Origin: Candidatus Hadarchaeota archaeon
GTDB lineage: Archaea; Hadarchaeota; Hadarchaeia; Hadarchaeales; JAWBSP01
Length of the DNA stretch: 64,000 bases
Direction of reading: 5' to 3'
NCBI GenBank assembly: GCA_964474885.1
Contig: CAYYWO010000003.1
Coordinates: 32,001-96,000 of the forward strand
In this document: positions 1 to 64,000 of the stretch, piece after piece
How the letters are laid out: every line of letters begins with the position of its first letter
Position numbering within the stretch: the stretch's first letter is position 1
Program-made: the position numbers and the translations under genes
The notes under the pieces: model-generated
Told to the model about the DNA's origin: nothing
Databases searched by the model: none
What the model saw: only the letters and a program-made list of their open reading frames with translations

Positions 1-409
1 CCTTTCTAAGTAGTGCCTTTCCCAGCTCCAGCTCCCCCGTGGAAAGTCTGACGGGGCCTTCCAGCATGCTCCTGAGGGCCTCCCTGTACTGCTCCCGGGT
101 GAGGAGCCCATCTACTACATGGATCTCGATGGGCTTCCACTCGGGTTTGGAGAGGAAGCTGAGGATCTGCTCGCATGCCCCGGGCGGGACAGCTATCACG
201 CTCTTGCCTAAAGCTAGGTGTGGTATGGTAGAAAGGAGACCTGGTACGTATGTTCTGTAAAGGCGATTCCCCCTGCGCTTGCTGGTGTAATACCCGAACA
301 GTTGCCTGTAAAACTTCACCTTCTTGGAGCCCTTTGCACCCAAGTCGAAGCTGATTATCTTGGCCCAGACCCCCTTCTTTCTAGTGGAACTACCTTCATC
401 CTTTAGCAT
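1..409 (-). CDS. Hypothetical protein, Cas2/VapD-like ferredoxin fold suspected (runs off the window edge)
   Basis: Manual translation from ATG 409: MLKDEGSSTRKKGVWAKIISFDLGAKGSKKVKFYRQLFGYYTSKRRGNRLYRTYVPGLLSTIPHLALGKSVIAVPP..., open to base 1; not in the ORF track. The IISFD strand, following helix and GKSVI motif resemble Cas2-type proteins. Confidence 0.6.
   Translation of the reverse strand, partial: MLKDEGSSTRKKGVWAKIISFDLGAKGSKKVKFYRQLFGYYTSKRRGNRLYRTYVPGLLSTIPHLALGKSVIAVPPGACEQILSFLSKPEWKPIEIHVVDGLLTREQYREALRSMLEGPVRLSTGELELGKALLRK
370..390 (-). promoter_or_regulatory. ORB-like element (Orc1/Cdc6 binding site)
   Basis: Minus strand GTTCCACTAGAAAGAAGGGGG fits the archaeal ORB pattern TTCCAnTnGAAA plus G-string. 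Confidence 0.6.
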
Positions 410-411
410 GC

Positions 412-435
412 TGTCTGTTACTATAGTAACAGACA
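412..435. repeat. 24-bp palindrome, copy 1
   Basis: TGTCTGTTACTATAGTAACAGACA, perfect dyad. Confidence 0.95.
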
Positions 436-464
436 CCTTAATAACTTGGTTGAGTTTTTCTTAG

Positions 465-485
465 CTTCCAGTTGAAACTAGGGGG
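465..485 (+). promoter_or_regulatory. ORB-like element
   Basis: CTTCCAGTTGAAACTAGGGGG; 16/21 identical to the inverted copy at 370-390; overlaps the tyrS stop codon. Confidence 0.6.
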
Positions 486-1518
486 TTCCTTTCACCCAAC
501 TGCTGACCTGCCCAAGCAATTCAGCTGCCCGCTTGTTTCTCTCGAAATGCGCTCTGACAGGCTCAATCAGTCTGTCTAAGTACTCGGCGCATGCGAGCTT
601 CAGATCGAGCGGGTGTATTTGTCCATCCCTGTAGGCCTGCTCGAGCTCTCCAAAGTGCGTGAAGGTCTCCCAGTTACCTCCCCTAAGTCTGACCCTGAAC
701 TCTTGGAACTCCTCGAACACTAGGTGCCTGATGTAGTCCATGATCGGATTGTTTGGGTCCCGCTGGGGGCAGTAGGCCCTCCTCAGCTTCCGCTCGATCT
801 CCTGCTTGGAGTCGTGCACGAAGATACAGGTCTCTGGCCTGCTCTTGCTCATCTTCTCCTCCGAGGTTCTCCCCATGAGCCCCATCAGCATGTGGTGGTG
901 GATGGCGACAGGTTTGGGTTTCCCTATTTTGGGCGCTACCTCCCTAGCCAGCATGTTCGCCCTCCGTTGATCCATGCCCAGCTGGCAGACCTGAACGCCC
1001 AGGTAAAAGATGTCCGCCACTTGCATACTGGGGTAGAAGATCCAAGCGGTAGGATTGTGCAGGCTCTCCCCCCTTCCCGCGATGGTGAGGGCCCTGAGGC
1101 TCCTGGAGAGAGTGTGGTGCTTGGCTATGTTGAGGACGAGCCTCCAATACTCGGGATCCCTGACCAAGTCGGAGGACCAGACTATTTCCACTCTGTCCAG
1201 AGGGACGCCTGCGGCCTTCCAGACCTCGATCAGGTATTTCCCTACGGTCCTTATCTTTTCTAGATCCCCCCCCACCTTGTCGTTTATCCAAGCGAACCAG
1301 TCCGCAAGCAGTAGTTTGAACCTGAAGCCGGCCTGCAGGAAGCGCCGGAGCGTCAGGGGCCTGTAAATGCCGAAGGGGAGGTGGGCTAGGCCTGAGGGCT
1401 CGAAGCCGTCGTAGGCAAGGGGGGACTCCTCGGTCTCCAGCAGGCTCCTGAGCTCCTCCTCCGTTACGATCTCCTCGGCCACACGTTTGACCAGCTGGAG
1501 CTTGGTTTCAACGTCCAC
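478..1518 (-). CDS. tyrS: Tyrosine--tRNA ligase (archaeal type)
   Basis: AYDGFEPSG, YPSMQVADI, GMDQR and KMSKS motifs. Confidence 0.95.
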   Translation of the reverse strand: MDVETKLQLVKRVAEEIVTEEELRSLLETEESPLAYDGFEPSGLAHLPFGIYRPLTLRRFLQAGFRFKLLLADWFAWINDKVGGDLEKIRTVGKYLIEVWKAAGVPLDRVEIVWSSDLVRDPEYWRLVLNIAKHHTLSRSLRALTIAGRGESLHNPTAWIFYPSMQVADIFYLGVQVCQLGMDQRRANMLAREVAPKIGKPKPVAIHHHMLMGLMGRTSEEKMSKSRPETCIFVHDSKQEIERKLRRAYCPQRDPNNPIMDYIRHLVFEEFQEFRVRLRGGNWETFTHFGELEQAYRDGQIHPLDLKLACAEYLDRLIEPVRAHFERNKRAAELLGQVSSWVKGTP

Positions 1519-1996
1519 CTTTCAGCCTCTCCGCCAGCTGGGCGACCTTCCTGCCCAGGCCCCGGCACTCCTTCTCCGCCTGCTCGTCCGGCGCCCCGTT
1601 AGCAGCCGCCCCGAAGTGCCCGCCGGTTGAGAGAGGATCCCCGCACACCACCATGCCGTGCACGAGCAGGGAGTGAAGGATAGAGAGCATGGTAGTCTCT
1701 CTTCCTCCTGCCCTGTGTCTGGAGGAGCAGAATGCTGCACCTACTTTCCCCTCCAGCTTCCCCCTCACCCTTATGGATTCGTCGAGGAACTTCTTCACCT
1801 CTGCCGCAGGTCCGGCGAAGTAAGCCGGGCTGCCTATGATGACCCCATCGGCTTCCAAGAGCTCCTCGACCCTCGCCTCCCTGACATCCTTCAGAACGAC
1901 TTCGGCCCCGGCCTCCCTAGCTCCCCTAGCTACCTCCTCAGCCATCCGCTTCGTGTTCCCGGTTCTCGAGTAGTAAAGGACGAGTATCCTAGCCAT
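1508..1996 (-). CDS. Flavodoxin/WrbA-like NAD(P)H oxidoreductase
   Basis: YYSRTGNT FMN loop, GSPAYF, GKVGAAF, GGRETT. Confidence 0.85.
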   Translation of the reverse strand: MARILVLYYSRTGNTKRMAEEVARGAREAGAEVVLKDVREARVEELLEADGVIIGSPAYFAGPAAEVKKFLDESIRVRGKLEGKVGAAFCSSRHRAGGRETTMLSILHSLLVHGMVVCGDPLSTGGHFGAAANGAPDEQAEKECRGLGRKVAQLAERLKGGR

Positions 1997-2032
1997 CTAT
2001 TCAGTTTTCCCAATTTCAAAAATCAGGCCGAG

Positions 2033-2056
2033 TGTCTGTTACCATGGTAACAGACA
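2033..2056. repeat. 24-bp palindrome, copy 2
   Basis: TGTCTGTTACCATGGTAACAGACA, perfect dyad between divergent genes. Confidence 0.95.
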
Positions 2057-2091
2057 AACCTCAACGGGTTAAAACGTGTTCGAAAGATTAG

Positions 2092-2580
2092 ATGGAGGCA
2101 AAGCCGATAATAGCCCTTACTCTGATCTGTGCCCTCTGGGGGATGGTTCTAGGTTTTGTGCACCAGCTGACCGAGGCGAAGATCAAGGAGGCCGAGCAGA
2201 AGGAGAAGGAGAAGCAGTTGCTTCAGATCTTCCCCGGCTGCACCTTCGAGGAGGAGAACGGCATATACTACTGCTATTCCGAGAACCAGCTGGTCGGGAA
2301 GGCCGTGGAGGTGCAGGTGAGGGGTTATGGGGGGCCCATGAAGGTATTAGTAGGCATCAGGATAGACAACACGATTCAGGGGGTTCGGGTGCTCTCTCAT
2401 AATGAGACGAGAGGAATAGGGACGAAAGCCACGGATCCTGAGTACCTCGCCCAGTACGAGGGGCTGGCATACGAGCAACTGGCGTTCAGACCGGAGGGGG
2501 AGGTGGAGGCGATAACAGGAGCTACGATAACCTCAACCGCCATCCTGCAGGCCGTGAGGGAGGCGATGCAGCATGCCTGA
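2092..2580 (+). CDS. rnfG: Rnf complex subunit G
   Basis: N-terminal TM helix, GYGGPM, HNETRGIG, ITGATITS covalent FMN motif. Confidence 0.9.
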   Translation: MEAKPIIALTLICALWGMVLGFVHQLTEAKIKEAEQKEKEKQLLQIFPGCTFEEENGIYYCYSENQLVGKAVEVQVRGYGGPMKVLVGIRIDNTIQGVRVLSHNETRGIGTKATDPEYLAQYEGLAYEQLAFRPEGEVEAITGATITSTAILQAVREAMQHA

Positions 2581-3166
2581 GCTGGGTTGGGAGCTGAAGA
2601 AGGGGCTGGCGAAGAAGAACCCGATCTTCATGCTAATGCTCGGGCTCTGCCCCTTCCTGGCGATTTCCACCTCCGTTGAGAACGCCCTGGGCATGTCTGC
2701 GGCCTTCTCCTTCGTCCTCTTGGGCTCATGCCTGCTCGTCTCCTGCATCAGGAGGTGGGTGCCGAGGAACGTGCGCATCCCGATCTTTGTCGTCATTATT
2801 TCGGGCTTCGTGACGGTCACGGAGCTCCTGGTGAGGGCTTACTCCCCCACCCTCAGGGAGCGCTTGGGCATCTTCCTCCCCCTGATCACGGTCAACTGTA
2901 TAGTGCTGGGGAGGATAGAGGCCTTCGCCTCCAGGCGGTCCCCCCTCGAGACGGTGGCGGATGCCCTAGGCATGGCGGGGGGCTTCTGCCTGGCCATAAC
3001 CTCGGTGGCTCTCATCCGGGAGCTGGTGGGGACGGGAGGGATCAGCTTCTTCGGGCATACTTGGACCCTGCTAGCCCAGTCCATCTACGGCTTCCAGCTC
3101 TCCCCGGGAGGGTTCATTGTTATGGGTGTGATACTGGCTGCACTCAAGAAGAAGGGGGTGATATGA
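2573..3166 (+). CDS. rnfE: Rnf complex subunit E
   Basis: NPIFMLMLGLCPFLA, LPLITVNCIVLGRIEAFA, IRELVGTG. Confidence 0.92.
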   Translation: MPELGWELKKGLAKKNPIFMLMLGLCPFLAISTSVENALGMSAAFSFVLLGSCLLVSCIRRWVPRNVRIPIFVVIISGFVTVTELLVRAYSPTLRERLGIFLPLITVNCIVLGRIEAFASRRSPLETVADALGMAGGFCLAITSVALIRELVGTGGISFFGHTWTLLAQSIYGFQLSPGGFIVMGVILAALKKKGVI

Positions 3167-3741
3167 TGGAGAACCTGCTGAGCATCTTCCTAACTTCCAT
3201 GCTGATAAACAACATCGTGCTCACGCGCTACATAGGCCTCTGCCCATTCTTCGGCATCTCCAGAAATCTCGCGAACTCGGGCATGATGGGCCTGGCTGTC
3301 ACCTTCGTCATGCTGGGCTCCTGCACGGTCACCTGGTTTGTGAATCAGTTCCTCCTCGCTCCTTTTGGTGTTCAGTACATGCGCATAGTGGCCTTTATTC
3401 TCGTCATAGCCTCCTTCGTGCAGCTGGTGGAGATAATCATGCGGAAAGCCCTCCCCAAGTTTTACTCTGCTTTTGGAATATACCTGCCCCTCATAACCAC
3501 CAACTGTGCTATTCTAGCGGTCAACCTGATAAACTTCGACGAGGCGTACTCCCTGCCTGCCTCCTTGGTGAATGCCCTCGGGACGGGTTTAGGGTTCATG
3601 CTCGCCATATGCCTGCTTGCAGGCCTGAGGGAGAGGCTGGAGTCCGAGGAGCTCCCGCGCTCCATGCGGGGGGCACCTATAGCCTTCATCTCGGCTGGCC
3701 TCCTCGCCCTCGCCTTCCAAGGATTCGTGGGAATAGGATGA
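3163..3741 (+). CDS. rnfA: Rnf complex subunit A
   Basis: NNIVLTRYIGLCPF, LPLITTNCAIL, LRERLE; ATG overlaps the rnfE stop. Confidence 0.92.
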   Translation: MMENLLSIFLTSMLINNIVLTRYIGLCPFFGISRNLANSGMMGLAVTFVMLGSCTVTWFVNQFLLAPFGVQYMRIVAFILVIASFVQLVEIIMRKALPKFYSAFGIYLPLITTNCAILAVNLINFDEAYSLPASLVNALGTGLGFMLAICLLAGLRERLESEELPRSMRGAPIAFISAGLLALAFQGFVGIG

Positions 3742-4511
3742 TAGGTGAACTCCTGACGCTGTCCTTGGTGGGGCTGGGGTTTGGGGCCCTCCTGAGCTGG
3801 GCTTCCTCTAGGTTCGCCGTTCAGGTGGACGAGCGCGTGGAGGAGGTGAAGAGCATGCTCCCGGGAGCCAACTGTGGGGCATGCGGGTTCAGGGGGTGTG
3901 AGGATTACGCCAAAGCACTAGTTGCAAACCCGAAGCTAATAGACAGGTGCAGAATTCTTACGCCATCGGAAAGGAAGCGCCTGGCCTCCTATCTAGGGAT
4001 AGAGACGGGGGAGGTGGAGTGGACAGTGGCGGTTCCTCTCTGCTCCGGGAAGAGCAAGAGGAGGTTCGAATACGTGGGGGAGCGCAGCTGCTTGTCCGCT
4101 TCCCTTTTGGAAGAAGGGCCCACCGCATGCAAGTATGCATGTCTTGGATTCGGGGACTGTGAGAGAGCATGCCCGTTCGAGGCCATAAAGATGGTGGACG
4201 GACTTCCACAAGTGGACTGGGAGAAGTGCAAGGGCTGCGGGCTCTGCGTCCAGGCCTGTCCCAGAGGAGTGATGAAGTTGCTACCTAGGAATGCCGCAGT
4301 GGTGGTGAGGTGCAACTCTCCGGAAATTGGGAAAGTGGTAGTGACAAGCTGTGACAATGGATGCATCAAGTGCAGGCTGTGCGAGAGGAACTGTCCAACT
4401 GGTGCGATAAAAGTTACCGACAAGGTCACGATCGACTACTCAATCTGCAACGCGTGCATGAAATGTGTTGAAGCCTGCCCCAGAAAGATCATCCAACCCC
4501 TCAAGGGCTGA
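3738..4511 (+). CDS. rnfB: Rnf complex subunit B (polyferredoxin)
   Basis: LPGANCGACGFRGC plus several CxxCxxCxxxCP motifs; ATG at 3738. Confidence 0.92.
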   Translation: MIGELLTLSLVGLGFGALLSWASSRFAVQVDERVEEVKSMLPGANCGACGFRGCEDYAKALVANPKLIDRCRILTPSERKRLASYLGIETGEVEWTVAVPLCSGKSKRRFEYVGERSCLSASLLEEGPTACKYACLGFGDCERACPFEAIKMVDGLPQVDWEKCKGCGLCVQACPRGVMKLLPRNAAVVVRCNSPEIGKVVVTSCDNGCIKCRLCERNCPTGAIKVTDKVTIDYSICNACMKCVEACPRKIIQPLKG

Positions 4512-4526
4512 TAGTTTCACCTGATG

Positions 4527-4550
4527 TGTCTGTTACTATGGTAACAGACA
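4527..4550. repeat. 24-bp palindrome, copy 3
   Basis: TGTCTGTTACTATGGTAACAGACA between convergent rnfB and pyrG. Confidence 0.95.
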
Positions 4551-4608
4551 ACGAGGTCGTGACATCTCCGAGTTTTTTAAATTTTCACTTTGGGACTTTA
4601 CAAACTGC

Positions 4609-4632
4609 TTTCTGTTACCATGGTAACAGACA
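4609..4632. repeat. 24-bp palindrome, copy 4
   Basis: TTTCTGTTACCATGGTAACAGACA; dyad extends to ACTGC/GCAGT (4604-4637). Confidence 0.93.
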
Positions 4633-4645
4633 GCAGTCAGAGATT

Positions 4646-6244
4646 TCAGCTCTTTTTGTGTTCTAGGCAGCTCTGGAGGAAAGCAACGAAAACTGGGGAA
4701 GGCTTTTCGAGTCTGGAGGTAAACTCGGGGTGGAACTGGGTACCCAGAAAGAAGGGATGATTGGGGAGCTCTAAAATCTCCATCCTCCTGCCATCGGGGG
4801 ATGTGCCCGAGAATTTCAGCCCGGCGGACTCGATCCTGGGGATGTAGGAGGGATTCACCTCATACCGGTGCCTGTGCCTTTCCCTTATGAGTTCCGAACC
4901 GTAGATGCGATGAGCTATAGTCCCTTTCTTGATCACGATCTCGTGGGCACCCAGCCTCATGGTCCCCCCCTTCTCCCTCACCTGTTTCTGCTCGGGTAGC
5001 AAGTCTATGACGGGATGGGGCGTGTTGGGGTCTATTTCGGTGCTGTTGGCATTCTTCAGCTTGAGGACGTTCCTAGCGAACTCCACGACGGCAAGCTGGA
5101 ATCCGAAGCACAGGCCTAGGAATGGCACCTTCCTCCTCCTGGCATACTTTATAGAGAGGATCTTCCCCTCGGTTCCCCTGCGACCGAAGCCTCCAGGGAC
5201 GAGAACGCCGTCGAAGGGATCGAGCAGGGAAAGCTCCCCAGCCTCCAGCCTCTCCGCCTCTATCCACCGAATGTCCACCCTCACCCCGAGGAAGGCGGCC
5301 GCGTGCTTGAGGGCCTCGTTGATGCTCAGGTAGGTGTCTGCGATCCTGACGTACTTCCCCACCATGGCTACCCTGATTTTCCTCCTCGCTTTTTTGACTT
5401 TCTCGACCAGCCTCCTCCACTCGGAGAGGTCGGAACTGCTGCCCCTGAGCCCCAGCCTCTCTAGGATTTTTTCGCCCAGCCCTTGGGCATCCAGCATGAG
5501 CGGGATCTCGTAAATGTTTTCAACGTCCACGTCCGAGAACACGGAGCCCTCGGGCACGTTGCAGAAGAGGGAGATCTTCCGCCTTGCCTCCTCCGTCAGA
5601 GGCTGTTTGCATCTGCATAGGATGAGATCGGGGGTGATGCCGGCTTCCCTGAGCTCCTTCACCGAGTGCTGGGTGGGCTTAGTCTTCTGCTCCCCAACTA
5701 CGTCCAGCGAGGGCACTAGGGTGACGTGGATGAAGATCACGTTGTTCGGTCCCTCCTCCAGTCTGAGCTGCCTGACGGCCTCTAGGAAGGGCATGGCCTC
5801 TATGTCCCCCACCGTCCCCCCGATCTCGACCAGGCAGACGTCTACGTCACAGGCCTTGGCGACACGTCTGATGCGGTTCTTGATGGCGTCCGTCACGTGG
5901 GGGATTATTTGTACAGTTTTTCCTAGATAGTCCCCCCTGCGCTCGGCTTGGATCACCTCCCAGTAGATCTGGCCGGTGGTTATGTTGTGCTCCTTCGTCA
6001 GGTTCTGGTTCAGGAAGCGCTCGTAGTGCCCCATGTCCTGATCTATCTCCCCCCCATCATCCGTCACGAAGATCTCCCCGTGCTCGAAGGGATTCATGGT
6101 TCCCGCATCCACGTTGAGATAGGGATCTATCTTAATGGCGGTAACTCGGAGACCCCTAGACTGCAGGATCTTCCCGATGGAGGCTGTGACTATCCCCTTT
6201 CCCAGCCCGCTTATAACACCGCCAGTTACTACCACGAATTTCAC
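4646..6244 (-). CDS. pyrG: CTP synthase
   Basis: [45 protein letters not shown]. Confidence 0.98.
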
Positions 6245-6436
6245 GGAAATCTAACCTAGGAGGTAACCTAATTAAAGGTTTCGTTACCCACGGTTATGGT
6301 CTTTCTAACAGTCCCTTTTCTTTTGTTCCCACCACGTCTTGTAGTTCATCTTTCTTTGAGTTCTCCCCATGCCTCCTTGTAGCTTCGGTACATCTTGAGG
6401 AAGATTCCCATAGGCTTAAAACCGCATACAGGCATT

Positions 6437-6460
6437 TGTCTGTTACCATGGTAACAGACA
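6437..6460. repeat. 24-bp palindrome, copy 5
   Basis: TGTCTGTTACCATGGTAACAGACA, perfect dyad inside the pyr cluster. Confidence 0.95.
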
Positions 6461-6466
6461 GCGGAT

Positions 6467-6617
6467 TTAGGCTTCGCCGAAGAATCTGCCCCGCTGAATG
6501 TTTTCTGCTATGGTCTTCAGGATGCACTGCTTGCGGCCCTTGTCGTACCACATGCAGTCCTCCCCCTTACATGGGCCCTTCGTGAGGGGGGCAGAAACCA
6601 GGCTGTTTATCCTTCAT
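6467..6617 (-). pseudogene. Small four-Cys protein with a frameshift in a homopolymer run
   Basis: Removing one base from the G6 run (6586-6591) gives MKDKQPGFCPLTKGPCKGEDCMWYDKGRKQCILKTIAENIQRGRFFGEA*; ATG overlaps the pyrD end. Confidence 0.55.
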
Positions 6618-7536
6618 GGGCCAGGCCTACAAGATCCTCCACCCGCCTGAAACTCTGCTCCTCGAGATATTTCCTCAGTCCCTCTTGGAGCTCCGGAAAG
6701 ATCCCGGGTCCCTTCAGGGCGACGGCGGAGCCCACCTGCACCGCCCTGGCGCCCGCCAGGAGGTATTCCACCGCATCCCTCCAGCAGGTGACCCCACCGC
6801 AGCCTATAAGGGGGATGGATAGCTCCTCGTACATTTCGTACACGCAGCGGAGGGAGACGGGCTTCAGGGCGGGCCCGGACATCCCCCCGAACTTGTTCGA
6901 GAGGATGGGCCTCCGGGAGCTGGGATCGATGAGCATGGAGCGGAGGGTGTTCAGCAGGACGAGGGCATCCGCCCCCTCCTCCTCCGCCCTCCTGCCGCAC
7001 TCGAGCAGGGAGTCGCAAAGCCCCAGCTTCACCCACATGGGCAGCTCCGTTTTTGACCTCACGCACCTCACGATCCTCGCCACTATTTCAGGGTCCGAGC
7101 CCAGCTCCAGCCCTCTCTTTTCAGCATGGGGGCAGGAGAGGTTGAGCTCGACCCCGGAGACCCTGAACCCGTTCACGAGCTCGGCCATTCGCGAGAACTC
7201 CTCCTCGCTCGAGCCGGCCAGGCTAACTATGACGGGCACGTTGGCTTTCAAAAGCTCGGGCAGCTCCTGCTTCAAGTACGTCTCGCAACCAGGGTTCGCC
7301 AGCCCCAGGGCGTTCAGGAGCCCCCCCTCGAAGCCCACGATAACGGGGGTCGGATATCCTTCCTTGGGTTCTAGGGTGAGGCTCTTTGTGACCACAGCAC
7401 CCGCGCCGCTCTCATAAGCCTTCCGGAGCAGGGAGCCGTAGGAAAGGATACCGGAGGCGAGTATGAAGGGATTCCTGAGCCTCAGCTTCCCCACGCGGAC
7501 CTCTAGACTCACAGGAACTTTAAGTTCTTTCCCCAT
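6607..7536 (-). CDS. pyrD: Dihydroorotate dehydrogenase, family 1 catalytic subunit
   Basis: NPFILASG, VTKS, ELNLSCPH, GGMSGPALKP. Confidence 0.95.
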   Translation of the reverse strand: MGKELKVPVSLEVRVGKLRLRNPFILASGILSYGSLLRKAYESGAGAVVTKSLTLEPKEGYPTPVIVGFEGGLLNALGLANPGCETYLKQELPELLKANVPVIVSLAGSSEEEFSRMAELVNGFRVSGVELNLSCPHAEKRGLELGSDPEIVARIVRCVRSKTELPMWVKLGLCDSLLECGRRAEEEGADALVLLNTLRSMLIDPSSRRPILSNKFGGMSGPALKPVSLRCVYEMYEELSIPLIGCGGVTCWRDAVEYLLAGARAVQVGSAVALKGPGIFPELQEGLRKYLEEQSFRRVEDLVGLAHEG

Positions 7537-8684
7537 CCGGGCTCACCAACAACTTCCTCTTCTAGCATAACAGGTTTTCCCCGGACGAAGGTTGCGACGG
7601 GCAGGCCCCTCACCTTCCACCCCTCGAAAGGAGACAATTTGCTCTTGCTCCGGAACTCCTCAGGCCTGATCACGCTCTCCGCCTTGAGGTCCACAACGGT
7701 GAAGCTCGCGTACTTCCCTTCCTCCAGGCTGCCCAGCCTCTTCAGCCCCAGGATCCTGGCAGGCTGCTCGGCCATGGCGCTTACCAGCCTCTCTAGGCTC
7801 AGCTCCCCCTTGTTCACCAGGGTGAGCAGGAGCGGGAGGGAAGTCTCGAGCCCTGGGAAGCCCGCCGCACCCTCCGCCTTCTCCTCGGGCAGATGGGGGG
7901 CATGGTCGGATGAGATGGCCTGGATGCCCCCCCGCCTGACCGCCTGAAGCAGGTACTCTGAGTCCTCCCTCCCCTTGATCGAGGGGTGGACTTTGGAATG
8001 GGGAGGGGAGCTCCCGCCCAAGAGCAGGTAGTGCGGACAGGTGTCGCAGGTAGCACCCCTGATCTGAGAGTGGCCGGCCCTAGAGGAGACGTGGGTTATG
8101 TGCAGCCTCCTCAGACCCAGCCCGCAGATCTCCCGGATGGCGTGGGCCTCGGCTTCGGGCGTCTCCCCGAGGGAGGGGTCCTCCGCGTGCACGACGGTGA
8201 GCATGCCGTGACCTTCCGCGTACTCGATGGACCTCAGAGTCTTCTCCCTCTGCCCGCTGTAGTACTCTTGGGGCATGAAGACTTTGAGGCCTAGGGCTAG
8301 TTTTTCGGTCCCCTCCAGCCTCCCCACGCCCACGTAAAAACCGTAGTCCACCAGGGCCTTCTGCCTGGCGATTTCCTCCCTCCACTTCAGAACCTCGAGC
8401 GAGTCCACTCTGGGCTTGGTGTTGGGCATGTCCGCAACGGCCACGAAGCCCCCAGCCGCGGCGGCGGAGGTCCCCGATTTGATGTCCTCCTTATAGGACA
8501 GGTCGAAATCCCTCAGGTGCACGTGCATGTCGATGAGCCCGGGTAGCACGAGCTTCCCCCCGAAATCGTACGTCTGGGGATCCCTCTCCCCCAGCCTGGA
8601 AATCCTGACTATGCGCTCCCCCTCGACCTTCATGCACCCCTCGATCAAACCCCTAGGCGTCAGGAGCCTGCCCTTAACCAACAA
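7509..8684 (-). CDS. pyrC: Dihydroorotase
   Basis: PGLIDMHVHLRD, DMPNTKP, SDHAPH; pyr operon context. Confidence 0.92.
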   Translation of the reverse strand: MLVKGRLLTPRGLIEGCMKVEGERIVRISRLGERDPQTYDFGGKLVLPGLIDMHVHLRDFDLSYKEDIKSGTSAAAAGGFVAVADMPNTKPRVDSLEVLKWREEIARQKALVDYGFYVGVGRLEGTEKLALGLKVFMPQEYYSGQREKTLRSIEYAEGHGMLTVVHAEDPSLGETPEAEAHAIREICGLGLRRLHITHVSSRAGHSQIRGATCDTCPHYLLLGGSSPPHSKVHPSIKGREDSEYLLQAVRRGGIQAISSDHAPHLPEEKAEGAAGFPGLETSLPLLLTLVNKGELSLERLVSAMAEQPARILGLKRLGSLEEGKYASFTVVDLKAESVIRPEEFRSKSKLSPFEGWKVRGLPVATFVRGKPVMLEEEVVGEPGWGKNLKFL

Positions 8685-9450
8685 TTTCTTTCCTCCCGGC
8701 GGGATCTCTCCTCACCCTGCCGAAGTCCGTCCCCTCCAGCTCCCAGTCCTCGAAGACGGGCCCATCCGTGCACACCCGGAGGCCCCTGCCCAGCTCGCAG
8801 GAGCCGCATATCCCGAAGCCGCACTTCATGTACCTCTCCAGGCAGAGCTGGACCCGCCAGCCCTTCATCCTCCCGTGCTCCAGCACTTTTACCATCATGG
8901 GCTCAGGTCCGCACGTGAGCACCCAGTCGTACTCCCCATCCCCCAGCAAGTCGGTCACCAAGCCCTTCACCCCTGCAGATCCGTCTTGGGTTGCAACTAG
9001 GGTCTCCCCAAGCTCCCTGGCCTCATCCACAAAGAGGAGCTCCCCTCGCTTCTTGGCACCGATGAGGAACGTCAGCTCCTTACCCTTCAGCTCGTGCCCG
9101 GCGAAGATCAGGGGGGCCATTCCGTATCCTCCTCCTACAAGCAGGAACTTGGAGCCCTCGAGCTTGAACCCCCTTCCGTAGGGTCCCCTTATCCCAATGC
9201 GCTGGCCTGGCTCCAGTCCCTGCAATTTGGCACTTGTCTCACCTTCCCGGGAAACGGAGAGCCTAAGCAGGCCGTTGAAGTACCCGGAAGCACTTATAGG
9301 CACCTCTTCCGCCCCAGGCAGCCAGACCATGTAGAACTGCCCAGGCTTGGGAGGCTTGAGCGGGGTTCGGAGGTAAAGTGAGACCACCCTCTCGTTCTCC
9401 ACCCTCCTATCCTCCACCCTAGCAGCCGAGAATCCGAACTCTTTGAACAT
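8674..9450 (-). CDS. pyrK: Dihydroorotate dehydrogenase electron transfer subunit
   Basis: RGPYGRGF, GGGYGMAP, CGPEPM, MKCGFGICGSC, VCTDGPVF. Confidence 0.93.
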   Translation of the reverse strand: MFKEFGFSAARVEDRRVENERVVSLYLRTPLKPPKPGQFYMVWLPGAEEVPISASGYFNGLLRLSVSREGETSAKLQGLEPGQRIGIRGPYGRGFKLEGSKFLLVGGGYGMAPLIFAGHELKGKELTFLIGAKKRGELLFVDEARELGETLVATQDGSAGVKGLVTDLLGDGEYDWVLTCGPEPMMVKVLEHGRMKGWRVQLCLERYMKCGFGICGSCELGRGLRVCTDGPVFEDWELEGTDFGRVRRDPAGRKEIVG

Positions 9451-9920
9451 TACTGGAACTGGTCGACGACCTCCTCCTGCGTGATGTATGTACCGCAGTA
9501 CTCACAGCGGAGGAGGACGGGGGAGCGCGAGAGGGTCCTGAAACGGGGAGTAACGGGCTCCCTAGGTTTGTTTGAGATGCAGTTCGGGTTGGTGCAGCGA
9601 ATGAGGTCCCTTATCTCATCTGGGAGCTGGACTTTCAGCTTGCTCACCACGCGGTAGTCCCTGATGGTGTTTATGGTGGCTTGTGGGGCTACGAGCGCGA
9701 TCTTGTTCACCTCCTCAGCTTTAAGTTCCTTTCCTTCTATCTTGACCATGTCCTTCCTCCCCAGCTTCTTGGAGTCAGCTTGGATCACTATAGCTATGGT
9801 CAGCCCCTCCCTCCCCGTCAAGCCGAGAATTCTGAGGACTGAGAGGGCCTGCCCAGCAGGGATGTGGTCTATGACGGTCCCGTTCTTGATCCTCCTAACG
9901 ATCAAGCCTTCCTCTCTCAC
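9450..9920 (-). CDS. pyrI: Aspartate carbamoyltransferase regulatory chain
   Basis: [23 protein letters not shown]. Confidence 0.97.
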
Positions 9921-10828
9921 TCCACCGCCCCCAGCACCATGCTAAGCAGGGCCTGTCTGACGCTTACACCGTAGGCCGCCTGCCTGAAGTACTTGGCGTG
10001 GGGGGTGCTATCCACCTCTAGGTCTATTTCATCCACCCTGGGCAGCGGGTGCATGACTATCAAGTTCTTTTTCGCCCTCCTCAGGTCCTCCACCGTAAGC
10101 CTGTAGCTCCCCTTCACCTTCTCGTACTCGGCGGGATCGGGGAACCTCTCCTTCTGGATTCTGGTCACGTAGAGAACATCGAGCGACTCGAGCTCCAGCT
10201 CCTCCTTCTCCTCGATCGGGATGCCGGCCTGCTTGAGGTGGTCCCTTACCTCCCTCCTGATCCTGAGGAGAGGGGGTGAAATGAGGTGGATCTTTTTTGG
10301 CCTGAACTTGGACAAGCCGTAGAGGAAGGAGGAGGCAGCCCTGCCGTACTTCAGATCCCCCAGCAGTCCTATCTCCAGGTCATCTATCCTCCCCATCTCC
10401 CTCCAGACCGTGTACAGGTCCAGCATGGCTTGGGTGGGGTGGTGCCTGGAGCCGTCCCCCCCATTTATCACGGGGGCCTCGGCCACCTCGGCGGCGAGCT
10501 TGGCAGCACCCTCCATTGGATGCCTGATCACGATCACGTCCGCGTAGGCGTCCAGCATCCTGATGGTATCGGCCAGGTTCTCCCCCTTCATGACTGAGGT
10601 GCCCTCGGTCCCACCGAAACCTATGACGGAGCCCCCCAGCCTCTGCATGGCGGTGGTGAAGCTGAGGCGCGTCCTCGTGCTGGGCTCGAAGAAGGCAGTG
10701 GCGAGGATCTTACCCCTGAGATAGGGCTTGATCTCCCCCTCCTCGACCTTTCGTGTCACCTCAAACAGATGCTCCAGCTCCGACCTGTCGAAGTCCAGAA
10801 TGGTCAGGATGTCCCTACCCCTGAACAT
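9917..10828 (-). CDS. pyrB: Aspartate carbamoyltransferase catalytic chain
   Basis: [33 protein letters not shown]. Confidence 0.98.
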
Positions 10829-11420
10829 GCTCTCCTTTCACATAGATCAAGAGGTTTTCAAGCTGTCTGTCGCTAAGCCTCCCCGCCTCATGCAGTTCCT
10901 TGAAAAGCTGGGTCACCCTCATGAAGGAGTGCAGGGAAATGTTCCCACGTTTCAGCCTCTCTTCAGCTCCTTGCTCCCTGTCGACCAGCACCGTAGCATC
11001 CCTGACCTGCGCTCCTTGTTCTCTGAGAGTCTCTGTAGCCATGAGCAAATTCTGGCCGGAAGTGGCGACGTCATCCACGAGCAGAACAAGGTCCCCTTTC
11101 TGGATCTCCCCCTCCACCGTTCTCTCCGTCCCGTGGGGCTTCTCCCGCTTCCGGACGTACAGGAAGGGCTTCCTCAGCCTGTACGCGAGCAGGCACGCAA
11201 GCGGTATGCCTGCCGTCGCTATCCCGGCCACCCTGTCAAACTCCAGCCCCCTGACCACCTGCAGGTAGGCCTCTAGGGTCAGATCCAGCAGCTCCGGGTA
11301 GGAGCACACCCTCCGCAGGTCGATGTAGTAGGGGCTGGAACCGCCCGAGGACAGCTTGAACTCACCGAACAGGATGCACCCCTTTTCCAGCAACTCAAGG
11401 CTTAACTTCCTTGAGAGCAT
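10815..11420 (-). CDS. pyrE: Orotate phosphoribosyltransferase
   Basis: [31 protein letters not shown]; start moved to ATG 11420. Confidence 0.95.
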
Positions 11421-12090
11421 GCCAGATCCGCTCCGCCTCTTTTTCGGGCTCTTCCGACAGCAGGATCCTCCTGCCCACGATCTCGAAGTCCGCACCGACG
11501 GCGACGGCACTGCCAGGCTCCGCACCTTGAGCCCCGACCCCTGGGGATAGGATGAGGACCTCAGGGTACTCGGAGCGGGCCCGGGAGATGAGCTCGGGCT
11601 TCTGAGCGGGAAGGATGAAACCGTCCACCCCAGCCTCCCAGGATTTCCTCATGAGCTCTTGGGTGTGCAGGTTGAGGAACTCTGCAGAGCCCGGATGGCT
11701 CATGGAGCAAACGGCGAGCAAACCCCTGTTACCTTTCCTCTTGGCAAGCTCTGTAGCGGCCCCCTCAAAGCCCACAAAAGGATGGAAAATCAGAGCATCG
11801 AAGCCTGCGTCAAAGACTCTCTGGGCAACTATCGCCTCTATGTGCCCGACATCAGCGAGCTTCCCATCGAAGATGTAAAGCAGATCAGGATCCACTTTCG
11901 GGAGCTCGAGAGCCCTCAGCCCTAGGTGGAGCAGAGCCGGCAGGCCGACCTTTATCCCCGCAATGAAGTCCCTGAGCCTGCGGAGGAGGGAGGAAGCCTC
12001 CTCCAGCTCCATTCTGTGCCCGGGGTCAAAGGCGAGCAGTACCCTGGACCTGCTCGCAACCCTCTTCGCCTTTAATTTGAACCCTTCCAA
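11395..12090 (-). CDS. pyrF: Orotidine 5'-phosphate decarboxylase
   Basis: DGKLADVG, MSHPG, SPGVGAQG, IVGR; start inferred at TTG 12090. Confidence 0.9.
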   Translation of the reverse strand: MEGFKLKAKRVASRSRVLLAFDPGHRMELEEASSLLRRLRDFIAGIKVGLPALLHLGLRALELPKVDPDLLYIFDGKLADVGHIEAIVAQRVFDAGFDALIFHPFVGFEGAATELAKRKGNRGLLAVCSMSHPGSAEFLNLHTQELMRKSWEAGVDGFILPAQKPELISRARSEYPEVLILSPGVGAQGAEPGSAVAVGADFEIVGRRILLSEEPEKEAERIWHALKEVKP

Positions 12091-12128
12091 ATCCCCCCTA
12101 TCTTCCGATCGGGGGCTTAAAAAAGGTG

Positions 12129-13004
12129 TCAGAGACCGGGTAGCTCGAAGGAGTCGCTCAGGAGGCCCCTCATGGGATCCCCTTTTTCCAGCCTCTCCCG
12201 GATAGTGCGCATGTTGAAGGAGGAGGGAGAGATATCTCCTTCCAGCTCTTTCCATTTGAGGGGCGTCGAGACGGGAGCCTCGGGGAGGGGTTTGAGGGAG
12301 TACGGGGCGGTGATGGTCTTCCCTAGTGAATTCTGGGCGAAATCGATGAGGACCTTGCCCTTCCGCTCGGAGACAGGGATCATCTGCGAGAGGACGACGG
12401 GCTCTAGCCTTTCCAAGTTCAGGGCGATGGCTCTGACGAGGGTCCTCGTCTCCTCAAAACTGTACCTCCCCCTCCTCAGTCCTACCAGGATGTGGAGCCC
12501 GGTAGCCCCGGAGGTCTTCACGTAGCCTTTTATCCCCAGGCTCTGGAGCAGGTCCTTTATGAGAAGGGCGACCCGGCAGGCGTCCCTGAAGTTAGCCGGC
12601 GGGAAGGGATCCAGGTCGAAGAGCAAAAGGTCGGGATGCTCGTAGTCCTGGGTGGTCGAGAGGGTGATGTGGAACTCCAGGTTCGAGAGGTTGGCCAGCC
12701 AGACCAAGGTGGCCTTGTCGTTGCACAGGACGTAGCGGATCCTCTTCCCCGTCTCCGCCACGTACTCGAACTTGGGCACCCACTCAGGGGCGAAGGGTGC
12801 GTCCTTCCTCACGATGCGCTTTCCGCCCACCCCATCGGGGTAGAGCTGGAGTGTGAGGGGCCTCCCGCGGAGGTAGGGGAGGATCAGGTCGGAAACGGAT
12901 AGGTAATACTTTATGACCTCTGCCTTGCTGATCCCGGGAAACATCTCCTTCTGCAGCCTCGTGAGTCTGATGACCTTCCCCTCGAACTCCACGGGGGTTT
13001 CCAT
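12129..13004 (-). CDS. Stand-alone LigD-type polymerase domain (AEP primase-polymerase)
   Basis: FDLDP, KTSGATGLH, IDFAQN, APYS, VSTPLKW; start inferred at ATG 13004. Confidence 0.9.
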   Translation of the reverse strand: METPVEFEGKVIRLTRLQKEMFPGISKAEVIKYYLSVSDLILPYLRGRPLTLQLYPDGVGGKRIVRKDAPFAPEWVPKFEYVAETGKRIRYVLCNDKATLVWLANLSNLEFHITLSTTQDYEHPDLLLFDLDPFPPANFRDACRVALLIKDLLQSLGIKGYVKTSGATGLHILVGLRRGRYSFEETRTLVRAIALNLERLEPVVLSQMIPVSERKGKVLIDFAQNSLGKTITAPYSLKPLPEAPVSTPLKWKELEGDISPSSFNMRTIRERLEKGDPMRGLLSDSFELPGL

Positions 13005-13028
13005 CAGAGTTTGATGTTCTAGGGTTCT

Positions 13029-13057
13029 GAAAAACGGTAACAAACGTACCGTTTTTC
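13029..13057. mobile_element. Hairpin, candidate IS200/IS605-type right end or omega-RNA stem
   Basis: GAAAAACGGTA-acaaacg-TACCGTTTTTC, 11-bp perfect stem just downstream of the tnpB remnant. Confidence 0.55.
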
Positions 13058-13064
13058 TCGGGAA

Positions 13065-13620
13065 TCATCCCGCTCGGCCCCCTCGAGGGTTCACAGGGAC
13101 CTCCTCACGCTCCTCCCCTGTCAGGACGAACCCCACGACCCTATCGAACCACTCCGGGTCGTGGGGGAGTCCCTCCATCTGAAGGTAAAGGTTACTGCTG
13201 CGTTCAGCTGCCTGTCAATCCCAGCCCGCACGCTCCGCACCCGGAGGTAGCTCCTTTCGGGGCTTCGTTGAGTTCCCCACCTGGTGGAGTCGTGCGGGTC
13301 GAGGGGCTCGCCGACGCGTGCCTTGTAGCATGGCTCGTAGCTGCGACCAGTTCGCCGGGTCGAAGGCGTCGAGGGATGCCTCCTTCGAGTCCCATGCTAG
13401 CCGCTGACGGTCCTTGGGCGCGGACCTCCCTGAAGGTCAGGATGAGCGAGTCGTCCTTGAGGATGAGCTCCCTTGGCCCCCCTGCTCCAGAACCAAGCGT
13501 TTCAGAGGTCAAGCTCCAGGTAGCGTTTTCTAGGTTCGAGCGTTATCCGGAGCTTCCGGTCGCGCAGCACGTAAAGCGTCTGGGTGGAGGTGCACAACAG
13601 GGGCCTGCGGGGGACGTACG
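13065..13620 (-). pseudogene. tnpB: Degraded TnpB (IS200/IS605 OrfB)
   Basis: Fragments across frames: LRITLEPRKRYLELDL*NAWFW, ELILKDDSLILTFR, AWDSKEASLDAFDP (RuvC-I), YKARVGEPLDPHDSTR, CGACG, DRQLNAA (RuvC-III), LYLQMEG. Confidence 0.75.
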
Positions 13621-14116
13621 TCACTGGGTTCCTGGTCAGGAGTGGGGGAAGCTGAGCCTGATATCCTTGGAAGAGGTCGCCTACTCGGCAGGACGCACCC
13701 TCCGTTTCTCCAATCATCCATGACCCAGGAGATCGTGTGGAGGCAGGAGAACCCGAAACTACCTGCTGCCCAACGAGACCAAGGTTTTCGTGCTGGATCC
13801 TCGCAGCTTCGACTACATAGCGGTCAAGGGGGACCACACAAGTTCTACCCCCCCATCCGGCATCTGGAGCCCTTCCTGATCACCGTCCTGGGCGTGGCCC
13901 TGGATGCCGAGACCTCAGGCCCGTCCCCTTCTCCTATTCCCTGACGCTCTCATCTTCCCCGCTGCACCTGAGAAGGGAAGGCTGAGAATGGAAAGTTCAG
14001 ATTGCGCGTCTCGGACGAGGACCACACTTGCCTGCTCCGCCTGTCCTCCCCAGGCTACAAGAATGTGGTGCTTACGGGGCAACTGAAGGCCGGGGAGTGC
14101 AAGATCCTCAGGGTGC

Positions 14117-15193
14117 TCATGGACTACGACCCCTTCGACCTCCGGCTGTCCTAGGAAGCGTCCAGTTGAGCCAGTCGGCCAGCTCCCCCACCGGGATGAG
14201 CCTGACTTTCCTCAGCTCGCGGAGGTTTTTGCTCCCAGTGAGGAAGAGCGTGACCTTCAGCTCCCAGATGAACCTCTGCAGGTAGGAGTAGAGGAAGCGC
14301 TTCCCTTTCAGCGCAGCCCTGAGCAGGGGGAGCGCCAGGGAGACGGCCTTGGCTCCCAAGCAGAGGGCCTTGGCCGCATCACATCCCGATCTTATCCCCC
14401 CTCCCGCCACCACCGGGATCCTCAGCGCGCGAGCCAGCTCGGCCACGCAAACGGGGGTGGGGATGCCCCAGTTGACGAACGGGTTGTCTGGCTCGCCCCT
14501 CCTGATCCCCTCCACCTTTCCCCAAGAAGTACCTCCAGCCCCTCCCACATCCACTGCGGACACGCCTGCCTTTTGCAGGGCCTCCCCCACGTCCCTGCTT
14601 ATGCCGCTCCCCGTCTCCTTGACCAGAACGGGCGCTTCAAGGTCAGAGCAGATCTTCCGTATCTTTTGGAGGACACCTCTGTACCTCGGGGATCCCTCCG
14701 GCTGGATGGCCTCCTGGAGGGGGTTGAGGTGGAGGCAGAGGGCATCCGCCTGGATCATCTCGATGGCGAGCTTGGAGAGCTCTACCTCACGCCCCTCGGG
14801 GAGCTGGGAGGGACTCAGGTTGGCGAAGAGGAGGACGTCGGGAGCCACATCCCTGACCTGATAGGTGTAGGCCAGACTCCGATCCTCCAACGCGGCATGC
14901 AGACTCCCGACCTCGAAGCCCAGGCCGAAATCCTGGGCAGCCGAGGCTAGGAGCTTGTTTATCTTCGTCGCCTCCTTCGTCCCTCCGGTTATGGCTGAGA
15001 TGATTATCGGTGCTCGGAGCTCCTTCCCCAAGAACTCCGTGGAGACGTCCACCTCGTCCAGATCGATCTCCGGCAGGGCATTGTGCACGAAGTTGAGCTG
15101 CTCGAAGCCCGGCACCCCCTCCATCTCCACATCCCTCTTCGCACAGATCCAGAGCTGGTCGGATTTCCTCCGGCTGATCCGCCCCGTCCCCAC
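14117..15193 (-). CDS. fni: Type 2 isopentenyl-diphosphate delta-isomerase
   Basis: HNALPE, AITGG, HLNPLQEAIQPEG, VKETGSG, GAGGTSW, WGIPT. Confidence 0.95.
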   Translation of the reverse strand: MGTGRISRRKSDQLWICAKRDVEMEGVPGFEQLNFVHNALPEIDLDEVDVSTEFLGKELRAPIIISAITGGTKEATKINKLLASAAQDFGLGFEVGSLHAALEDRSLAYTYQVRDVAPDVLLFANLSPSQLPEGREVELSKLAIEMIQADALCLHLNPLQEAIQPEGSPRYRGVLQKIRKICSDLEAPVLVKETGSGISRDVGEALQKAGVSAVDVGGAGGTSWGKVEGIRRGEPDNPFVNWGIPTPVCVAELARALRIPVVAGGGIRSGCDAAKALCLGAKAVSLALPLLRAALKGKRFLYSYLQRFIWELKVTLFLTGSKNLRELRKVRLIPVGELADWLNWTLPRTAGGRRGRSP

Positions 15194-15196
15194 GCT

Positions 15197-15724
15197 TTAT
15201 AGGGTTGCAGAGTTCTTAAACATCTGCCTGCATCGGCTGCAGAAATCCCTCCCCTTCCTATCCACGTCCAGCACGCTGTTGGAGAAGCTCATGACGCATC
15301 TGGGGTTGGGGCAGTGCAGGAGCCCAAAGGTGTGCCCGAGCTCGTGGACGGACTCCTTCACGAGCCTCTCGAAAAAAAGCCCGGGATCCGGCTCCGCACC
15401 GTAGAAGGAGGGGTCAAGCCGGTGGGTGGACACTACAGCCCCTCTCCCCGGACACTGGGCCTGGCCGAAGATGAAGTTCAGGTTCAGGGAGGAGGAAGTG
15501 TAGAGGTCAACGGAGGTAACGGCTAGGAACCTGCCCGGAATCCTGGAGAGCAGCCTGTCCAGGATGACGTTCGCGTCGTACTGCCTCCTGCTCGGGTTGA
15601 AGGAGCCCGGGGGCACCTCCAGGAAAGGGCCCACCAGGAACCTCATTCCAAAGACCTCCTCGAGCTCCCCGGAGAGCTCCTCCAAGCTTGCGTCCGTCTC
15701 CAAGCCCAGGACCCGGATGACCAT
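15197..15724 (-). CDS. Archaemetzincin zinc metalloprotease
   Basis: HELGHTFGLLHCxxxxCVMxFS...CxxC. Confidence 0.93.
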   Translation of the reverse strand: MVIRVLGLETDASLEELSGELEEVFGMRFLVGPFLEVPPGSFNPSRRQYDANVILDRLLSRIPGRFLAVTSVDLYTSSSLNLNFIFGQAQCPGRGAVVSTHRLDPSFYGAEPDPGLFFERLVKESVHELGHTFGLLHCPNPRCVMSFSNSVLDVDRKGRDFCSRCRQMFKNSATL

Positions 15725-15752
15725 CGGCTCTTAACCGAGAGCCGCAAAATGC

Positions 15753-16928
15753 TTGATGGGGATATTTCTGGACAGCGGGAAGCTCCTGCCGGATTACCTC
15801 CCTCCTAGGTTGCCGCACAGGGAGAAGGAGCTCAAGCGTCTGCACAGCCTCTTCTCGGACTTCTTCCGGGAGAAAATTTCCAAGCGCGTGCTGATAGTCG
15901 GCGGGATAGGAGTTGGAAAGACAGCCCTTAGCCAGAGCTTTGGGAGGGAAGCGGAGAAGAAACAGGAGGCTCATTATGTTCACGTTAACTGCAGGATCAC
16001 CTCCTCCCCCTACCTGATACTCCACCAAGTGATGAGGAAGTTCAGGCCAACCTACCCGGTGAGGGGGTTCTCCACGTGGGAGGTTCTGAACGATCTCGTC
16101 TCGCATTTGGAGAAGAGGGACGAGAGACTCATCGTGACCCTAGACGAGCTCGACTTTCTGGTCGAGACGAGGGGTCCGGACTTGCTCTACAATCTGACCA
16201 GGTACGTGGAGCAGAACCCCCAGGCTTGGAGGATCGCCCTGATCGGGGTGAGCAGGGACCCGCACTTCCTGAACAGACTCGATGCCCCCACCCGTAGCAC
16301 CTTCATGCACAATCTGCTCGAGCTCAGTAAATACACCCGAGAGCAACTCTTCGACATCCTGAAGTACCGGGCCGAGGAAGCGATTCTGCCTGGAAAGGTG
16401 GAGGAAGAGTGCCTTAGGCTGATAGCGGACATGGCTGCGCCCCTGGGGGACGCCAGGTACGCCCTGGAGATCCTTTACCGGGCAGGCTGCCTGGCGGAGA
16501 ACAGGAGGGATCCGGAGATAACGCCCGAGCACGTGAGGGAGGCCAAGGCGAGCATCTACCCCAGCTTTCCCAAGCACAGGCTGGAGGGGTTGCACCCTCA
16601 TGAGGTTCTGATCCTGCTAGCAGTCGCGAGGCGGCTCAGGTCCACCCGGGCAGCCTACACGACCTCGGGGGAGACATACGAGGCGTACCATATCGCCTGC
16701 GAGGAGTACGGCTTTAAACCGCTAGTTTACGCCCAGTTCCTAGTTCACTTGGACAGGCTGAGGGCCCTCGGGATGCTGAGCGCGAAACACTTCAGGGCGA
16801 GGGGCCAGACCACCCTCCTGAGCATAGAGGAGGCCCCCGTCGAGGGGCTAGTGAAAGAGCTGGAACAGCTGGTTGAGAGGAGGCTCAAAAGGGCCGATCA
16901 GTCTCGGTGTGGGTCATCCTATTTTTAG
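15753..16928 (+). CDS. cdc6: Orc1/Cdc6 replication initiator
   Basis: YLPPRLPHREKE, Walker A GVGKT, LDELD, GDARYAL, C-terminal winged helix. Confidence 0.92.
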   Translation: MMGIFLDSGKLLPDYLPPRLPHREKELKRLHSLFSDFFREKISKRVLIVGGIGVGKTALSQSFGREAEKKQEAHYVHVNCRITSSPYLILHQVMRKFRPTYPVRGFSTWEVLNDLVSHLEKRDERLIVTLDELDFLVETRGPDLLYNLTRYVEQNPQAWRIALIGVSRDPHFLNRLDAPTRSTFMHNLLELSKYTREQLFDILKYRAEEAILPGKVEEECLRLIADMAAPLGDARYALEILYRAGCLAENRRDPEITPEHVREAKASIYPSFPKHRLEGLHPHEVLILLAVARRLRSTRAAYTTSGETYEAYHIACEEYGFKPLVYAQFLVHLDRLRALGMLSAKHFRARGQTTLLSIEEAPVEGLVKELEQLVERRLKRADQSRCGSSYF

Positions 16929-16933
16929 AAGGT

Positions 16934-17370
16934 ATGCCTGTATACCAAATAATAACGATAAAGCTCACGCAAGAAATCAAAAGGGCCCAGCGAAGAGGAA
17001 AAAAGGGCATCCGAGAGAGTCCTACGAGAGTGTCATCAAGAGACTGCTGGAGACGGAGCCACCCCCCTTCTGTGAGATGCTGGTGAAAGCTTACCACTAC
17101 CTCAGGAGCCGGGGGGTCAAAAACATTCAAGTTTTTGGCTCCAGGCTCAGGGGGGAGGGTGGCCCAGAAAGCGACCTCGACCAGCTCGTTGACCTTCCCG
17201 AGGGCACGAGCCTCTTGGACTTGGTCGGGATGGAGCATGAGCTCTCGGAGCTACTGAGGGTTAAGGTGGACCTTGTGCCGAGATCGGCGTTGAACCCCTT
17301 TCTGCGTGATCGGATTTTGCGCGAGGCTCGGGATGTACTCGAGGTCGCGAAAGATGAGCGAAAGGAGTGA
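16934..17370 (+). pseudogene. Small antitoxin-like N-terminus fused to an MNT nucleotidyltransferase; frameshift near 16990-17005
   Basis: ATG 16934 MPVYQIITIKLTQEIKRA continues in the -1 frame as KKGHPRESYESVIKRLLE...FGSRLRG...SDLD. Confidence 0.7.
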
Positions 17371-17676
17371 CCTCCCTTACCTCAAGCAAATTCTACGCTC
17401 CAAGAAAGGATAGAGCGGTACACGGAGGGTGTGGAATACAACGAGTTCTTGAAGAACGAGATGCTCCAGAGCGCTGTCCTGAGGGAGCTGATGGTGATAG
17501 CCGGAATAGCCAAAGAAAGACTCTCCAAGAGTGTGAAGGAAAGGTATCCCGAGGTCCCTTGGAGTGAGGTCGCGGGGATGAGGGGCAAACTCGCCCATTC
17601 CTACCTCGATGTGGATGTGGATCTGGGAATCGTGTGGAGCGTGGTGGAGAAGGGTCGTGGAGCGGGCCATTGGTAG
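17354..17676 (+). pseudogene. HEPN (DUF86) toxin, frameshifted
   Basis: MSERSDLPYLKQIL then frame change to ERIERYTEG...PEVPW..MRGKLAHSY (R-x4-H). Confidence 0.75.
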
Positions 17677-17735
17677 CATCGAATCCCGCAGGCGAAAAAG
17701 TAGCTAGCAGTAAAAGGTGGCACGGTAAAGATTTT

Positions 17736-17810
17736 AGGGTCGTGGGGTAGCCTGGTCTATCCTTCTGGCTTCGGGAGCCAGAGACTCGGGTTCGAATCCC
17801 GGCGACCCCA
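17736..17810 (+). tRNA. tRNA-Pro (anticodon CGG)
   Basis: Cloverleaf with anticodon arm CTGGC-TTCGGGA-GCCAG and T arm TCGGG-TTCGAAT-CCCGG; discriminator A; CCA not encoded. Confidence 0.93.
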
Positions 17811-17842
17811 CCCCAGTGTTTTTCACTCCGGGGACATTTTTG

Positions 17843-18355
17843 ATGGCGGAGGCGGTCGGGCACTTCCATCCCAAGAAGATAATAGTCACGGGGGAGCTGG
17901 AGGAGCTCCTAAAGGGGTATTACGGGAAGGACTTGGGGGGGAGGGTGCAGCTGGCTCCGGTCGAGGCCCTTTACTTGGTGGAAAAGGGGAAGATCAGGGT
18001 GATCGAGGACGAGAGGGAGCTGAGTTTCGAGGAGCTCTTCAAGAGGTTCTCGAAGGAAGATCCCGACCTGCCGCTGAAGTACGCAGCTTATTCGGACCTC
18101 CGGTCCAGGGGCTACATAGTAAAGACAGGCCTGAAGTTCGGTGCCCACTTCCGAGTCTACGACAGGGGAGATAAGCCAGGCAAGGCGCACTCGAAGTACA
18201 TAGTTCTGGCCGTCCCCGAGTGGATCAAGCTGACCCCGACCGACTTCGCCAGGGGTGTGCGACTGGCAAGGAGCGTGAGAAAGGGGATGCTATTCGCGGT
18301 GGTAGACGACGAGGGTGACGTGACGTACTACTCCTTGACGAGGGAGAAGCCATGA
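17843..18355 (+). CDS. endA: tRNA-intron endonuclease (single-unit, ~170 aa)
   Basis: EALYL, YSDLRSRGY, TGLKFGAHFRVY, catalytic H, SVRK. Confidence 0.93.
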   Translation: MAEAVGHFHPKKIIVTGELEELLKGYYGKDLGGRVQLAPVEALYLVEKGKIRVIEDERELSFEELFKRFSKEDPDLPLKYAAYSDLRSRGYIVKTGLKFGAHFRVYDRGDKPGKAHSKYIVLAVPEWIKLTPTDFARGVRLARSVRKGMLFAVVDDEGDVTYYSLTREKP

Positions 18356-19440
18356 TCAGTCCTTGGACCACGGAGATCCCCGAGAGCTACGAGAGGCTCA
18401 TGAGGGGCTTCGGGATAAGGAGCTTCTCCGAGCTCTTGGACAGAATACCGGAACCGAATCACCTCATGCGGAGGGGTATCATCTTCGGCCACAGGGACTT
18501 TGAGCGGGTGCTTGATGCAATGCTGAATGACAGAGACTACGCCGTCATGACGGGCCTCATGCCCAGCGGCCCCATGCATCTCGGGCACAAGATGGTGATC
18601 GATGAGCTGATATGGTTCCAGAGGCGGGGGGCTGAGATCTTCCTGTGCGTGGCCGATGTGGAGGCGCACGTCATGCGGGGTCTGAGCTACGAGCAGATAA
18701 GGAAACTAGCGGTGGACCAGTACCTCTCCAATTATCTGGCACTGGGACTTGATTTGGACAAATGCCATGTGTACTTCCAATCCGAGAGCGAGGATGTCAA
18801 GAATCTAGCCCTGACTCTGGGCACGAGGGTGAACTTCAGCGAGCTGAGGGCGATCTACGGCTTCGGTGCCGACAGCAAGGCTTCCCACATCTTCTACCCG
18901 CTCATCGATGCGGCGGACATACTCCACCCCCAGCTCCCGAAGTTCGGGGGCCCTAGGCCGGTAGTAGTTCCCGTCGGGATAGACCAGGACCCGCACCTGC
19001 GGCTTGCAAGGGACTTGGCTTCCAGACTAGGTTATGTTCCCCCCTCCTCCACCTATCACAAGCTGATGAGAGGATTGCTGGGGGAGAAGATGTCGAGCTC
19101 GAACCCAGAAACTGCAATCCTCCTGCAGGACAGCCCAGAGAGTGTGGAGAGGAAGATCTGGAAAGCCTTCACGGGGGGTCAGCCGACGGCGAGGGAGCAG
19201 AGGGAGAAGGGGGGAGATCCCTCGAAGTGCGTGGTTTTTGAGCTCATGGCATATCACCTACTCGAGGATGACAGGGAGCTGGCTAGGCTTGCGGAGGCCT
19301 GCAGGTCGGGGCAGATCGTATGCGGGGAGTGCAAGCGCAGGGTGATTCATCTAACGAACCGCTTGCTTGAAGAGCTGACGCTAAAGAGAAAAAGGTATTT
19401 GGAGAGGGCACGCGAATACCTGAAAAGTGTTAGGCCTTGA
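18352..19440 (+). CDS. trpS: Tryptophan--tRNA ligase
   Basis: PSGPMHLGH, PVGIDQDPH, KMSSS, AFTGG. Confidence 0.96.
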   Translation: MISPWTTEIPESYERLMRGFGIRSFSELLDRIPEPNHLMRRGIIFGHRDFERVLDAMLNDRDYAVMTGLMPSGPMHLGHKMVIDELIWFQRRGAEIFLCVADVEAHVMRGLSYEQIRKLAVDQYLSNYLALGLDLDKCHVYFQSESEDVKNLALTLGTRVNFSELRAIYGFGADSKASHIFYPLIDAADILHPQLPKFGGPRPVVVPVGIDQDPHLRLARDLASRLGYVPPSSTYHKLMRGLLGEKMSSSNPETAILLQDSPESVERKIWKAFTGGQPTAREQREKGGDPSKCVVFELMAYHLLEDDRELARLAEACRSGQIVCGECKRRVIHLTNRLLEELTLKRKRYLERAREYLKSVRP

Positions 19441-19475
19441 CAAAAAGTTAATAACTAGGGTTTAAGGGGAAGAAT

Positions 19476-22133
19476 ATGAAAAGACTCTACTTCTTCGAAG
19501 AAGGAGACGGCAGGAATAAGGATCTGCTGGGAGGCAAGGGAGCGGGATTGTGCACGATGACTCAACTCGGCCTGCCCGTGCCGGCGGGTTTCGTTATAAC
19601 GACCGAGACATGCAGGGAGTATTACAAGCTCGGCAAGCTGCCTGAGGGTCTTATGGAAGAAGTGAAGGAAGCGATGGCGAAGTTGGAGCAAAAGACGGGT
19701 AAGAAGTTCGGGGACCCATCCAACCCATTATTGGTCTCTGTCAGGTCCGGAGCTAAGTTCTCCATGCCGGGCATGATGGACACAGTGCTGAACTTGGGCA
19801 TGAATGACCAAGTAGTGCAGGGCCTTGCGAGACTGACGAATAACGAGAGATTCGCCTGGGATGCTTACCGCAGGTTCCTACAGATGTTTGGGAAGATAGT
19901 GCTGGGGGTAAAGGGAGAGAAGTTCGACCAGATCTTTGAGGAAAAAAAGAGGGAGAAGGGTGCGAAGTCGGATCTGGACTTGACGGCTTCCGACCTGAGG
20001 GAGATCGCGGAGGAGTTCAAGCAGCTGATCAAGCAGGAAACGGGGCAGGACTTCCCACAGGATCCAATGAAGCAGCTGCAACTAGCAATAGAAGCGGTTT
20101 TCAAGTCCTGGAACAACCCGAGGGCGATCGAGTACAGGAATTTCTATAAGATCCCGCATGATCTGGGGACCGCTGTAAACGTCGTGACCATGGTCTTCGG
20201 AAACATGGGAGAAGACTCGGGTACAGGAGTAGTCTTCACGAGGGATCCCGCGACGGGGGAGAAGAAACTCTATGGGGAATTCCTGTTCAACGCCCAAGGA
20301 GAGGATGTGGTGGCAGGCATCCGCACCCCCCTGAAGATAGAGGAGCTGAAGGAGAAGTGGCCGGAAATCTACAGGCAGCTGCAGGATGTGGCGGAGAAGC
20401 TCGAGAGGCACTACAGGGACATGCAGGACATGGAGTTCACCGTTGAGAGAGGAAAACTCTACATGCTCCAGACGAGAGCAGGGAAGCGGACAGCCCTGGC
20501 GGCCGTCAGGATAGCCGTGAGCATGGCGAAGGAGGGACTCATCTCGAAGGAGGAGGCAATCCTGAGGATAGAACCCAATCATGTTGAACAGCTTCTTCAT
20601 CCGCAGGTCGATCCCAAGGCCAAGGTCAAGGTGATAGCTAAAGGGTTGAACGCGAGCCCAGGCGGAGCGGTGGGGAGGGTTGTGTTCAGCTCGGAGAAGG
20701 CGAAAGAGTGGGCTGAGAAGGGGGAGAAGGTCATACTAGTCAGGCCCGAGACGAGCCCGGATGATGTGGGAGGGATAATCGCATCGGCGGGGGTGCTCAC
20801 CTCGAGGGGAGGCATGACCTCGCATGCCGCCGTCGTGACGAGGGGTTTAGGGAAGCCCGCTGTGGTGGGGTGCGAGGAGATAGAGATAGACCTGGAGAAG
20901 GGTGAGTTCAGGGCTCCTGGTGGCGTGGTCATCAGGGAAGGGGATGTCATAACGATAAACGGGACCTCGGGAGAGGTGATTTTGGGAGAGGCCCCCCTCA
21001 TCCAACCCCAGCTGAGGGGGGAACTGGCAGAGCTCTTGCAGTGGTGCGATGAGGTGAGGAGGCTCCAGACTTGGGCAAACGCAGACTACCCAAGGGATGC
21101 CAAGAGGGCGAGGGAGTTCGGGGCCCAAGGGATAGGCCTGTGCAGAACCGAGCATATGTTCTTCGAGGAGGATAGATTGCCCATCTTCAGGCGTGTGATA
21201 ATGGCAAAAACCAAGGAGGAGAGACTGGGGTATTTGGAGCAACTTGGGAAGATCCAGAAGAAAGACTTCAAGGAGATCCTTGAGGTCATGGATGGACTGC
21301 CCGTCATAATCAGGCTATTGGATCCACCCTTGCACGAGTTCCTGCCCAGGTACGAGAAACTACTGGAAGAAGTAATCACGGGGAGGGTAAAGGGCGAGCT
21401 CCAGAGGGAGAAAGAGGAGCTCCTGAAGAGGGTGGAGGCCATGAGGGAGGCTAACCCCATGATGGGTCTTAGGGGATGTAGGCTGGGTCTGCTCTTTCCT
21501 GAGATAAACGAGATGCAGGTGAGGGCAATCATGGAGGCGGCATGCGAGCTGAAGAAGGAGGGTCGTGACCCCAAGCCGGAGATCATGATCCCGCTCACCT
21601 GCCATGTGAACGAGCTGAGGAAGATAAAGGAGAGGCTGGAGAGGGTCGCTCGGGAGGTCATGGAAGAGTACGGAGTTCAGATCAGCTACAAGTTCGGGAC
21701 GATGATAGAGGTACCCAGAGCCGCCCTCACGGCAGATAAAATCGCTGAGGTCGCGGAGTTCTTCTCCTTTGGTACGAACGACCTGACCCAGATGACCTTT
21801 GCCTTCTCGAGGGATGACGCTGAGCGCTCCTTCCTCTTCCCATACTTGGAGCAGGGGATACTCCCGTTCAATCCTTTCCAGACGCTGGACAAGGAAGGGG
21901 TGGGTAAGCTCATGAGGATGGGGGTGGAGCTGGGGAGGCGGACCCGACCTGATCTAGAGATAGGCATCTGTGGGGAGCACGGAGGAGATCCAGCCTCGAT
22001 CGAATTCTGTCATGAAATAGGCCTGAATTATGTCTCATGTTCCCCCTTCCGGATCCCCGTGGCTAGACTGGCAGCAGCCCGTGCTGCACTGAAATCGAAA
22101 TCCTCAAAAATTTCCGAAAATCAAACTCTTTAG
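19476..22133 (+). CDS. ppdK: Pyruvate, phosphate dikinase
   Basis: LLGGKGA, SMPGMMDT, GGMTSHAAVV, GLCRTEHM, SFGTNDLTQ, GICGEHGG. Confidence 0.98.
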   Translation: MKRLYFFEEGDGRNKDLLGGKGAGLCTMTQLGLPVPAGFVITTETCREYYKLGKLPEGLMEEVKEAMAKLEQKTGKKFGDPSNPLLVSVRSGAKFSMPGMMDTVLNLGMNDQVVQGLARLTNNERFAWDAYRRFLQMFGKIVLGVKGEKFDQIFEEKKREKGAKSDLDLTASDLREIAEEFKQLIKQETGQDFPQDPMKQLQLAIEAVFKSWNNPRAIEYRNFYKIPHDLGTAVNVVTMVFGNMGEDSGTGVVFTRDPATGEKKLYGEFLFNAQGEDVVAGIRTPLKIEELKEKWPEIYRQLQDVAEKLERHYRDMQDMEFTVERGKLYMLQTRAGKRTALAAVRIAVSMAKEGLISKEEAILRIEPNHVEQLLHPQVDPKAKVKVIAKGLNASPGGAVGRVVFSSEKAKEWAEKGEKVILVRPETSPDDVGGIIASAGVLTSRGGMTSHAAVVTRGLGKPAVVGCEEIEIDLEKGEFRAPGGVVIREGDVITINGTSGEVILGEAPLIQPQLRGELAELLQWCDEVRRLQTWANADYPRDAKRAREFGAQGIGLCRTEHMFFEEDRLPIFRRVIMAKTKEERLGYLEQLGKIQKKDFKEILEVMDGLPVIIRLLDPPLHEFLPRYEKLLEEVITGRVKGELQREKEELLKRVEAMREANPMMGLRGCRLGLLFPEINEMQVRAIMEAACELKKEGRDPKPEIMIPLTCHVNELRKIKERLERVAREVMEEYGVQISYKFGTMIEVPRAALTADKIAEVAEFFSFGTNDLTQMTFAFSRDDAERSFLFPYLEQGILPFNPFQTLDKEGVGKLMRMGVELGRRTRPDLEIGICGEHGGDPASIEFCHEIGLNYVSCSPFRIPVARLAAARAALKSKSSKISENQTL

Positions 22134-22216
22134 CCAAAAAAGGTATTATCTTCAAGAAAATTCGAAAAAATACCCAAAAAAGCCTTCCTTTTAAGGAACA
22201 AAAAGGCAACTAGACG

Positions 22217-25111
22217 ATGCCGAAGAAGAAAGTCAACCAGCAGAAGAAGCAGATGAAAATGAAGCTTTCTCAGCTGGCAGAGGAGATCAAGAAAACCCCT
22301 GGAAAATCCCAAGCACGCTCCATTAAAATTGGGACGCTCAAGATTAAGATGGGTGGGTCAACCATGAAATGGGTTCTTGTAGGTGCTGTTGCTGCGGTAG
22401 CCTTGTTAACGATTTGGAAGTTGGGTGCCTTGGGGGCAGGTGGGCCAGCTCAAGAAAATGTCTCTGAGATCTTAAGTGTTCAGCCGGTTAATCTGCCAGA
22501 GGAGATGATTCCAGGACAGGAATATCAAGTTCCACTTAGGATAACGAACAGAAGCAAACAAAAGTTTGCGGGTCATGTGAGGGTTCACGCTGAGGGACTG
22601 GATTACGACTACCTCATCTATATTAAGCTCGCACCTGGTGAGTCCCAGACGATAGAAATCCCCTTCAGGCCCGTGAAATCAGGGACCAACTTCATCGAAA
22701 TAGCTGGGAGGAAGGTCGCACTTTCAGTAGCTGAGCCTAGTCCGGGTCACCTAAAAGTGGAAGATCTTAGGGTTGCGCCAGAGTCTGTCATTTTGGATCC
22801 GGACAAAGGAGGCGTGGAGGTGATCCATGTTTTAGCAAAGGTTATGAATGACGGGCAACAGCTACTTCAAAAAGATGTCACATTATATGCTGGCTTGGAG
22901 GGATATGAGGAGCCCTGTGGTAGCCAGTTTGTCAAACTAGCTCCCGGTGAGAGTCAGGTGGTTTCCTTCACTTATACCATCACTGCCGATCAGGTCGGTG
23001 AACTGGAGGAGGGGGAGGAGAGGAATGTGAACATAGTGGTTGAAGGGAAAAGCGCAACGGTCAAGGTGAGTGGTTATGCCAAATTTGAGGTCAAGAAAAT
23101 ACTCTGGAACTGGTATCCCACAAGCGTAGGGCACCAGCTGGTTGCCAAACCTGAGGAGAACATATACCCCATGGCTGGGGATAAGGTGGAGATAATCTTC
23201 AGGGTTAAGAATGTCGGGACAGCCGGGGGGACGGCAAATCTCAGGCTCTGTATAAATGCCACTGACATCGACACGAAAACCTTGCATCTCAAGCGCGGAG
23301 AGGAGGTAAAGGAGAACTTCATCTGGTACCCGCCAGCTGGCGGCTCCTATGAGATTGAGATAACAGGTGATGAGAAAGTGGTAGGAAAGGTTGCTGGGGA
23401 GAAACTGGAGGTGAAAACTCCGCCAACCTTCAGTTTGGGAGAAGTGACGATCCAAGTCAAGCATGCCCAACTTGAGAGAGCTCTTTCGGATTGGAGACTT
23501 GAGACGAGGGAGTTTTTGCAGGATGAGCCCTTCATGGTCGGAGTCTTCGTGAAAAATGACGGAGATGTATCTGGAAAGTGCAAGCTAAAGTGCTCTTGGG
23601 AAATCGGAGAGAACGAAATAACCGAGGTCATCCCGCCGGGAGGTGACATGGTTTGGATGTATGGAAGGGCGAAGTCCACAGACGGTCCCCAGCAGATTCT
23701 CATCCAGCTCATGTACGAGAATCGCCAGATCATCTCGGAACATGTGGATAACATTATGGTTCAAGGATGGATAAGACAGCCCAAGGAAGGGGACAAATGG
23801 ATTTATAAAGTGCCGACTGGGGAGAGGGAGGATGCCTATCAGGGTATTGGGCAGATGAGGGATTTGATTAACTACCTCAAAAATGGCGGTTTTGCAGGTG
23901 GTACACCTCCGGACAACATACCGGACTGGGAGTGCTCGATTGCTGACGCTTCCCGCAACCTCAAGGCTCCTCCGAATGACTACGACGGAGACGGTGGATC
24001 AATATACGTGTATGCTGAGCCACCGCTGGCAGGAACGAGCGATACCTGTGACATGACCTGGACCCAGAGTTTGGATATCCCAGCGGGAAGGAAAATAGTG
24101 CTTGCAGGTGCCTACAGATTTTACTCGGCTGTCAATGATGATGAAGTTGATAATGCGCTTATCGAAGTTAAAGTAAACGATGGTGGGACCGAGAAAACGC
24201 TGTTCTCAGCTTTGATCAACGAAAGTACAAGTGTAACCCTAGACACGTGGTACGGGATATATGCGGACTATGTGGTCCAGTCAGGCTTAAAGAGTATAAG
24301 CATTCACCTTGAAGTAATGGACAAGGAGGGACTAGGTGGCGGAGAGGAGATAGGTATCCAGGCCGACGGCTTCTTCCTGAAGACGGCTGACCCCTACCCG
24401 ATCGAAAACTATGCCCCTGCATGGGCCAGTACGCCTGGCTCCGATGAGCAAATGTATTCATACCTTTCCCTCTCAGCTGATGAGGTTCAGCAACTCGGCT
24501 GGGTTCTTTACAGGAATGGATTCAAGGAGCTCCTACGCCTGAAAAACCCGATCGAACTATACTCACGCACACTAGGTGAAACGATCACCTACCCAACCGC
24601 AGTGACTCTCTGTTACGTAAAGGGGATATCCTCAACTACGGGTCGTAGGCAAATGTTGATAGCCGAAGATGTCCCCATCACGTACCACATATACTCTGTA
24701 AGCACAGTCGAGGATCCTTACTTTGGAGAGTGCTTGGTCTACAACTATGAGTTCTACGCAGAAGGGGTCAAGGCCCTGGTCATGGGTGACGTCTCTGGTG
24801 GAGGCTCGGTTATAACAGGTTCTCCTCCTCCCTCCTATGGTGAAGCAGTTGGAGAAGTTAGCTTCCACATCAACGGGCAGATATGGTATTCGAGGAGGTT
24901 CGGCCTGATCAAGGACGAGCGGAACTCGGAACAGTGGCATGCCACAGCAAGTTGGAGCGTGCCAGCACCAATGACTGTAAACGTCTACGGGATCGAAATG
25001 GAGATTGATATGGGCGGTGCTGTATACATAAACTGGGACGATTCGGTCGGTAAGTCCGTTGTCCAGCTCGAGCAGGATCTGGAAGCGGTAAAGACCTTCC
25101 TGGACCTGTAA
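22217..25111 (+). CDS. Large membrane-anchored surface protein with CARDB/Ig-like repeats
   Basis: TM segment WVLVGAVAAVALL; repeated VKNxG and LAPGESQ motifs. Confidence 0.7.
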   Translation: MPKKKVNQQKKQMKMKLSQLAEEIKKTPGKSQARSIKIGTLKIKMGGSTMKWVLVGAVAAVALLTIWKLGALGAGGPAQENVSEILSVQPVNLPEEMIPGQEYQVPLRITNRSKQKFAGHVRVHAEGLDYDYLIYIKLAPGESQTIEIPFRPVKSGTNFIEIAGRKVALSVAEPSPGHLKVEDLRVAPESVILDPDKGGVEVIHVLAKVMNDGQQLLQKDVTLYAGLEGYEEPCGSQFVKLAPGESQVVSFTYTITADQVGELEEGEERNVNIVVEGKSATVKVSGYAKFEVKKILWNWYPTSVGHQLVAKPEENIYPMAGDKVEIIFRVKNVGTAGGTANLRLCINATDIDTKTLHLKRGEEVKENFIWYPPAGGSYEIEITGDEKVVGKVAGEKLEVKTPPTFSLGEVTIQVKHAQLERALSDWRLETREFLQDEPFMVGVFVKNDGDVSGKCKLKCSWEIGENEITEVIPPGGDMVWMYGRAKSTDGPQQILIQLMYENRQIISEHVDNIMVQGWIRQPKEGDKWIYKVPTGEREDAYQGIGQMRDLINYLKNGGFAGGTPPDNIPDWECSIADASRNLKAPPNDYDGDGGSIYVYAEPPLAGTSDTCDMTWTQSLDIPAGRKIVLAGAYRFYSAVNDDEVDNALIEVKVNDGGTEKTLFSALINESTSVTLDTWYGIYADYVVQSGLKSISIHLEVMDKEGLGGGEEIGIQADGFFLKTADPYPIENYAPAWASTPGSDEQMYSYLSLSADEVQQLGWVLYRNGFKELLRLKNPIELYSRTLGETITYPTAVTLCYVKGISSTTGRRQMLIAEDVPITYHIYSVSTVEDPYFGECLVYNYEFYAEGVKALVMGDVSGGGSVITGSPPPSYGEAVGEVSFHINGQIWYSRRFGLIKDERNSEQWHATASWSVPAPMTVNVYGIEMEIDMGGAVYINWDDSVGKSVVQLEQDLEAVKTFLDL

Positions 25112-25139
25112 CTCTTTAATCTTGGATTCTAAATCTTAA

Positions 25140-25778
25140 GTGAAGCGCATCCTCCTGCTGGCAACAGTGGTCTTCGCCGCTTTAATGTACGTCCAAGTGA
25201 GTCTCACCTTTCCGGCGGCAAGCTGGAAGCTCGCTTCAGTGGAGTTGTCGCCTGCCTTCCCATTTGAGAACGAAGAGGTGGTGATGAAAGTAGAAGTCAC
25301 TAAATTGGGTCCGGCCGGTACATGCACGGTGGTATACTTCGTGGACAACAAAAGATGCGAGGAAAACTTCAAGATAAGGGGAACACCGAGGTACGTTTAC
25401 CTGATCCAGAAGCTTCCAGCAGGGGTGCACTACTTGCACCTCGAGAACGAGAACAAGCAGTGGAGAGTTAAAGTGACCAGCGCTGGGGCAGTCGGGACCG
25501 TACCCATTGAAATAGAGTCCTTCAAAGTCGAACCAGTCGATGTCAAGCTCTGGGAAACTTTCTTTGTTAAGGTAAGAGTCAGAAACAAATCGACTGACAC
25601 GGGTTGGGCAACTGTCCGCCTGTGGGTGGACAATGAGCCCATCGAGCGCAGGGTTTTGATTGGCGGGGGCAGACTGAAGGACATTTGCTTCCGACTACAG
25701 GCTGATAAGCCCATACTGAAGATTCGAGTTGAGAACTGTCCCCAGCCCGAGGAAAACCTAAGACCCTCACTGTGGTGA
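25140..25778 (+). CDS. Secreted CARDB/Ig-like protein
   Basis: Signal peptide; V.VRN..LWVD beta-sandwich pattern. Confidence 0.55.
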   Translation: MKRILLLATVVFAALMYVQVSLTFPAASWKLASVELSPAFPFENEEVVMKVEVTKLGPAGTCTVVYFVDNKRCEENFKIRGTPRYVYLIQKLPAGVHYLHLENENKQWRVKVTSAGAVGTVPIEIESFKVEPVDVKLWETFFVKVRVRNKSTDTGWATVRLWVDNEPIERRVLIGGGRLKDICFRLQADKPILKIRVENCPQPEENLRPSLW

Positions 25779-27683
25779 TTACAGCTGGGAGAGGTTGGTG
25801 AGACTGTAATCTAGTAGCTCCATGTTGGTTTCGCTTATGATGGTGAACTGCTGCCCCATGTAAGTCACCTTTGACGTAGTTCGCTCCTCTGACTTGAGGA
25901 GTATGCCCACGCGGTTCAGTCGCCTTGTTATCACGGTATCCGATACCACGTCACAAACTTCTCCTCTAAATGTGGCCTGCCCTTCTAGGTGGATTGTTAC
26001 TACGACGACAAAGGCCTCAACGGGCTGGCCCTTCACCACGACGGTCTCGGTTCCCACCACTTCGTACTGGCAAGTGCACTGCCCGCTTAGGGTGATGTCT
26101 ATCGGGTAGTAGTTGTGTACCGTCATGGTTGAGGTGGAAGAGGAAGTGGCACCAACTTCCAGGGGGAAGGAAGCGATCTGGAGCGGGGGATCGTACTCTA
26201 CCTCGGTGGTTTTGGAGCCTTGGTAGTAGTTGATCAGGGCGAAAAGATAAGCAGCGGTGTCTGTGTCGGGTGAGTAGAAGATTTGATAGCTCTCCTCTCC
26301 ACCTTCTATTTCAGACACAACTTTCCTGCACTTCTTTCCTCCTATTTCCACCATGCCCTTGTAACTAACCGTGACGGTTGCCGTCCCAGACTCCGGGAAG
26401 TTGTACTCCTGTCCTAGCTCTGGGATTCGGTTGGTGGATGAGAAACGGTATTTCAGCCAGTCAACATCCTCCAGCATGAGATCTTTGTATCCCAGCACAC
26501 GGACGCTTTTCTGCTTCCCCCCGATCTCGATGTACATGATGCCCTTTTGGGTGGCTTGAACAGTAGCGTCCACAATTTTCTCTTGGCCCGGAGCTACTTC
26601 AGCCGTTACGGTCTGGGTGCCTCCTGGGGATGCGATCAAGTCCTCGGAGAAGGTCTGAGTAGAGGTACCGTTGTTCCGGATGGTTATTCTGACGGGTACG
26701 GAACTCCCAACGATAACAACTTCTGGGACCGAAATGTCCTTCACGAAAACCTCCGGTTTTTCCGAGACCTGCAGAATGCGACTGTAGTCACCAGCTTTAA
26801 TGGTGTGGGAGCCTGTTGTTAGCTCGCCGAGGTTGAATACGAAGATCTTCTCCTCCCCGGGTGCTATACTCTCGGCCCTCGGATAAGTAATTCTCTCACC
26901 GTCTACGAGGATTTCGGGCTTGTACTGACCGGTATCGTTACCGACGTTTTTCACGACCACCGTGGCCTGAGCTTCACCTACATAGGCGAAGGAGGGCACC
27001 ATGAGATCCTCGATGCTGAACTCCGGTCTCGACTCCTCTACAGTTATCTTGACTGGGGACCCAACGTAGTTTTCGATCGTCACATCGAACTTGCCCGCTT
27101 CTGTTGGTGTGAACCTGAATGATATCATCCTCGTGGCTTTCGGGCCGATCGTCACGGGGTATCTCTGATGGATGTCTTGGGCTCCGATGTGTAGAACACC
27201 CGAGTATGAACCCTCCATCTCCCCTTCATTGACCACCTCTATGCACGCCACTACTTCCTTTCCCACAATCGCCCTAGAGGGGATATCGATCTTGGTCACC
27301 TTGAATGATGGGGGTGTGGGTTCGTGTACGCTGAAGCTGATAGGCGCAACCTCAGGAGCTACAACCTCGAAGGATCCGGCTTGCATTGGGATGTATTCAA
27401 AATCCACAAGCAAGACTTGTCCAGCATTCTCAACTTCTACTGACTTTGTCAGTTCCTCTCCCCCTATACTGATACTCACGTCAATCCAACCTGTTTTAAG
27501 GGCTTTGACTTTGGCGGTCACGTAAACCTTAGATCCCACAGGTGTGTCCTCCGGGTACACTTTTAGCTCCATGACCTCATAACTTGCTTTCTCAGTTACA
27601 GGTTGCTCGGGTTTCAGGAAAAGGAAGTACGCTGCCACGCCCAGGATCAGGACGACAACAATTGCAGGCACTGCCTTATTCAT
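25779..27683 (-). CDS. Membrane-anchored CARDB-repeat protein with beta-rich C-terminal domain
   Basis: ATG 27683 MNKAVPAIVVVLILG; VVNEG, VKNVG, IRNNG and APGEEK repeats. Confidence 0.7.
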   Translation of the reverse strand: MNKAVPAIVVVLILGVAAYFLFLKPEQPVTEKASYEVMELKVYPEDTPVGSKVYVTAKVKALKTGWIDVSISIGGEELTKSVEVENAGQVLLVDFEYIPMQAGSFEVVAPEVAPISFSVHEPTPPSFKVTKIDIPSRAIVGKEVVACIEVVNEGEMEGSYSGVLHIGAQDIHQRYPVTIGPKATRMISFRFTPTEAGKFDVTIENYVGSPVKITVEESRPEFSIEDLMVPSFAYVGEAQATVVVKNVGNDTGQYKPEILVDGERITYPRAESIAPGEEKIFVFNLGELTTGSHTIKAGDYSRILQVSEKPEVFVKDISVPEVVIVGSSVPVRITIRNNGTSTQTFSEDLIASPGGTQTVTAEVAPGQEKIVDATVQATQKGIMYIEIGGKQKSVRVLGYKDLMLEDVDWLKYRFSSTNRIPELGQEYNFPESGTATVTVSYKGMVEIGGKKCRKVVSEIEGGEESYQIFYSPDTDTAAYLFALINYYQGSKTTEVEYDPPLQIASFPLEVGATSSSTSTMTVHNYYPIDITLSGQCTCQYEVVGTETVVVKGQPVEAFVVVVTIHLEGQATFRGEVCDVVSDTVITRRLNRVGILLKSEERTTSKVTYMGQQFTIISETNMELLDYSLTNLSQL

Positions 27684-27730
27684 TTGTCTTTTCCCCCAAA
27701 TACCTTTTAAGCTTTTTAAGGGAAAACAGA

Positions 27731-30190
27731 ATGTCAAAACGGATCCGTACTCAGAGGGCCTCCTTCCTCCTTGTAGTCTTTGCAGTCCTGGTTTACATAG
27801 CACTCTGTGCTATTTTCAATCCAGGGGTCCCAGCCACTTCATATCTTCTCCCCGCTTGTGTCTTGGTTCTGGCCACAATTATGTACCTCAATGTGAACAG
27901 AGTTTCCGAGTTTGTCAGAGAGCACCCCAAAGAGGTGGTCATCGCCATCTTAATCGTGACCGCGTGTTTAGCGACGGGTCTTCCCAAACTAACCTTCAAT
28001 GTCGAGCTCAGGTCATATTTGCCACCCAGCTATGAATCGGCTAGGACGACACTGGAGGTGGAAAACATGCTGGGAGGTGTGAGCAGTGAGGTGATCCTGC
28101 TTTACTCGGACAATCTCTTAGATCCAGCGTGCGTTGCGGCCGCCCATAACCTACGTGTCGCTCTGGAGAATGAGCTTGATGGTTATCTCGTTGCAAGACT
28201 GTTCTGGTACCTTGAGCCCATCGAGCGGGAACTTGGGGAGAACTTTCCGACAGGCCCTGAGCTGGAGAACAGACTCCGGCAGTTGCTTTCAGATCCAACC
28301 ATTTTGGGGGAAGTGGAGCCCCACATAAGGCGAGTTGAACCCGAGCTCGCTGAAAACTTTCGGATAGTCAGGGGAAAGGAGGGCAAGCAAGTAGCCAGGC
28401 TCGTGTACAGGGTGGCCAAAATGCCTAGCTGGGAGGAAATCTCTTACGCTAAGAAGCTGGAGCGGATCGTGAAATCCTGTGTGGAAGACTCCGGCTATGT
28501 ATTCGAGGCGACGGTGGGTGGTGACCACTCGACATCTAAAGACTTGATGAGGACGATCGAGGAGGAGCGGATTTATCTCTTCGGTACAGCAGGAATCCTG
28601 GTCTCACTATGTCTCTTCCTCACCTTCAGAAAACCTAGGGACATTCTCCTCGCACTGTTCACCATCGGTCTAGCCATCGCCTGGGTGGTTTGTCTGATGG
28701 GGTGGCTGGGGATAGAGTTCTCACCCGTGGTTGTGGGGGTCTTCCCACTCCTCATAGGCTTGGGGATAGATTATTCGGTCTACATGAACTACAGGTACTC
28801 TGAGGAAAGGTTGAAAGGGAGAGGCCCGGGTCTTGCCGCTGGCTTGGCAATAGCCACGGTGGGGACGGCCATTTATCTATCATGTATGACTACCATGTTT
28901 GGTTATGGATCTTGGTTGACTTCCCCTATGGAGCCCTTGTTTGACTTCGGCGCACTGAGCATGGCAGGCATAGGATTCGCTTACATGCTTTCCGTAACGT
29001 TCTTGCCCTCCTGCAGGATCCTCTTAGACCGGGGTGTTCGGAAGGGAGAACTGGTAGACAGGTTCTCCGCTAGGGCACTTGAGACGGGCCTCTCCAAACT
29101 GGCAGTGGTCGTCGAACGTCATGCCAAATGGTTCTTGGTTGGAGCGGTGATCGTTACTCTACTGGCGGCCTACAGTGCGATGCATACCAGAACGGCTCTC
29201 GAATGGGAGAAGATGACCCCTCAGGGTATGGAGAGCCTTGAAACCTCGGACTTGTATCTCAAGCTGTGGCCGGAATACAATCCCATGGGTGCCATTCTTG
29301 TTATGGTCAAGGGAGACATAGCTTCTCCGGAAACTCTACGATGCATGGATCAGATACAGACTTATGCTCCTCAAAGGTGCAGGTATGTAACGGATGCGTG
29401 GAGCATCGTGGACTTTGTCAAACAGAAGAACGGTGGGATACTCCCGAGCACTAGAGAAAGGGTAGTTGAGATATTGTCGGAGCTAAGTGAACCGACCTAC
29501 GCTTCCCTGATATCTCCCACCTACGACCGGACGATCATGTTTATTACGACATACACGACTACCGATCAGGAAGTACTTGCTGCCACAGAAAACGTGAGGT
29601 ACTTGGTGGAGAAGTACGGGCAAGTAGAGAACACGAAGTTCCTAGTCGGAGGACTGCCAGCCATCGGTGCAGATCTCTTGTCAGAATTGGTCCCCTCACA
29701 GCTGAGGACGACTCTTATAGCCCTAATCGGGTGCTTCCTCATCTTGTGGGCGGTGTTCCGGAACCCAAAGGAGGCCGGGATTTGTATGGTACCCGTCGTG
29801 CTCACGGTGGTCTGGGGACTGGGTATGTTCTGGCCTCTGGATATTCCCATAAATATCGTCACGGTTCTGGTTTCTGCAATCCTGATTGGTATTGGTATAG
29901 ATTACGCGATCCATGTGCGCCACAGGTACGTGGAAGAGCTGAGCAAGGGGAGGAGTATAAAGCACGCCATCAGGGAGACCATGGTCAGGATAGGGGGAGC
30001 AGTCTTCGGTGCCGCGACGACCTCTCTGTCCGCTATGGGCACCCTGATGGCCTCTAGGATGCCCGCGATTGCTGTTTTCGGGAAAATGATCGCCTTGGAG
30101 TTTGTAGCTTGTCTATGCGCGGTTTTCTTCGTGCTTCCGGCTTTGTTGGTCTGGCTGACCAAGAGAGGGAGCATACGTGTAACCACTTGA
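27731..30190 (+). CDS. MMPL/RND superfamily transporter
   Basis: Two repeats each with GLGIDY/GIGIDY; many TM helices; ATG 27731. Confidence 0.9.
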   Translation: MSKRIRTQRASFLLVVFAVLVYIALCAIFNPGVPATSYLLPACVLVLATIMYLNVNRVSEFVREHPKEVVIAILIVTACLATGLPKLTFNVELRSYLPPSYESARTTLEVENMLGGVSSEVILLYSDNLLDPACVAAAHNLRVALENELDGYLVARLFWYLEPIERELGENFPTGPELENRLRQLLSDPTILGEVEPHIRRVEPELAENFRIVRGKEGKQVARLVYRVAKMPSWEEISYAKKLERIVKSCVEDSGYVFEATVGGDHSTSKDLMRTIEEERIYLFGTAGILVSLCLFLTFRKPRDILLALFTIGLAIAWVVCLMGWLGIEFSPVVVGVFPLLIGLGIDYSVYMNYRYSEERLKGRGPGLAAGLAIATVGTAIYLSCMTTMFGYGSWLTSPMEPLFDFGALSMAGIGFAYMLSVTFLPSCRILLDRGVRKGELVDRFSARALETGLSKLAVVVERHAKWFLVGAVIVTLLAAYSAMHTRTALEWEKMTPQGMESLETSDLYLKLWPEYNPMGAILVMVKGDIASPETLRCMDQIQTYAPQRCRYVTDAWSIVDFVKQKNGGILPSTRERVVEILSELSEPTYASLISPTYDRTIMFITTYTTTDQEVLAATENVRYLVEKYGQVENTKFLVGGLPAIGADLLSELVPSQLRTTLIALIGCFLILWAVFRNPKEAGICMVPVVLTVVWGLGMFWPLDIPINIVTVLVSAILIGIGIDYAIHVRHRYVEELSKGRSIKHAIRETMVRIGGAVFGAATTSLSAMGTLMASRMPAIAVFGKMIALEFVACLCAVFFVLPALLVWLTKRGSIRVTT

Positions 30191-30615
30191 AACACATTTA
30201 CACACTCGGTTATGGGGGGAGGAAATGGGAGGAGTTCCTATCGCTGGTTCGCGAGCATGGAGTGAAGATGGTGATCGATGTTCGCGCCTTTCCTAAGTCG
30301 AAATACCCCGAATACTCCGCCCAGTCGATGGAAGAGAACCTGAGGAGAGCGGGCATCGGCTACGCTAGGATCCCTGAGCTTGGGGGCTATAGGAGAGGGG
30401 GTTACCAAGCCTACACTAGGACGGAGGAGTTCAAAAAGGGGGTGAAGATGCTGGAGGAGCTGGCAGGAAAGCAAACCTCGGTTGTGGTCTGTCTGGAGAG
30501 GGACCCCAAGGGTTGCCATCGCAGATTTATCGCAGATGAGCTCGCGCGCAGGGGATGGAAGATCCTGCACATCCTGAAGAAGGGGGAAGTAATTGAGCAT
30601 GCCGCTCTCCGCTGA
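30187..30615 (+). CDS. DUF488 family protein
   Basis: IYTLGY, IDVRAFPKS, ELGGYR, CLE....CHR; TTG start inferred. Confidence 0.85.
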   Translation: MKHIYTLGYGGRKWEEFLSLVREHGVKMVIDVRAFPKSKYPEYSAQSMEENLRRAGIGYARIPELGGYRRGGYQAYTRTEEFKKGVKMLEELAGKQTSVVVCLERDPKGCHRRFIADELARRGWKILHILKKGEVIEHAALR

Positions 30616-31723
30616 AGAAATGCGTAGGCTGGATGAGGCAGCTGAGCGGGTAGGGATACCGCGAGTGTTACTGATGGAGAACGCAGGGGCCGCGGTGGCG
30701 AGGAGGGTGATCCAGCGGTTCGGGGCGAGGAAAGTTCTAGTCCTGGCGGGAACGGGAAACAATGGGGGAGATGGCATGGTGGCGGCGCGGCACCTGTCAA
30801 ATCTCGGGTGTGAAGTCAGCGTTGTCTTGGTGGGCGAGCCTTCCGCCATAAGGACGCAAGAGGCTAGGTTGAACTGGGAGATCCTGTCGAGGCTTGAGAG
30901 AGTGAGGACCTCCGTCTTCAAGAACTTGGATGAAATCACTCGTGCAATAGATCAGTCCGAGCTGATCTTGGATGCCATGCTGGGGACGGGTGTTAGAGGG
31001 GAGCTCAGAGAGCCATTCCTGTCGATCGTGAGGAAGGTGAACTCGTCCGGAAAACCAGTGGTAGCTGTGGACAGCCCAACTGGCTTGGATCCCACGTCGG
31101 GCCAGGTCTGCGGTGAGGCCATCAGGGCAACGATGACCATCACCTTCCATTCGCCGAAGTCAGGACTGCCGCTGGTTAAGGATTACACGGGGGAGCTCTT
31201 GGTAGAGGACATCGGGATCCCTCATGAGCTCGAAAGAAGGGAAATAGGGAGGGAAGTTGAGCATACCAAGCCTGAGGCACCCGTTCTCGTATCGGCCTGC
31301 CTTCTAGGGGTGAACTGCAGGTACGACGGGGGGAACTGTTACGAGGAGAAAGTTCTGAGGCATGTGCGGGGCAGACTTGTCATCCCAGTTTGCCCGGAGC
31401 AGCTTGGTGGGCTCCCCACTCCTAGGAGGCCTAACAGGCTCTTGGGCCCCGGATCAGAGGTCCTAGCGGGGAGGGCCAGAGTTGTGAACGACTTGGGGAA
31501 GGATGTCACGGAGAACTTCGTTCGGGGGGCTCAGGAGGTCCTCTCTATAGCCAAGCTCTTCAATGTCAGGGAGGCGATCCTGAAGTCGGGAAGCCCCTCC
31601 TGTGGGGTCGGGAGGGTGAAGCTCCCCGATGGAAGCTGGCTACGGGGAGATGGTGTGGCGGCTGCATGCTTGAAAAAGGAGGGCTTGAGGCTCATCACCG
31701 AGCATGAGATTTCTGGCTTCTGA
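30593..31723 (+). CDS. NAD(P)HX epimerase (YjeF_N) fused to a DUF523/TudS-like Fe-S domain
   Basis: LMENAG, GNNGGDG, DAMLGTG, VDSPTG; then VSACLLGVNCRYDG, VCPEQLGGLPTPR, SPSCG. Confidence 0.88.
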   Translation: MSMPLSAEEMRRLDEAAERVGIPRVLLMENAGAAVARRVIQRFGARKVLVLAGTGNNGGDGMVAARHLSNLGCEVSVVLVGEPSAIRTQEARLNWEILSRLERVRTSVFKNLDEITRAIDQSELILDAMLGTGVRGELREPFLSIVRKVNSSGKPVVAVDSPTGLDPTSGQVCGEAIRATMTITFHSPKSGLPLVKDYTGELLVEDIGIPHELERREIGREVEHTKPEAPVLVSACLLGVNCRYDGGNCYEEKVLRHVRGRLVIPVCPEQLGGLPTPRRPNRLLGPGSEVLAGRARVVNDLGKDVTENFVRGAQEVLSIAKLFNVREAILKSGSPSCGVGRVKLPDGSWLRGDGVAAACLKKEGLRLITEHEISGF

Positions 31724-32243
31724 GCTGAAGCAGATCCTCTGCTCTATTTTGATTCTAGCCATTGCGGTCTCGGGCCTCAGCCTGCACCGCTTGACAGTCT
31801 TTTCCCTTCCTCTTGTGTTGGGCTTCTTCCTGCACGAGATGTCCCACAAGTGGATGGCCCGCAGGTACGGTTTCTTCTCGGTTTACTCATGGTGGCCTCC
31901 CGGCTTGCTATTTGCTTTGTTCTTGGGTCTGGCCTCTGGGGGAGAGGTGATTTTCGCAGCGCCCGGAGCAGTGGTCATCCTGAGCAGCTTCTTTTCCAAG
32001 GATCAAGCGGGGAAGATAGCCCTTGCAGGCCCCTTCATGAACGTGTTGCTAGCAGCCATCTTTTACCCCCTTGGCTCCCTGCTGGGGGAGCTGGCTCTCC
32101 AGGGTTTCTACATAAACCTGTGGCTGGCCGTCTTCAACCTCCTCCCCTTCCCCCCTCTGGACGGCTACAAGGTCTTTCACTGGAGCCCCTTGCTGTGGGC
32201 ACTCGTCGAAATACCCCTCCTTTCACTACTCTTCCTCAGCTAG
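31704..32243 (+). CDS. Site-2 protease (M50) family
   Basis: HEMSH, IALAGP, FNLLPFPPLDG. Confidence 0.9.
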   Translation: MRFLASELKQILCSILILAIAVSGLSLHRLTVFSLPLVLGFFLHEMSHKWMARRYGFFSVYSWWPPGLLFALFLGLASGGEVIFAAPGAVVILSSFFSKDQAGKIALAGPFMNVLLAAIFYPLGSLLGELALQGFYINLWLAVFNLLPFPPLDGYKVFHWSPLLWALVEIPLLSLLFLS

Positions 32244-33842
32244 CTTCCTGATTTGATCCAGAGTGTCGGCTTCTTCCGGTTTTTTATCCTCTCTTATGCT
32301 CTTTATCCTCGCGAAGCGGAGGGCCATCCCGCAGGGGTATTTGGGGCTCCTCTGGACCTGATTGAAGGATACCTCCACCACCACCTCAGGCCGAACCCAG
32401 ACGGTCCTCCCCTGACTGGAGATCTCCAGTTGCTTCAGCCTCCGGGTCATGTGCTCCAGCTCCTGGTCGGTTAGCCCTTTGAACGTCTTCCCCACCACCT
32501 CGAACTTCCCGGTTTTCGGATCCAGGGCTGCCAGGTAGTAATCAGAGAGGAACTTGGCCCTCCTTCCATGTCCCCATTCAGCTCCCACCACCACGAGATC
32601 CAGCGTGAGGGTCTTCTTGACCTTTAGCCAGCACTTTTCCCTCCTCCCCGGCACGTAGGGGCTGGAGGGATGTTTGGCCATGACCCCCTCGTGACCAGCA
32701 TCTAAGGCCTGCTTTAAGAAGTCCTCCGCATCTCCGAGATCCAGGCACAGACGGTTAACGATTACATGATCCCCTGCGACCTCCTCCAGTTTGGATCTCC
32801 TCTCGGAGTAAGGGAGCTCGAGCAGAGACTTTCCCTCTAAAAACAAGATATCGAAGAACCAGAGCCGGAGGGGTACCTCCTCCCTCAGCTTCCTGATCTC
32901 CCTCTCCCTCCTGAACCTGCGGAGCAGGAACTGAAAGGGCAATGGTTTTCCTTCCCTCAGCGCCACGACCTCTCCCTCCAGGATTCCCTCCTTAAGCTCC
33001 AGCTCCCTGCACTGCTCCACAACCTCCGGCATGCTTTGGGTGACATCCTTCGGCCCCCTGCTGAAGATCCTCACCTGGTCGAGTTTTTTATGGACTTGGA
33101 CCCTGGCCCCGTCCAGCTTGAACTCTAGGTAGGTCCGTCCCTGGTGCTCATGCAAGACTTCTTTCAAGTCTTGGGCCTGGTGTGCCAGCATGGGCTGTAT
33201 GGGTCTGAAGACCTTGAGGTGGAAGCTGGACAGGTCCCTGCCGCAAGCTAGGGCCTCAGAGACCTCAGCCAGGCTCGTCAAGCTCCACGCCAGGTGCAGC
33301 TGCTTTGGATCCACCGAGTAGGCCTTCGCCAGGGCGGGCAACAGTAGACCCTCACTGAACCCCATCCTCATTTCCCCGATCAGGAGCTTCGTGAGCAGCC
33401 TGGACTCCGCGGGGGAGCATCTGAGGAACAGACCCTCGATTATCTTCCGCTTCCTGCTGACGGAGGACTCACCAGATATTTCCGTGACTTTTTGGATGGA
33501 ATCCCAAACCTCCAAAATGGCGAGGGGGCGGGTATCTAGAGACCTGAAGAGAATGCCCTTCTTATCTAGTAGCCTGTAAACGGCCTCCCCAAGGTCTCCA
33601 GTTTCTTGGAAGAGGCGGAAAAGCTCCTCCTCCCTCGCACCTGTCACTTCAAGTACGATGTGCTTGAGGGTGGACCATCCCACGCCGAGCTGCGGAACCT
33701 GCCCGGCTAGCATGCAGGCGGCAGGTTTCACCTCCTTAGGCTCCAAATTCTTGAAGAATTCGGCAACGAGGTTTATCATTTCCTTTCTGCTGTGCATTTT
33801 TTCCAAGTTTAAGCAGAGCTCGGCTAGCCTGCTAAACTCCAT
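32226..33842 (-). CDS. lig: ATP-dependent DNA ligase
   Basis: PMLA, EFKLDGARVQ, EGVMAK, WLKVK, DLVVVG, LRFARI..REDK. Confidence 0.95.
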   Translation of the reverse strand: MEFSRLAELCLNLEKMHSRKEMINLVAEFFKNLEPKEVKPAACMLAGQVPQLGVGWSTLKHIVLEVTGAREEELFRLFQETGDLGEAVYRLLDKKGILFRSLDTRPLAILEVWDSIQKVTEISGESSVSRKRKIIEGLFLRCSPAESRLLTKLLIGEMRMGFSEGLLLPALAKAYSVDPKQLHLAWSLTSLAEVSEALACGRDLSSFHLKVFRPIQPMLAHQAQDLKEVLHEHQGRTYLEFKLDGARVQVHKKLDQVRIFSRGPKDVTQSMPEVVEQCRELELKEGILEGEVVALREGKPLPFQFLLRRFRREREIRKLREEVPLRLWFFDILFLEGKSLLELPYSERRSKLEEVAGDHVIVNRLCLDLGDAEDFLKQALDAGHEGVMAKHPSSPYVPGRREKCWLKVKKTLTLDLVVVGAEWGHGRRAKFLSDYYLAALDPKTGKFEVVGKTFKGLTDQELEHMTRRLKQLEISSQGRTVWVRPEVVVEVSFNQVQRSPKYPCGMALRFARIKSIREDKKPEEADTLDQIRKLAEEE

Positions 33843-33954
33843 CAAATTTCTGGCGGGAAAAATCAATTACCAAGAGGCTTCAATCTCGGGGACTGTAGAG
33901 CCCTTACGATTGTGCGTGCGGATTCACTCAAGCTGAAACAGAAAAAGAAAAAAG

Positions 33955-34064
33955 CAACTGCTTATTTGTTGCAAACACTTCACGCCAAAGTGTTTATAAC
34001 CGGTAAACACTTTGGGGAACTTTTATTTGTTTATCAACTTCCTGCAAGCTGTTTATAAACACTT
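33955..34064. repeat. Array of ~4 AT-rich dyad repeats, ~30-bp period
   Basis: CAACTGCTTATTTGTTGCAAACACTT, AAAGTGTTTATAACCGGTAAACACTTT, AACTTTTATTTGTTTATCAACTT, AAGCTGTTTATAAACACTT. Confidence 0.8.
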
Positions 34065-34127
34065 GTCTGCTGTCATGGTAGCTTGTTAGAGTTGCACAGT
34101 CAATCCTCAATTAACTAGGCCTGGGAG

Positions 34128-34144
34128 CCTCCTTTCAAGTGGAC
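34128..34144 (-). promoter_or_regulatory. Single ORB-like element
   Basis: Minus strand GTCCACTTGAAAGGAGG. Confidence 0.3.
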
Positions 34145-34154
34145 AAATCCAGAG

Positions 34155-35669
34155 CTAGCTCACTCTGATGCAATTCGCTGTGTGTGGAGGTATTATCAGC
34201 ACATCCTTCCTCACCTTGACTTTGTTCCTCTCTATCCCAACGAGATCTGGATTCGATGGAGAGTTGGCCGCCCAGGGGCCCGCCGTACCCACGGTGAACG
34301 TCTCCCGCGCTTCCTCTTTCAGTCGAATCGTGACGCTCTCGCTGTAACTGCGGTTGACGATGAACACGGAGGTTCCTCTCCTATCTTCAACCGCAGCTGC
34401 ATCGACCACGGGAGCCCGGAGCGACCGCGTCTCTATCTCGGGCGAGTTAACGCGAACCTCCAAAACAGTATCCCGCAGGTTCTCCGCATACATCCTAAAA
34501 ACGACGCCGGGAGGGGCCAGGTACGCCCCAGATTCGTGGGTCACGATCGAACCCAGAGCGTTGATCATTTGCGCGTAGTTGGCACAAAGCAGATTTTTTA
34601 TCCGGAGCAGGGAGTTCAACATACAGGCCGTATAGAGGCCCTCCGCCACCGTGTAGTTGCACCTCCGGTGCGAGGGCAGATCGTATCTGACATTCCACTC
34701 ATCCAGACAGAGGGGTACCTCCACCTCCTCCTGCACTCTGAGGAGCATGCGCTCGGTCTTTATGTTCCCTGTCACCACCCAGTAGAAGTTCTCCTCCGTG
34801 GGTTTGGGCCTCCAGTGCCAGAGCCTCATGACATCCGGAAAGTAATCGTGGATCGAGAGTGCATCGATCTCATGCCCGGCGATCTTCAGAAGCCTCCGAT
34901 TCCAGTCCTTCCAGTTCAGGGGATTAAAGAGGGGGCGCAAGGGTTCAAAAAGAGGACGGAGTAGCAAGCAGGGCAGGAGTTGCGCCCAGACACTTTCTCC
35001 CCATGGGATGCCAAGCCCGCAGGCTATGAGCTTTATGTCCGGGTCGACCCTCCGCATGGCCCTCGCGAATTTCAGGAATTTCTCGCCATATTTCTCAGGG
35101 GAGCAGGATCCCTTCTCTAGGGGCATCCACTGTTCGTTCCCGATGCACCACAGCTTCACACCCCATGGCTCTCTCCTCCCCATGGAAGCCCTGACCCTGC
35201 CCCACCTAGTGCTGGGATCCCCATTGCAGAACTCCACCCACTCAGCAGCTTCCTCAGGGGTACCGGTTCCAGCGTTCACCGTAAGCATCGGTTCGGCCCC
35301 AACAGCTTCACAGAACATGAGGAACTCTTGGGTTCCGAACTGATAGCTCTCCGGCTTGCCTATCCCGGATCCTGACCACCTCCAGTAGTAATTCGGCTTG
35401 ACGGGCCTGGACTTCCTGGGACCAATCCCAAACTTCCAGTGGTAGTAATCGGCGGCACACCCACCCGGGAAGCGGATGACCTGCGGCCTGATGGACTTGA
35501 CAAGTTCGAGCACGTCCTTCCTGATCCCGCCCAGCCACAGGTTTGAGGGGGGCTGGCTTGGGTCCCAAATCCCGCCGTAGATGTTGTCCCCTAGGTTCTC
35601 CACGAAGTGTCCCAGTATCATGGGGGTTTTCCACAACCTGCCTCCCAGCTGGATCTTAGCCTCGATCAT
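34155..35669 (-). CDS. Alpha-L-arabinofuranosidase (GH51)
   Basis: GHFVE, RFPGG, FGTQEF, WCIGNE, LDEWN, AQMIN; start ATG 35669. Confidence 0.9.
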   Translation of the reverse strand: MIEAKIQLGGRLWKTPMILGHFVENLGDNIYGGIWDPSQPPSNLWLGGIRKDVLELVKSIRPQVIRFPGGCAADYYHWKFGIGPRKSRPVKPNYYWRWSGSGIGKPESYQFGTQEFLMFCEAVGAEPMLTVNAGTGTPEEAAEWVEFCNGDPSTRWGRVRASMGRREPWGVKLWCIGNEQWMPLEKGSCSPEKYGEKFLKFARAMRRVDPDIKLIACGLGIPWGESVWAQLLPCLLLRPLFEPLRPLFNPLNWKDWNRRLLKIAGHEIDALSIHDYFPDVMRLWHWRPKPTEENFYWVVTGNIKTERMLLRVQEEVEVPLCLDEWNVRYDLPSHRRCNYTVAEGLYTACMLNSLLRIKNLLCANYAQMINALGSIVTHESGAYLAPPGVVFRMYAENLRDTVLEVRVNSPEIETRSLRAPVVDAAAVEDRRGTSVFIVNRSYSESVTIRLKEEARETFTVGTAGPWAANSPSNPDLVGIERNKVKVRKDVLIIPPHTANCIRVS

Positions 35670-36258
35670 GTACTTCCCGGAAACTTTCGAAGGAGGAGAA
35701 GATTCTCCACCTCCCCTTGGTTGCGAGCGGGAGGAGAAAGGACCAGACGTACCATTGGCTCCTGTGGAACATGATTGCGCGCATCTTCTCTTTCCTGAAA
35801 GCACGTATGTCCACGCGGAGGTTCGGTCGAAGCGAGTGGTAGAGCCTGACTGGGCGGAAGCTCAGGGAAAGCTTCCCGACGAACAGGTGGTCCGGATGCA
35901 GGTAGTATGGGGTCTCGGGCTCAGGGGCGTAGATGAGATCGGGGGACTCCCTCCGGACGGACCGAACTATGGGCTGACCATCGTCCCGCTTCAGCTCCCC
36001 GTCCATCAACCCCAGAGGCCTTATCTCAATGTTGAGGAAGCGGGCGGCCGATTCGGCCTCCGCCCTCCTCCTTTTTCCGACATCCTTAAGGGGTTTTCCA
36101 CCTGAAAGAGAGACTGCAAAATTCTCCGGGCACCCCTTCTGTCCATCGGTCACCAAGATTTCAACGACCTCATCCCCCCGGGCCAGATGCTTGAGCACCG
36201 TGCCCCCGACGAACAGTTCTAAATCGTCTGGATGAGGGGAGAGGACCACAACTTTCAT
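35656..36258 (-). CDS. PIG-L family de-N-acetylase
   Basis: SPHPDDLE, TDG, HPDH, HRSQ. Confidence 0.88.
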   Translation of the reverse strand: MKVVVLSPHPDDLELFVGGTVLKHLARGDEVVEILVTDGQKGCPENFAVSLSGGKPLKDVGKRRRAEAESAARFLNIEIRPLGLMDGELKRDDGQPIVRSVRRESPDLIYAPEPETPYYLHPDHLFVGKLSLSFRPVRLYHSLRPNLRVDIRAFRKEKMRAIMFHRSQWYVWSFLLPLATKGRWRIFSSFESFREVHDRG

Positions 36259-36277
36259 TCACTAGTCTGACGAAAGT

Positions 36278-36487
36278 TTGATAATGGGAGCAGTGATAGG
36301 AGGACAAAATCTCCTGAAAGGGAGGAGGAAAGCCCTGGCGGAGGCGGCCAGGGATTTGGGCCCGGATCAGCTGAAGAGGGTGGAGGAGCTCCTAAAAAGC
36401 TGGAGCGATGAGAACAGAGCGGAGCTGACCAAGCTCTTGGGGCCGGACCGGGCGAAGCGTCTACTCAGAGACTTGGGGATCGTTTGA
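36278..36487 (+). CDS. Small hypothetical protein
   Basis: Fills the gap between genes; helical, protein-like composition. Confidence 0.5.
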   Translation: MIMGAVIGGQNLLKGRRKALAEAARDLGPDQLKRVEELLKSWSDENRAELTKLLGPDRAKRLLRDLGIV

Positions 36488-37112
36488 GCAGGCGCATCCT
36501 CCTGACGAGTAGGAACTTGACCTCCTCCCAAGGGGAGAAGAGGCGGGCCGGGCCTATTCTGGTTCTGCCCTTCCTGATGGCCTCGAGGACGCCTTCCATG
36601 CTAGATGCCTCAACGAGGGTGTAGGCTCTCCCCAGAGTCTCTAGGAGGTGGGCATCGGATCCGGCGGTCATGGGTTTCCCCAGCTCTCTGCAGACCTGTA
36701 GAGCCCTCGCGTTCCTGGAAAAGATGTGGGGATTGAGGACCTCGATGGCATCCAAGTCCAGGCGCCTTATAGCGTCCTTCAGACTGGATCTGCCCACTGC
36801 ATACGGATGAGCGGCCACGGCGATGCCTCCCTTCTCGTGTATCAGCTCGACGGTTTCCTCCGGGGACAGACCAGCTGGTATGTCCTCCACCACGCCGAGA
36901 CCTAGGATGTCCCCTTTTGCGGAGCGCACCTCAATCCCGGGTAGCACGAAGTCCTTGTCGATTTTTCTCCCGACTAAGCTCCCCCGAACGGTATTGTGAT
37001 CTGTTATGGCTATGCCGTCTAGCCCGATTTTCCTCCCCCACCTGATGAGTTCCTTGGGAGTGGGGATGGCATCCTCCGAGTAGACTGAGTGGACGTGCAG
37101 GTCGATCTTCAT
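36465..37112 (-). CDS. PHP-domain metal-dependent phosphoesterase
   Basis: DLHVHS, ITDHN, AHPY, GSDAH. Confidence 0.9.
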   Translation of the reverse strand: MKIDLHVHSVYSEDAIPTPKELIRWGRKIGLDGIAITDHNTVRGSLVGRKIDKDFVLPGIEVRSAKGDILGLGVVEDIPAGLSPEETVELIHEKGGIAVAAHPYAVGRSSLKDAIRRLDLDAIEVLNPHIFSRNARALQVCRELGKPMTAGSDAHLLETLGRAYTLVEASSMEGVLEAIRKGRTRIGPARLFSPWEEVKFLLVRRMRLLKRSPSL

Positions 37113-37134
37113 ATCAAAAGCCTCGCACTAGCTT

Positions 37135-37746
37135 ATGATGGCAACCGCTGGTTTTGACGAGGCTGGCAGGGGGCCGATTCTAGGGCCGATGGTCCTCTGC
37201 GGGGTCAGCTTTGCACGTGAGGTGCTCCCGGATCTGAAAAGAGCCGGGGTGAGGGACTCCAAGCAGGTCGGCCCGAAAAAGAGAGAAGACTTAGCCAAAC
37301 TCATCCAGGGACTTGCCACAGACATCAGAGTGGTGGAGCTCTGGCCCAGGGAAATCGACGAGCTGAGGACCTGCAAGAACCTGAACGAGATAGAAGCGGA
37401 GGTCTTTGCCAGGATGATCGACGAGCTCCAGCCCGAGGTGGCATTCATAGACTCCCCCGATCCGAGACCGGAGCTCTTCCTCTTCAGAATGGAACGGTAT
37501 CTGCGCAGTAAGCCTAAATTGGTCGTGGAGAACGGAGCCGACCGAAAATACGTGGAGGTCTCGGCGGCCTCAATAGTGGCTAAAGTGACCAGGGAGGCAA
37601 GGATACAGGAACTCCACCAAAAGTACGGGGATTTTGGGTCGGGTTACCTGACGGATCCAAAAACCGTCTCCTTCTTGAAAAAATGGTTGAGGGAGAAGGG
37701 GATGTATCCGAGTTTTGCTAGGAGGTCTTGGAAATTCTCTCTGTAA
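37135..37746 (+). CDS. rnhB: Ribonuclease HII
   Basis: DEAGRGPILGPMV, DSK, VSAASIVAKV, GSGY. Confidence 0.96.
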   Translation: MMATAGFDEAGRGPILGPMVLCGVSFAREVLPDLKRAGVRDSKQVGPKKREDLAKLIQGLATDIRVVELWPREIDELRTCKNLNEIEAEVFARMIDELQPEVAFIDSPDPRPELFLFRMERYLRSKPKLVVENGADRKYVEVSAASIVAKVTREARIQELHQKYGDFGSGYLTDPKTVSFLKKWLREKGMYPSFARRSWKFSL

Positions 37747-37914
37747 TAATTAGCGGCCTGCCTCTGTCCCATCCATTGAGGGCGATGATGGAGGGTGTTA
37801 CGGTGCAAAGTGCCACCAACACATCCATTACACCGTCCACATCGCCGCCTGTTAGGTGAGCCCCCCTTACCAAACTAAGTCCGTGACGCTCCAAGCCGGC
37901 AGCCCGGAAATTGA

Positions 37915-38007
37915 AGCCCCTGTCGCGCGCCGTGGTTAGCTCCGGGTCACAGCGGGGTGGTCCACCAAGGGCTTCCCGGAGGCCTGGCGGGCGCGCCTTG
38001 TGGGGCT
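37915..38007 (-). ncRNA. H/ACA-like guide hairpin B
   Basis: Lower stem GCGCGCC/GGCGCGC then G-ACA; upper stem UCCGGG/CCCGGA with K-turn-like AAGC...GCUGUGA. Confidence 0.65.
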
Positions 38008-38035
38008 CTAAAAATTAACCGACGGATCAAAAAAG

Positions 38036-38131
38036 GGCCCCGCTGTCCCCCAGCACACTAACCCCGGGGCTCATAGGTTGCCTTTCCGGCGTCCTCCGCC
38101 CGGTAACCCTCGTGGTGGGGCGAGCGGGGCC
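38036..38131 (-). ncRNA. H/ACA guide hairpin C (candidate for 23S helix 69)
   Basis: CCCCA/UGGGG-G-ACA; K-turn GGAGG...CCUAUGA; pocket strand GAGGGUUA complementary to UAACCCUC; T6 run follows. Confidence 0.75.
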
Positions 38132-38132
38132 A

Positions 38133-38230
38133 ACCCCGCCTGTCACGCGCCAGGGTTGACCCGAGTTCATAGCGAGGTGGTCCACCAATTTGCTCCCCGA
38201 GGACCCATTGGCGCGCCTTCACGGCGGGGT
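38133..38230 (-). ncRNA. H/ACA guide hairpin A (candidate for the 23S A-loop)
   Basis: CGCGCCA/UGGCGCG-UG-ACA; Kt-7-like GGGGAGC...GCUAUGAAC; pocket AUGGGU/CAACCC. Confidence 0.72.
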
Positions 38231-38238
38231 GGCTCCAG

Positions 38239-38297
38239 TGTCCCCGCGACGATGCACCGGTGATCCCTTGTCACACCAGCTCTCGCTTCCCGCGGGA
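38239..38297 (-). ncRNA. H/ACA-like guide hairpin D with K-loop
   Basis: UCCCGCG/CGCGGGG-ACA; upper stem GCUGGUG/CACCGGU closed by UGA...GAU; 14 nt from pocket top to ACA. Confidence 0.6.
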
Positions 38298-38366
38298 TAT
38301 CCCCATCATCGCCAACTAACTTCTTTCTCTGTCCAAAAAATGTTATTTTTTCGCTCAAGAGTTGCT

Positions 38367-38771
38367 ATGGAGGAAGACTGGGAACTTCGGCAGATAAGGT
38401 TGAAGAAGATGGGAGAGATGCTCACCCGGGAGGAGCGAGGAGCAGGGCATGAGGCCAAAGTGCACGAAATATCGGACGACGAATTCGACCGAATTGTCCA
38501 AGAAAAGGAGTACGTCCTCGTTGACTTCTGGGCACCTTGGTGCCCCCCATGTCTCATGATAGCACCGATCGTGGAAGAGCTGGCAAGGCAGTACCCGCAG
38601 GTCTTCTTTGCGAAGATAAATGTCGATCAGCACCAGAGGGTAGCCACGAGGTACGGCATCATGAGCATACCCACCCTGCTCCTGTTTAAGAGAGGCAAGC
38701 TAGTAGACCAGCAAATCGGAGCGGTCCCCAAGAGTAGGCTGGAGGAGAAGATCCGGAAGTTGCTGGGATAA
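38367..38771 (+). CDS. trxA: Thioredoxin
   Basis: DFWAPWCPPC, SIPTL; archaeal N-terminal helix; ATG 38367. Confidence 0.92.
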   Translation: MEEDWELRQIRLKKMGEMLTREERGAGHEAKVHEISDDEFDRIVQEKEYVLVDFWAPWCPPCLMIAPIVEELARQYPQVFFAKINVDQHQRVATRYGIMSIPTLLLFKRGKLVDQQIGAVPKSRLEEKIRKLLG

Positions 38772-38794
38772 TTTATCTGCTTAGAGTTTCATGG

Positions 38795-39838
38795 ATGAAA
38801 ATTGCTATCGTCTGCCCTCCCTGGATTAGAGTACCCCCTGAGGAGTACGGGGGGATAGAGTACGTTGTTTGGTTGCTGGCCGACGGCCTGGTGGATCGGG
38901 GGCATGAGGTGACCCTTTTTTCCGTGGCAGGCTCCCAGACTAAGGGTAAGCTGCGCTGGGTTTTCGAGGGACCCAGACTGGATACTCTGAAGAAAGTCTC
39001 ACCAATCTTCCTCACGGAGGCGCTGACTCATTCGATAGCGGCTTATGACGAGATAAGAAGAGGGGACTTCGATCTCGTCAGCGACCACACGTGGAAGGAG
39101 GGCTTGGCTTCTGCCCGCTTCTTGGATATCCCCGTCGTCCACACCATACACGGGCCAATGGGGGAAGAAAACAAAAGGTTCTACAGCATGTTCAGGGGGG
39201 TACCGCATATACATTTCGTCACCATAAGCAACCATCAGCGGAAGTGCTTGCCGGATTTGAATTATGCAGGGACGGTTTACAACGGCATTCGTGTCAGAGA
39301 CTTCCCCTTTTACGAGGAGAAAGAAGACTATCTCCTTTACTTGGGTAGGTTCAACCCGGAAAAGGCACCCCATTTGGCATGCGAGGCGGCAAAGAAGCTG
39401 GGGAAAAGGTTGATCTTGGCGGGGAAGGTGCGCGAGCCCGCTGAGCAGAAGTATTTCGAGGAGTTCGTCAGACCGCGTTTGGGCCCTGAGATGGTTTTCG
39501 AGGGGGAGGTTTCAGATGGAAGGAAGAAGGAGCTCCTGTCCAGAGCCTCTGCTCTCCTCGTCCCAATTCAGTGGGATGAGCCCTTTGGGATAGTCATGAT
39601 AGAGGCCATGGCTTGCGGGACTCCCGTTGTGGCCTTTGCGCGGGGGGCAGCTCCGGAACTCGTGAGGGAGGGAGAAACGGGGTACCTGGCTAAGGATTTT
39701 AAAGAGTTTGTGGAGAAAATTGGAAAAGTTGATCAGATTGAGCCAAAGAGTTGCAGGAAGTGGGTGGAGCGGCAGTTCAATGAGGATGTCATGGTTGCCA
39801 AGTACGAAGAAGTCTTCAAGAGAGTCTTGGGAAGATAA
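38795..39838 (+). CDS. Glycosyltransferase family 4
   Basis: PP..YGGIE, GRFNPEK, EPFGIVMIEAMACGTPV. Confidence 0.92.
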   Translation: MKIAIVCPPWIRVPPEEYGGIEYVVWLLADGLVDRGHEVTLFSVAGSQTKGKLRWVFEGPRLDTLKKVSPIFLTEALTHSIAAYDEIRRGDFDLVSDHTWKEGLASARFLDIPVVHTIHGPMGEENKRFYSMFRGVPHIHFVTISNHQRKCLPDLNYAGTVYNGIRVRDFPFYEEKEDYLLYLGRFNPEKAPHLACEAAKKLGKRLILAGKVREPAEQKYFEEFVRPRLGPEMVFEGEVSDGRKKELLSRASALLVPIQWDEPFGIVMIEAMACGTPVVAFARGAAPELVREGETGYLAKDFKEFVEKIGKVDQIEPKSCRKWVERQFNEDVMVAKYEEVFKRVLGR

Positions 39839-42101
39839 CTGGCTCATAAGAGAGGTCGGCTGGGAAGAAGCCAAGCAAAGGTTCTATGAGGCGATTTTTG
39901 CCCTGAGCAACGGGTACCTGGGCCTCAGGGGGAGCTTGGAGGAGATACCCAGGGGCTCTTACCCGGGAACGTACATTGCCGGGGTCTACGATGACTATGG
40001 GCTTGAGGTTCCGGAGATCGTGAACCTGCCAAACCCTCTAATGGTTGAGATCGAGACGGATGCCGGAAGGCTGGGCGTGGGGAAGGGCGAGTTCTTCGAT
40101 CACGACCGGATTCTCGACATGAGGAATGCTACGCTTTGGCGCTGGACGACCTTCCGGGATGAGAAAGGCCGCTCGTACCGATACGAGTCCTGCAGGTTCG
40201 TCAGCATGGTCGATCCGCACTTGGTCGTCCAACATTTCTCCATCAGGCCCCTCGATGGACCTTGTGAGATCGAGTTACGGACTGGAGTGGACGCGACCAC
40301 GAAAAATGAGATGAGGCCCTTTGGGGGCCCGATCGCGCACTATGAGATAGCCAAAATATGGAAGAAGAGGCCGACCTTACTGGTCCGCACCAAAAGAACG
40401 GGACTTTGGATCGCCTATTCTTGGCTCTGCAGGTTCTCGGGCGGGAGGTTGCTAGAGCGGTGCACAGTCTTCAAGGACAAGAAGCTCCTGGAGTGTTTCA
40501 GGGTCAAGATCCCCAAAGACAAAGTCTGCTCGATTGACAGATTTTCCTACATTGTTGCAGGCCCCTCCAGAAAGGTTGCCCGGATGGCGAGAAGGGGTGC
40601 CCAAACGTCCGCCTCGCGGGGCTTTCGGGAAATCCACGATCTCCATTCCAGGAAGTGGAGGGAGAAGTGGGAGGTGGCTAACGTCGAGATAGAGGGAGAC
40701 AAGCAGTGTGACTTGGCACTCAGGTTTTGCATCTACCACCTCTGTTCGGCCCTAAGCGACAGGGACTTCGACGTGAGCATTCCTGCGAAGGCGCTGACAG
40801 GGGAGTGGTACGGCGGGCACGTTTTCTGGGATACGGAGATTTTCATGTTGCCCTTCTACGCGCTGACCTTCCCCCATCTGGCGAAGCACCTCCTGCTATA
40901 CAGGTACCGCAGGCTGGATGAGGCGAGGAACAAGGCAAGACGGATGGGCTATGCGGGTGCCCTCTTTCCCTGGGAGTCGGCACAAACCGGCGAAGAGGTC
41001 ACGCCCAGACGCTGGAGGGATTTTAACGGGAGGGTGGTAAAGGTCCTGACTGCGGACAGGGAGCAACACATAGCCTCGGATGTGATGTATGCTCTCCGGA
41101 CGTACCTGCTGGCGACTGGAGACTGGAAGTTCATGAGGCAGGCGGGTGCGGAGATGCTGTTCGAGACGGCCAGATTCTGGGCCAGCCGGGTCAGGCGTAA
41201 CCGCAAGACTGGGGAGTACGAGATAAGGGGCGTAATAGGCCCAAATGAGTTCCAGGAGTGCGTGGACAACAACGCCTTCACGAACTACTCGGCTCGGTGG
41301 TGCCTGCGGTGGGCGGCGGAGATATACAGGGAGCTCTCACTGAAGTATCCCTCAGATCTGAGGAGGATAAGCAGGAAGATCCGTCTGGATCCCTCAGAGG
41401 TAGAGAACTGGGTCAACATAGCGGGCAAAATCAGATTCCCGCAAAGGCCCGACGGTCTGATTGAGGAATTCGATGGATACTTCGGCTTGAAAGATGTCCA
41501 AGTGAAGTTTGACAGACAGGGGATGCCAACTTGGCCGGGGGAAGTCCCCCTGCCCGAGGTCCGGCACACGAGGTTGGTAAAGCAGGCGGATGTGGTCTTG
41601 TTGCTTGCGCTCTTCAGGGATGAGTTCGATAAGGCAACCAAGGCGAAGAACTTGGATTTCTACGAGCGCAGATGCGTGCACAAGTCCTCCCTGAGTCCGG
41701 CGGCACACGGCCTCGTGGCGGCCGATATAGGTGACGCAAACCGTGCCTTAAGATATTTCAAGTTCGCCTCTTGTCTCGACCTTTTTGACCTGCACCAGAA
41801 CACTGGAAAGGGTATACATGGGGCGGTAATGGGTTCGGCTTGGCAGCTAGCCATTTTTGGCTTCGGTGGTGTGCGCCTGGGGGAGAAATTGAGCGTGAAT
41901 CCGCTGCTTCCCCCGGGATGGCATTCCATTCGATTCAAGCTCAGGTGGAGGGGGAACCTACTAGAGGTTCACGCTACGAGTCGGGAAGTGAGGGTCAAGG
42001 GTGTGAAGACGCGGGGCCCCGTGAGCCTTGAGGTTCTTGGGAAACGAGTAACAGTTACCGAAAACTCCATTGTATCTTCGCGGTATGTAGAGGAACAGTA
42101 A
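39786..42101 (+). CDS. Glycoside hydrolase family 65 (disaccharide phosphorylase)
   Basis: SNGYLGLRG, GHVFWDTE, GPNEF, KQADV, HKSSLS; start uncertain. Confidence 0.92.
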   Translation: MSWLPSTKKSSRESWEDNWLIREVGWEEAKQRFYEAIFALSNGYLGLRGSLEEIPRGSYPGTYIAGVYDDYGLEVPEIVNLPNPLMVEIETDAGRLGVGKGEFFDHDRILDMRNATLWRWTTFRDEKGRSYRYESCRFVSMVDPHLVVQHFSIRPLDGPCEIELRTGVDATTKNEMRPFGGPIAHYEIAKIWKKRPTLLVRTKRTGLWIAYSWLCRFSGGRLLERCTVFKDKKLLECFRVKIPKDKVCSIDRFSYIVAGPSRKVARMARRGAQTSASRGFREIHDLHSRKWREKWEVANVEIEGDKQCDLALRFCIYHLCSALSDRDFDVSIPAKALTGEWYGGHVFWDTEIFMLPFYALTFPHLAKHLLLYRYRRLDEARNKARRMGYAGALFPWESAQTGEEVTPRRWRDFNGRVVKVLTADREQHIASDVMYALRTYLLATGDWKFMRQAGAEMLFETARFWASRVRRNRKTGEYEIRGVIGPNEFQECVDNNAFTNYSARWCLRWAAEIYRELSLKYPSDLRRISRKIRLDPSEVENWVNIAGKIRFPQRPDGLIEEFDGYFGLKDVQVKFDRQGMPTWPGEVPLPEVRHTRLVKQADVVLLLALFRDEFDKATKAKNLDFYERRCVHKSSLSPAAHGLVAADIGDANRALRYFKFASCLDLFDLHQNTGKGIHGAVMGSAWQLAIFGFGGVRLGEKLSVNPLLPPGWHSIRFKLRWRGNLLEVHATSREVRVKGVKTRGPVSLEVLGKRVTVTENSIVSSRYVEEQ

Positions 42102-42182
42102 GCGGACAGTTATTTCCCGACGACTTGTCAGGAATTGACACCGATTTCAAGGCGAGCCTGAAGACAAGGGTGATGTAAACTT

Positions 42183-42319
42183 AACAAATAAACAGTTTAT
42201 GCGAAGTGTATAACAAAATAAACAGTTGGCTCAAAGTGTTTATAACAATAAAACACTTGCGAGGCGTGTTTGCAACAAAATAAACAGTTGACATGAACTG
42301 TGATAATAGATAACAGTTG
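42183..42319. repeat. Array of 5 AT-rich dyad repeats, 29-31-bp period
   Basis: Units end AAACAGTT, AAACACTT or TAACAGTT at 42197, 42227, 42258, 42289, 42318; consensus ~AAGTGTTT..AACAAAATAAACAGTTG. Confidence 0.88.
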
Positions 42320-42392
42320 TTACCAAGTTTCACCCTCACTTTACGGTGACAGGAGAGATGTTACAGCCTAATGAGGCGGTGACAAAGTTTGA

Positions 42393-43163
42393 ATGAGAGT
42401 CGAGGACAGAGTCGCGTTCATCTGGGACATCGATGGTGTGGTCGTGGATAGTCCCCATGAGCACGCTTGGAGGCAGACGGCACTAAGATGGGGGGCGAAA
42501 GAGCTGACTCCGGAGTTCTACTTCCAGCACGTTGCGAGCAAACCTAGGTATGTCGGGGGTCACGCGATACTGGAGCTCCTAGGCATATACGAAAAGCACG
42601 GTGCAACAGATGAACCCTCCCGCAAAGAACTCTTAGCCCGCTTCTGCGAGGAAAAGAACCGGATGATTCAGCAGCTGATCAGAGAGGGGAAGTTTGAGGT
42701 TTTCAAGGATGCCGTCGGATTGCTCCTTCAAGCGAGGAAACGTGGAGTAAAGCAAGCTGCAGCCTCAGCTTCGAAAAACGCGAGGCCCATGCTGGAGAGA
42801 GTAGACGATGAGAGGTTGAGGCAGTTGGGTTTCGGGGATCTCATCGGGGACATTAAACGCCTGTATCAGGCATTCGAGGTCGATGTCTGCGGCCTAGATA
42901 TCGAGGAAAAGGCAGGGATTCAGCGTTTCGCGGCGGAGCGGTTGAAGGAGAAGTTCCCCTCCCTCGCACACTTTGTGGTCTTTGAGGATGCACCGGCGGG
43001 GGTGGGAGCTGCACATCAACTCGGATTTTTTGCAGTCGGTGTTAGGCGCATAGGGAGTCGGGAGGAGCTGGTCCGAGCGGGAGCGGATGTGGTAGTGGAC
43101 TCCCTGACGGAACTGACCTTAGATCAGCTGTTACGGCAGGTATCCAAGAAGTTCAGCCTTTAG
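42393..43163 (+). CDS. HAD hydrolase, beta-phosphoglucomutase-like
   Basis: [24 protein letters not shown]; next to GH65. Confidence 0.85.
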
Positions 43164-45993
43164 CAACACCTATCGGTACCATCCTGGCGACCCTCTTGGC
43201 TATGCCTGCTCTGTCCGAGATCTCCGCAACTTTGTCCACATCCTTGTAGGCTTCGGGGGCTTCCTCAGCGATGACGGACACCTGAGCAGCCCTTATGTAT
43301 ATCCCCTTGGAGGCCAATCTTCTCCTCACCTCGTCCCCCCTGTACTGCCTTAGGGCTGCGTGGCGGCTTAAGTGCCTTCCAGCTCCGTGGGCGGTTGATC
43401 CGAAGGTTTCCTCCATAGCCCTCTGGGTACCCACCAGGATGTAGGAGGCAGTCCCCATGTCACCGGGGATGAGAACAGGCTGCCCCACCTCCCGATACAA
43501 GGCAGGGATGTCGGGATGCCCGGGACCGAAGGCGCGTGTTGCTCCCTTGCGGTGGACCACAACCTCTTTCACTTCCCCATCGATCCTGTGCCTTTCCAGC
43601 TTGGCGATGTTGTGTGCAACGTCGTAGACGATGTGGAGCCCCAACGATTCCGCATCCCTTCTGAAGACCTGCTCGAACGATTGTCTCACCCAGTGCACGA
43701 TCATCTGGCGGTTTGCCCAAGCGTAGTTCGCCGCGCACTTCATGGCTGAGAAGTAGTCCTGGCCTTCGGGGGATCGGAATGGAACGTTCACGAGCTCACG
43801 ATCCAGCAGGCGGATGCCGTACCGCCTGACTGCGTGCTCCATCCGGCGGAGGTAGTCGGAGCAAACCTGGTGCCCCAGACCGCGGGAGCCCGTGTGGATC
43901 ATAACCGTGACCTGCCCCTCGTGCGTTATCCCGAAAGCCTTGGCTACCCGAGGCTCGTAAATTTTATCCACCACTTGGACCTCTAGGAAGTGATTTCCGC
44001 TTCCCAAGCTACCAAGCTGGGGGAGCCCACGGTTCTTCGCCCCCGTACTCACCTTCGACGCCGAAGCTCCCTCCATACATCCCCCCTCTTCCAGCCGCTC
44101 GAGGTCCTCCTGCCAGCCGTATCCGTTCTCCACGGCCCACCTGGCACCGTGCTCGAGCACCTCATCCAGCTGGGGCATGGAAAGGCGTACTTTGCCGCGG
44201 CTCCCTAGGCCTGAGGGGACGTTCCGGAAGAGGGTGTCAACCAGCTCGCGGAGCTTGGGCTCGACATCTTTTTTGTCCAAATTCGTCTTAACTAGGCGCA
44301 CCCCGCAATTCGAAGTAACGAATCCCTCCGCAACAAAGTTGTGGTGGGAGTCGGCAACCGTGAAGTCGTACACCCAACCGTCATGGGGTATGCTTTCTAT
44401 CTGCACCACCTTGTCGAAGACCACTTCTCCGTCCACGTGCTCCTTCATGAACCGTTCGAAGGTCGGGAAGTTTTGCGGAACTCGGGCATCACCAGTACCC
44501 TCGTAGAGACTGCGTTCAATGAGCCGCCGGTTGACCACACCACGGTAGCGCCGCAGGAGCTCTGCGGATCGCCCGTGGCCCTCTTGGATCTCGCATCTGA
44601 GGAGCTCTCTCTCACGTTTCACGGCCTCTTTGAATTTCAGGAAAACGACGGCGGCCAAGGCACGTGCTTTCCTCTCCCGGTTGTACTCGTAACCGATCTT
44701 GCTCCACAGTGCTATCAGGTTCTCCGGCCGCTCGTGAACGCTCAGTCGATAAACGATCCTTCCATTGTCCCTCTCCGCCACTCCGACGGTCGAGGAGACC
44801 CCGAATTCGTTCAGGATCCGCTTCAACTCGTTGAGGAAACGCCGTCCATCCACCTCCTTTCCCTGCTTTCTTGATACTTTCACTTCAGGCATGTAGAAGT
44901 TGTAGCCGTTCATCGTCTTGGGGGCGGACATTTCAGCACCGAAGTAGGCTGCGAGGAAGAGGCGCTTCAACCACAGGGGCAGCCTGGAGATCCAGTGCGG
45001 GACTTCCAGCCTGACCTGGGTCTTCTTCCCCCTGGGATAGCCCAGAGCCAGCAGGAGCTCAGCCAGGCTGCGAGCGGAGACCTTAAGGGAAGCCTCTGTT
45101 CGAACAAACTCACGCCCCTTGAGCCTGTGTCTCCTCCTGCGCGTGTAGATGGAAGACTTGTATCCTAAACGCTTCAGATCCGCTTGGATGTCCTGCAGGT
45201 CCTCCAGCTTGCCGTAGAATATCACGCTTTTCCCGCAGATGGTCCCGTCACCTAGCAGGTACCCGAGCAACTTCAAGAGGAGGGGCAGCTTGGGATTCCG
45301 GGCTGTTAGGGGTAACAGGCCGCGCTTTTTGAGTTCTTCTCTGATGGCTGACCTGAACGCGGTCTCACGGACTATCTCGAAGTCAGTTGCCTCCTCATAC
45401 GGAACTCCCTCGAATGGGTGCAACCCTACTTCCGTTCCCACGGTGAGTCCTCCCGCTTCCCTCATTCCCTCGCGGGTCAAAATCGGGTGGTCGGGGGAAA
45501 GTGCCAGCTCGAATCCCGATGCTGTCTTTATTTTCATGACAGATTTGTCATTCCTGCGGAGTGTCAGGATTACGGGGGTCGGTTTCGCTCGATTCTGGTT
45601 GAGAACCACCACCTCTTGTCCCACCGAGACCCTCTCTATGGGCAGCCAGAAGCCAAGCGGGGTCAGCACCCGCGTGCCAGCCGGCAGGCAGTTTATATCG
45701 TAGCCCACGCCGCCTGGCGAGATGACCCCGGTTTCAGCATCAGTTGCTGCGACTCCTCCTATCGGGAAGCCGTAGCCCTGATGCCCGTCGGGGAGGACGA
45801 TAGAATACTTGTAGATGCCGTCGAGGGAGGCGACATTCGCCCCCTGCTCCAGCGTTAGATCCTTGCCCATCTCCTGCAACATTTCCCGGTCCGCGTAGAT
45901 CCTCGCCGGCACGCGCATCCCCGGCTTGTAATCTGGTGGGATTTCCCACCGCACCTCGTCGATCTGCCTGATCTTCCCCGGCAGCGGCATCAT
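43153..45993 (-). CDS. rtcB: RNA-splicing ligase RtcB, intein-containing
   Basis: [18 protein letters not shown]|[26 protein letters not shown]. Confidence 0.96.
44308..45690 (-). mobile_element. Intein with LAGLIDADG homing endonuclease (461 aa)
   Basis: Starts CLPAGT after YDIN; block B SPDHPIL; LLGYLLGDG and [10 protein letters not shown]; ends [18 protein letters not shown]|C. Confidence 0.93.
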
Positions 45994-46024
45994 ACTATTC
46001 GAGGGAGGAGGTATGACTAAAAAG

Positions 46025-46450
46025 CTAGATGTCCACAACCGCCTGCACGCAGCAGGCCCCGGGCTTTTCCTCTACCCGCATCATGTGATAGGTCATGGCC
46101 TTCACCGAAGTCTTGGCGGGATGTTTTTCCGGGTTGAAGGCCTCACCCCAAGCTTTCCCTTCTAGGCAGAGCCCCGACGCGCTCCGCTCGATCTTCACCT
46201 CGAACTTGGAGAAGAGCAAATTCTGACTGTCGTGATAAGAGATCAGTGAGTCCAGCCAGTCGTAAAGAAGGGCCTCCTTATCCTCCGCCTGCAACTCCAG
46301 CTTGACCATCTCTTTCGGTTCTACTTTGCTGGTGTCCGTCATTATCTCGAAAAGCGCGAGTGCGGCGTTTTCGAAAGCCTCCGCCAAGGTTTTCCCGTAG
46401 GCTCTAAAGCCGACATCGGAAGGGTGCTCCACCCACTCGAAACGCTTCAT
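46025..46450 (-). CDS. Archease
   Basis: EHPSDVG, KAMTYH, C-terminal VDI; adjacent to rtcB. Confidence 0.95.
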
Positions 46451-46472
46451 TCAGATTTACTCGTCGGACATT

Positions 46473-47279
46473 TTGATGAGGAGGTCGGTTTATTTACCGG
46501 GCTCTCTCGTTGCGGATTGTGGCAGTTTGCTCCAAAAGACGATCAAGATCGGACAGGTCGCCCGGGCTCTGGCGATCTTCAGGATTCAGCACGTGGGCAT
46601 CTACGATGACTCCCACCCCTCCTGCAAGCAGGACACACCACTCATCGTCAAGCTGCTGAGGTACGCGGAGACCCCGCAGTACCTGAGAAAACTCCTATTC
46701 CCGAAGGATGCGGACCTGAGATACGTCGGACTCTTACCCCCGCTCCGCACGCCGCACCATCCGCTCAGGGGGGAGAGGGAAGAGGTCGGCGCGGTCAGGG
46801 AAGCACTTGTCTTGGAGCAAAAGCGGGAGGGGAGCATTCTGGAGCTCGGTCTTCCGAAAAAGGGGCTCTGCAAGGACAGGCTTAGGAGGAACCAGAGGGT
46901 AACGGTTAAACTGGTGAAAGGTTCTGGGAGGTTCTATGAGGTGGTCCCGTGCCCGCCGGATGACTACTGGGGGTTCAGCATTTCTACCCACGGAAGCTTG
47001 CGGCAGGCCCTCCGGGCAGCGAGCGGCCTGCGGGTGGCTACCTCCAGGTACGGGAGACACATAAGAGCTCAGGATGAGCTGGTAGAGCAGGCCAACCGTC
47101 AGGGCTTCTCGCTCTTCTTCGGCGGTCCTTACTGGGGTATCCTTGAGACAAGCAGGAAACAGGGCGTCCCATCCTCCCTATTTGACGATGTGGTGAACGT
47201 CATCCCGAAACAGGGAACAGCGACCGTGAGGACGGAGGAGGCTCTTTTCTGCGCCCTTGCTCTCTTCCACCTCGGGTGA
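46473..47279 (+). CDS. SPOUT-family RNA methyltransferase (DUF171-like)
   Basis: GQVARALAIFR, ETPQYLRK, LPPLRTPHH, QGTATVRTEEA; upstream of rpl3. Confidence 0.88.
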   Translation: MMRRSVYLPGSLVADCGSLLQKTIKIGQVARALAIFRIQHVGIYDDSHPSCKQDTPLIVKLLRYAETPQYLRKLLFPKDADLRYVGLLPPLRTPHHPLRGEREEVGAVREALVLEQKREGSILELGLPKKGLCKDRLRRNQRVTVKLVKGSGRFYEVVPCPPDDYWGFSISTHGSLRQALRAASGLRVATSRYGRHIRAQDELVEQANRQGFSLFFGGPYWGILETSRKQGVPSSLFDDVVNVIPKQGTATVRTEEALFCALALFHLG

Positions 47280-47307
47280 TATATTCCCTTTTAAAACCAA
47301 TTAATTC

Positions 47308-48312
47308 ATGCCCAAGGAGCACAAGCCCAGGAGGGGGTCCTTGGCTTACAGCCCTAGGGTTAGAGCGGCTTCTCAGGTCCCGCATGTTAGGTCCTGGGTG
47401 CTCTGTCCCGAGCCGAAGCTGTGCGGGATCGCGGGCTACAAGGCCGGCATGACCCACGTCATGATGATCGACGACAGAAAGACGAGTTTAACCGCTGGGC
47501 AGACCATAACAGTCCCAGTGACCGTCATAGAGATACCACCCATCTTTGTGTTCGGGATCAGGTTGTACGAGTGTACTTCTAGGGGCCTCAGAGTTGTAGG
47601 GGAAGTTTGGACGAAGGACGTCCCAAAGAACTTCGAGCGCAGGCTCAAGCCCCCCAAGAAGATGGAGGAGCAAAGGCTTGATCAAATGGAAGAGCTCGTC
47701 AAGAGCGGCAGGGTATGCGAGGTGAGATTGTTGTGCTGCACCCAGCCCTGGTTGACCAACTTACCCAAAAAGTCCCCCGACATCTTTGAGGTACCGATAG
47801 GCGGTTCCGGCATAAAGGAGAGGTGGGAGAATGCTAGGAAAATGCTGGGGAAGGAGGTCAAGGTGTCGGAAGTCTTTGATGCCGGGGAGTACATCGATGT
47901 GATTGCTGTAACAAAGGGCAAGGGATTCCAAGGGCCGGTCAAGAGATGGGGCGTGAAAATACTGCCCCGGAAGACTGAAGGTGGGAGAAGGCAGGTTGGC
48001 ACGCTCGGTCCCTGGCATCCAGCCAAAATCATGTGGACGGTCCCCCAGGCGGGGCAGATGGGTTATCATCAGAGAACCGAATATAATAAGCGCATCTTGA
48101 AGATAGGCTCCGATGGAGGGGAAGTAACACCTTCCGGTGGATTCCTCCGGTACGGACCGGTTAAGACCGATTATGTGATGGTGGCAGGTTCTGTCCCTGG
48201 TCCAGCAAAACGTCTTGTTATCCTGAGGAAAGCCGTCAGACCACCCAGGGGACGCCCTATGTCACCCCCCACCATCACCTACGTGAGCTTAGCTTCTAAG
48301 CAGGGGAAGTAA
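47308..48312 (+). CDS. rpl3: 50S ribosomal protein uL3
   Basis: PRRGSL, GYKAGMTH, TKGKGFQGPVKRWG. Confidence 0.98.
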   Translation: MPKEHKPRRGSLAYSPRVRAASQVPHVRSWVLCPEPKLCGIAGYKAGMTHVMMIDDRKTSLTAGQTITVPVTVIEIPPIFVFGIRLYECTSRGLRVVGEVWTKDVPKNFERRLKPPKKMEEQRLDQMEELVKSGRVCEVRLLCCTQPWLTNLPKKSPDIFEVPIGGSGIKERWENARKMLGKEVKVSEVFDAGEYIDVIAVTKGKGFQGPVKRWGVKILPRKTEGGRRQVGTLGPWHPAKIMWTVPQAGQMGYHQRTEYNKRILKIGSDGGEVTPSGGFLRYGPVKTDYVMVAGSVPGPAKRLVILRKAVRPPRGRPMSPPTITYVSLASKQGK

Positions 48313-48313
48313 G

Positions 48314-49084
48314 ATGGTAGCCGTTAGAGCACTGGACGGTGGTATCGTCAGGGAGGTGGAGTTACCTGAGGTTTTTAGAGCGGAGCTCAGGCCGGATCTT
48401 ATCAGGAGGGCTTTCTTGGCTGAAACCTCCCTCAACTACCAGCCCAAGGGGACGGATGTCAGGGCGGGGAAGCGTACGACTGCGGAGCCATGGGGTAAAG
48501 GGTTTGGTGTCTCCCGAGTTCCCAGAATTAAGGGTAGTCGGTATCACGCGGCAGGCAAGGGGGCCTTCTCCCCCTCAACTGTCGGTGGTCGTGCAGCTCA
48601 CCCTCCGAAGGTGGAGAAGCGGCTCGTGCAGAAAGTGAACAAGAAGGAGTACCGTTTGGCTCTGAAGTCTGCCATTGCTGCCACGGCCAAGAAGGAGCTG
48701 GTCGAGGCTAGAGGACATGAGTTTGAGGCTGCAGATTTGCCCATAATAGTCGTAGCTGACGCCGAAAAACTGAAGAAAACCAAGGAAGTAATGGAGCTGT
48801 TCAAGAGGCTGGGTTTGTGGTCAGATGTAGAGAGGGCGAAGGAAGGGAAGAAGATCAGGGCAGGGAAGGGAAAGATGAGAGGAAGGAGATACAGAAAGCC
48901 GAAGGGCCCCCTAGTAGTGACAGGTAGCCCGGATTGTGATTTACTAAAAGCCGCCAGGAACCTGCCTGGAGTCGACGTGGCGGATGTGCGTGCACTGAAC
49001 TTAGAATTGCTGGCACCTGGAGGGGTGCCGGGGAGATTGACCGTCTGGACGGAAAGCGCGATCGAGCAGCTCAAGTCCCTATGA
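48314..49084 (+). CDS. rpl4: 50S ribosomal protein uL4
   Basis: RPDLIRRA, IRAGKGKMRGRRY, LAPGG.PGRL. Confidence 0.97.
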   Translation: MVAVRALDGGIVREVELPEVFRAELRPDLIRRAFLAETSLNYQPKGTDVRAGKRTTAEPWGKGFGVSRVPRIKGSRYHAAGKGAFSPSTVGGRAAHPPKVEKRLVQKVNKKEYRLALKSAIAATAKKELVEARGHEFEAADLPIIVVADAEKLKKTKEVMELFKRLGLWSDVERAKEGKKIRAGKGKMRGRRYRKPKGPLVVTGSPDCDLLKAARNLPGVDVADVRALNLELLAPGGVPGRLTVWTESAIEQLKSL

Positions 49085-49341
49085 AGGATCCGCAAAAAGT
49101 GATCCTGTATCCCGTCACGACGGAGAAGGCCGTCAGATTGGTCGAGAGGGAAAACACCGTTACCTTCATGGTCTCTGAGGATGCGAACAAGGTGGACATC
49201 AAGAGAGCTGTCGAGATCCTCTACGGGGTCAAGGTAAAAGACGTCAGGACGGTTAAGACCTTTGATGGGAAAAAAGCATATGTCAGGCTCTCCCCCGAGT
49301 TCTCGGCGGATGAGCTGGCAGCCAAGCTGGGGGTGATATAG
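49081..49341 (+). CDS. rpl23: 50S ribosomal protein uL23
   Basis: PVTTEKA, KKAYVRL. Confidence 0.96.
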   Translation: MKDPQKVILYPVTTEKAVRLVERENTVTFMVSEDANKVDIKRAVEILYGVKVKDVRTVKTFDGKKAYVRLSPEFSADELAAKLGVI

Positions 49342-50057
49342 TGGGAAAGAGGATCCGGGCTCAAAGGGTTGGACGCGGTTCCCCTAGGTATAGATCCAAT
49401 CCTTGGAGGAGGGTAGGCCCCCTCAAAATGCCCCCCTTGGTGAGTGGTACTCTGACCGGGCAGGTCACGGACATTTTTCACAATCCGGGGATATCTACAC
49501 CCTGCGCTATGGTGAAGCTTCAGAATGGGGAGACGTTCTGCGTCCCCGCCTGTGACGGCCTGAGGGTGGGTCAGACCATAAGCGTCGGGCCCGGCGCGCC
49601 TGTTCAACCCGGAAACATCGTGCCCTTAGGAAATGTACCCGAGGGGAGTAAAGTGTACATGATCGAAGCTCAGCCGGGGGACGGGGGGAAGTTCGTGAGG
49701 GCGAGCGGGACCTACGGTATCGTAGTAGGGAGAGAGGGCAGGGAGACGATAGTCCAGTTGCCCTCCGGCAAAACGCGCAGGTTTCTCTCAGAGTGTAGAG
49801 CTATCGTAGGGATCGTTGCTGGAGGGGGTAGGGTGGACAAACCTTTCGTTAAGGCTGGAAAGAAGTACCACCATATGCGTGCAAAAGCGAAACCCTATCC
49901 CAGGACGAGGGGAGTTGCCATGAATGTGGTTGACCATCCCTTCGGTGGGGGAAGGAGACAGCACTGCGGGAGACCCAGATGTGTCAGCAGGAATGCGCCT
50001 CCCGGACAGAAGGTGGGCCTAATAGCCGCGAGGAGAACAGGGATCAAGAAAGTGTAA
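49341..50057 (+). CDS. rpl2: 50S ribosomal protein uL2
   Basis: [24 protein letters not shown]. Confidence 0.98.
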
Positions 50058-50058
50058 C

Positions 50059-50454
50059 ATGCCGAAGAAATTCACATATCGGGGTTACACGCTGGAGCAA
50101 CTGCAAGCCATGCCGCTAGAGAAATTTGCCGAACTCTTACCGGCCCGCCAGCGCCGCTCTCTCCTAAGGGGTCTCACACCGGCTGAGCAGAGGCTGCTCG
50201 AGAAAGTGAGGAAATACAAGGACAAGGGAATCCAAAAACCCATCCGGACGCATTGCAGGGACATGATAATACTCCCTGAAATGGTTGGTATGAAGTTCGC
50301 CGTCCACAACGGGAAGGATTTCGTTGTCTTTGAGGTCCTTCCGGAAATGATAGGCCACAGACTCGGAGAGTTCTCGCAAACGAGGAAGAGAGTTGTCCAC
50401 GGAGCACCCGGGGTGGGGGCCACTAGGAGCTCGATGTACGTACCGCTGAAATAA
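50059..50454 (+). CDS. rps19: 30S ribosomal protein uS19
   Basis: [27 protein letters not shown]. Confidence 0.98.
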
Positions 50455-50907
50455 ATGCCACACCACGAGTATTCGGTCCAGCTCTCCGAGCCGTGTGCCA
50501 AGGCATATGGAAGGGAGCTGAGGATCTCGAGGAAGCATGCGGAGGAAATTTGTAGGGCTATAAAAGGCATGAGGTTAGAGGAATGTAAACGCTTCTTGGA
50601 AGGGGTGATAAAAAAGAAGGTACCTGTCCCCTTCCGCAGGCACAACAAGAAACTCCCTCATAGGAGAGGATGTAGAGGGGCGGGTCGATACCCAGTCAAG
50701 GCAGCCAAAGAAATCCTTAAGGTGATCAAGAACGCCGAGGCAAACGCTTCTTACAAAGGCTTGAAGCCAGAGAAGCTGAGAGTGGTGCATGCGTGTGCCA
50801 AGAAAGGCCTCGTGATTCGAAACTTCATGCCCAGGGCCTTTGCGAGAGCCACACCTTGGAACCAAGAACTCACAAATGTAGAGGTAGTTCTTCAGGAAAA
50901 GGACTGA
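50455..50907 (+). CDS. rpl22: 50S ribosomal protein uL22
   Basis: GRYPVKAA, PRAFARA. Confidence 0.96.
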   Translation: MPHHEYSVQLSEPCAKAYGRELRISRKHAEEICRAIKGMRLEECKRFLEGVIKKKVPVPFRRHNKKLPHRRGCRGAGRYPVKAAKEILKVIKNAEANASYKGLKPEKLRVVHACAKKGLVIRNFMPRAFARATPWNQELTNVEVVLQEKD

Positions 50908-51533
50908 TGGCGCCCTCGTCAGATATAAAATTCATCCAGTATGGATGGGACAGAGCCAGCCTCGAGGAGTTTCTCAGCGAAAAGTTAGGACACGCAGGAT
51001 ATGGTGGGATAGACATCCAGAAGATGACTGGGAGCACGAAAATCACCCTGTATGTGGAGAGACCGGGAGTTGTCATAGGCAGGGGTGGTGAAAGCATAAA
51101 GGAGCTGCAGGAAATTTTGGAAAAACGCTTCAAGCTGGAGAAGCCCGAGATAGAAGTCCTCGAACTCCAAAATGCTGACCTCTGTGCTCCAATCGTGGCA
51201 AAAAGGATAGCATCGGCCTTGGAGCGGGGGATAAGTTACAGGAGGATTGCTCACGCTTTCTTGAGAAGGGTAATGGCAGCTGGGGCAAAAGGAGTTGAGA
51301 TCAGGATTTCGGGGAAGATAGCCGGCGAGAGAGCTAGATCGGAGAGGTTCTTCCAGGGATACCTGAGTAAGACGGGGGAGCCAGCGGAGAAATACGTCAG
51401 CAAGGGTCAGGCCACGGCCAAGCTGCCACCTGGCATTGTGGGGGTCAAAGTCAGAATAATGTTGCCTTTCCCAGTTGAAGATTTGAAGAAAGGAGCAAAG
51501 AAGGAGGGGGAAGGTGCCCAAGCTTCGAGCTGA
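50907..51533 (+). CDS. rps3: 30S ribosomal protein uS3
   Basis: [11 protein letters not shown] domain, GAKGVEI..SGK; ATG 50907. Confidence 0.96.
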
Positions 51534-51726
51534 CGAATTGAGGGGTATGAGTATAGAAGAATTAAAGGAGAAGTTAAGAGAGTTGAGGGCTGAACTGGCT
51601 AAAGAAAGGGCTGTGGCGAGGGCTGGTGGCACGACAGAGAACCCAATGAGGATCAGGGAGTTACGGAGAGCCATAGCCAGGGTCTTGACGGTGATCCGGG
51701 AGGTTCAGCTCAGGGAAGGTCGCTGA
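51514..51726 (+). CDS. rpl29: 50S ribosomal protein uL29
   Basis: [13 protein letters not shown]; operon position. Confidence 0.95.
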
Positions 51727-52034
51727 TGCAGGAGATTTGTAAAATCTGTGGGCTACCTAAGGAACTATGCATATGCGAGGGCATAGCAAAAGAGCAGCAG
51801 AGGATAAACATCTACACCCAGGAGAGGAAGTTCGGTAAGAAGGTTGTGATAATTGAAGGATTGGACTCTAAAGCCCTTAACCTGAAAGACCTGCTTAAGA
51901 AACTCAAATCGAAGCTCGCCTGCGGCGGGACAATCAAGAATAACATAATCGAACTCCAAGGAGGGAACAAGGAGCGAGTGAAGGAGGCATTGGTTGAGTT
52001 GGGTTTCCCTGTGGATTCTATTTACGTTAGGTAA
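51726..52034 (+). CDS. Translation initiation factor aIF1 (SUI1)
   Basis: [25 protein letters not shown]. Confidence 0.95.
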
Positions 52035-52045
52035 GGAGGGAAAGC

Positions 52046-52315
52046 ATCCCCATAACACCGAGAAATTTGCTCAAACACGAGTGGATCGGACTGACGGTTG
52101 AGATAGTGGATAGTCTTGATCCCACGCTGAAGGGGAGACAAGGGAGGGTGATAGATGAGACGAAAAACACGCTGGTTATCGAAGAAGGCACGCGCAGAAT
52201 TCGCATCCCCAAAGCAGTAGTCACCTTGAAGTTCATCTTGCCTGGAGGGAAAGAAGTGCTTGTGGATGGAAGGAAAATCGTTATGAGACCAGAAGAGAGA
52301 GTTAAGAGACTATGA
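52046..52315 (+). CDS. rnp1: RNase P protein Rpp29/Pop4
   Basis: [29 protein letters not shown]; start ATC 52046 (SD-supported) or TTG 52067. Confidence 0.9.
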
Positions 52316-52656
52316 GCGAGAATCCTCCGGCTAGAAACATAGGGCTTGACGTAAAACCGCCCACCTCTTCATGCTCTGACCCCAGATGCCCCTTTCACGG
52401 GAATCTGAAGGTTAGGGGGAGGGTGATGGAGGGAGTTGTAGTGAGCGACCGTATGCAGAAAACGGTCACAGTGGCAATTGAGAGGTTGCATTATGTTCCC
52501 AAGTATGAGAGGTACGAGCGAAGGACTTCGAAAATCCATGCTCACAATCCCCCGTGTATAAATGCCAAGGTTGGAGACAGGGTGAAAATTGCGGAATGCC
52601 GGAGGCTAAGCAAGACGAAGGCTTTCGTTGTGGTTGAGAAAAGCGAGGTGAAATAA
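52312..52656 (+). CDS. rps17: 30S ribosomal protein uS17
   Basis: [21 protein letters not shown]. Confidence 0.97.
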
Positions 52657-53082
52657 ATGGGAAAGAAGGGGGCCGGCGAGACGAGGGGAATTTCTCCTGT
52701 CACCCCTGTCAGGGCGATCAACGTGGGAGCTAGGCTTGCATGTATCGACAACACAGGGGTTAAGGAGATCCAAGTTGTTTCCGTAGTGGGGTATAAGGGA
52801 GTTAGGCGGCGGATGGGCAGGGCTGGTGTTGGGGATCAGGTGGTGGCATCTGTGAAAAAAGGAACGCCGGAGTGGAAGAAGAAGATAGTCAGGGCGGTCA
52901 TAGTCAGGCAGAAGAAGGAGTACCGGCGCGTTGACGGCATAAGGGTGAAATTCGAGGACAACGCGGCAGTCATAGTCAATCCGGATGGGACACCCAGAGG
53001 TACGCAGATAAAGGGAGCGATTGCGAGGGAAGCTGCCGAGAGGTGGCCTAAAGTGGCTGGGATAGCCTCTATCGTGGTATGA
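52657..53082 (+). CDS. rpl14: 50S ribosomal protein uL14
   Basis: [20 protein letters not shown]. Confidence 0.97.
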
Positions 53083-53414
53083 AGACCGTACAACCGCGGA
53101 AGCAGAGGTACCGACTGTATCACGCACCCCTCCACGCGCGGGGGAAGTTCCTGCACGCCCACCTGAGCGATGAGCTAAGGAAGAAGCTGGGGAGGAGGAG
53201 TCTCAGGGTCAGGAAGGGTGACAGGGTGAAGATTCTGCGGGGTGATTTCAAGGGCTTGGAAGGGGAGGTCGTCCAGGTGTTCACCAAGCAGAGGAGGGTG
53301 GCCGTTCAGGGCGCTTCTTTGAGGAAGGCGGATGGAACGGAGGTCCCCCTCAAGATACACCCCTCGAATTTGGTGATCACTAGACTGGCGGAGGACAAGA
53401 GGAGGCTCAAATGA
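53079..53414 (+). CDS. rpl24: 50S ribosomal protein uL24
   Basis: [18 protein letters not shown] motif, IHPSNL. Confidence 0.96.
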
Positions 53415-54016
53415 GGAAACTCGGGCTCTCCGCCCTGGTTCTTGCGGTAGCGACAGGCATATTTTTGCTTTTCGGGAAGTTTGAGAGCGAGATGCCTTCG
53501 ATCAAAGGTAAGAAAGTGCTGATGGTCATAGCCCCGGAGAACTTCAGGGACGAGGAACTGTTTGAGACGAGGGCCCAGCTCGAGGCAGCTGGAGCGGAGG
53601 TAAAGGTCTGCAGCTCGACCCGCGAACCCGCTGTGGGCATGCTGGGTGGAAAGGCTGTCCCGGATTTCTCCTTAGATCAAGTCCGGGCCGCCGACTGGGA
53701 TGCGATAGTTTTTGTTGGTGGCGTGGGAGCCCAGGTTTATTTCAATGATAACCGGGCTCTAAACCTGGCGAGGGAGGCCTATCGGCTGGGGAAGAAGGTA
53801 TGTGCCATTTGCATAGCTCCCATGATCTTGGCCAATGCGGGAATTCTGAAGGGGAGAAGGGCAACGGTCTGGTCTTCTTTTGCCAACCAGCTCGAAGATG
53901 CCGGGGCCGTTTACGTGCAACAGAACGTAGTGGTCGATGGAAACATAGTAACAGCTCCCGGGCCTCAGGCCGCGGTCGAATTTGGCAAGGCCATTGCCAG
54001 GGAACTAGCCGGGTAA
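53411..54016 (+). CDS. DJ-1/PfpI family protein with N-terminal hydrophobic segment
   Basis: FRDEE, FVGG.G, AICIAP, DGNIVTA.GP. Confidence 0.88.
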   Translation: MRKLGLSALVLAVATGIFLLFGKFESEMPSIKGKKVLMVIAPENFRDEELFETRAQLEAAGAEVKVCSSTREPAVGMLGGKAVPDFSLDQVRAADWDAIVFVGGVGAQVYFNDNRALNLAREAYRLGKKVCAICIAPMILANAGILKGRRATVWSSFANQLEDAGAVYVQQNVVVDGNIVTAPGPQAAVEFGKAIARELAG

Positions 54017-54017
54017 A

Positions 54018-55304
54018 TTGTCAAGTCTTCTCCTCCAGGGGGGCTGGTACCTTTCACCCCAGTTCCAGGTGCTGAAGGGAGACGTGCTGATTGAAGATGA
54101 CAGGATCGTAAAGGTCGGTGAGGTGAGGGGTCCGGCTGACCACGTGATCGACGCAAGGGGAAAACTCATAGTCCCCGGATTCGTGAACGCCCACACGCAC
54201 TCCCCCATGAGTCTCATGAGGGGCTATGCGGAGGATCTAGGCTTGGAGGAGTGGCTGGCTGGGAAGATCTGGCCAGTCGAGGAGAAGCTAAAACCCCATC
54301 ATGTGAGGGCAGGGGCACTGTTGAGCTGTCTCGAGATGATCAAATCGGGAATAACCTGTTTCTTCGACATGTACTTCTTTATGGAGGAAGTTGCGAGGGC
54401 AGTGGAAGCCTCAGGCCTCAGGGCGGTCCTTTCTTATGGGATAATCGATCTGGGGGATCCGGATAGAAGGAAGCGGGAACTCGCCAAAGCTCGGGAACTT
54501 TTGGTCCTCCGGGGAAGTGCAGAGGGAAGGATTGAGATCGCGTTGGGCCCTCACGCCCCTTATACGTGTTCCGAAGAATGCTTGCTCGAGGTTAGGAGGC
54601 TGGCTGAGAAGCACCAGACGCGGATACACATGCATCTCTCGGAGTCCATGGGAGAGGTCCAGAGGTTTTTAGAGCAAAAGGGAAAGAGACCCGTCGAGTA
54701 CCTGAGAGAGATAGGGTTCTTGGGGCCGAATCTGACGGCGGCACACTGTGTGCACTTGGATCAAAGGGAAATCAAAATCTTGGCCCAAGAGGGGGTATCG
54801 GTGGTGCACAACCCAACAAGCAATCTAAAGCTCGGGTGTGGCATAGCACCGGTGATCGAGATGATCGACCAGGGCATTAATTTATCTCTGGGAACGGATG
54901 GACCCGCGAGCAACAACACGCTGAATATCTTCCAGGAGATGAAACTCTGTGCCCTCTTGCAGAAAGGAAAGAGGCGAGATCCTACCCGACCTAGAACCAC
55001 GGAGGTTTTGGGAATGGCGACCCAAGGGGGCGCGAGGGCCTTGGGCCTGCAGGACGTGGGCAGGATCGAGCCCTCGGCCAAGGCGGATGTGGTGCTAATC
55101 GATTTGAAAGCACCAAATCTCAGACCCGTTCTAGACCTCCGTGCAGCCTTGGTTTACTCCGCTAGGCCGGAGAACGTGTCGCACGTTATAGTGGGGGGAA
55201 AGCTCCTCATGGAAAATAGGCAGATCCTGAGCTTGGATGAAGAAGAAGTGCTTGAGAAGGCTGAGAAAGCCTCTCAGGAGCTCCTTTCAGATGACGAGGA
55301 TTAA
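54018..55304 (+). CDS. 5'-methylthioadenosine/S-adenosylhomocysteine deaminase-like amidohydrolase
   Basis: PGFVNAHTH, PHAPYTCS, HLSES, GTDGPASNN; next to ahcY. Confidence 0.88.
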   Translation: MSSLLLQGGWYLSPQFQVLKGDVLIEDDRIVKVGEVRGPADHVIDARGKLIVPGFVNAHTHSPMSLMRGYAEDLGLEEWLAGKIWPVEEKLKPHHVRAGALLSCLEMIKSGITCFFDMYFFMEEVARAVEASGLRAVLSYGIIDLGDPDRRKRELAKARELLVLRGSAEGRIEIALGPHAPYTCSEECLLEVRRLAEKHQTRIHMHLSESMGEVQRFLEQKGKRPVEYLREIGFLGPNLTAAHCVHLDQREIKILAQEGVSVVHNPTSNLKLGCGIAPVIEMIDQGINLSLGTDGPASNNTLNIFQEMKLCALLQKGKRRDPTRPRTTEVLGMATQGGARALGLQDVGRIEPSAKADVVLIDLKAPNLRPVLDLRAALVYSARPENVSHVIVGGKLLMENRQILSLDEEEVLEKAEKASQELLSDDED

Positions 55305-56532
55305 GCATCCCGAGCTGGCTGCTTTGGGCCGGTCAAGGATAGAATGGGCTACCCAGCACATGCCCGTTTTGGCCAGGATAGCCAAGGAGTTGGAGGAGAG
55401 AAAGCCCTTGAAAGGCCTGCGTGTGGGGTTAGCGCTCCACGTAGAGGCAAAGACTGCAGTTCTCGTGAGAACTCTGAGCCGAGCTGGAGCAAAAATCACC
55501 ATTGCGGGTTGCAACCCCTTGTCTACTAAGGATGAGTGTGCTGCGGCCCTGGCGGAGGAGGGGCACGAGGTCTTCGCGTGGAGGGGTGAGACGGAAGAGG
55601 AGTATTGGGAGAACTTGCGTTCTGTCCTTGAAACGCGTCCCCAGCTTATCATCGATGATGGCGGGGACCTGACCTCCTTAGCCCACAGGATGGGTGTGAG
55701 TGGGATCTTTGGTGCTTGCGAGGAGACTACCACGGGAGTGAACCGGGCAAAGCAAATGGAGAGGGAGGGCATCCTGAGGTTCCCCATAATAGCGGTTAAC
55801 GACACGCCGTCAAAACGTCTGTTCGACAACAGATTCGGAACGGCCGAGTCCACCCTCCAGGCAGTGTTAACGATAACAAATCTGCAGCTATCTGGGAAAA
55901 GGGTGGTGGTAGCGGGGTACGGGCATGTTGGGAGGGGGATAGCCTCTAGGATGAAGGCAATGGGTGCAGTTGTTTACGTGGTTGAGGTGGATCCGATCAG
56001 AGCCCTGGAGGCAGCCATGGACGGTTTCATCGTCACGGACATGCAGGAAGCCTCTCGCGTGGGGGACATCTTCATTACGTGTACAGGGAGCGTCAACGTG
56101 ATAAGGAAGGAGCACTTCTCCCAGATGAAGGATGGGGTCTTGCTGGTGAATGCCGGGCATTTTGATGTCGAGATAGACCTCAGGTCCCTCAGAGACATGG
56201 CAAAGGAGCACAGGAAGGGCATCCAGGATGTTGAGGAGTTCGTGCTGCCGGATGGTAGGAGACTCTACGTCCTGTGTCAGGGGAGGCTGGTAAACCTAGC
56301 CGGGGAACACTCAATGGGGCACCCATGTGAGATAATGGACATGAGTTTTTCGCTCCAAGCCCTCTCGCTCTGCTATCTAGTGGAGCACAGGGATGAAATG
56401 AAACCAAAGGTCTACCCAGTACCGGAGGAAATCGACAAGAAAGTAGCCACATTAAAACTCCTCTCCTTGGGAGCAAAGCTGGAGGCTCAAACAGAGGAGC
56501 AGATCAGGTACAGATCAAGTTGGTTGCTCTGA
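55291..56532 (+). CDS. ahcY: Adenosylhomocysteinase
   Basis: CNPLST, DDGGD, EETTTG, FDNRFG, GRLVNL, GHP..MDMSF; ATG 55291. Confidence 0.97.
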   Translation: MTRIKHPELAALGRSRIEWATQHMPVLARIAKELEERKPLKGLRVGLALHVEAKTAVLVRTLSRAGAKITIAGCNPLSTKDECAAALAEEGHEVFAWRGETEEEYWENLRSVLETRPQLIIDDGGDLTSLAHRMGVSGIFGACEETTTGVNRAKQMEREGILRFPIIAVNDTPSKRLFDNRFGTAESTLQAVLTITNLQLSGKRVVVAGYGHVGRGIASRMKAMGAVVYVVEVDPIRALEAAMDGFIVTDMQEASRVGDIFITCTGSVNVIRKEHFSQMKDGVLLVNAGHFDVEIDLRSLRDMAKEHRKGIQDVEEFVLPDGRRLYVLCQGRLVNLAGEHSMGHPCEIMDMSFSLQALSLCYLVEHRDEMKPKVYPVPEEIDKKVATLKLLSLGAKLEAQTEEQIRYRSSWLL

Positions 56533-58056
56533 GAATGCCCAGGCGAATTTCCTGAGAAGGCTGCGAGTGTAAATCCGCTCAACCTCCACCTCCACTTGTT
56601 TCGCCCACCTAGCGTAGATCTCAGGATTTATGTAGCTCCTCAATGAGGTGGCCAAGTTGTAGCCCTTAGTCTTTTTTACAAGATCGAGCTTGAGTTTTTG
56701 CTCTCTCAACCTCTGTCTCAGCTTGCGCAACCTCTCCCGGTTTCTCTTGGTCATCCTCTTCTTTTTCAACTTCTCTATCCGCTCCTGAATCTGCTTTATC
56801 CTCTGTTGCATTCTCTCAACCCTCTCCTTCCACTTTTTCGGCGGTTTTTTCTTGTGGTTCAGAATTCTAGCTGCTCTGAGGTTCGCCATCTTAGCGACAT
56901 AGACTTTTTTGTAGGGATGGTCCCTACTGCTTAGCCTGGCTTCCCTCAAAGCTTTTTCAACCTCCTTGCTCGCATAATAGGTCCTGAAGACCTTTGCGGT
57001 GATGCCGGGCACTATTTTTCCAAGGAACTCATTAACCTGCTCGCACCTCACGTCCGGGAAAATCCTGGAACTTTTGCTCTTTTCCATACATTCCTTGAGA
57101 TTCCTGACGACTTGGGGCGGCATTCTGACGATTCGCCGGAATCTAACGGCCCCCTTGCCCAAGAAGTCGAATTTGACCTTGTCCTCCCCTAGTATTTTCA
57201 CGTTTGACTTCTTGAGAGTGGTTGCACCAACTGTGTCGAGCTCGTCGGGATCTTTTTCATCCCCTACCCTTATCTTCAGGAGGTCGATGAGGTAAGCGAC
57301 CGTGGCTATCTTCCTTACTTGGGGGTCGGGGGACTCTAAGCCTCTTAAGATGTGTTTCTGCATCTCAGGAAGCTTCTTCTCGAGTTCTTTAGCGAGTTCA
57401 AACTTCTTTTTCTCTCTTTCTTGCTTGATCTTGGCTGTATCCGCAATCCAAATGTACTTCATTTTTCCGGTTAATTTGTCCCTCCACTTCGCAATCCAAA
57501 GAGCATTCGGTTCCCATACCCTTCCTCCCCAAGAGCTTCCATCTGGGGTTGGGGGAGTGGGAGCGTCTGGGGATAGGTTCAGGATTATGTCAGAGTAGTG
57601 AACTCGGGGTTTCCACCTGCCCCTGAGAGGATGTTTTCCTCTTCCCACAAAAATGCAGGGGGGCTCAACTCTGTAATTGACTTCCACTTTCTGGCCATCG
57701 ATTATAGCATACCCATATTTCTGCTTTCTTTCTTCGTTTTCCTTCTTCCGTCTTTCCGCCAATTCTTTTTTGTGCTCCTTGGTCAATGCTTGGTTTGTTT
57801 CAATCCACTTCCTGATCTCACTAAAATCGAAGTCCTCCAGTTTTCCGCCGTCCAAGTTCAGTGCCTTGCAGAAGTCCCGTAGGAAGTTGCGGACGAAGAC
57901 AGGATCTTCCAGACGTTCGGGAGAGCATTTGACGAAAGCCAAGGCCATCTCTTCTTGTTCCGGGTTCAACTTGATTTCCTTTCCTCGGAAACGAATCTTA
58001 AGACCTTTTGGTTCATACGGTGGAATAAATACTCCGTTGTGAACGAGTTGGAGCAT
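56515..58056 (-). CDS. Type IB DNA topoisomerase (eukaryote-like)
   Basis: HNGV, GRGKHPLRG, IRVGDEKD, DTVG, FDFLGK, AKVFRTY, LNH, coiled-coil linker, catalytic SYINP. Confidence 0.93.
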   Translation of the reverse strand: MLQLVHNGVFIPPYEPKGLKIRFRGKEIKLNPEQEEMALAFVKCSPERLEDPVFVRNFLRDFCKALNLDGGKLEDFDFSEIRKWIETNQALTKEHKKELAERRKKENEERKQKYGYAIIDGQKVEVNYRVEPPCIFVGRGKHPLRGRWKPRVHYSDIILNLSPDAPTPPTPDGSSWGGRVWEPNALWIAKWRDKLTGKMKYIWIADTAKIKQEREKKKFELAKELEKKLPEMQKHILRGLESPDPQVRKIATVAYLIDLLKIRVGDEKDPDELDTVGATTLKKSNVKILGEDKVKFDFLGKGAVRFRRIVRMPPQVVRNLKECMEKSKSSRIFPDVRCEQVNEFLGKIVPGITAKVFRTYYASKEVEKALREARLSSRDHPYKKVYVAKMANLRAARILNHKKKPPKKWKERVERMQQRIKQIQERIEKLKKKRMTKRNRERLRKLRQRLREQKLKLDLVKKTKGYNLATSLRSYINPEIYARWAKQVEVEVERIYTRSLLRKFAWAFSEQPT

Positions 58057-58074
58057 AACAAATGGACGGAAGAC

Positions 58075-58503
58075 TTATGTTACCCTTATGTAGCGCAGGA
58101 TTTGATTGGCAGGCTTGTAGACGATCGTTATTACGTCGCCGAAGGCAAGTGGCTTTGGAGCTTGGACATATAGAACATCTCCTGCACTCAAAGTGATCAT
58201 GCCTTGAGGATTGTTATCCCCGTTGTACGACACAATAGTGGCATTTTGACCATTTACCCGTACAATAAGGTTGTTCCAGCTTTTACCGTTAATGGCATCC
58301 TTGATGTTATCCCCACCCATATGGTAGATTGTGAAATTTTCGTAGCCGCTTGATGCGTTCTCTAACATGAGGTTTACATTCACTGGAGTGGGAACAGTTC
58401 CAACAAGTCCCGTTGCGATCACGGCCACCATCGAAACCAACAAGACTGTAACGACAATCAGTAGAACTGTTGCTATTACTGGAGATACTCCGTTCTGTTG
58501 CAT
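58075..58503 (-). CDS. Archaeal type IV pilin
   Basis: Class III signal peptide NG|VSPVIATVLLI; HMGGD. Confidence 0.88.
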   Translation of the reverse strand: MQQNGVSPVIATVLLIVVTVLLVSMVAVIATGLVGTVPTPVNVNLMLENASSGYENFTIYHMGGDNIKDAINGKSWNNLIVRVNGQNATIVSYNGDNNPQGMITLSAGDVLYVQAPKPLAFGDVITIVYKPANQILRYIRVT

Positions 58504-58529
58504 TATAATTATCTTCCCTATAAATATTA

Positions 58530-59312
58530 GTGGAGGGAGGGCAGGTGATCCCGACTGGGGTTAAGTCAGTCGACCTATTAGTTGGAGGGGGTGTAAGAGC
58601 TGGATCCCTTATCCTTTTATATGGACCACCCAAGGCATTCAAGTCGGAATTTCTAGCAAATGTAGCAGTCATTTGGGCGGCAATGAAAGAAGGCAAACTC
58701 AAACCACCAAGAAACGTGAAGATCCCTAGGACAACTTGGTATCTTTGTTTATCAAAATCTCCTACTGAAATAACCAGCTCGGTCAAAAATATGTTCAGCA
58801 AGAAGTACTTTGAACTCTTCAAGAGGAATGTCAAGTTTTTAGACTTGAGCAAGGAGTACTCAGCCCTTGTAGGTTCATTCTGGGAAAAGCAGAAAACACC
58901 AGATGTGAGAAAATTCGTCCTCAGCATCGTCAACAAACTCAAAAAGATCGGCCCGGAATCCCTACTGTTCATCTACACGCTGACTGACATAGCGAGACTC
59001 CTGCATGAGAGACCGGTAGAGTTCTTGTCCTTTATGGAGGGTCTTCGCACGGCCGCACACTCTTGGAAGGGAGTGGTTTATGGAATCCTGAGGAAAGGGG
59101 CCCTTCCAACAGCTATGGAGGAAGATATTTTATCCATCTCCGACGGCACATTTTACTTTGATGTTGAGAAGGTTGGTACCAGCGAGAGATACACTTTGAC
59201 GTTACTGGCCCTCAGTGGAGTCCCCACCTCTGCCTTAGGTCAAGTTTTCGAAATTTCAGTCACTTCAGATGGATTTCACGCTGAGGCAGTCAAATCCATC
59301 CTCGGGGTCTAG
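58530..59312 (+). CDS. KaiC/RAD55/FlaH-like RecA-superfamily protein
   Basis: IPTGVKSVDLLVGGG, degenerate P-loop GPPKAFKS, SISDG. Confidence 0.75.
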   Translation: MEGGQVIPTGVKSVDLLVGGGVRAGSLILLYGPPKAFKSEFLANVAVIWAAMKEGKLKPPRNVKIPRTTWYLCLSKSPTEITSSVKNMFSKKYFELFKRNVKFLDLSKEYSALVGSFWEKQKTPDVRKFVLSIVNKLKKIGPESLLFIYTLTDIARLLHERPVEFLSFMEGLRTAAHSWKGVVYGILRKGALPTAMEEDILSISDGTFYFDVEKVGTSERYTLTLLALSGVPTSALGQVFEISVTSDGFHAEAVKSILGV

Positions 59313-59505
59313 TCTATTTTTTCGATCTCCTTGGAGCAGCAAAAAGGGCAGAGTAGAATCTTGTTTCCACGGTCTAAAAACAGTGCTGGTTCGGAAAATT
59401 CGTACGAGCAATTTTTACATCGAAATTTAGCTTTAGCTTTCTTCTGCTTCTCCTTCATCTTCCCTCCGTATCATTATCGGTATAAACGGATTATTGGATT
59501 GGAGG

Positions 59506-60210
59506 ATGATATACGCGATAATATCCGGGAAAGGGGGGGTGGGGAAAACAACCTTGGCCGCGAACCTAGGCCCACTAGCTGCGGAGCTTGGTAAAAAGAC
59601 GCTTTTGGTTGATACAGATTTAGCCGCTGGAAATCTTGCTCTTTATCTGGGCTTAACCGAACCGAGTAAGACCCTCCACGACTTGTTGGCAGGGGAGAAA
59701 GATATACATTCCTGCATATATTCCCTCCGTGAAGGTCTCGATGTCCTGCCAGCTGGCCTTTCCCTAAAGGGATTTTTGAAAGCAGACATAGCCGGGCTCC
59801 CGCAACTCATGAAGAAAGTAACCAAAGGTTATGAAGTCGTAATTTTAGACACGCCCCCTGGTATAAGCAGGAATAGCATAGTCCCGTTGAAGTGCGCAGA
59901 TCTAGCAGTTCTCGTCACCACGGCGGATCCACCCTCCCTAACCGTTAGCGTAAAGATGAAGGCCATAGCTTCCATTCTCGATAGGAGGATTGCTGGAACG
60001 GTCATAAACCGAGTAGAGAAAGGATTTTTAAAGAAGAACAAGCCAGCGGTCATTGCCAAGCAGCTGGGAACGGAAATCGTGGGCACTATCCCCGAGGACG
60101 ATAAAGTAAAACAGTCAATTGAGCTCGGGAAGCCCATTGTTCTCCACCGACCCAAATCGCAGGCTTCTAAAGCTCTTAGAGCGATCGCGTTAAGTCTTTT
60201 TGGCGGATAA
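59506..60210 (+). CDS. minD: MinD/ParA-family ATPase
   Basis: SGKGGVGKTT, LDTPPG, INR, IPED; ATG 59506 after GGAGG. Confidence 0.85.
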   Translation: MIYAIISGKGGVGKTTLAANLGPLAAELGKKTLLVDTDLAAGNLALYLGLTEPSKTLHDLLAGEKDIHSCIYSLREGLDVLPAGLSLKGFLKADIAGLPQLMKKVTKGYEVVILDTPPGISRNSIVPLKCADLAVLVTTADPPSLTVSVKMKAIASILDRRIAGTVINRVEKGFLKKNKPAVIAKQLGTEIVGTIPEDDKVKQSIELGKPIVLHRPKSQASKALRAIALSLFGG

Positions 60211-60233
60211 ATCAGTTCTACTTTAGGTAATAG

Positions 60234-61883
60234 ATGAAAAAATCTAAACTTAAGTCCAAACTCAAATCGGAGCAGCTCAGTTTGCTGAAGATTGAGGAAA
60301 GGGATGAAGAACTGGAGCAGCTCAGGAGTTATAGTGATAAAATAATGGGTGAGAGCATTCACCTCTCTCCCTCTCCAACCACCTACGATCCGATCAGATT
60401 CGGCCCCCTCGTCTCTTTCCGCTTGCCAGAAGGGTACACAGAAGTCGAGAGGTATTGGCTGGATCCTCCTTTCGCCTTCGTGGTGGTTCTTGAAGACAAG
60501 GGTACAGGCAAAACAACTTATCATATAGTCGAACCAGAGCTAACACCATTCGAGCGCGCACTCTTGGACAAAATAAAGGATGAATTGTACGATAGATTGC
60601 CCTATGAGGGTTCTAGAGAACCGGAAAAAGTGTTTGAGAGAGCCTACGCGGAAGTTGCTAGAGCTCTAGGAGTGAAGGATTGGCGCATGTACCACAAGCT
60701 GTTGTACTTCCTGAAAAGAGAAACACTCGGGTTCGGCAAGCTGGATCCAATTTTTAAAGACAGGAATGTCGAGGATATTTCATGTGATGCTCCTGGTGTG
60801 CCAGTTTTTCTTTACCACAGGAAGTACTACAACATAGAAACTAATCTCATCTTCGATCGGGAGGAACTAGATACCTATGTGATGAGACTCGTTGAAAGGA
60901 GCGGAAAGCATGTTTCACTAGCCAGGCCAGTTGTGGATGCTACACTCCCAGGAGGTCATCGTCTTGAGGCAACCTTTGCAACTGAGGTGACGAGCAAGGG
61001 AAGTTCTATGTCCATTCGAAAATTCATGGGCGGCACTTTTACTCCAGTTGACTTGATAAGATTCGGAACTTTCAGTCCATCTATGCTCGCCTACCTCTGG
61101 ATAGCAGCGGAGAATAGAAAAAGCATAATGGTTATTGGGGGCACAGCTGCGGGGAAGACCTCCACCCTGAACGCCCTCGCCTTCTTCATACCACCGGACG
61201 CCAAGATAGTGACGATAGAGGATACACGTGAGCTCTCCTTGTACCAACAGAATTGGATCCCTATGGTGACTAGGGAGGCTCCAGGGGAGGCGATGAAGAT
61301 AGACATGTATGAGTTGCTCAGGCAGGCTCTCAGGCAGAGACCAGAGTGTTTGATTGTAGGAGAAGTGAGGGGAAGGGAAGCGATGACAATGTTTCAAGCT
61401 CTCTCAACTGGACATACCGCATACTGTACATTGCATGCCGGAAACGTTCAGGAGGCAATTTTGAGACTGGAGAGCGATCCGATGAACGTTCCACACACCA
61501 TGATATCTGCGCTGGATATAATATGTGTTCAAACGATTGCCTATTTGGGAAAGAAAAGAGTCAGGAGAAATCAGCTTATCGCAGAAATCGTGGGGGTCAC
61601 CCCACAAACTAAGGAGGTCAAACTTGTGGAGCTGTTCAGTTGGGATCCGTCAACTGACTCCTTTAAGGAATTGGCTGAACCCCCAAGTTGGAAGGAGATA
61701 TGCAAGATGAGAAACATAGACAGGCTGGATCTCGAGAAGGAATATGAGAGGAGGGCGGAGTTTTTGGCAACAATGGCGGAGAAGGGCGTGACCGATTACG
61801 ATGATGTATCGAGGCTGATAAACCTTTACTATTTCAATCCGGAGAAGGCATTTGCCGAGTTGAGGGCATTTAAGAAACGGTAA
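60234..61883 (+). CDS. Type II/IV secretion assembly ATPase (FlaI/TadA-like)
   Basis: EDISCD, GGTAAGKT, IEDTREL, LRQRP...GEVRG, TGH..TLHA. Confidence 0.94.
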   Translation: MKKSKLKSKLKSEQLSLLKIEERDEELEQLRSYSDKIMGESIHLSPSPTTYDPIRFGPLVSFRLPEGYTEVERYWLDPPFAFVVVLEDKGTGKTTYHIVEPELTPFERALLDKIKDELYDRLPYEGSREPEKVFERAYAEVARALGVKDWRMYHKLLYFLKRETLGFGKLDPIFKDRNVEDISCDAPGVPVFLYHRKYYNIETNLIFDREELDTYVMRLVERSGKHVSLARPVVDATLPGGHRLEATFATEVTSKGSSMSIRKFMGGTFTPVDLIRFGTFSPSMLAYLWIAAENRKSIMVIGGTAAGKTSTLNALAFFIPPDAKIVTIEDTRELSLYQQNWIPMVTREAPGEAMKIDMYELLRQALRQRPECLIVGEVRGREAMTMFQALSTGHTAYCTLHAGNVQEAILRLESDPMNVPHTMISALDIICVQTIAYLGKKRVRRNQLIAEIVGVTPQTKEVKLVELFSWDPSTDSFKELAEPPSWKEICKMRNIDRLDLEKEYERRAEFLATMAEKGVTDYDDVSRLINLYYFNPEKAFAELRAFKKR

Positions 61884-63643
61884 TGAGGTTGATCAATCCG
61901 GAAAAATATTCTGACCTCCGCTTAACACTCAGGAAACTGAGGAAACCTCTCTCCCTGAATGAGTATCTGAACCAGAGCTTATTGCTGGCTTTAGTTGTGG
62001 GAATAGTTGTGGCAGCTGCTCTCTTTTTGTTCTCCTTTCTATTACACTTGCCTTCTCTCTTCATGTATCTGCCTTTCTTCTTGGCTCCGCTGAGCTCTTA
62101 CTTGGTTTGGAGGATCATGCTGTGGTATCCCTGGAGCGCCGTAAAGGGTAGGGAAGTTAAGATAGATCTCATGCTTCCCTCAGCTGTTTCTTTCATGTAT
62201 GCTCTCAGCAAGGGGGGGTTAACGGTAGCCGAGATTTTCCGGATGTTGAGTCAAGAGAGGGAAGACTATGGGGAAGTAGCGGTTGAGGCGGCTAGTTTCG
62301 TCCGAGAACTGGATTATCTTGGATATGATCCTGTTACCGCCCTAAGGAACCTAGCTTCCACGACTCCCTCTCAGAAATTCAGGAGGCTAATAGAATTCCT
62401 CATCCCGGTGGTCCAGACGGGGGCAAATCTAGCAGATTATTTTGCCCAGAAATGCAAAGAGCTATACGAGGCTGCCGAGGTCGATCAAAAAAGGTACTTG
62501 GACACCTTGGCATTCTATGCAGAATTCTATGTCATCCTGATGCTCTTTGCCCCATTGGTTCTGATCGTGACCCTGATGGCAGTCATGGCTTTTTATGGAG
62601 CCTCTATGATGATACTCTATATCTTGGGATATCTGCTCATCCCGCTCGGTTCAATCTTCTTTATAGTTCTCCTTAGCATGAAAGGCTTCGGAGTTATAGG
62701 TAGTAGGAAAGTTGAGCGCAAGAAATACTTCCGTAAAGTGCGCCCCCGCAATCAGATTGAGAAGAGCATGCTTAGGAGGCTGCTTCCAGCTGAGACAATG
62801 CCGGAAATCTTACTTCACCCAATGAGAGTTTTCAAAACACAACCGCACCAGGTTATGTTTTTCAGCGGAGGTGCAGCTTCTCTCTTTTTGTTTTCTTTCT
62901 TCCCCCATATCAACTTGACTACACTATTCTATGCGTTTCTGATCCTCGTGGTACCTTTTATTATTTTCCATGAGATCTGGAGCAGGAAGTTGAGCCAACT
63001 GGTGGAATACCTGCCAGAGTTTCTTCATTCTTTTGCGAGTGCAGCCTCCGCTGGTGTCCCCCCAGCTCATGCCATAAAGCTGGTGCCCGCAAGGGAACTA
63101 GGCCCCCTGAGAGAGGATGTACAGAGGATGGTGAAATACATTAATTGGGGGGACTCCTCAGTTGAAGCAGTTCACAAAGTGGAGAGAGAGTGCGGAAACA
63201 ATTATCTCTCAAGGACGATGGCAGTAGTGAGAAGGGCATGCTTAGCAAAAGGTGAAATCGCTGATGTCCTCCAGGTTCTCGCAACCGACGCCACTCAGCT
63301 GAGAGCTTTGAAGAGGGAAAGATGGGCAGCGATGTTTTCATATGCGCTCATAGTCTACATTTCTTTTGCGGTCTTTCTTTTCTGCATGGTCATGCTGACG
63401 CGTTTTCAATCTCTAGGCCAATTAGCTACAACTACTCCAACCACAACAAAACTCGGCATGACGGCCCCAGTTTACCAGGTCAAAACGACAACCCCATCTG
63501 TTGTGTGGCATGCAACAATGCTGCAGGCATTTTTTTCTGGCTTGATAGCGGGGCAGTTCTCAACTGGTAGATTGTTCTCGGGGTTGAAGCACTCAGTTAT
63601 AATGATGACGGTAGCATTTGTTGTTTTGAACTTTTTTGCCTAG
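61883..63643 (+). CDS. Type IV pilus membrane platform protein (FlaJ/TadC-like)
   Basis: Two T2SS-F-like repeats with TM helices; follows the ATPase. Confidence 0.9.
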   Translation: MRLINPEKYSDLRLTLRKLRKPLSLNEYLNQSLLLALVVGIVVAAALFLFSFLLHLPSLFMYLPFFLAPLSSYLVWRIMLWYPWSAVKGREVKIDLMLPSAVSFMYALSKGGLTVAEIFRMLSQEREDYGEVAVEAASFVRELDYLGYDPVTALRNLASTTPSQKFRRLIEFLIPVVQTGANLADYFAQKCKELYEAAEVDQKRYLDTLAFYAEFYVILMLFAPLVLIVTLMAVMAFYGASMMILYILGYLLIPLGSIFFIVLLSMKGFGVIGSRKVERKKYFRKVRPRNQIEKSMLRRLLPAETMPEILLHPMRVFKTQPHQVMFFSGGAASLFLFSFFPHINLTTLFYAFLILVVPFIIFHEIWSRKLSQLVEYLPEFLHSFASAASAGVPPAHAIKLVPARELGPLREDVQRMVKYINWGDSSVEAVHKVERECGNNYLSRTMAVVRRACLAKGEIADVLQVLATDATQLRALKRERWAAMFSYALIVYISFAVFLFCMVMLTRFQSLGQLATTTPTTTKLGMTAPVYQVKTTTPSVVWHATMLQAFFSGLIAGQFSTGRLFSGLKHSVIMMTVAFVVLNFFA

Positions 63644-64000
63644 TCAGGTGGGAATTTCCCCAGGAGCGGCTCTCCTCCGGAGAAGCACTATGAGCACAAC
63701 GATCACAACGACCAACACGACCGCAACGAGCACCATGTTGGTGCCAGCGGGCAGGGCGGTGGGTTGAGAAGGTGTCTTTACTTCCTTCCCGAAGATGTAG
63801 ACTTTGTGCTCCTTGTCTGACCTAGAGGTGCAGGCTATCATATAGTCCCCCCCATCTGACATGTCTATACTTTCCACGTTCCCCTCAATACCAGTGACCA
63901 AGGTAGACTTCCATTTCAAACTCTGCCCTTCGAGGTAGTAAACAGTAGCCATGTCAGCTGCGAAAACTTTAGTACCATCTGAGCTTATGGCTACCGAAGA
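63644..64000 (-). CDS. Beta-propeller surface protein with C-terminal TM anchor (partial)
   Basis: SIDMSDGGDY blade-like motif; TM helix followed by RRR; 5' end lies beyond the window. Confidence 0.6.
   Translation of the reverse strand, partial: SSVAISSDGTKVFAADMATVYYLEGQSLKWKSTLVTGIEGNVESIDMSDGGDYMIACTSRSDKEHKVYIFGKEVKTPSQPTALPAGTNMVLVAVVLVVVIVVLIVLLRRRAAPGEIPT

What the first reader, a model, noticed from the sequence alone, without database searches (positions are those of the whole stretch)
412..6460. Five 24-bp palindromes clustered at a candidate origin: possible centromere-like or chromosome-organising system
Seen: TGTCTGTTACYATRGTAACAGACA at 412, 2033, 4527, 4609 and 6437, all intergenic; I found no full copy in the remaining 57 kb by eye. 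The flanking genes are functionally unrelated, and two copies lie between convergent 3' ends (rnfB/pyrG), which fits a simple operator poorly. Copy 1 lies almost centrally between two ORB-like boxes. Known: bacterial parS sites are origin-clustered palindromes, and the central GTTACCATGGTAAC fits the X-box consensus of eukaryotic RFX winged-helix factors. Inference: these are binding sites for an undescribed archaeal origin-region protein (segregation, SMC loading or initiation control). The adjacent ORF at 1-409 is the first candidate binder.
Basis: partly seen in the sequence, partly recalled or inferred. Interest (0 to 1): 0.88.

Follow-up and report, generated by a model that had tools for sequence, protein, structure and literature searches.

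The report
Conserved palindrome inside Hadarchaeal replication origin
A 24-letter DNA palindrome sits between the two initiator-binding boxes of this uncultured archaeon's replication origin, next to a gene of unknown family, and has multiplied to about 27 copies, crowded around the origin, so it is probably the docking site of an undescribed origin-linked protein.

Summary
The five copies are real (0 expected by shuffling). The genome, a draft Hadarchaeota genome, holds 27 copies. Ten lie within 18 kb, which is 1.5% of the assembly.

Copy 1 lies between two inverted ORB-type boxes. This box-palindrome-box layout, beside the 165-residue gene at window 1-409 ("p165"), recurs in three families of the order. 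In a near-complete relative the locus coincides with the global minimum of cumulative GC skew, so it is most likely oriC.

The half-site pair TGTTAC-N4-GTAACA is conserved across the order. Flanks and centre differ by lineage, and copy number runs from 2 to about 30. In several relatives palindromes bracket the p165 gene. p165 is a basic orphan protein with a ferredoxin-like fold and no recognisable DNA-binding family.

The copies occupy convergent, divergent and tandem gaps roughly as often as those gaps occur, and one conserved copy lies inside a gene. This argues against an ordinary operator or terminator.

Best reading: a duplex recognition site of an origin-linked protein, probably p165. 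The main rival is a REP/RAYT-like repeat. Neither binding nor function has been shown.

The parts
412..435 (.). Palindrome copy 1 (TATA centre), between the two ORB-like boxes and 2 bp upstream of the p165 start codon
   Evidence: The position is conserved in G001 and G002 and, with variant centres, in families f3 and f5.
2033..2056 (.). Palindrome copy 2, centred in the 95-bp divergent gap between the flavodoxin-like gene and rnfG
   Evidence: G001 has 4 copies and G002 has 3 in the corresponding gaps.
4527..4550 (.). Palindrome copy 3, 15 bp after the rnfB stop codon, in a convergent gap
4609..4632 (.). Palindrome copy 4 (one mismatch), 13 bp after the pyrG stop codon, in the same convergent gap
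6437..6460 (.). Palindrome copy 5, between pyrD (3' end) and pyrG (5' end)
   Evidence: G002 has a copy about 50 bp upstream of its pyrG.
369..389 (-). ORB-like box (TTCCACTAGAAAGAAGGGGGT on the minus strand), overlapping p165 codons 7-13 of the 165
   Evidence: The mini-ORB core TTCC...GAA is as in Pyrococcus ORBs (passages of PMC1904270).
466..486 (+). ORB-like box (TTCCAGTTGAAACTAGGGGGT), inverted relative to the first and overlapping the stop codon of the W/Y tRNA synthetase gene
   Evidence: These are the only two boxes with the G-string among the 4 genome-wide matches to the core pattern.
1..409 (-). 5' part of the p165 gene (whole gene C3:31912-32409, 165 aa). It encodes an orphan basic protein and is the conserved neighbour of the origin.
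478..1518 (-). Class I Trp/Tyr tRNA synthetase gene, the conserved neighbour on the other side of the origin
   Evidence: Pfam tRNA-synt_1b at 1.3e-41. Synteny is found in 11 of 12 loci.
15753..16928 (+). Orc1/Cdc6 gene, about 15 kb from the ORB pair, with no room for an origin directly upstream
   Evidence: Cdc6_C match, ORFs and sequence. Its G011 orthologue lies 40 kb from the G011 ORB pair.

Best explanation
The palindrome is most likely a double-stranded DNA recognition site for a dimeric protein specific to Hadarchaeales. The probable binder is the product of the gene that always sits beside it, p165.

Its founding copies belong to the chromosome's replication origin. One lies between the two inverted Orc1-type ORB boxes, and in several lineages a second lies just past the p165 stop codon. 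In this genus the site has been amplified to 13-30 exact core copies per genome, and about 40% of them lie within some 10-20 kb of the origin.

Shown: the sites, their conservation, their clustering, the origin assignment, and the link to the p165 gene.

Inferred: that p165 binds them, that binding is to duplex DNA, and that the bound array acts on the origin region. Possible actions are marking or organising it for segregation, or titrating or gating an initiation factor. Ordinary promoter control looks unlikely.
For: Sites and clustering:
- The 14-bp core is present 25, 30 and 13 times in the three genomes of the genus and 0 times in the other 62 genomes of the order; the reversed control gave 0-1.
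- The looser form TGTTAC-N4-GTAACA occurs in 16 of 65 genomes, with lineage-specific centres.
- 10 of 27 copies lie within 17.8 kb (P 4e-12; by intergenic length, 9 of 25, P 2e-10). G001 has 13 of 30 on one 32-kb contig and G002 has 6 of 13 within 10 kb, both syntenic with the G000 cluster.

Origin assignment:
- The ORB-palindrome-ORB layout is conserved.
- In G011 the only two full ORB matches (790,996 and 791,087) flank the palindrome (791,044) and fall in the 10-kb bin with the global cumulative GC-skew minimum of a 1.03-Mb contig.
- Both G011 Orc1 genes lie 12 and 40 kb away.

Link to p165:
- The gene order p165-origin-W/Y synthetase holds in 11 of 12 loci.
- 14 of the 16 genomes with an exact palindrome have p165. 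None of the 22 genomes of f2, g3, g10 and g16 has the palindrome; 20 of the 22 also gave no p165 match, the other two (both g10) only weak ones at E about 6e-4.
- G011 has just two copies, one on each side of p165. The same bracketing is seen in G047 and G015, in G024 and G058, and on the stop-codon side in G043.
- p165 is basic (pI 8.9-10.7 in 12 of 12 homologues). Its model is confident (pLDDT 89.7) and has a lysine/arginine-rich beta-hairpin.

DNA-level constraint:
- The copy inside the membrane-ApbE gene is kept in all three genomes. In G000 it has the full species-specific 24-mer even though this changes residues.
- Orthologous copy 1 likewise carries G000-type flanks only in G000.

Against promoter or terminator roles:
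- G000 gap types are tandem 14, convergent 7, divergent 5 and 2 in called ORFs, against a background of 260, 70 and 117 gaps.
Against: - No binding has been shown. p165 has only a generic ferredoxin-like fold (best Z 7.8, which is the noise range stated by the tool) and matches no DNA-binding family.
- 17 of 27 copies are on ten other contigs that cannot be placed. Gene order against the near-complete relative is scrambled, so an origin-centred distribution is proven only for the cluster.
- The sharp cut-off in similarity (27 copies at up to 3 mismatches, none at 4-5), the lineage-specific flanks, copy numbers from 2 to 30 and the association with a second repeat (6 of 27 within 100 bp) would equally fit a spreading repeat.
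- In G009 most copies are not near p165.
- Clustering near the origin cannot be separated from clustering near the p165 gene itself.
Confidence: 0.5

Rival explanations
1. The palindromes are a REP/RAYT-like system. On this view they are a non-autonomous repeat copied by, or co-evolving with, a single-copy domesticated protein (p165) whose gene they flank. Their concentration near the origin would only reflect short-range spread from the p165 locus, and they would have no role in replication or segregation.
For: - The copies are extragenic 24-bp palindromes with species-specific sequence and near-identity within a genome: 15 of 27 exact and none beyond 3 mismatches.
- Copy number varies from 2 to about 30 between lineages.
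- The single-copy gene is bracketed by copies in G011, G047, G015, G024, G058 and G043.
- Pairs and arrays occur, including 7 copies at 52-64 bp spacing in G001:C18.
- There are mosaics with a second repeat in G000 and with a longer shared flank in G009.
- Sites are gained and lost between sister genomes.
- The p165 core is a ferredoxin-like fold, the general fold class of HUH enzymes (fold class recalled; the fold itself).
Against: - p165 has no Y1 transposase match and no His-hydrophobic-His motif among its invariant columns.
- Passages of PMC6006769 report only ordinary IS200-type TnpA in Archaea, so this would be a non-homologous analogue.
- Several positions are kept across genomes about 70% identical in coding DNA, one of them inside a gene.
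- The half-sites are conserved across a whole order.
- The arms are perfectly symmetric and lack the end tags described for REPs (title and abstract of PMC3733652).
- The stems are only 20-40% G+C. The single-strand hairpin scores just -8.5 kcal/mol at 37 C, in an organism sampled from hydrothermal vents.
- Contigs from other samples that bridge five sites (four with no other letters, one with one) show no empty-site form.
Confidence: 0.28
2. The palindrome is the operator of a global transcription factor, either p165 repressing itself or another regulator. The neighbouring genes would then form a regulon.
For: - In G000 the copy lies between a TATA-like box and the p165 start codon, a classic repressor position.
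- Seven copies (six gaps) lie 32-44 bp from a start codon with an A/T-rich box between.
- Sites upstream of flavodoxin, rnfG and pyrG recur in the sister genomes.
- Several neighbouring genes concern nucleotides: pyrG, the pyr operon, purE, guaA and a CCA-adding enzyme.
Against: - 7 of 28 G000 core sites lie between convergent genes, and one is squeezed between two stop codons at C5:43459.
- One site is inside a conserved coding sequence.
- The neighbouring genes are heterogeneous: proteasome, translation factors, glycolysis, Rnf and histidine synthesis.
- The distance from the palindrome to the p165 start varies from 2 to about 55 bp between lineages, yet the site always stays between the ORBs.
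- The sites show almost no degeneracy.
Confidence: 0.12
3. The palindrome acts as an RNA or single-strand hairpin, for example a transcript 3'-end stabiliser or terminator.
For: - 11 of 28 G000 core sites lie within 51 bp after a stop codon, and convergent gaps are somewhat over-represented: 7 of 26 intergenic core sites against 70 of 447 gaps.
- T-runs lie between copies 3 and 4.
- The hairpin folds better than shuffled sequence (z -4.6 to -5.3).
Against: - Copies sit in the middle of short divergent gaps, and in the origin, where no transcript is expected.
- All 12 variant copies in G000 carry one-sided changes, and none is compensated.
- What is conserved across the order is sequence, not pairing. 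The g8 lineage keeps an asymmetric form.
- The stems are A/T-rich and weak for a thermophile.
- Rfam finds nothing there.
Confidence: 0.05

Closest known systems
Bacterial parS/ParB centromeres
   Same: Both are short palindromes present in several nearly identical copies and concentrated around the replication origin. A ParA/MinD-type ATPase gene lies nearby: 16 kb from the ORB pair in G000 and 2 kb in G011.
   Different: No ParB_N domain was found in the genome, which is 92% complete. The candidate binder has a ferredoxin-like fold rather than a helix-turn-helix. One site lies inside the origin itself, between ORB boxes.
SegAB of Sulfolobales (SegB sites)
   Same: Both are archaeal, with a lineage-specific site-specific binder. 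Each has a palindromic motif directly upstream of its own gene plus tens of further chromosomal sites: 46 and 32 sites in two species, according to passages of bioRxiv 10.1101/2025.02.07.637068.
   Different: The SegB motif is absent here (0 matches at up to 1 mismatch). SegB sites are about 83% intragenic and scattered, whereas here 25 of 27 are intergenic and clustered. SegB is a ribbon-helix-helix protein encoded with segA, whereas p165 is unrelated and stands alone at oriC.
REP elements with their RAYT (REPIN-RAYT) in bacteria
   Same: Both involve extragenic palindromes of 20-40 bp with species-specific sequence, clusters and mosaics. In both, a single-copy vertically inherited gene is flanked by the repeats.
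   Different: The associated protein is not a HUH-Y1 transposase. Copy numbers are tens, not hundreds. The arms are perfectly symmetric. Positions are conserved between species, and the founding copy is part of an origin. REP-type TnpA classes were not seen in Archaea, according to passages of PMC6006769.
Archaeal oriC architecture (ORB / mini-ORB boxes bound by Orc1/Cdc6)
   Same: The two boxes flanking copy 1 carry the mini-ORB core and a G-string. They are inverted and enclose an A/T-rich stretch, as in Pyrococcus and other archaea (passages of PMC1904270; abstract of PMC4010727).
   Different: Neither the passages of the two origin papers read here (PMC1904270, PMC4640148) nor the abstract of PMC4010727 mentions a conserved non-ORB palindrome between the ORBs. 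The origin-adjacent gene here is not orc1/cdc6. That separation does occur in two Thermococcus species (passages of PMC4640148).

Membership tests
parS/ParB partition site | A ParB (ParB_N domain) protein is encoded in the genome | tested here: not met
   PF02195 searched over all six frames of G000 gave 0 matches at E up to 0.1. The control search matched 11 of 14 reference genomes. The genome is 92% complete.
parS/ParB partition site | Near-identical palindromic sites are concentrated around the origin | tested here: met
   10 of 27 sites lie within 17.8 kb around the ORB pair (P 4e-12). The same holds in G001 and G002.
SegAB (SegB sites) | The 13-bp SegB motif reported for Sulfolobales is present | tested here: not met
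   0 matches at up to 1 mismatch in G000. The motif was taken from the paper passage.
REP/RAYT (REPIN) system | Extragenic palindromic repeats of 20-40 bp, species-specific, in many copies | tested here: met
   24-bp units, 25 of 27 intergenic, with flanks specific to each genome. Copy number is only 13-30.
REP/RAYT (REPIN) system | A single-copy associated gene is flanked by the repeats | tested here: met
   G011, G047 and G015, G024 and G058, and G043 on the stop-codon side. In G000 only the upstream side has a copy.
REP/RAYT (REPIN) system | The associated protein is a HUH-Y1 (IS200-like) transposase | tested here: not met
   No Pfam match at E up to 10 for 12 family members. There is no His-hydrophobic-His motif among invariant columns. 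Fold searches gave only generic ferredoxin-like matches, which is inconclusive on the fold.
Archaeal ORB origin (for the flanking boxes) | Inverted boxes with the TTCC...GAA mini-ORB core around an A/T-rich stretch | tested here: met
   The core motif is quoted from passages of PMC1904270.
Archaeal ORB origin (for the flanking boxes) | Independent compositional signal of an origin | tested here: met
   In relative G011 the global minimum of cumulative GC skew over 1.03 Mb falls in the 10-kb bin ending at 790,000, beside the ORB pair at 790,996 and 791,087. This could not be tested in G000 itself: it has 60 contigs, and local skew follows gene strand.
Archaeal ORB origin (for the flanking boxes) | Orc1/Cdc6 binds the boxes and replication starts there | not testable with these tools
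   This needs EMSA or ChIP and marker-frequency or replication-bubble mapping.
RFX X-box | An RFX DNA-binding domain protein is present | tested here: not met
   PF02257 gave only sub-threshold matches (24.1 and 14.3 bits against a cut-off of 27), and both fall on Orc1/Cdc6 winged-helix regions.
CRISPR array | Regular repeat-spacer arrays with a fully conserved repeat of 23 nt or more | tested here: not met
   Most copies are single. In the one array (G001:C18, 7 copies) only about 18 nt are shared and the spacing is 52-64 bp. The minimum repeat length is recalled.
Cas2/VapD (for p165) | Profile similarity to Cas2 | tested here: not met
   hhalign of the p165 alignment against 11 Hadarchaeal Cas2 sequences gave probability 0.6%. 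Foldseek rows to Cas2 had E of 0.13 or more.

The most novel reading that the evidence does not exclude
Hadarchaeales may carry a previously unknown origin-coupled system. In it, an orphan ferredoxin-fold protein encoded at oriC binds a palindrome placed between the Orc1 boxes. In some lineages it would also bind an amplified belt of the same sites around the origin. The result would be an archaeal centromere, or an initiator-gating or titration device, unrelated to ParB, SegB or any known origin factor.
Probability: 0.25. Interest if true: 0.85.

Novelty: new variant of a known kind. Interest (0 to 1): 0.7.

Why it matters
- It gives the first concrete prediction of oriC for Hadarchaeota, an uncultured phylum. 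A full-text search for the phylum name together with 'origin of replication' found one unrelated paper.
- It shows an origin with an extra conserved element between the ORB boxes. The neighbouring gene is not orc1/cdc6 but an orphan family with only 21 representatives among 1.84 billion proteins.
- If p165 binds the palindrome, archaeal origins can recruit lineage-specific factors. That factor could act in segregation or in control of initiation, both of which are poorly understood in Archaea.
- If the element is instead REP-like, it would be an archaeal analogue of REP/RAYT built on a non-homologous protein.
- Either outcome can be tested in vitro with one recombinant protein and a 24-bp oligonucleotide.

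Tried and rejected
- **p165 homodimer prediction:** no verdict, because one control scored almost as high. It is not used as evidence.
- **RNA evidence:** no RNA holder is listed among the public runs, so expression and 3' ends could not be examined.
- **Fold searches for p165:** PDB by Foldseek, 48,161 PDB representatives by VIA-align and BFVD viral models gave only generic ferredoxin-like matches.
- **Sequence searches for p165:** a PDB profile search, Pfam, NCBIfam and the ESM Atlas (best score 0.82) gave nothing usable.
- **Cas2 relationship:** rejected by profile-profile comparison.
- **Ordering G000 contigs on G011 to place the 17 non-cluster copies:** gene order is too scrambled.
- **The 143-residue HTH-like protein + ParA operon beside copy C9:36274 as binder:** that protein is in 60 of 65 genomes, so it does not track the palindrome.
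- **Other candidates:** RFX, ParB and the SegB motif were not found.
- **Rfam over 84 kb:** only two tRNAs.
- **An origin directly upstream of the window's orc1 gene:** there is no intergenic room.
- **dif/Xer site:** rejected because the Thermococcales dif sites tabulated in PMC4640148 are single-copy with 11-6-11 geometry.
- **Larger repeats around G000 copies:** none beyond the second repeat family.
- **Population data:** no empty-site alleles were seen, but the contigs are short and cover only some sites.

Full report
**Observation.** A pattern search of the window returned exactly the five reported copies, at 412, 2033, 4527, 4609 (one mismatch) and 6437. Nothing else appeared at up to three mismatches, and 100 dinucleotide-preserving shuffles gave none. 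Reading the sequence and annotating the ORFs shows that all five are intergenic:
- Copy 1 lies 2 bp upstream of the ATG of the minus-strand ORF ending at 409.
- Copy 2 sits in the middle of the 95-bp divergent gap between a flavodoxin-like gene and rnfG.
- Copies 3 and 4 lie between the convergent ends of rnfB and pyrG.
- Copy 5 lies between pyrD and pyrG.

The window is G000:C3:32001-96000, part of a 1.18-Mb draft genome of 60 contigs. Earlier notes of this scan call the organism an uncultured Hadarchaeota archaeon (not checked here).

**Genome-wide picture.** The genome holds 15 exact copies and 27 at up to three mismatches. The count is the same at up to five mismatches, so the family has a sharp edge. 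The copies lie on 11 contigs. Ten are on C3 between 20629 and 38460, five of them just upstream of the window. That span is 1.5% of the assembly (P about 4e-12; 2e-10 when only intergenic length and intergenic copies are counted). Smaller groups lie on C9 (4), C5 (3) and C12 (2).

**Relatives.**
- The full 24-mer is confined to G000, apart from a single 2-mismatch match in G002, among the 41 genomes searched.
- The 14-bp core GTTACYATRGTAAC occurs 25, 30 and 13 times in the three genomes of the genus and not at all in the other 62 genomes of the order. The reversed control gave 0-1.
- The flanks are species-specific: TGTCT/AGACA in G000, mostly GT/AC in G001, and GGC/GCC in G002.
- The concentration is conserved. 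G001 has 13 of 30 exact copies on one 32-kb contig, and G002 has 6 of 13 within 10 kb. Both regions are syntenic with the G000 cluster at about 70% nucleotide identity in genes.
- Some positions are orthologous in all three genomes: copy 1 and the copy in the ApbE gene. Others recur in at least one sister genome: the flavodoxin/rnfG gap, the gap after rnfB, and upstream of pyrG.
- Other positions are not conserved. G001 has three copies between two genes that abut in G000, and it has a seven-copy array at 52-64 bp spacing on C18.

**The origin.** Copy 1 lies between two inverted boxes: TTCCACTAGAAAGAAGGGGGT on the minus strand at 369-389, and TTCCAGTTGAAACTAGGGGGT at 466-486.
- Of the four genome-wide matches to the core pattern, only these two carry the G-string.
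- Their core matches the mini-ORB of Pyrococcus, where the TTCC and GAA motifs are described as perfectly conserved and Cdc6/Orc1 binding was shown (passages of PMC1904270).
- The same box-palindrome-box layout is present in G001 and G002. In the nine loci from families f3 and f5 a palindrome variant lies beside the ORB-like boxes with a strongly A/T-rich stretch; both boxes were recovered in six of the nine and one box in the other three.
- For an independent test I took G011, a relative with a 1.03-Mb contig. Its only two full ORB matches, at 790,996 and 791,087, flank its palindrome at 791,044. The global minimum of cumulative GC skew over the whole contig falls in the 10-kb bin ending at 790,000.
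- Its two Orc1/Cdc6 genes lie 12 and 40 kb away. In G000 one Orc1 gene is 15 kb from the boxes and has no intergenic room of its own. Separation of oriC and cdc6 has precedent in two Thermococcus species (passages of PMC4640148).

I therefore take window 369-486 as the core of oriC. In G000 itself, skew follows gene strand and is uninformative.

**The neighbouring gene.** The ORF at 1-409 is the 5' part of a 165-codon gene (C3:31912-32409), which I call p165.
- It is found in 36 of 65 genomes of the order, 29 of them strongly.
- It has only 21 representatives at E up to 0.001 among 1.84 billion cluster representatives.
- It matches nothing in Pfam or NCBIfam.
- The gene order p165, origin, Trp/Tyr tRNA synthetase holds in 11 of 12 loci.
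- The AlphaFold model is confident (pLDDT 89.7). It shows a ferredoxin-like domain at residues 12-105 with an inserted basic beta-hairpin, followed by a small C-terminal part of helices and a short beta-hairpin. All 12 aligned homologues are basic.
- Structure searches gave only generic ferredoxin-like matches (best Z 7.8). A Cas2 relationship suggested by weak Foldseek rows was rejected by profile comparison (probability 0.6%).

**Link between gene and palindrome.**
- The looser pattern TGTTAC-N4-GTAACA occurs in 16 of 65 genomes, with centres that differ by lineage. It reaches 12, 7 and 8 copies in genus g13 and 15 in G009.
- 13 of those 16 genomes have strong p165. A fourteenth, G043, has a p165 fragment cut by a contig end, with a palindrome 9 bp past its stop codon.
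- None of the 22 genomes of f2, g3, g10 and g16 has the palindrome. Twenty of them gave no p165 match; two g10 genomes gave weak matches at E about 6e-4.
- Genus g8 keeps a one-letter variant. G011 has exactly two copies, one between the ORBs and one just past the p165 stop codon. G047 shows the same bracketing, G015 has four copies around the gene, and G024 and G058 are bracketed too.

These are related genomes, so the counts are not independent.

**What the positions say.** G000 core sites (28 at up to one core mismatch) fall in 14 tandem, 7 convergent and 5 divergent gaps, and 2 fall in called ORFs. The background is 260, 70 and 117 gaps of at least 24 bp.
- One copy is wedged between two stop codons (C5:43459).
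- Others sit in the centre of short divergent gaps.
- One of the two 'intragenic' calls is a weak, probably spurious ORF. The other is real. The copy at C3:26296 lies inside a conserved membrane-domain-ApbE fusion gene, encodes SVTMVT in all three genomes, and in G000 carries the full G000 24-mer at the cost of residue changes.
- Neighbouring genes are functionally mixed.

This pattern does not fit a promoter operator or a terminator. It fits an element that works on DNA wherever it lies, or one that merely inserts where it is tolerated.

**Hairpin or duplex.**
- All 12 variant copies in G000 differ on one arm only.
- The g8 form is conserved as an asymmetric site.
- The arms are 20-40% G+C.
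- The single-strand hairpin is worth only -8.2 to -8.5 kcal/mol at 37 C, and the DNA is found in hydrothermal-vent metagenomes.

I therefore favour recognition as duplex DNA.

**Repeat-like traits.**
- Within each genome the unit is longer than what is shared between genomes: T-runs flank the core in G009, and there is an oriented extra GTAA in G024.
- In G009 most copies shown share a further ~25-bp flank.
- In G000, 6 of 27 copies lie within 100 bp of a second, G000-only repeat. That repeat is a 31-bp tandem unit with 29 matches at up to 1 mismatch, or 37 at up to 2. The two families share 5 gaps against about 1 expected (P 0.004).
- Contigs from four other metagenome runs bridge five sites, four with no other letters and one with one, and show no form lacking a palindrome. 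Two runs carry the C3:20629 copy with its asymmetric centre reversed. Those contigs are short, so this is weak evidence.

**Weighing.**
- The facts common to all readings are solid. This is an order-wide, lineage-tuned palindrome whose founding copies belong to oriC and the p165 gene, and it is amplified in some lineages, here mainly around the origin.
- I favour a protein recognition site tied to p165 with a role at the origin region (0.5). The grounds are positional conservation, in-gene maintenance with homogenised flanks, constant placement between the ORBs whatever the distance to the p165 start, and conserved clustering.
- The REP/RAYT-like reading (0.28) explains the copy-number swings, the bracketing and the mosaics equally well. 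It would be novel in Archaea, where only IS200-type TnpA was reported (passages of PMC6006769). However, p165 lacks the defining HUH-Y1 features.
- A global operator (0.12) and an RNA hairpin (0.05) fit poorly.

**Comparison with known systems.**
- It works most like origin-proximal parS sites or archaeal SegB sites. For SegB, passages of bioRxiv 10.1101/2025.02.07.637068 describe a palindrome upstream of its own operon plus 32-46 chromosomal sites.
- It is a member of neither family. There is no ParB and no SegB motif, and here the sites are intergenic rather than intragenic.
No RFX domain reaches its cut-off, and the two weak matches are Orc1 winged helices.

**Limits.**
- All genomes are draft metagenome bins, and 17 of 27 copies cannot be placed relative to oriC.
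- Gene calls come from my own simple ORF scorer.
- Neither binding nor expression was observed.
- I did not consult the supplements of the papers cited.

Noticed in passing
window 33960-34008 and 42238-42254; also L045:1492-1611 and 6608-6733, L043:4531-4609: There is a second repeat family found only in G000. It is a 31-bp tandem unit (consensus GAAGTGTTTATAACAGATAAACAGTTCCCGC, itself an imperfect palindrome) in runs of 1-4 units. It has 29 matches at up to 1 mismatch, or 37 at up to 2 in 21 clusters, and several clusters abut the 24-bp palindrome. Only one 1-mismatch match appeared in the other 64 genomes of the order.
   Followed up: partly
L005:11806-13863 (G000:C3:25806-27863): An ApbE flavin-transferase domain is fused to a ~395-residue polytopic membrane domain, and the fusion is conserved in G001 and G002. 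The 24-bp palindrome lies in frame inside it and encodes SVTMVT.
   Followed up: partly
L030:3211-3567 (G001:C18:11710-12066): There is an array of seven palindrome cores at 52-64 bp spacing in a 762-bp gap. Only about 18 nt are shared per unit. An eighth copy lies on the other side of the adjacent 679-codon gene.
   Followed up: partly
L006:18329-19479 (G000:C9:36329-37479): A two-gene unit lies downstream of the topoisomerase VI genes. It consists of a 143-residue protein with an HTH-like stretch and no Pfam match, overlapping a ParA/MinD-type ATPase. A palindrome copy lies 31 bp after the ATPase stop codon. The small protein is in 60 of 65 genomes of the order.
   Followed up: partly
L129:639 and 642 (G000:C3:20639, 20642): In two other metagenome runs the copy at C3:20629 has its asymmetric centre reversed (CATA read as TATG) while the arms are unchanged. 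The places lie near contig ends, so an assembly effect is not excluded.
   Followed up: no
L143, L149, L151, L153, L155 (G009): In G009 the palindrome is part of a longer shared unit. About 25 bp of C-rich sequence on one side is alike in at least five of eight copies shown, so a larger repeat has spread there.
   Followed up: no
L005:17062-17928 (G000:C3:31062-31928): A 288-codon ORF was missed by my gene caller. It has a cysteine-rich N-terminus (CxxxCxxC, typical of radical-SAM enzymes; I ran no family search on it) and converges on p165, overlapping its 3' end by 17 bp. It is conserved in G001 and G002.
   Followed up: no
L039:3656-5089 (G000:C2:121455-122888): A 477-residue ORF with a Cas12f1-like TNB domain (TnpB-like) lies about 650 bp from C2:120796, a divergent palindrome copy with 2 mismatches.
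   Followed up: no
G043:C9, C24, C66; G009:C40, C43; G059:C48; G024:C49: Several palindrome copies in other genomes lie within 17-350 bp of contig ends. This suggests that the repeat breaks short-read assemblies there.
   Followed up: no
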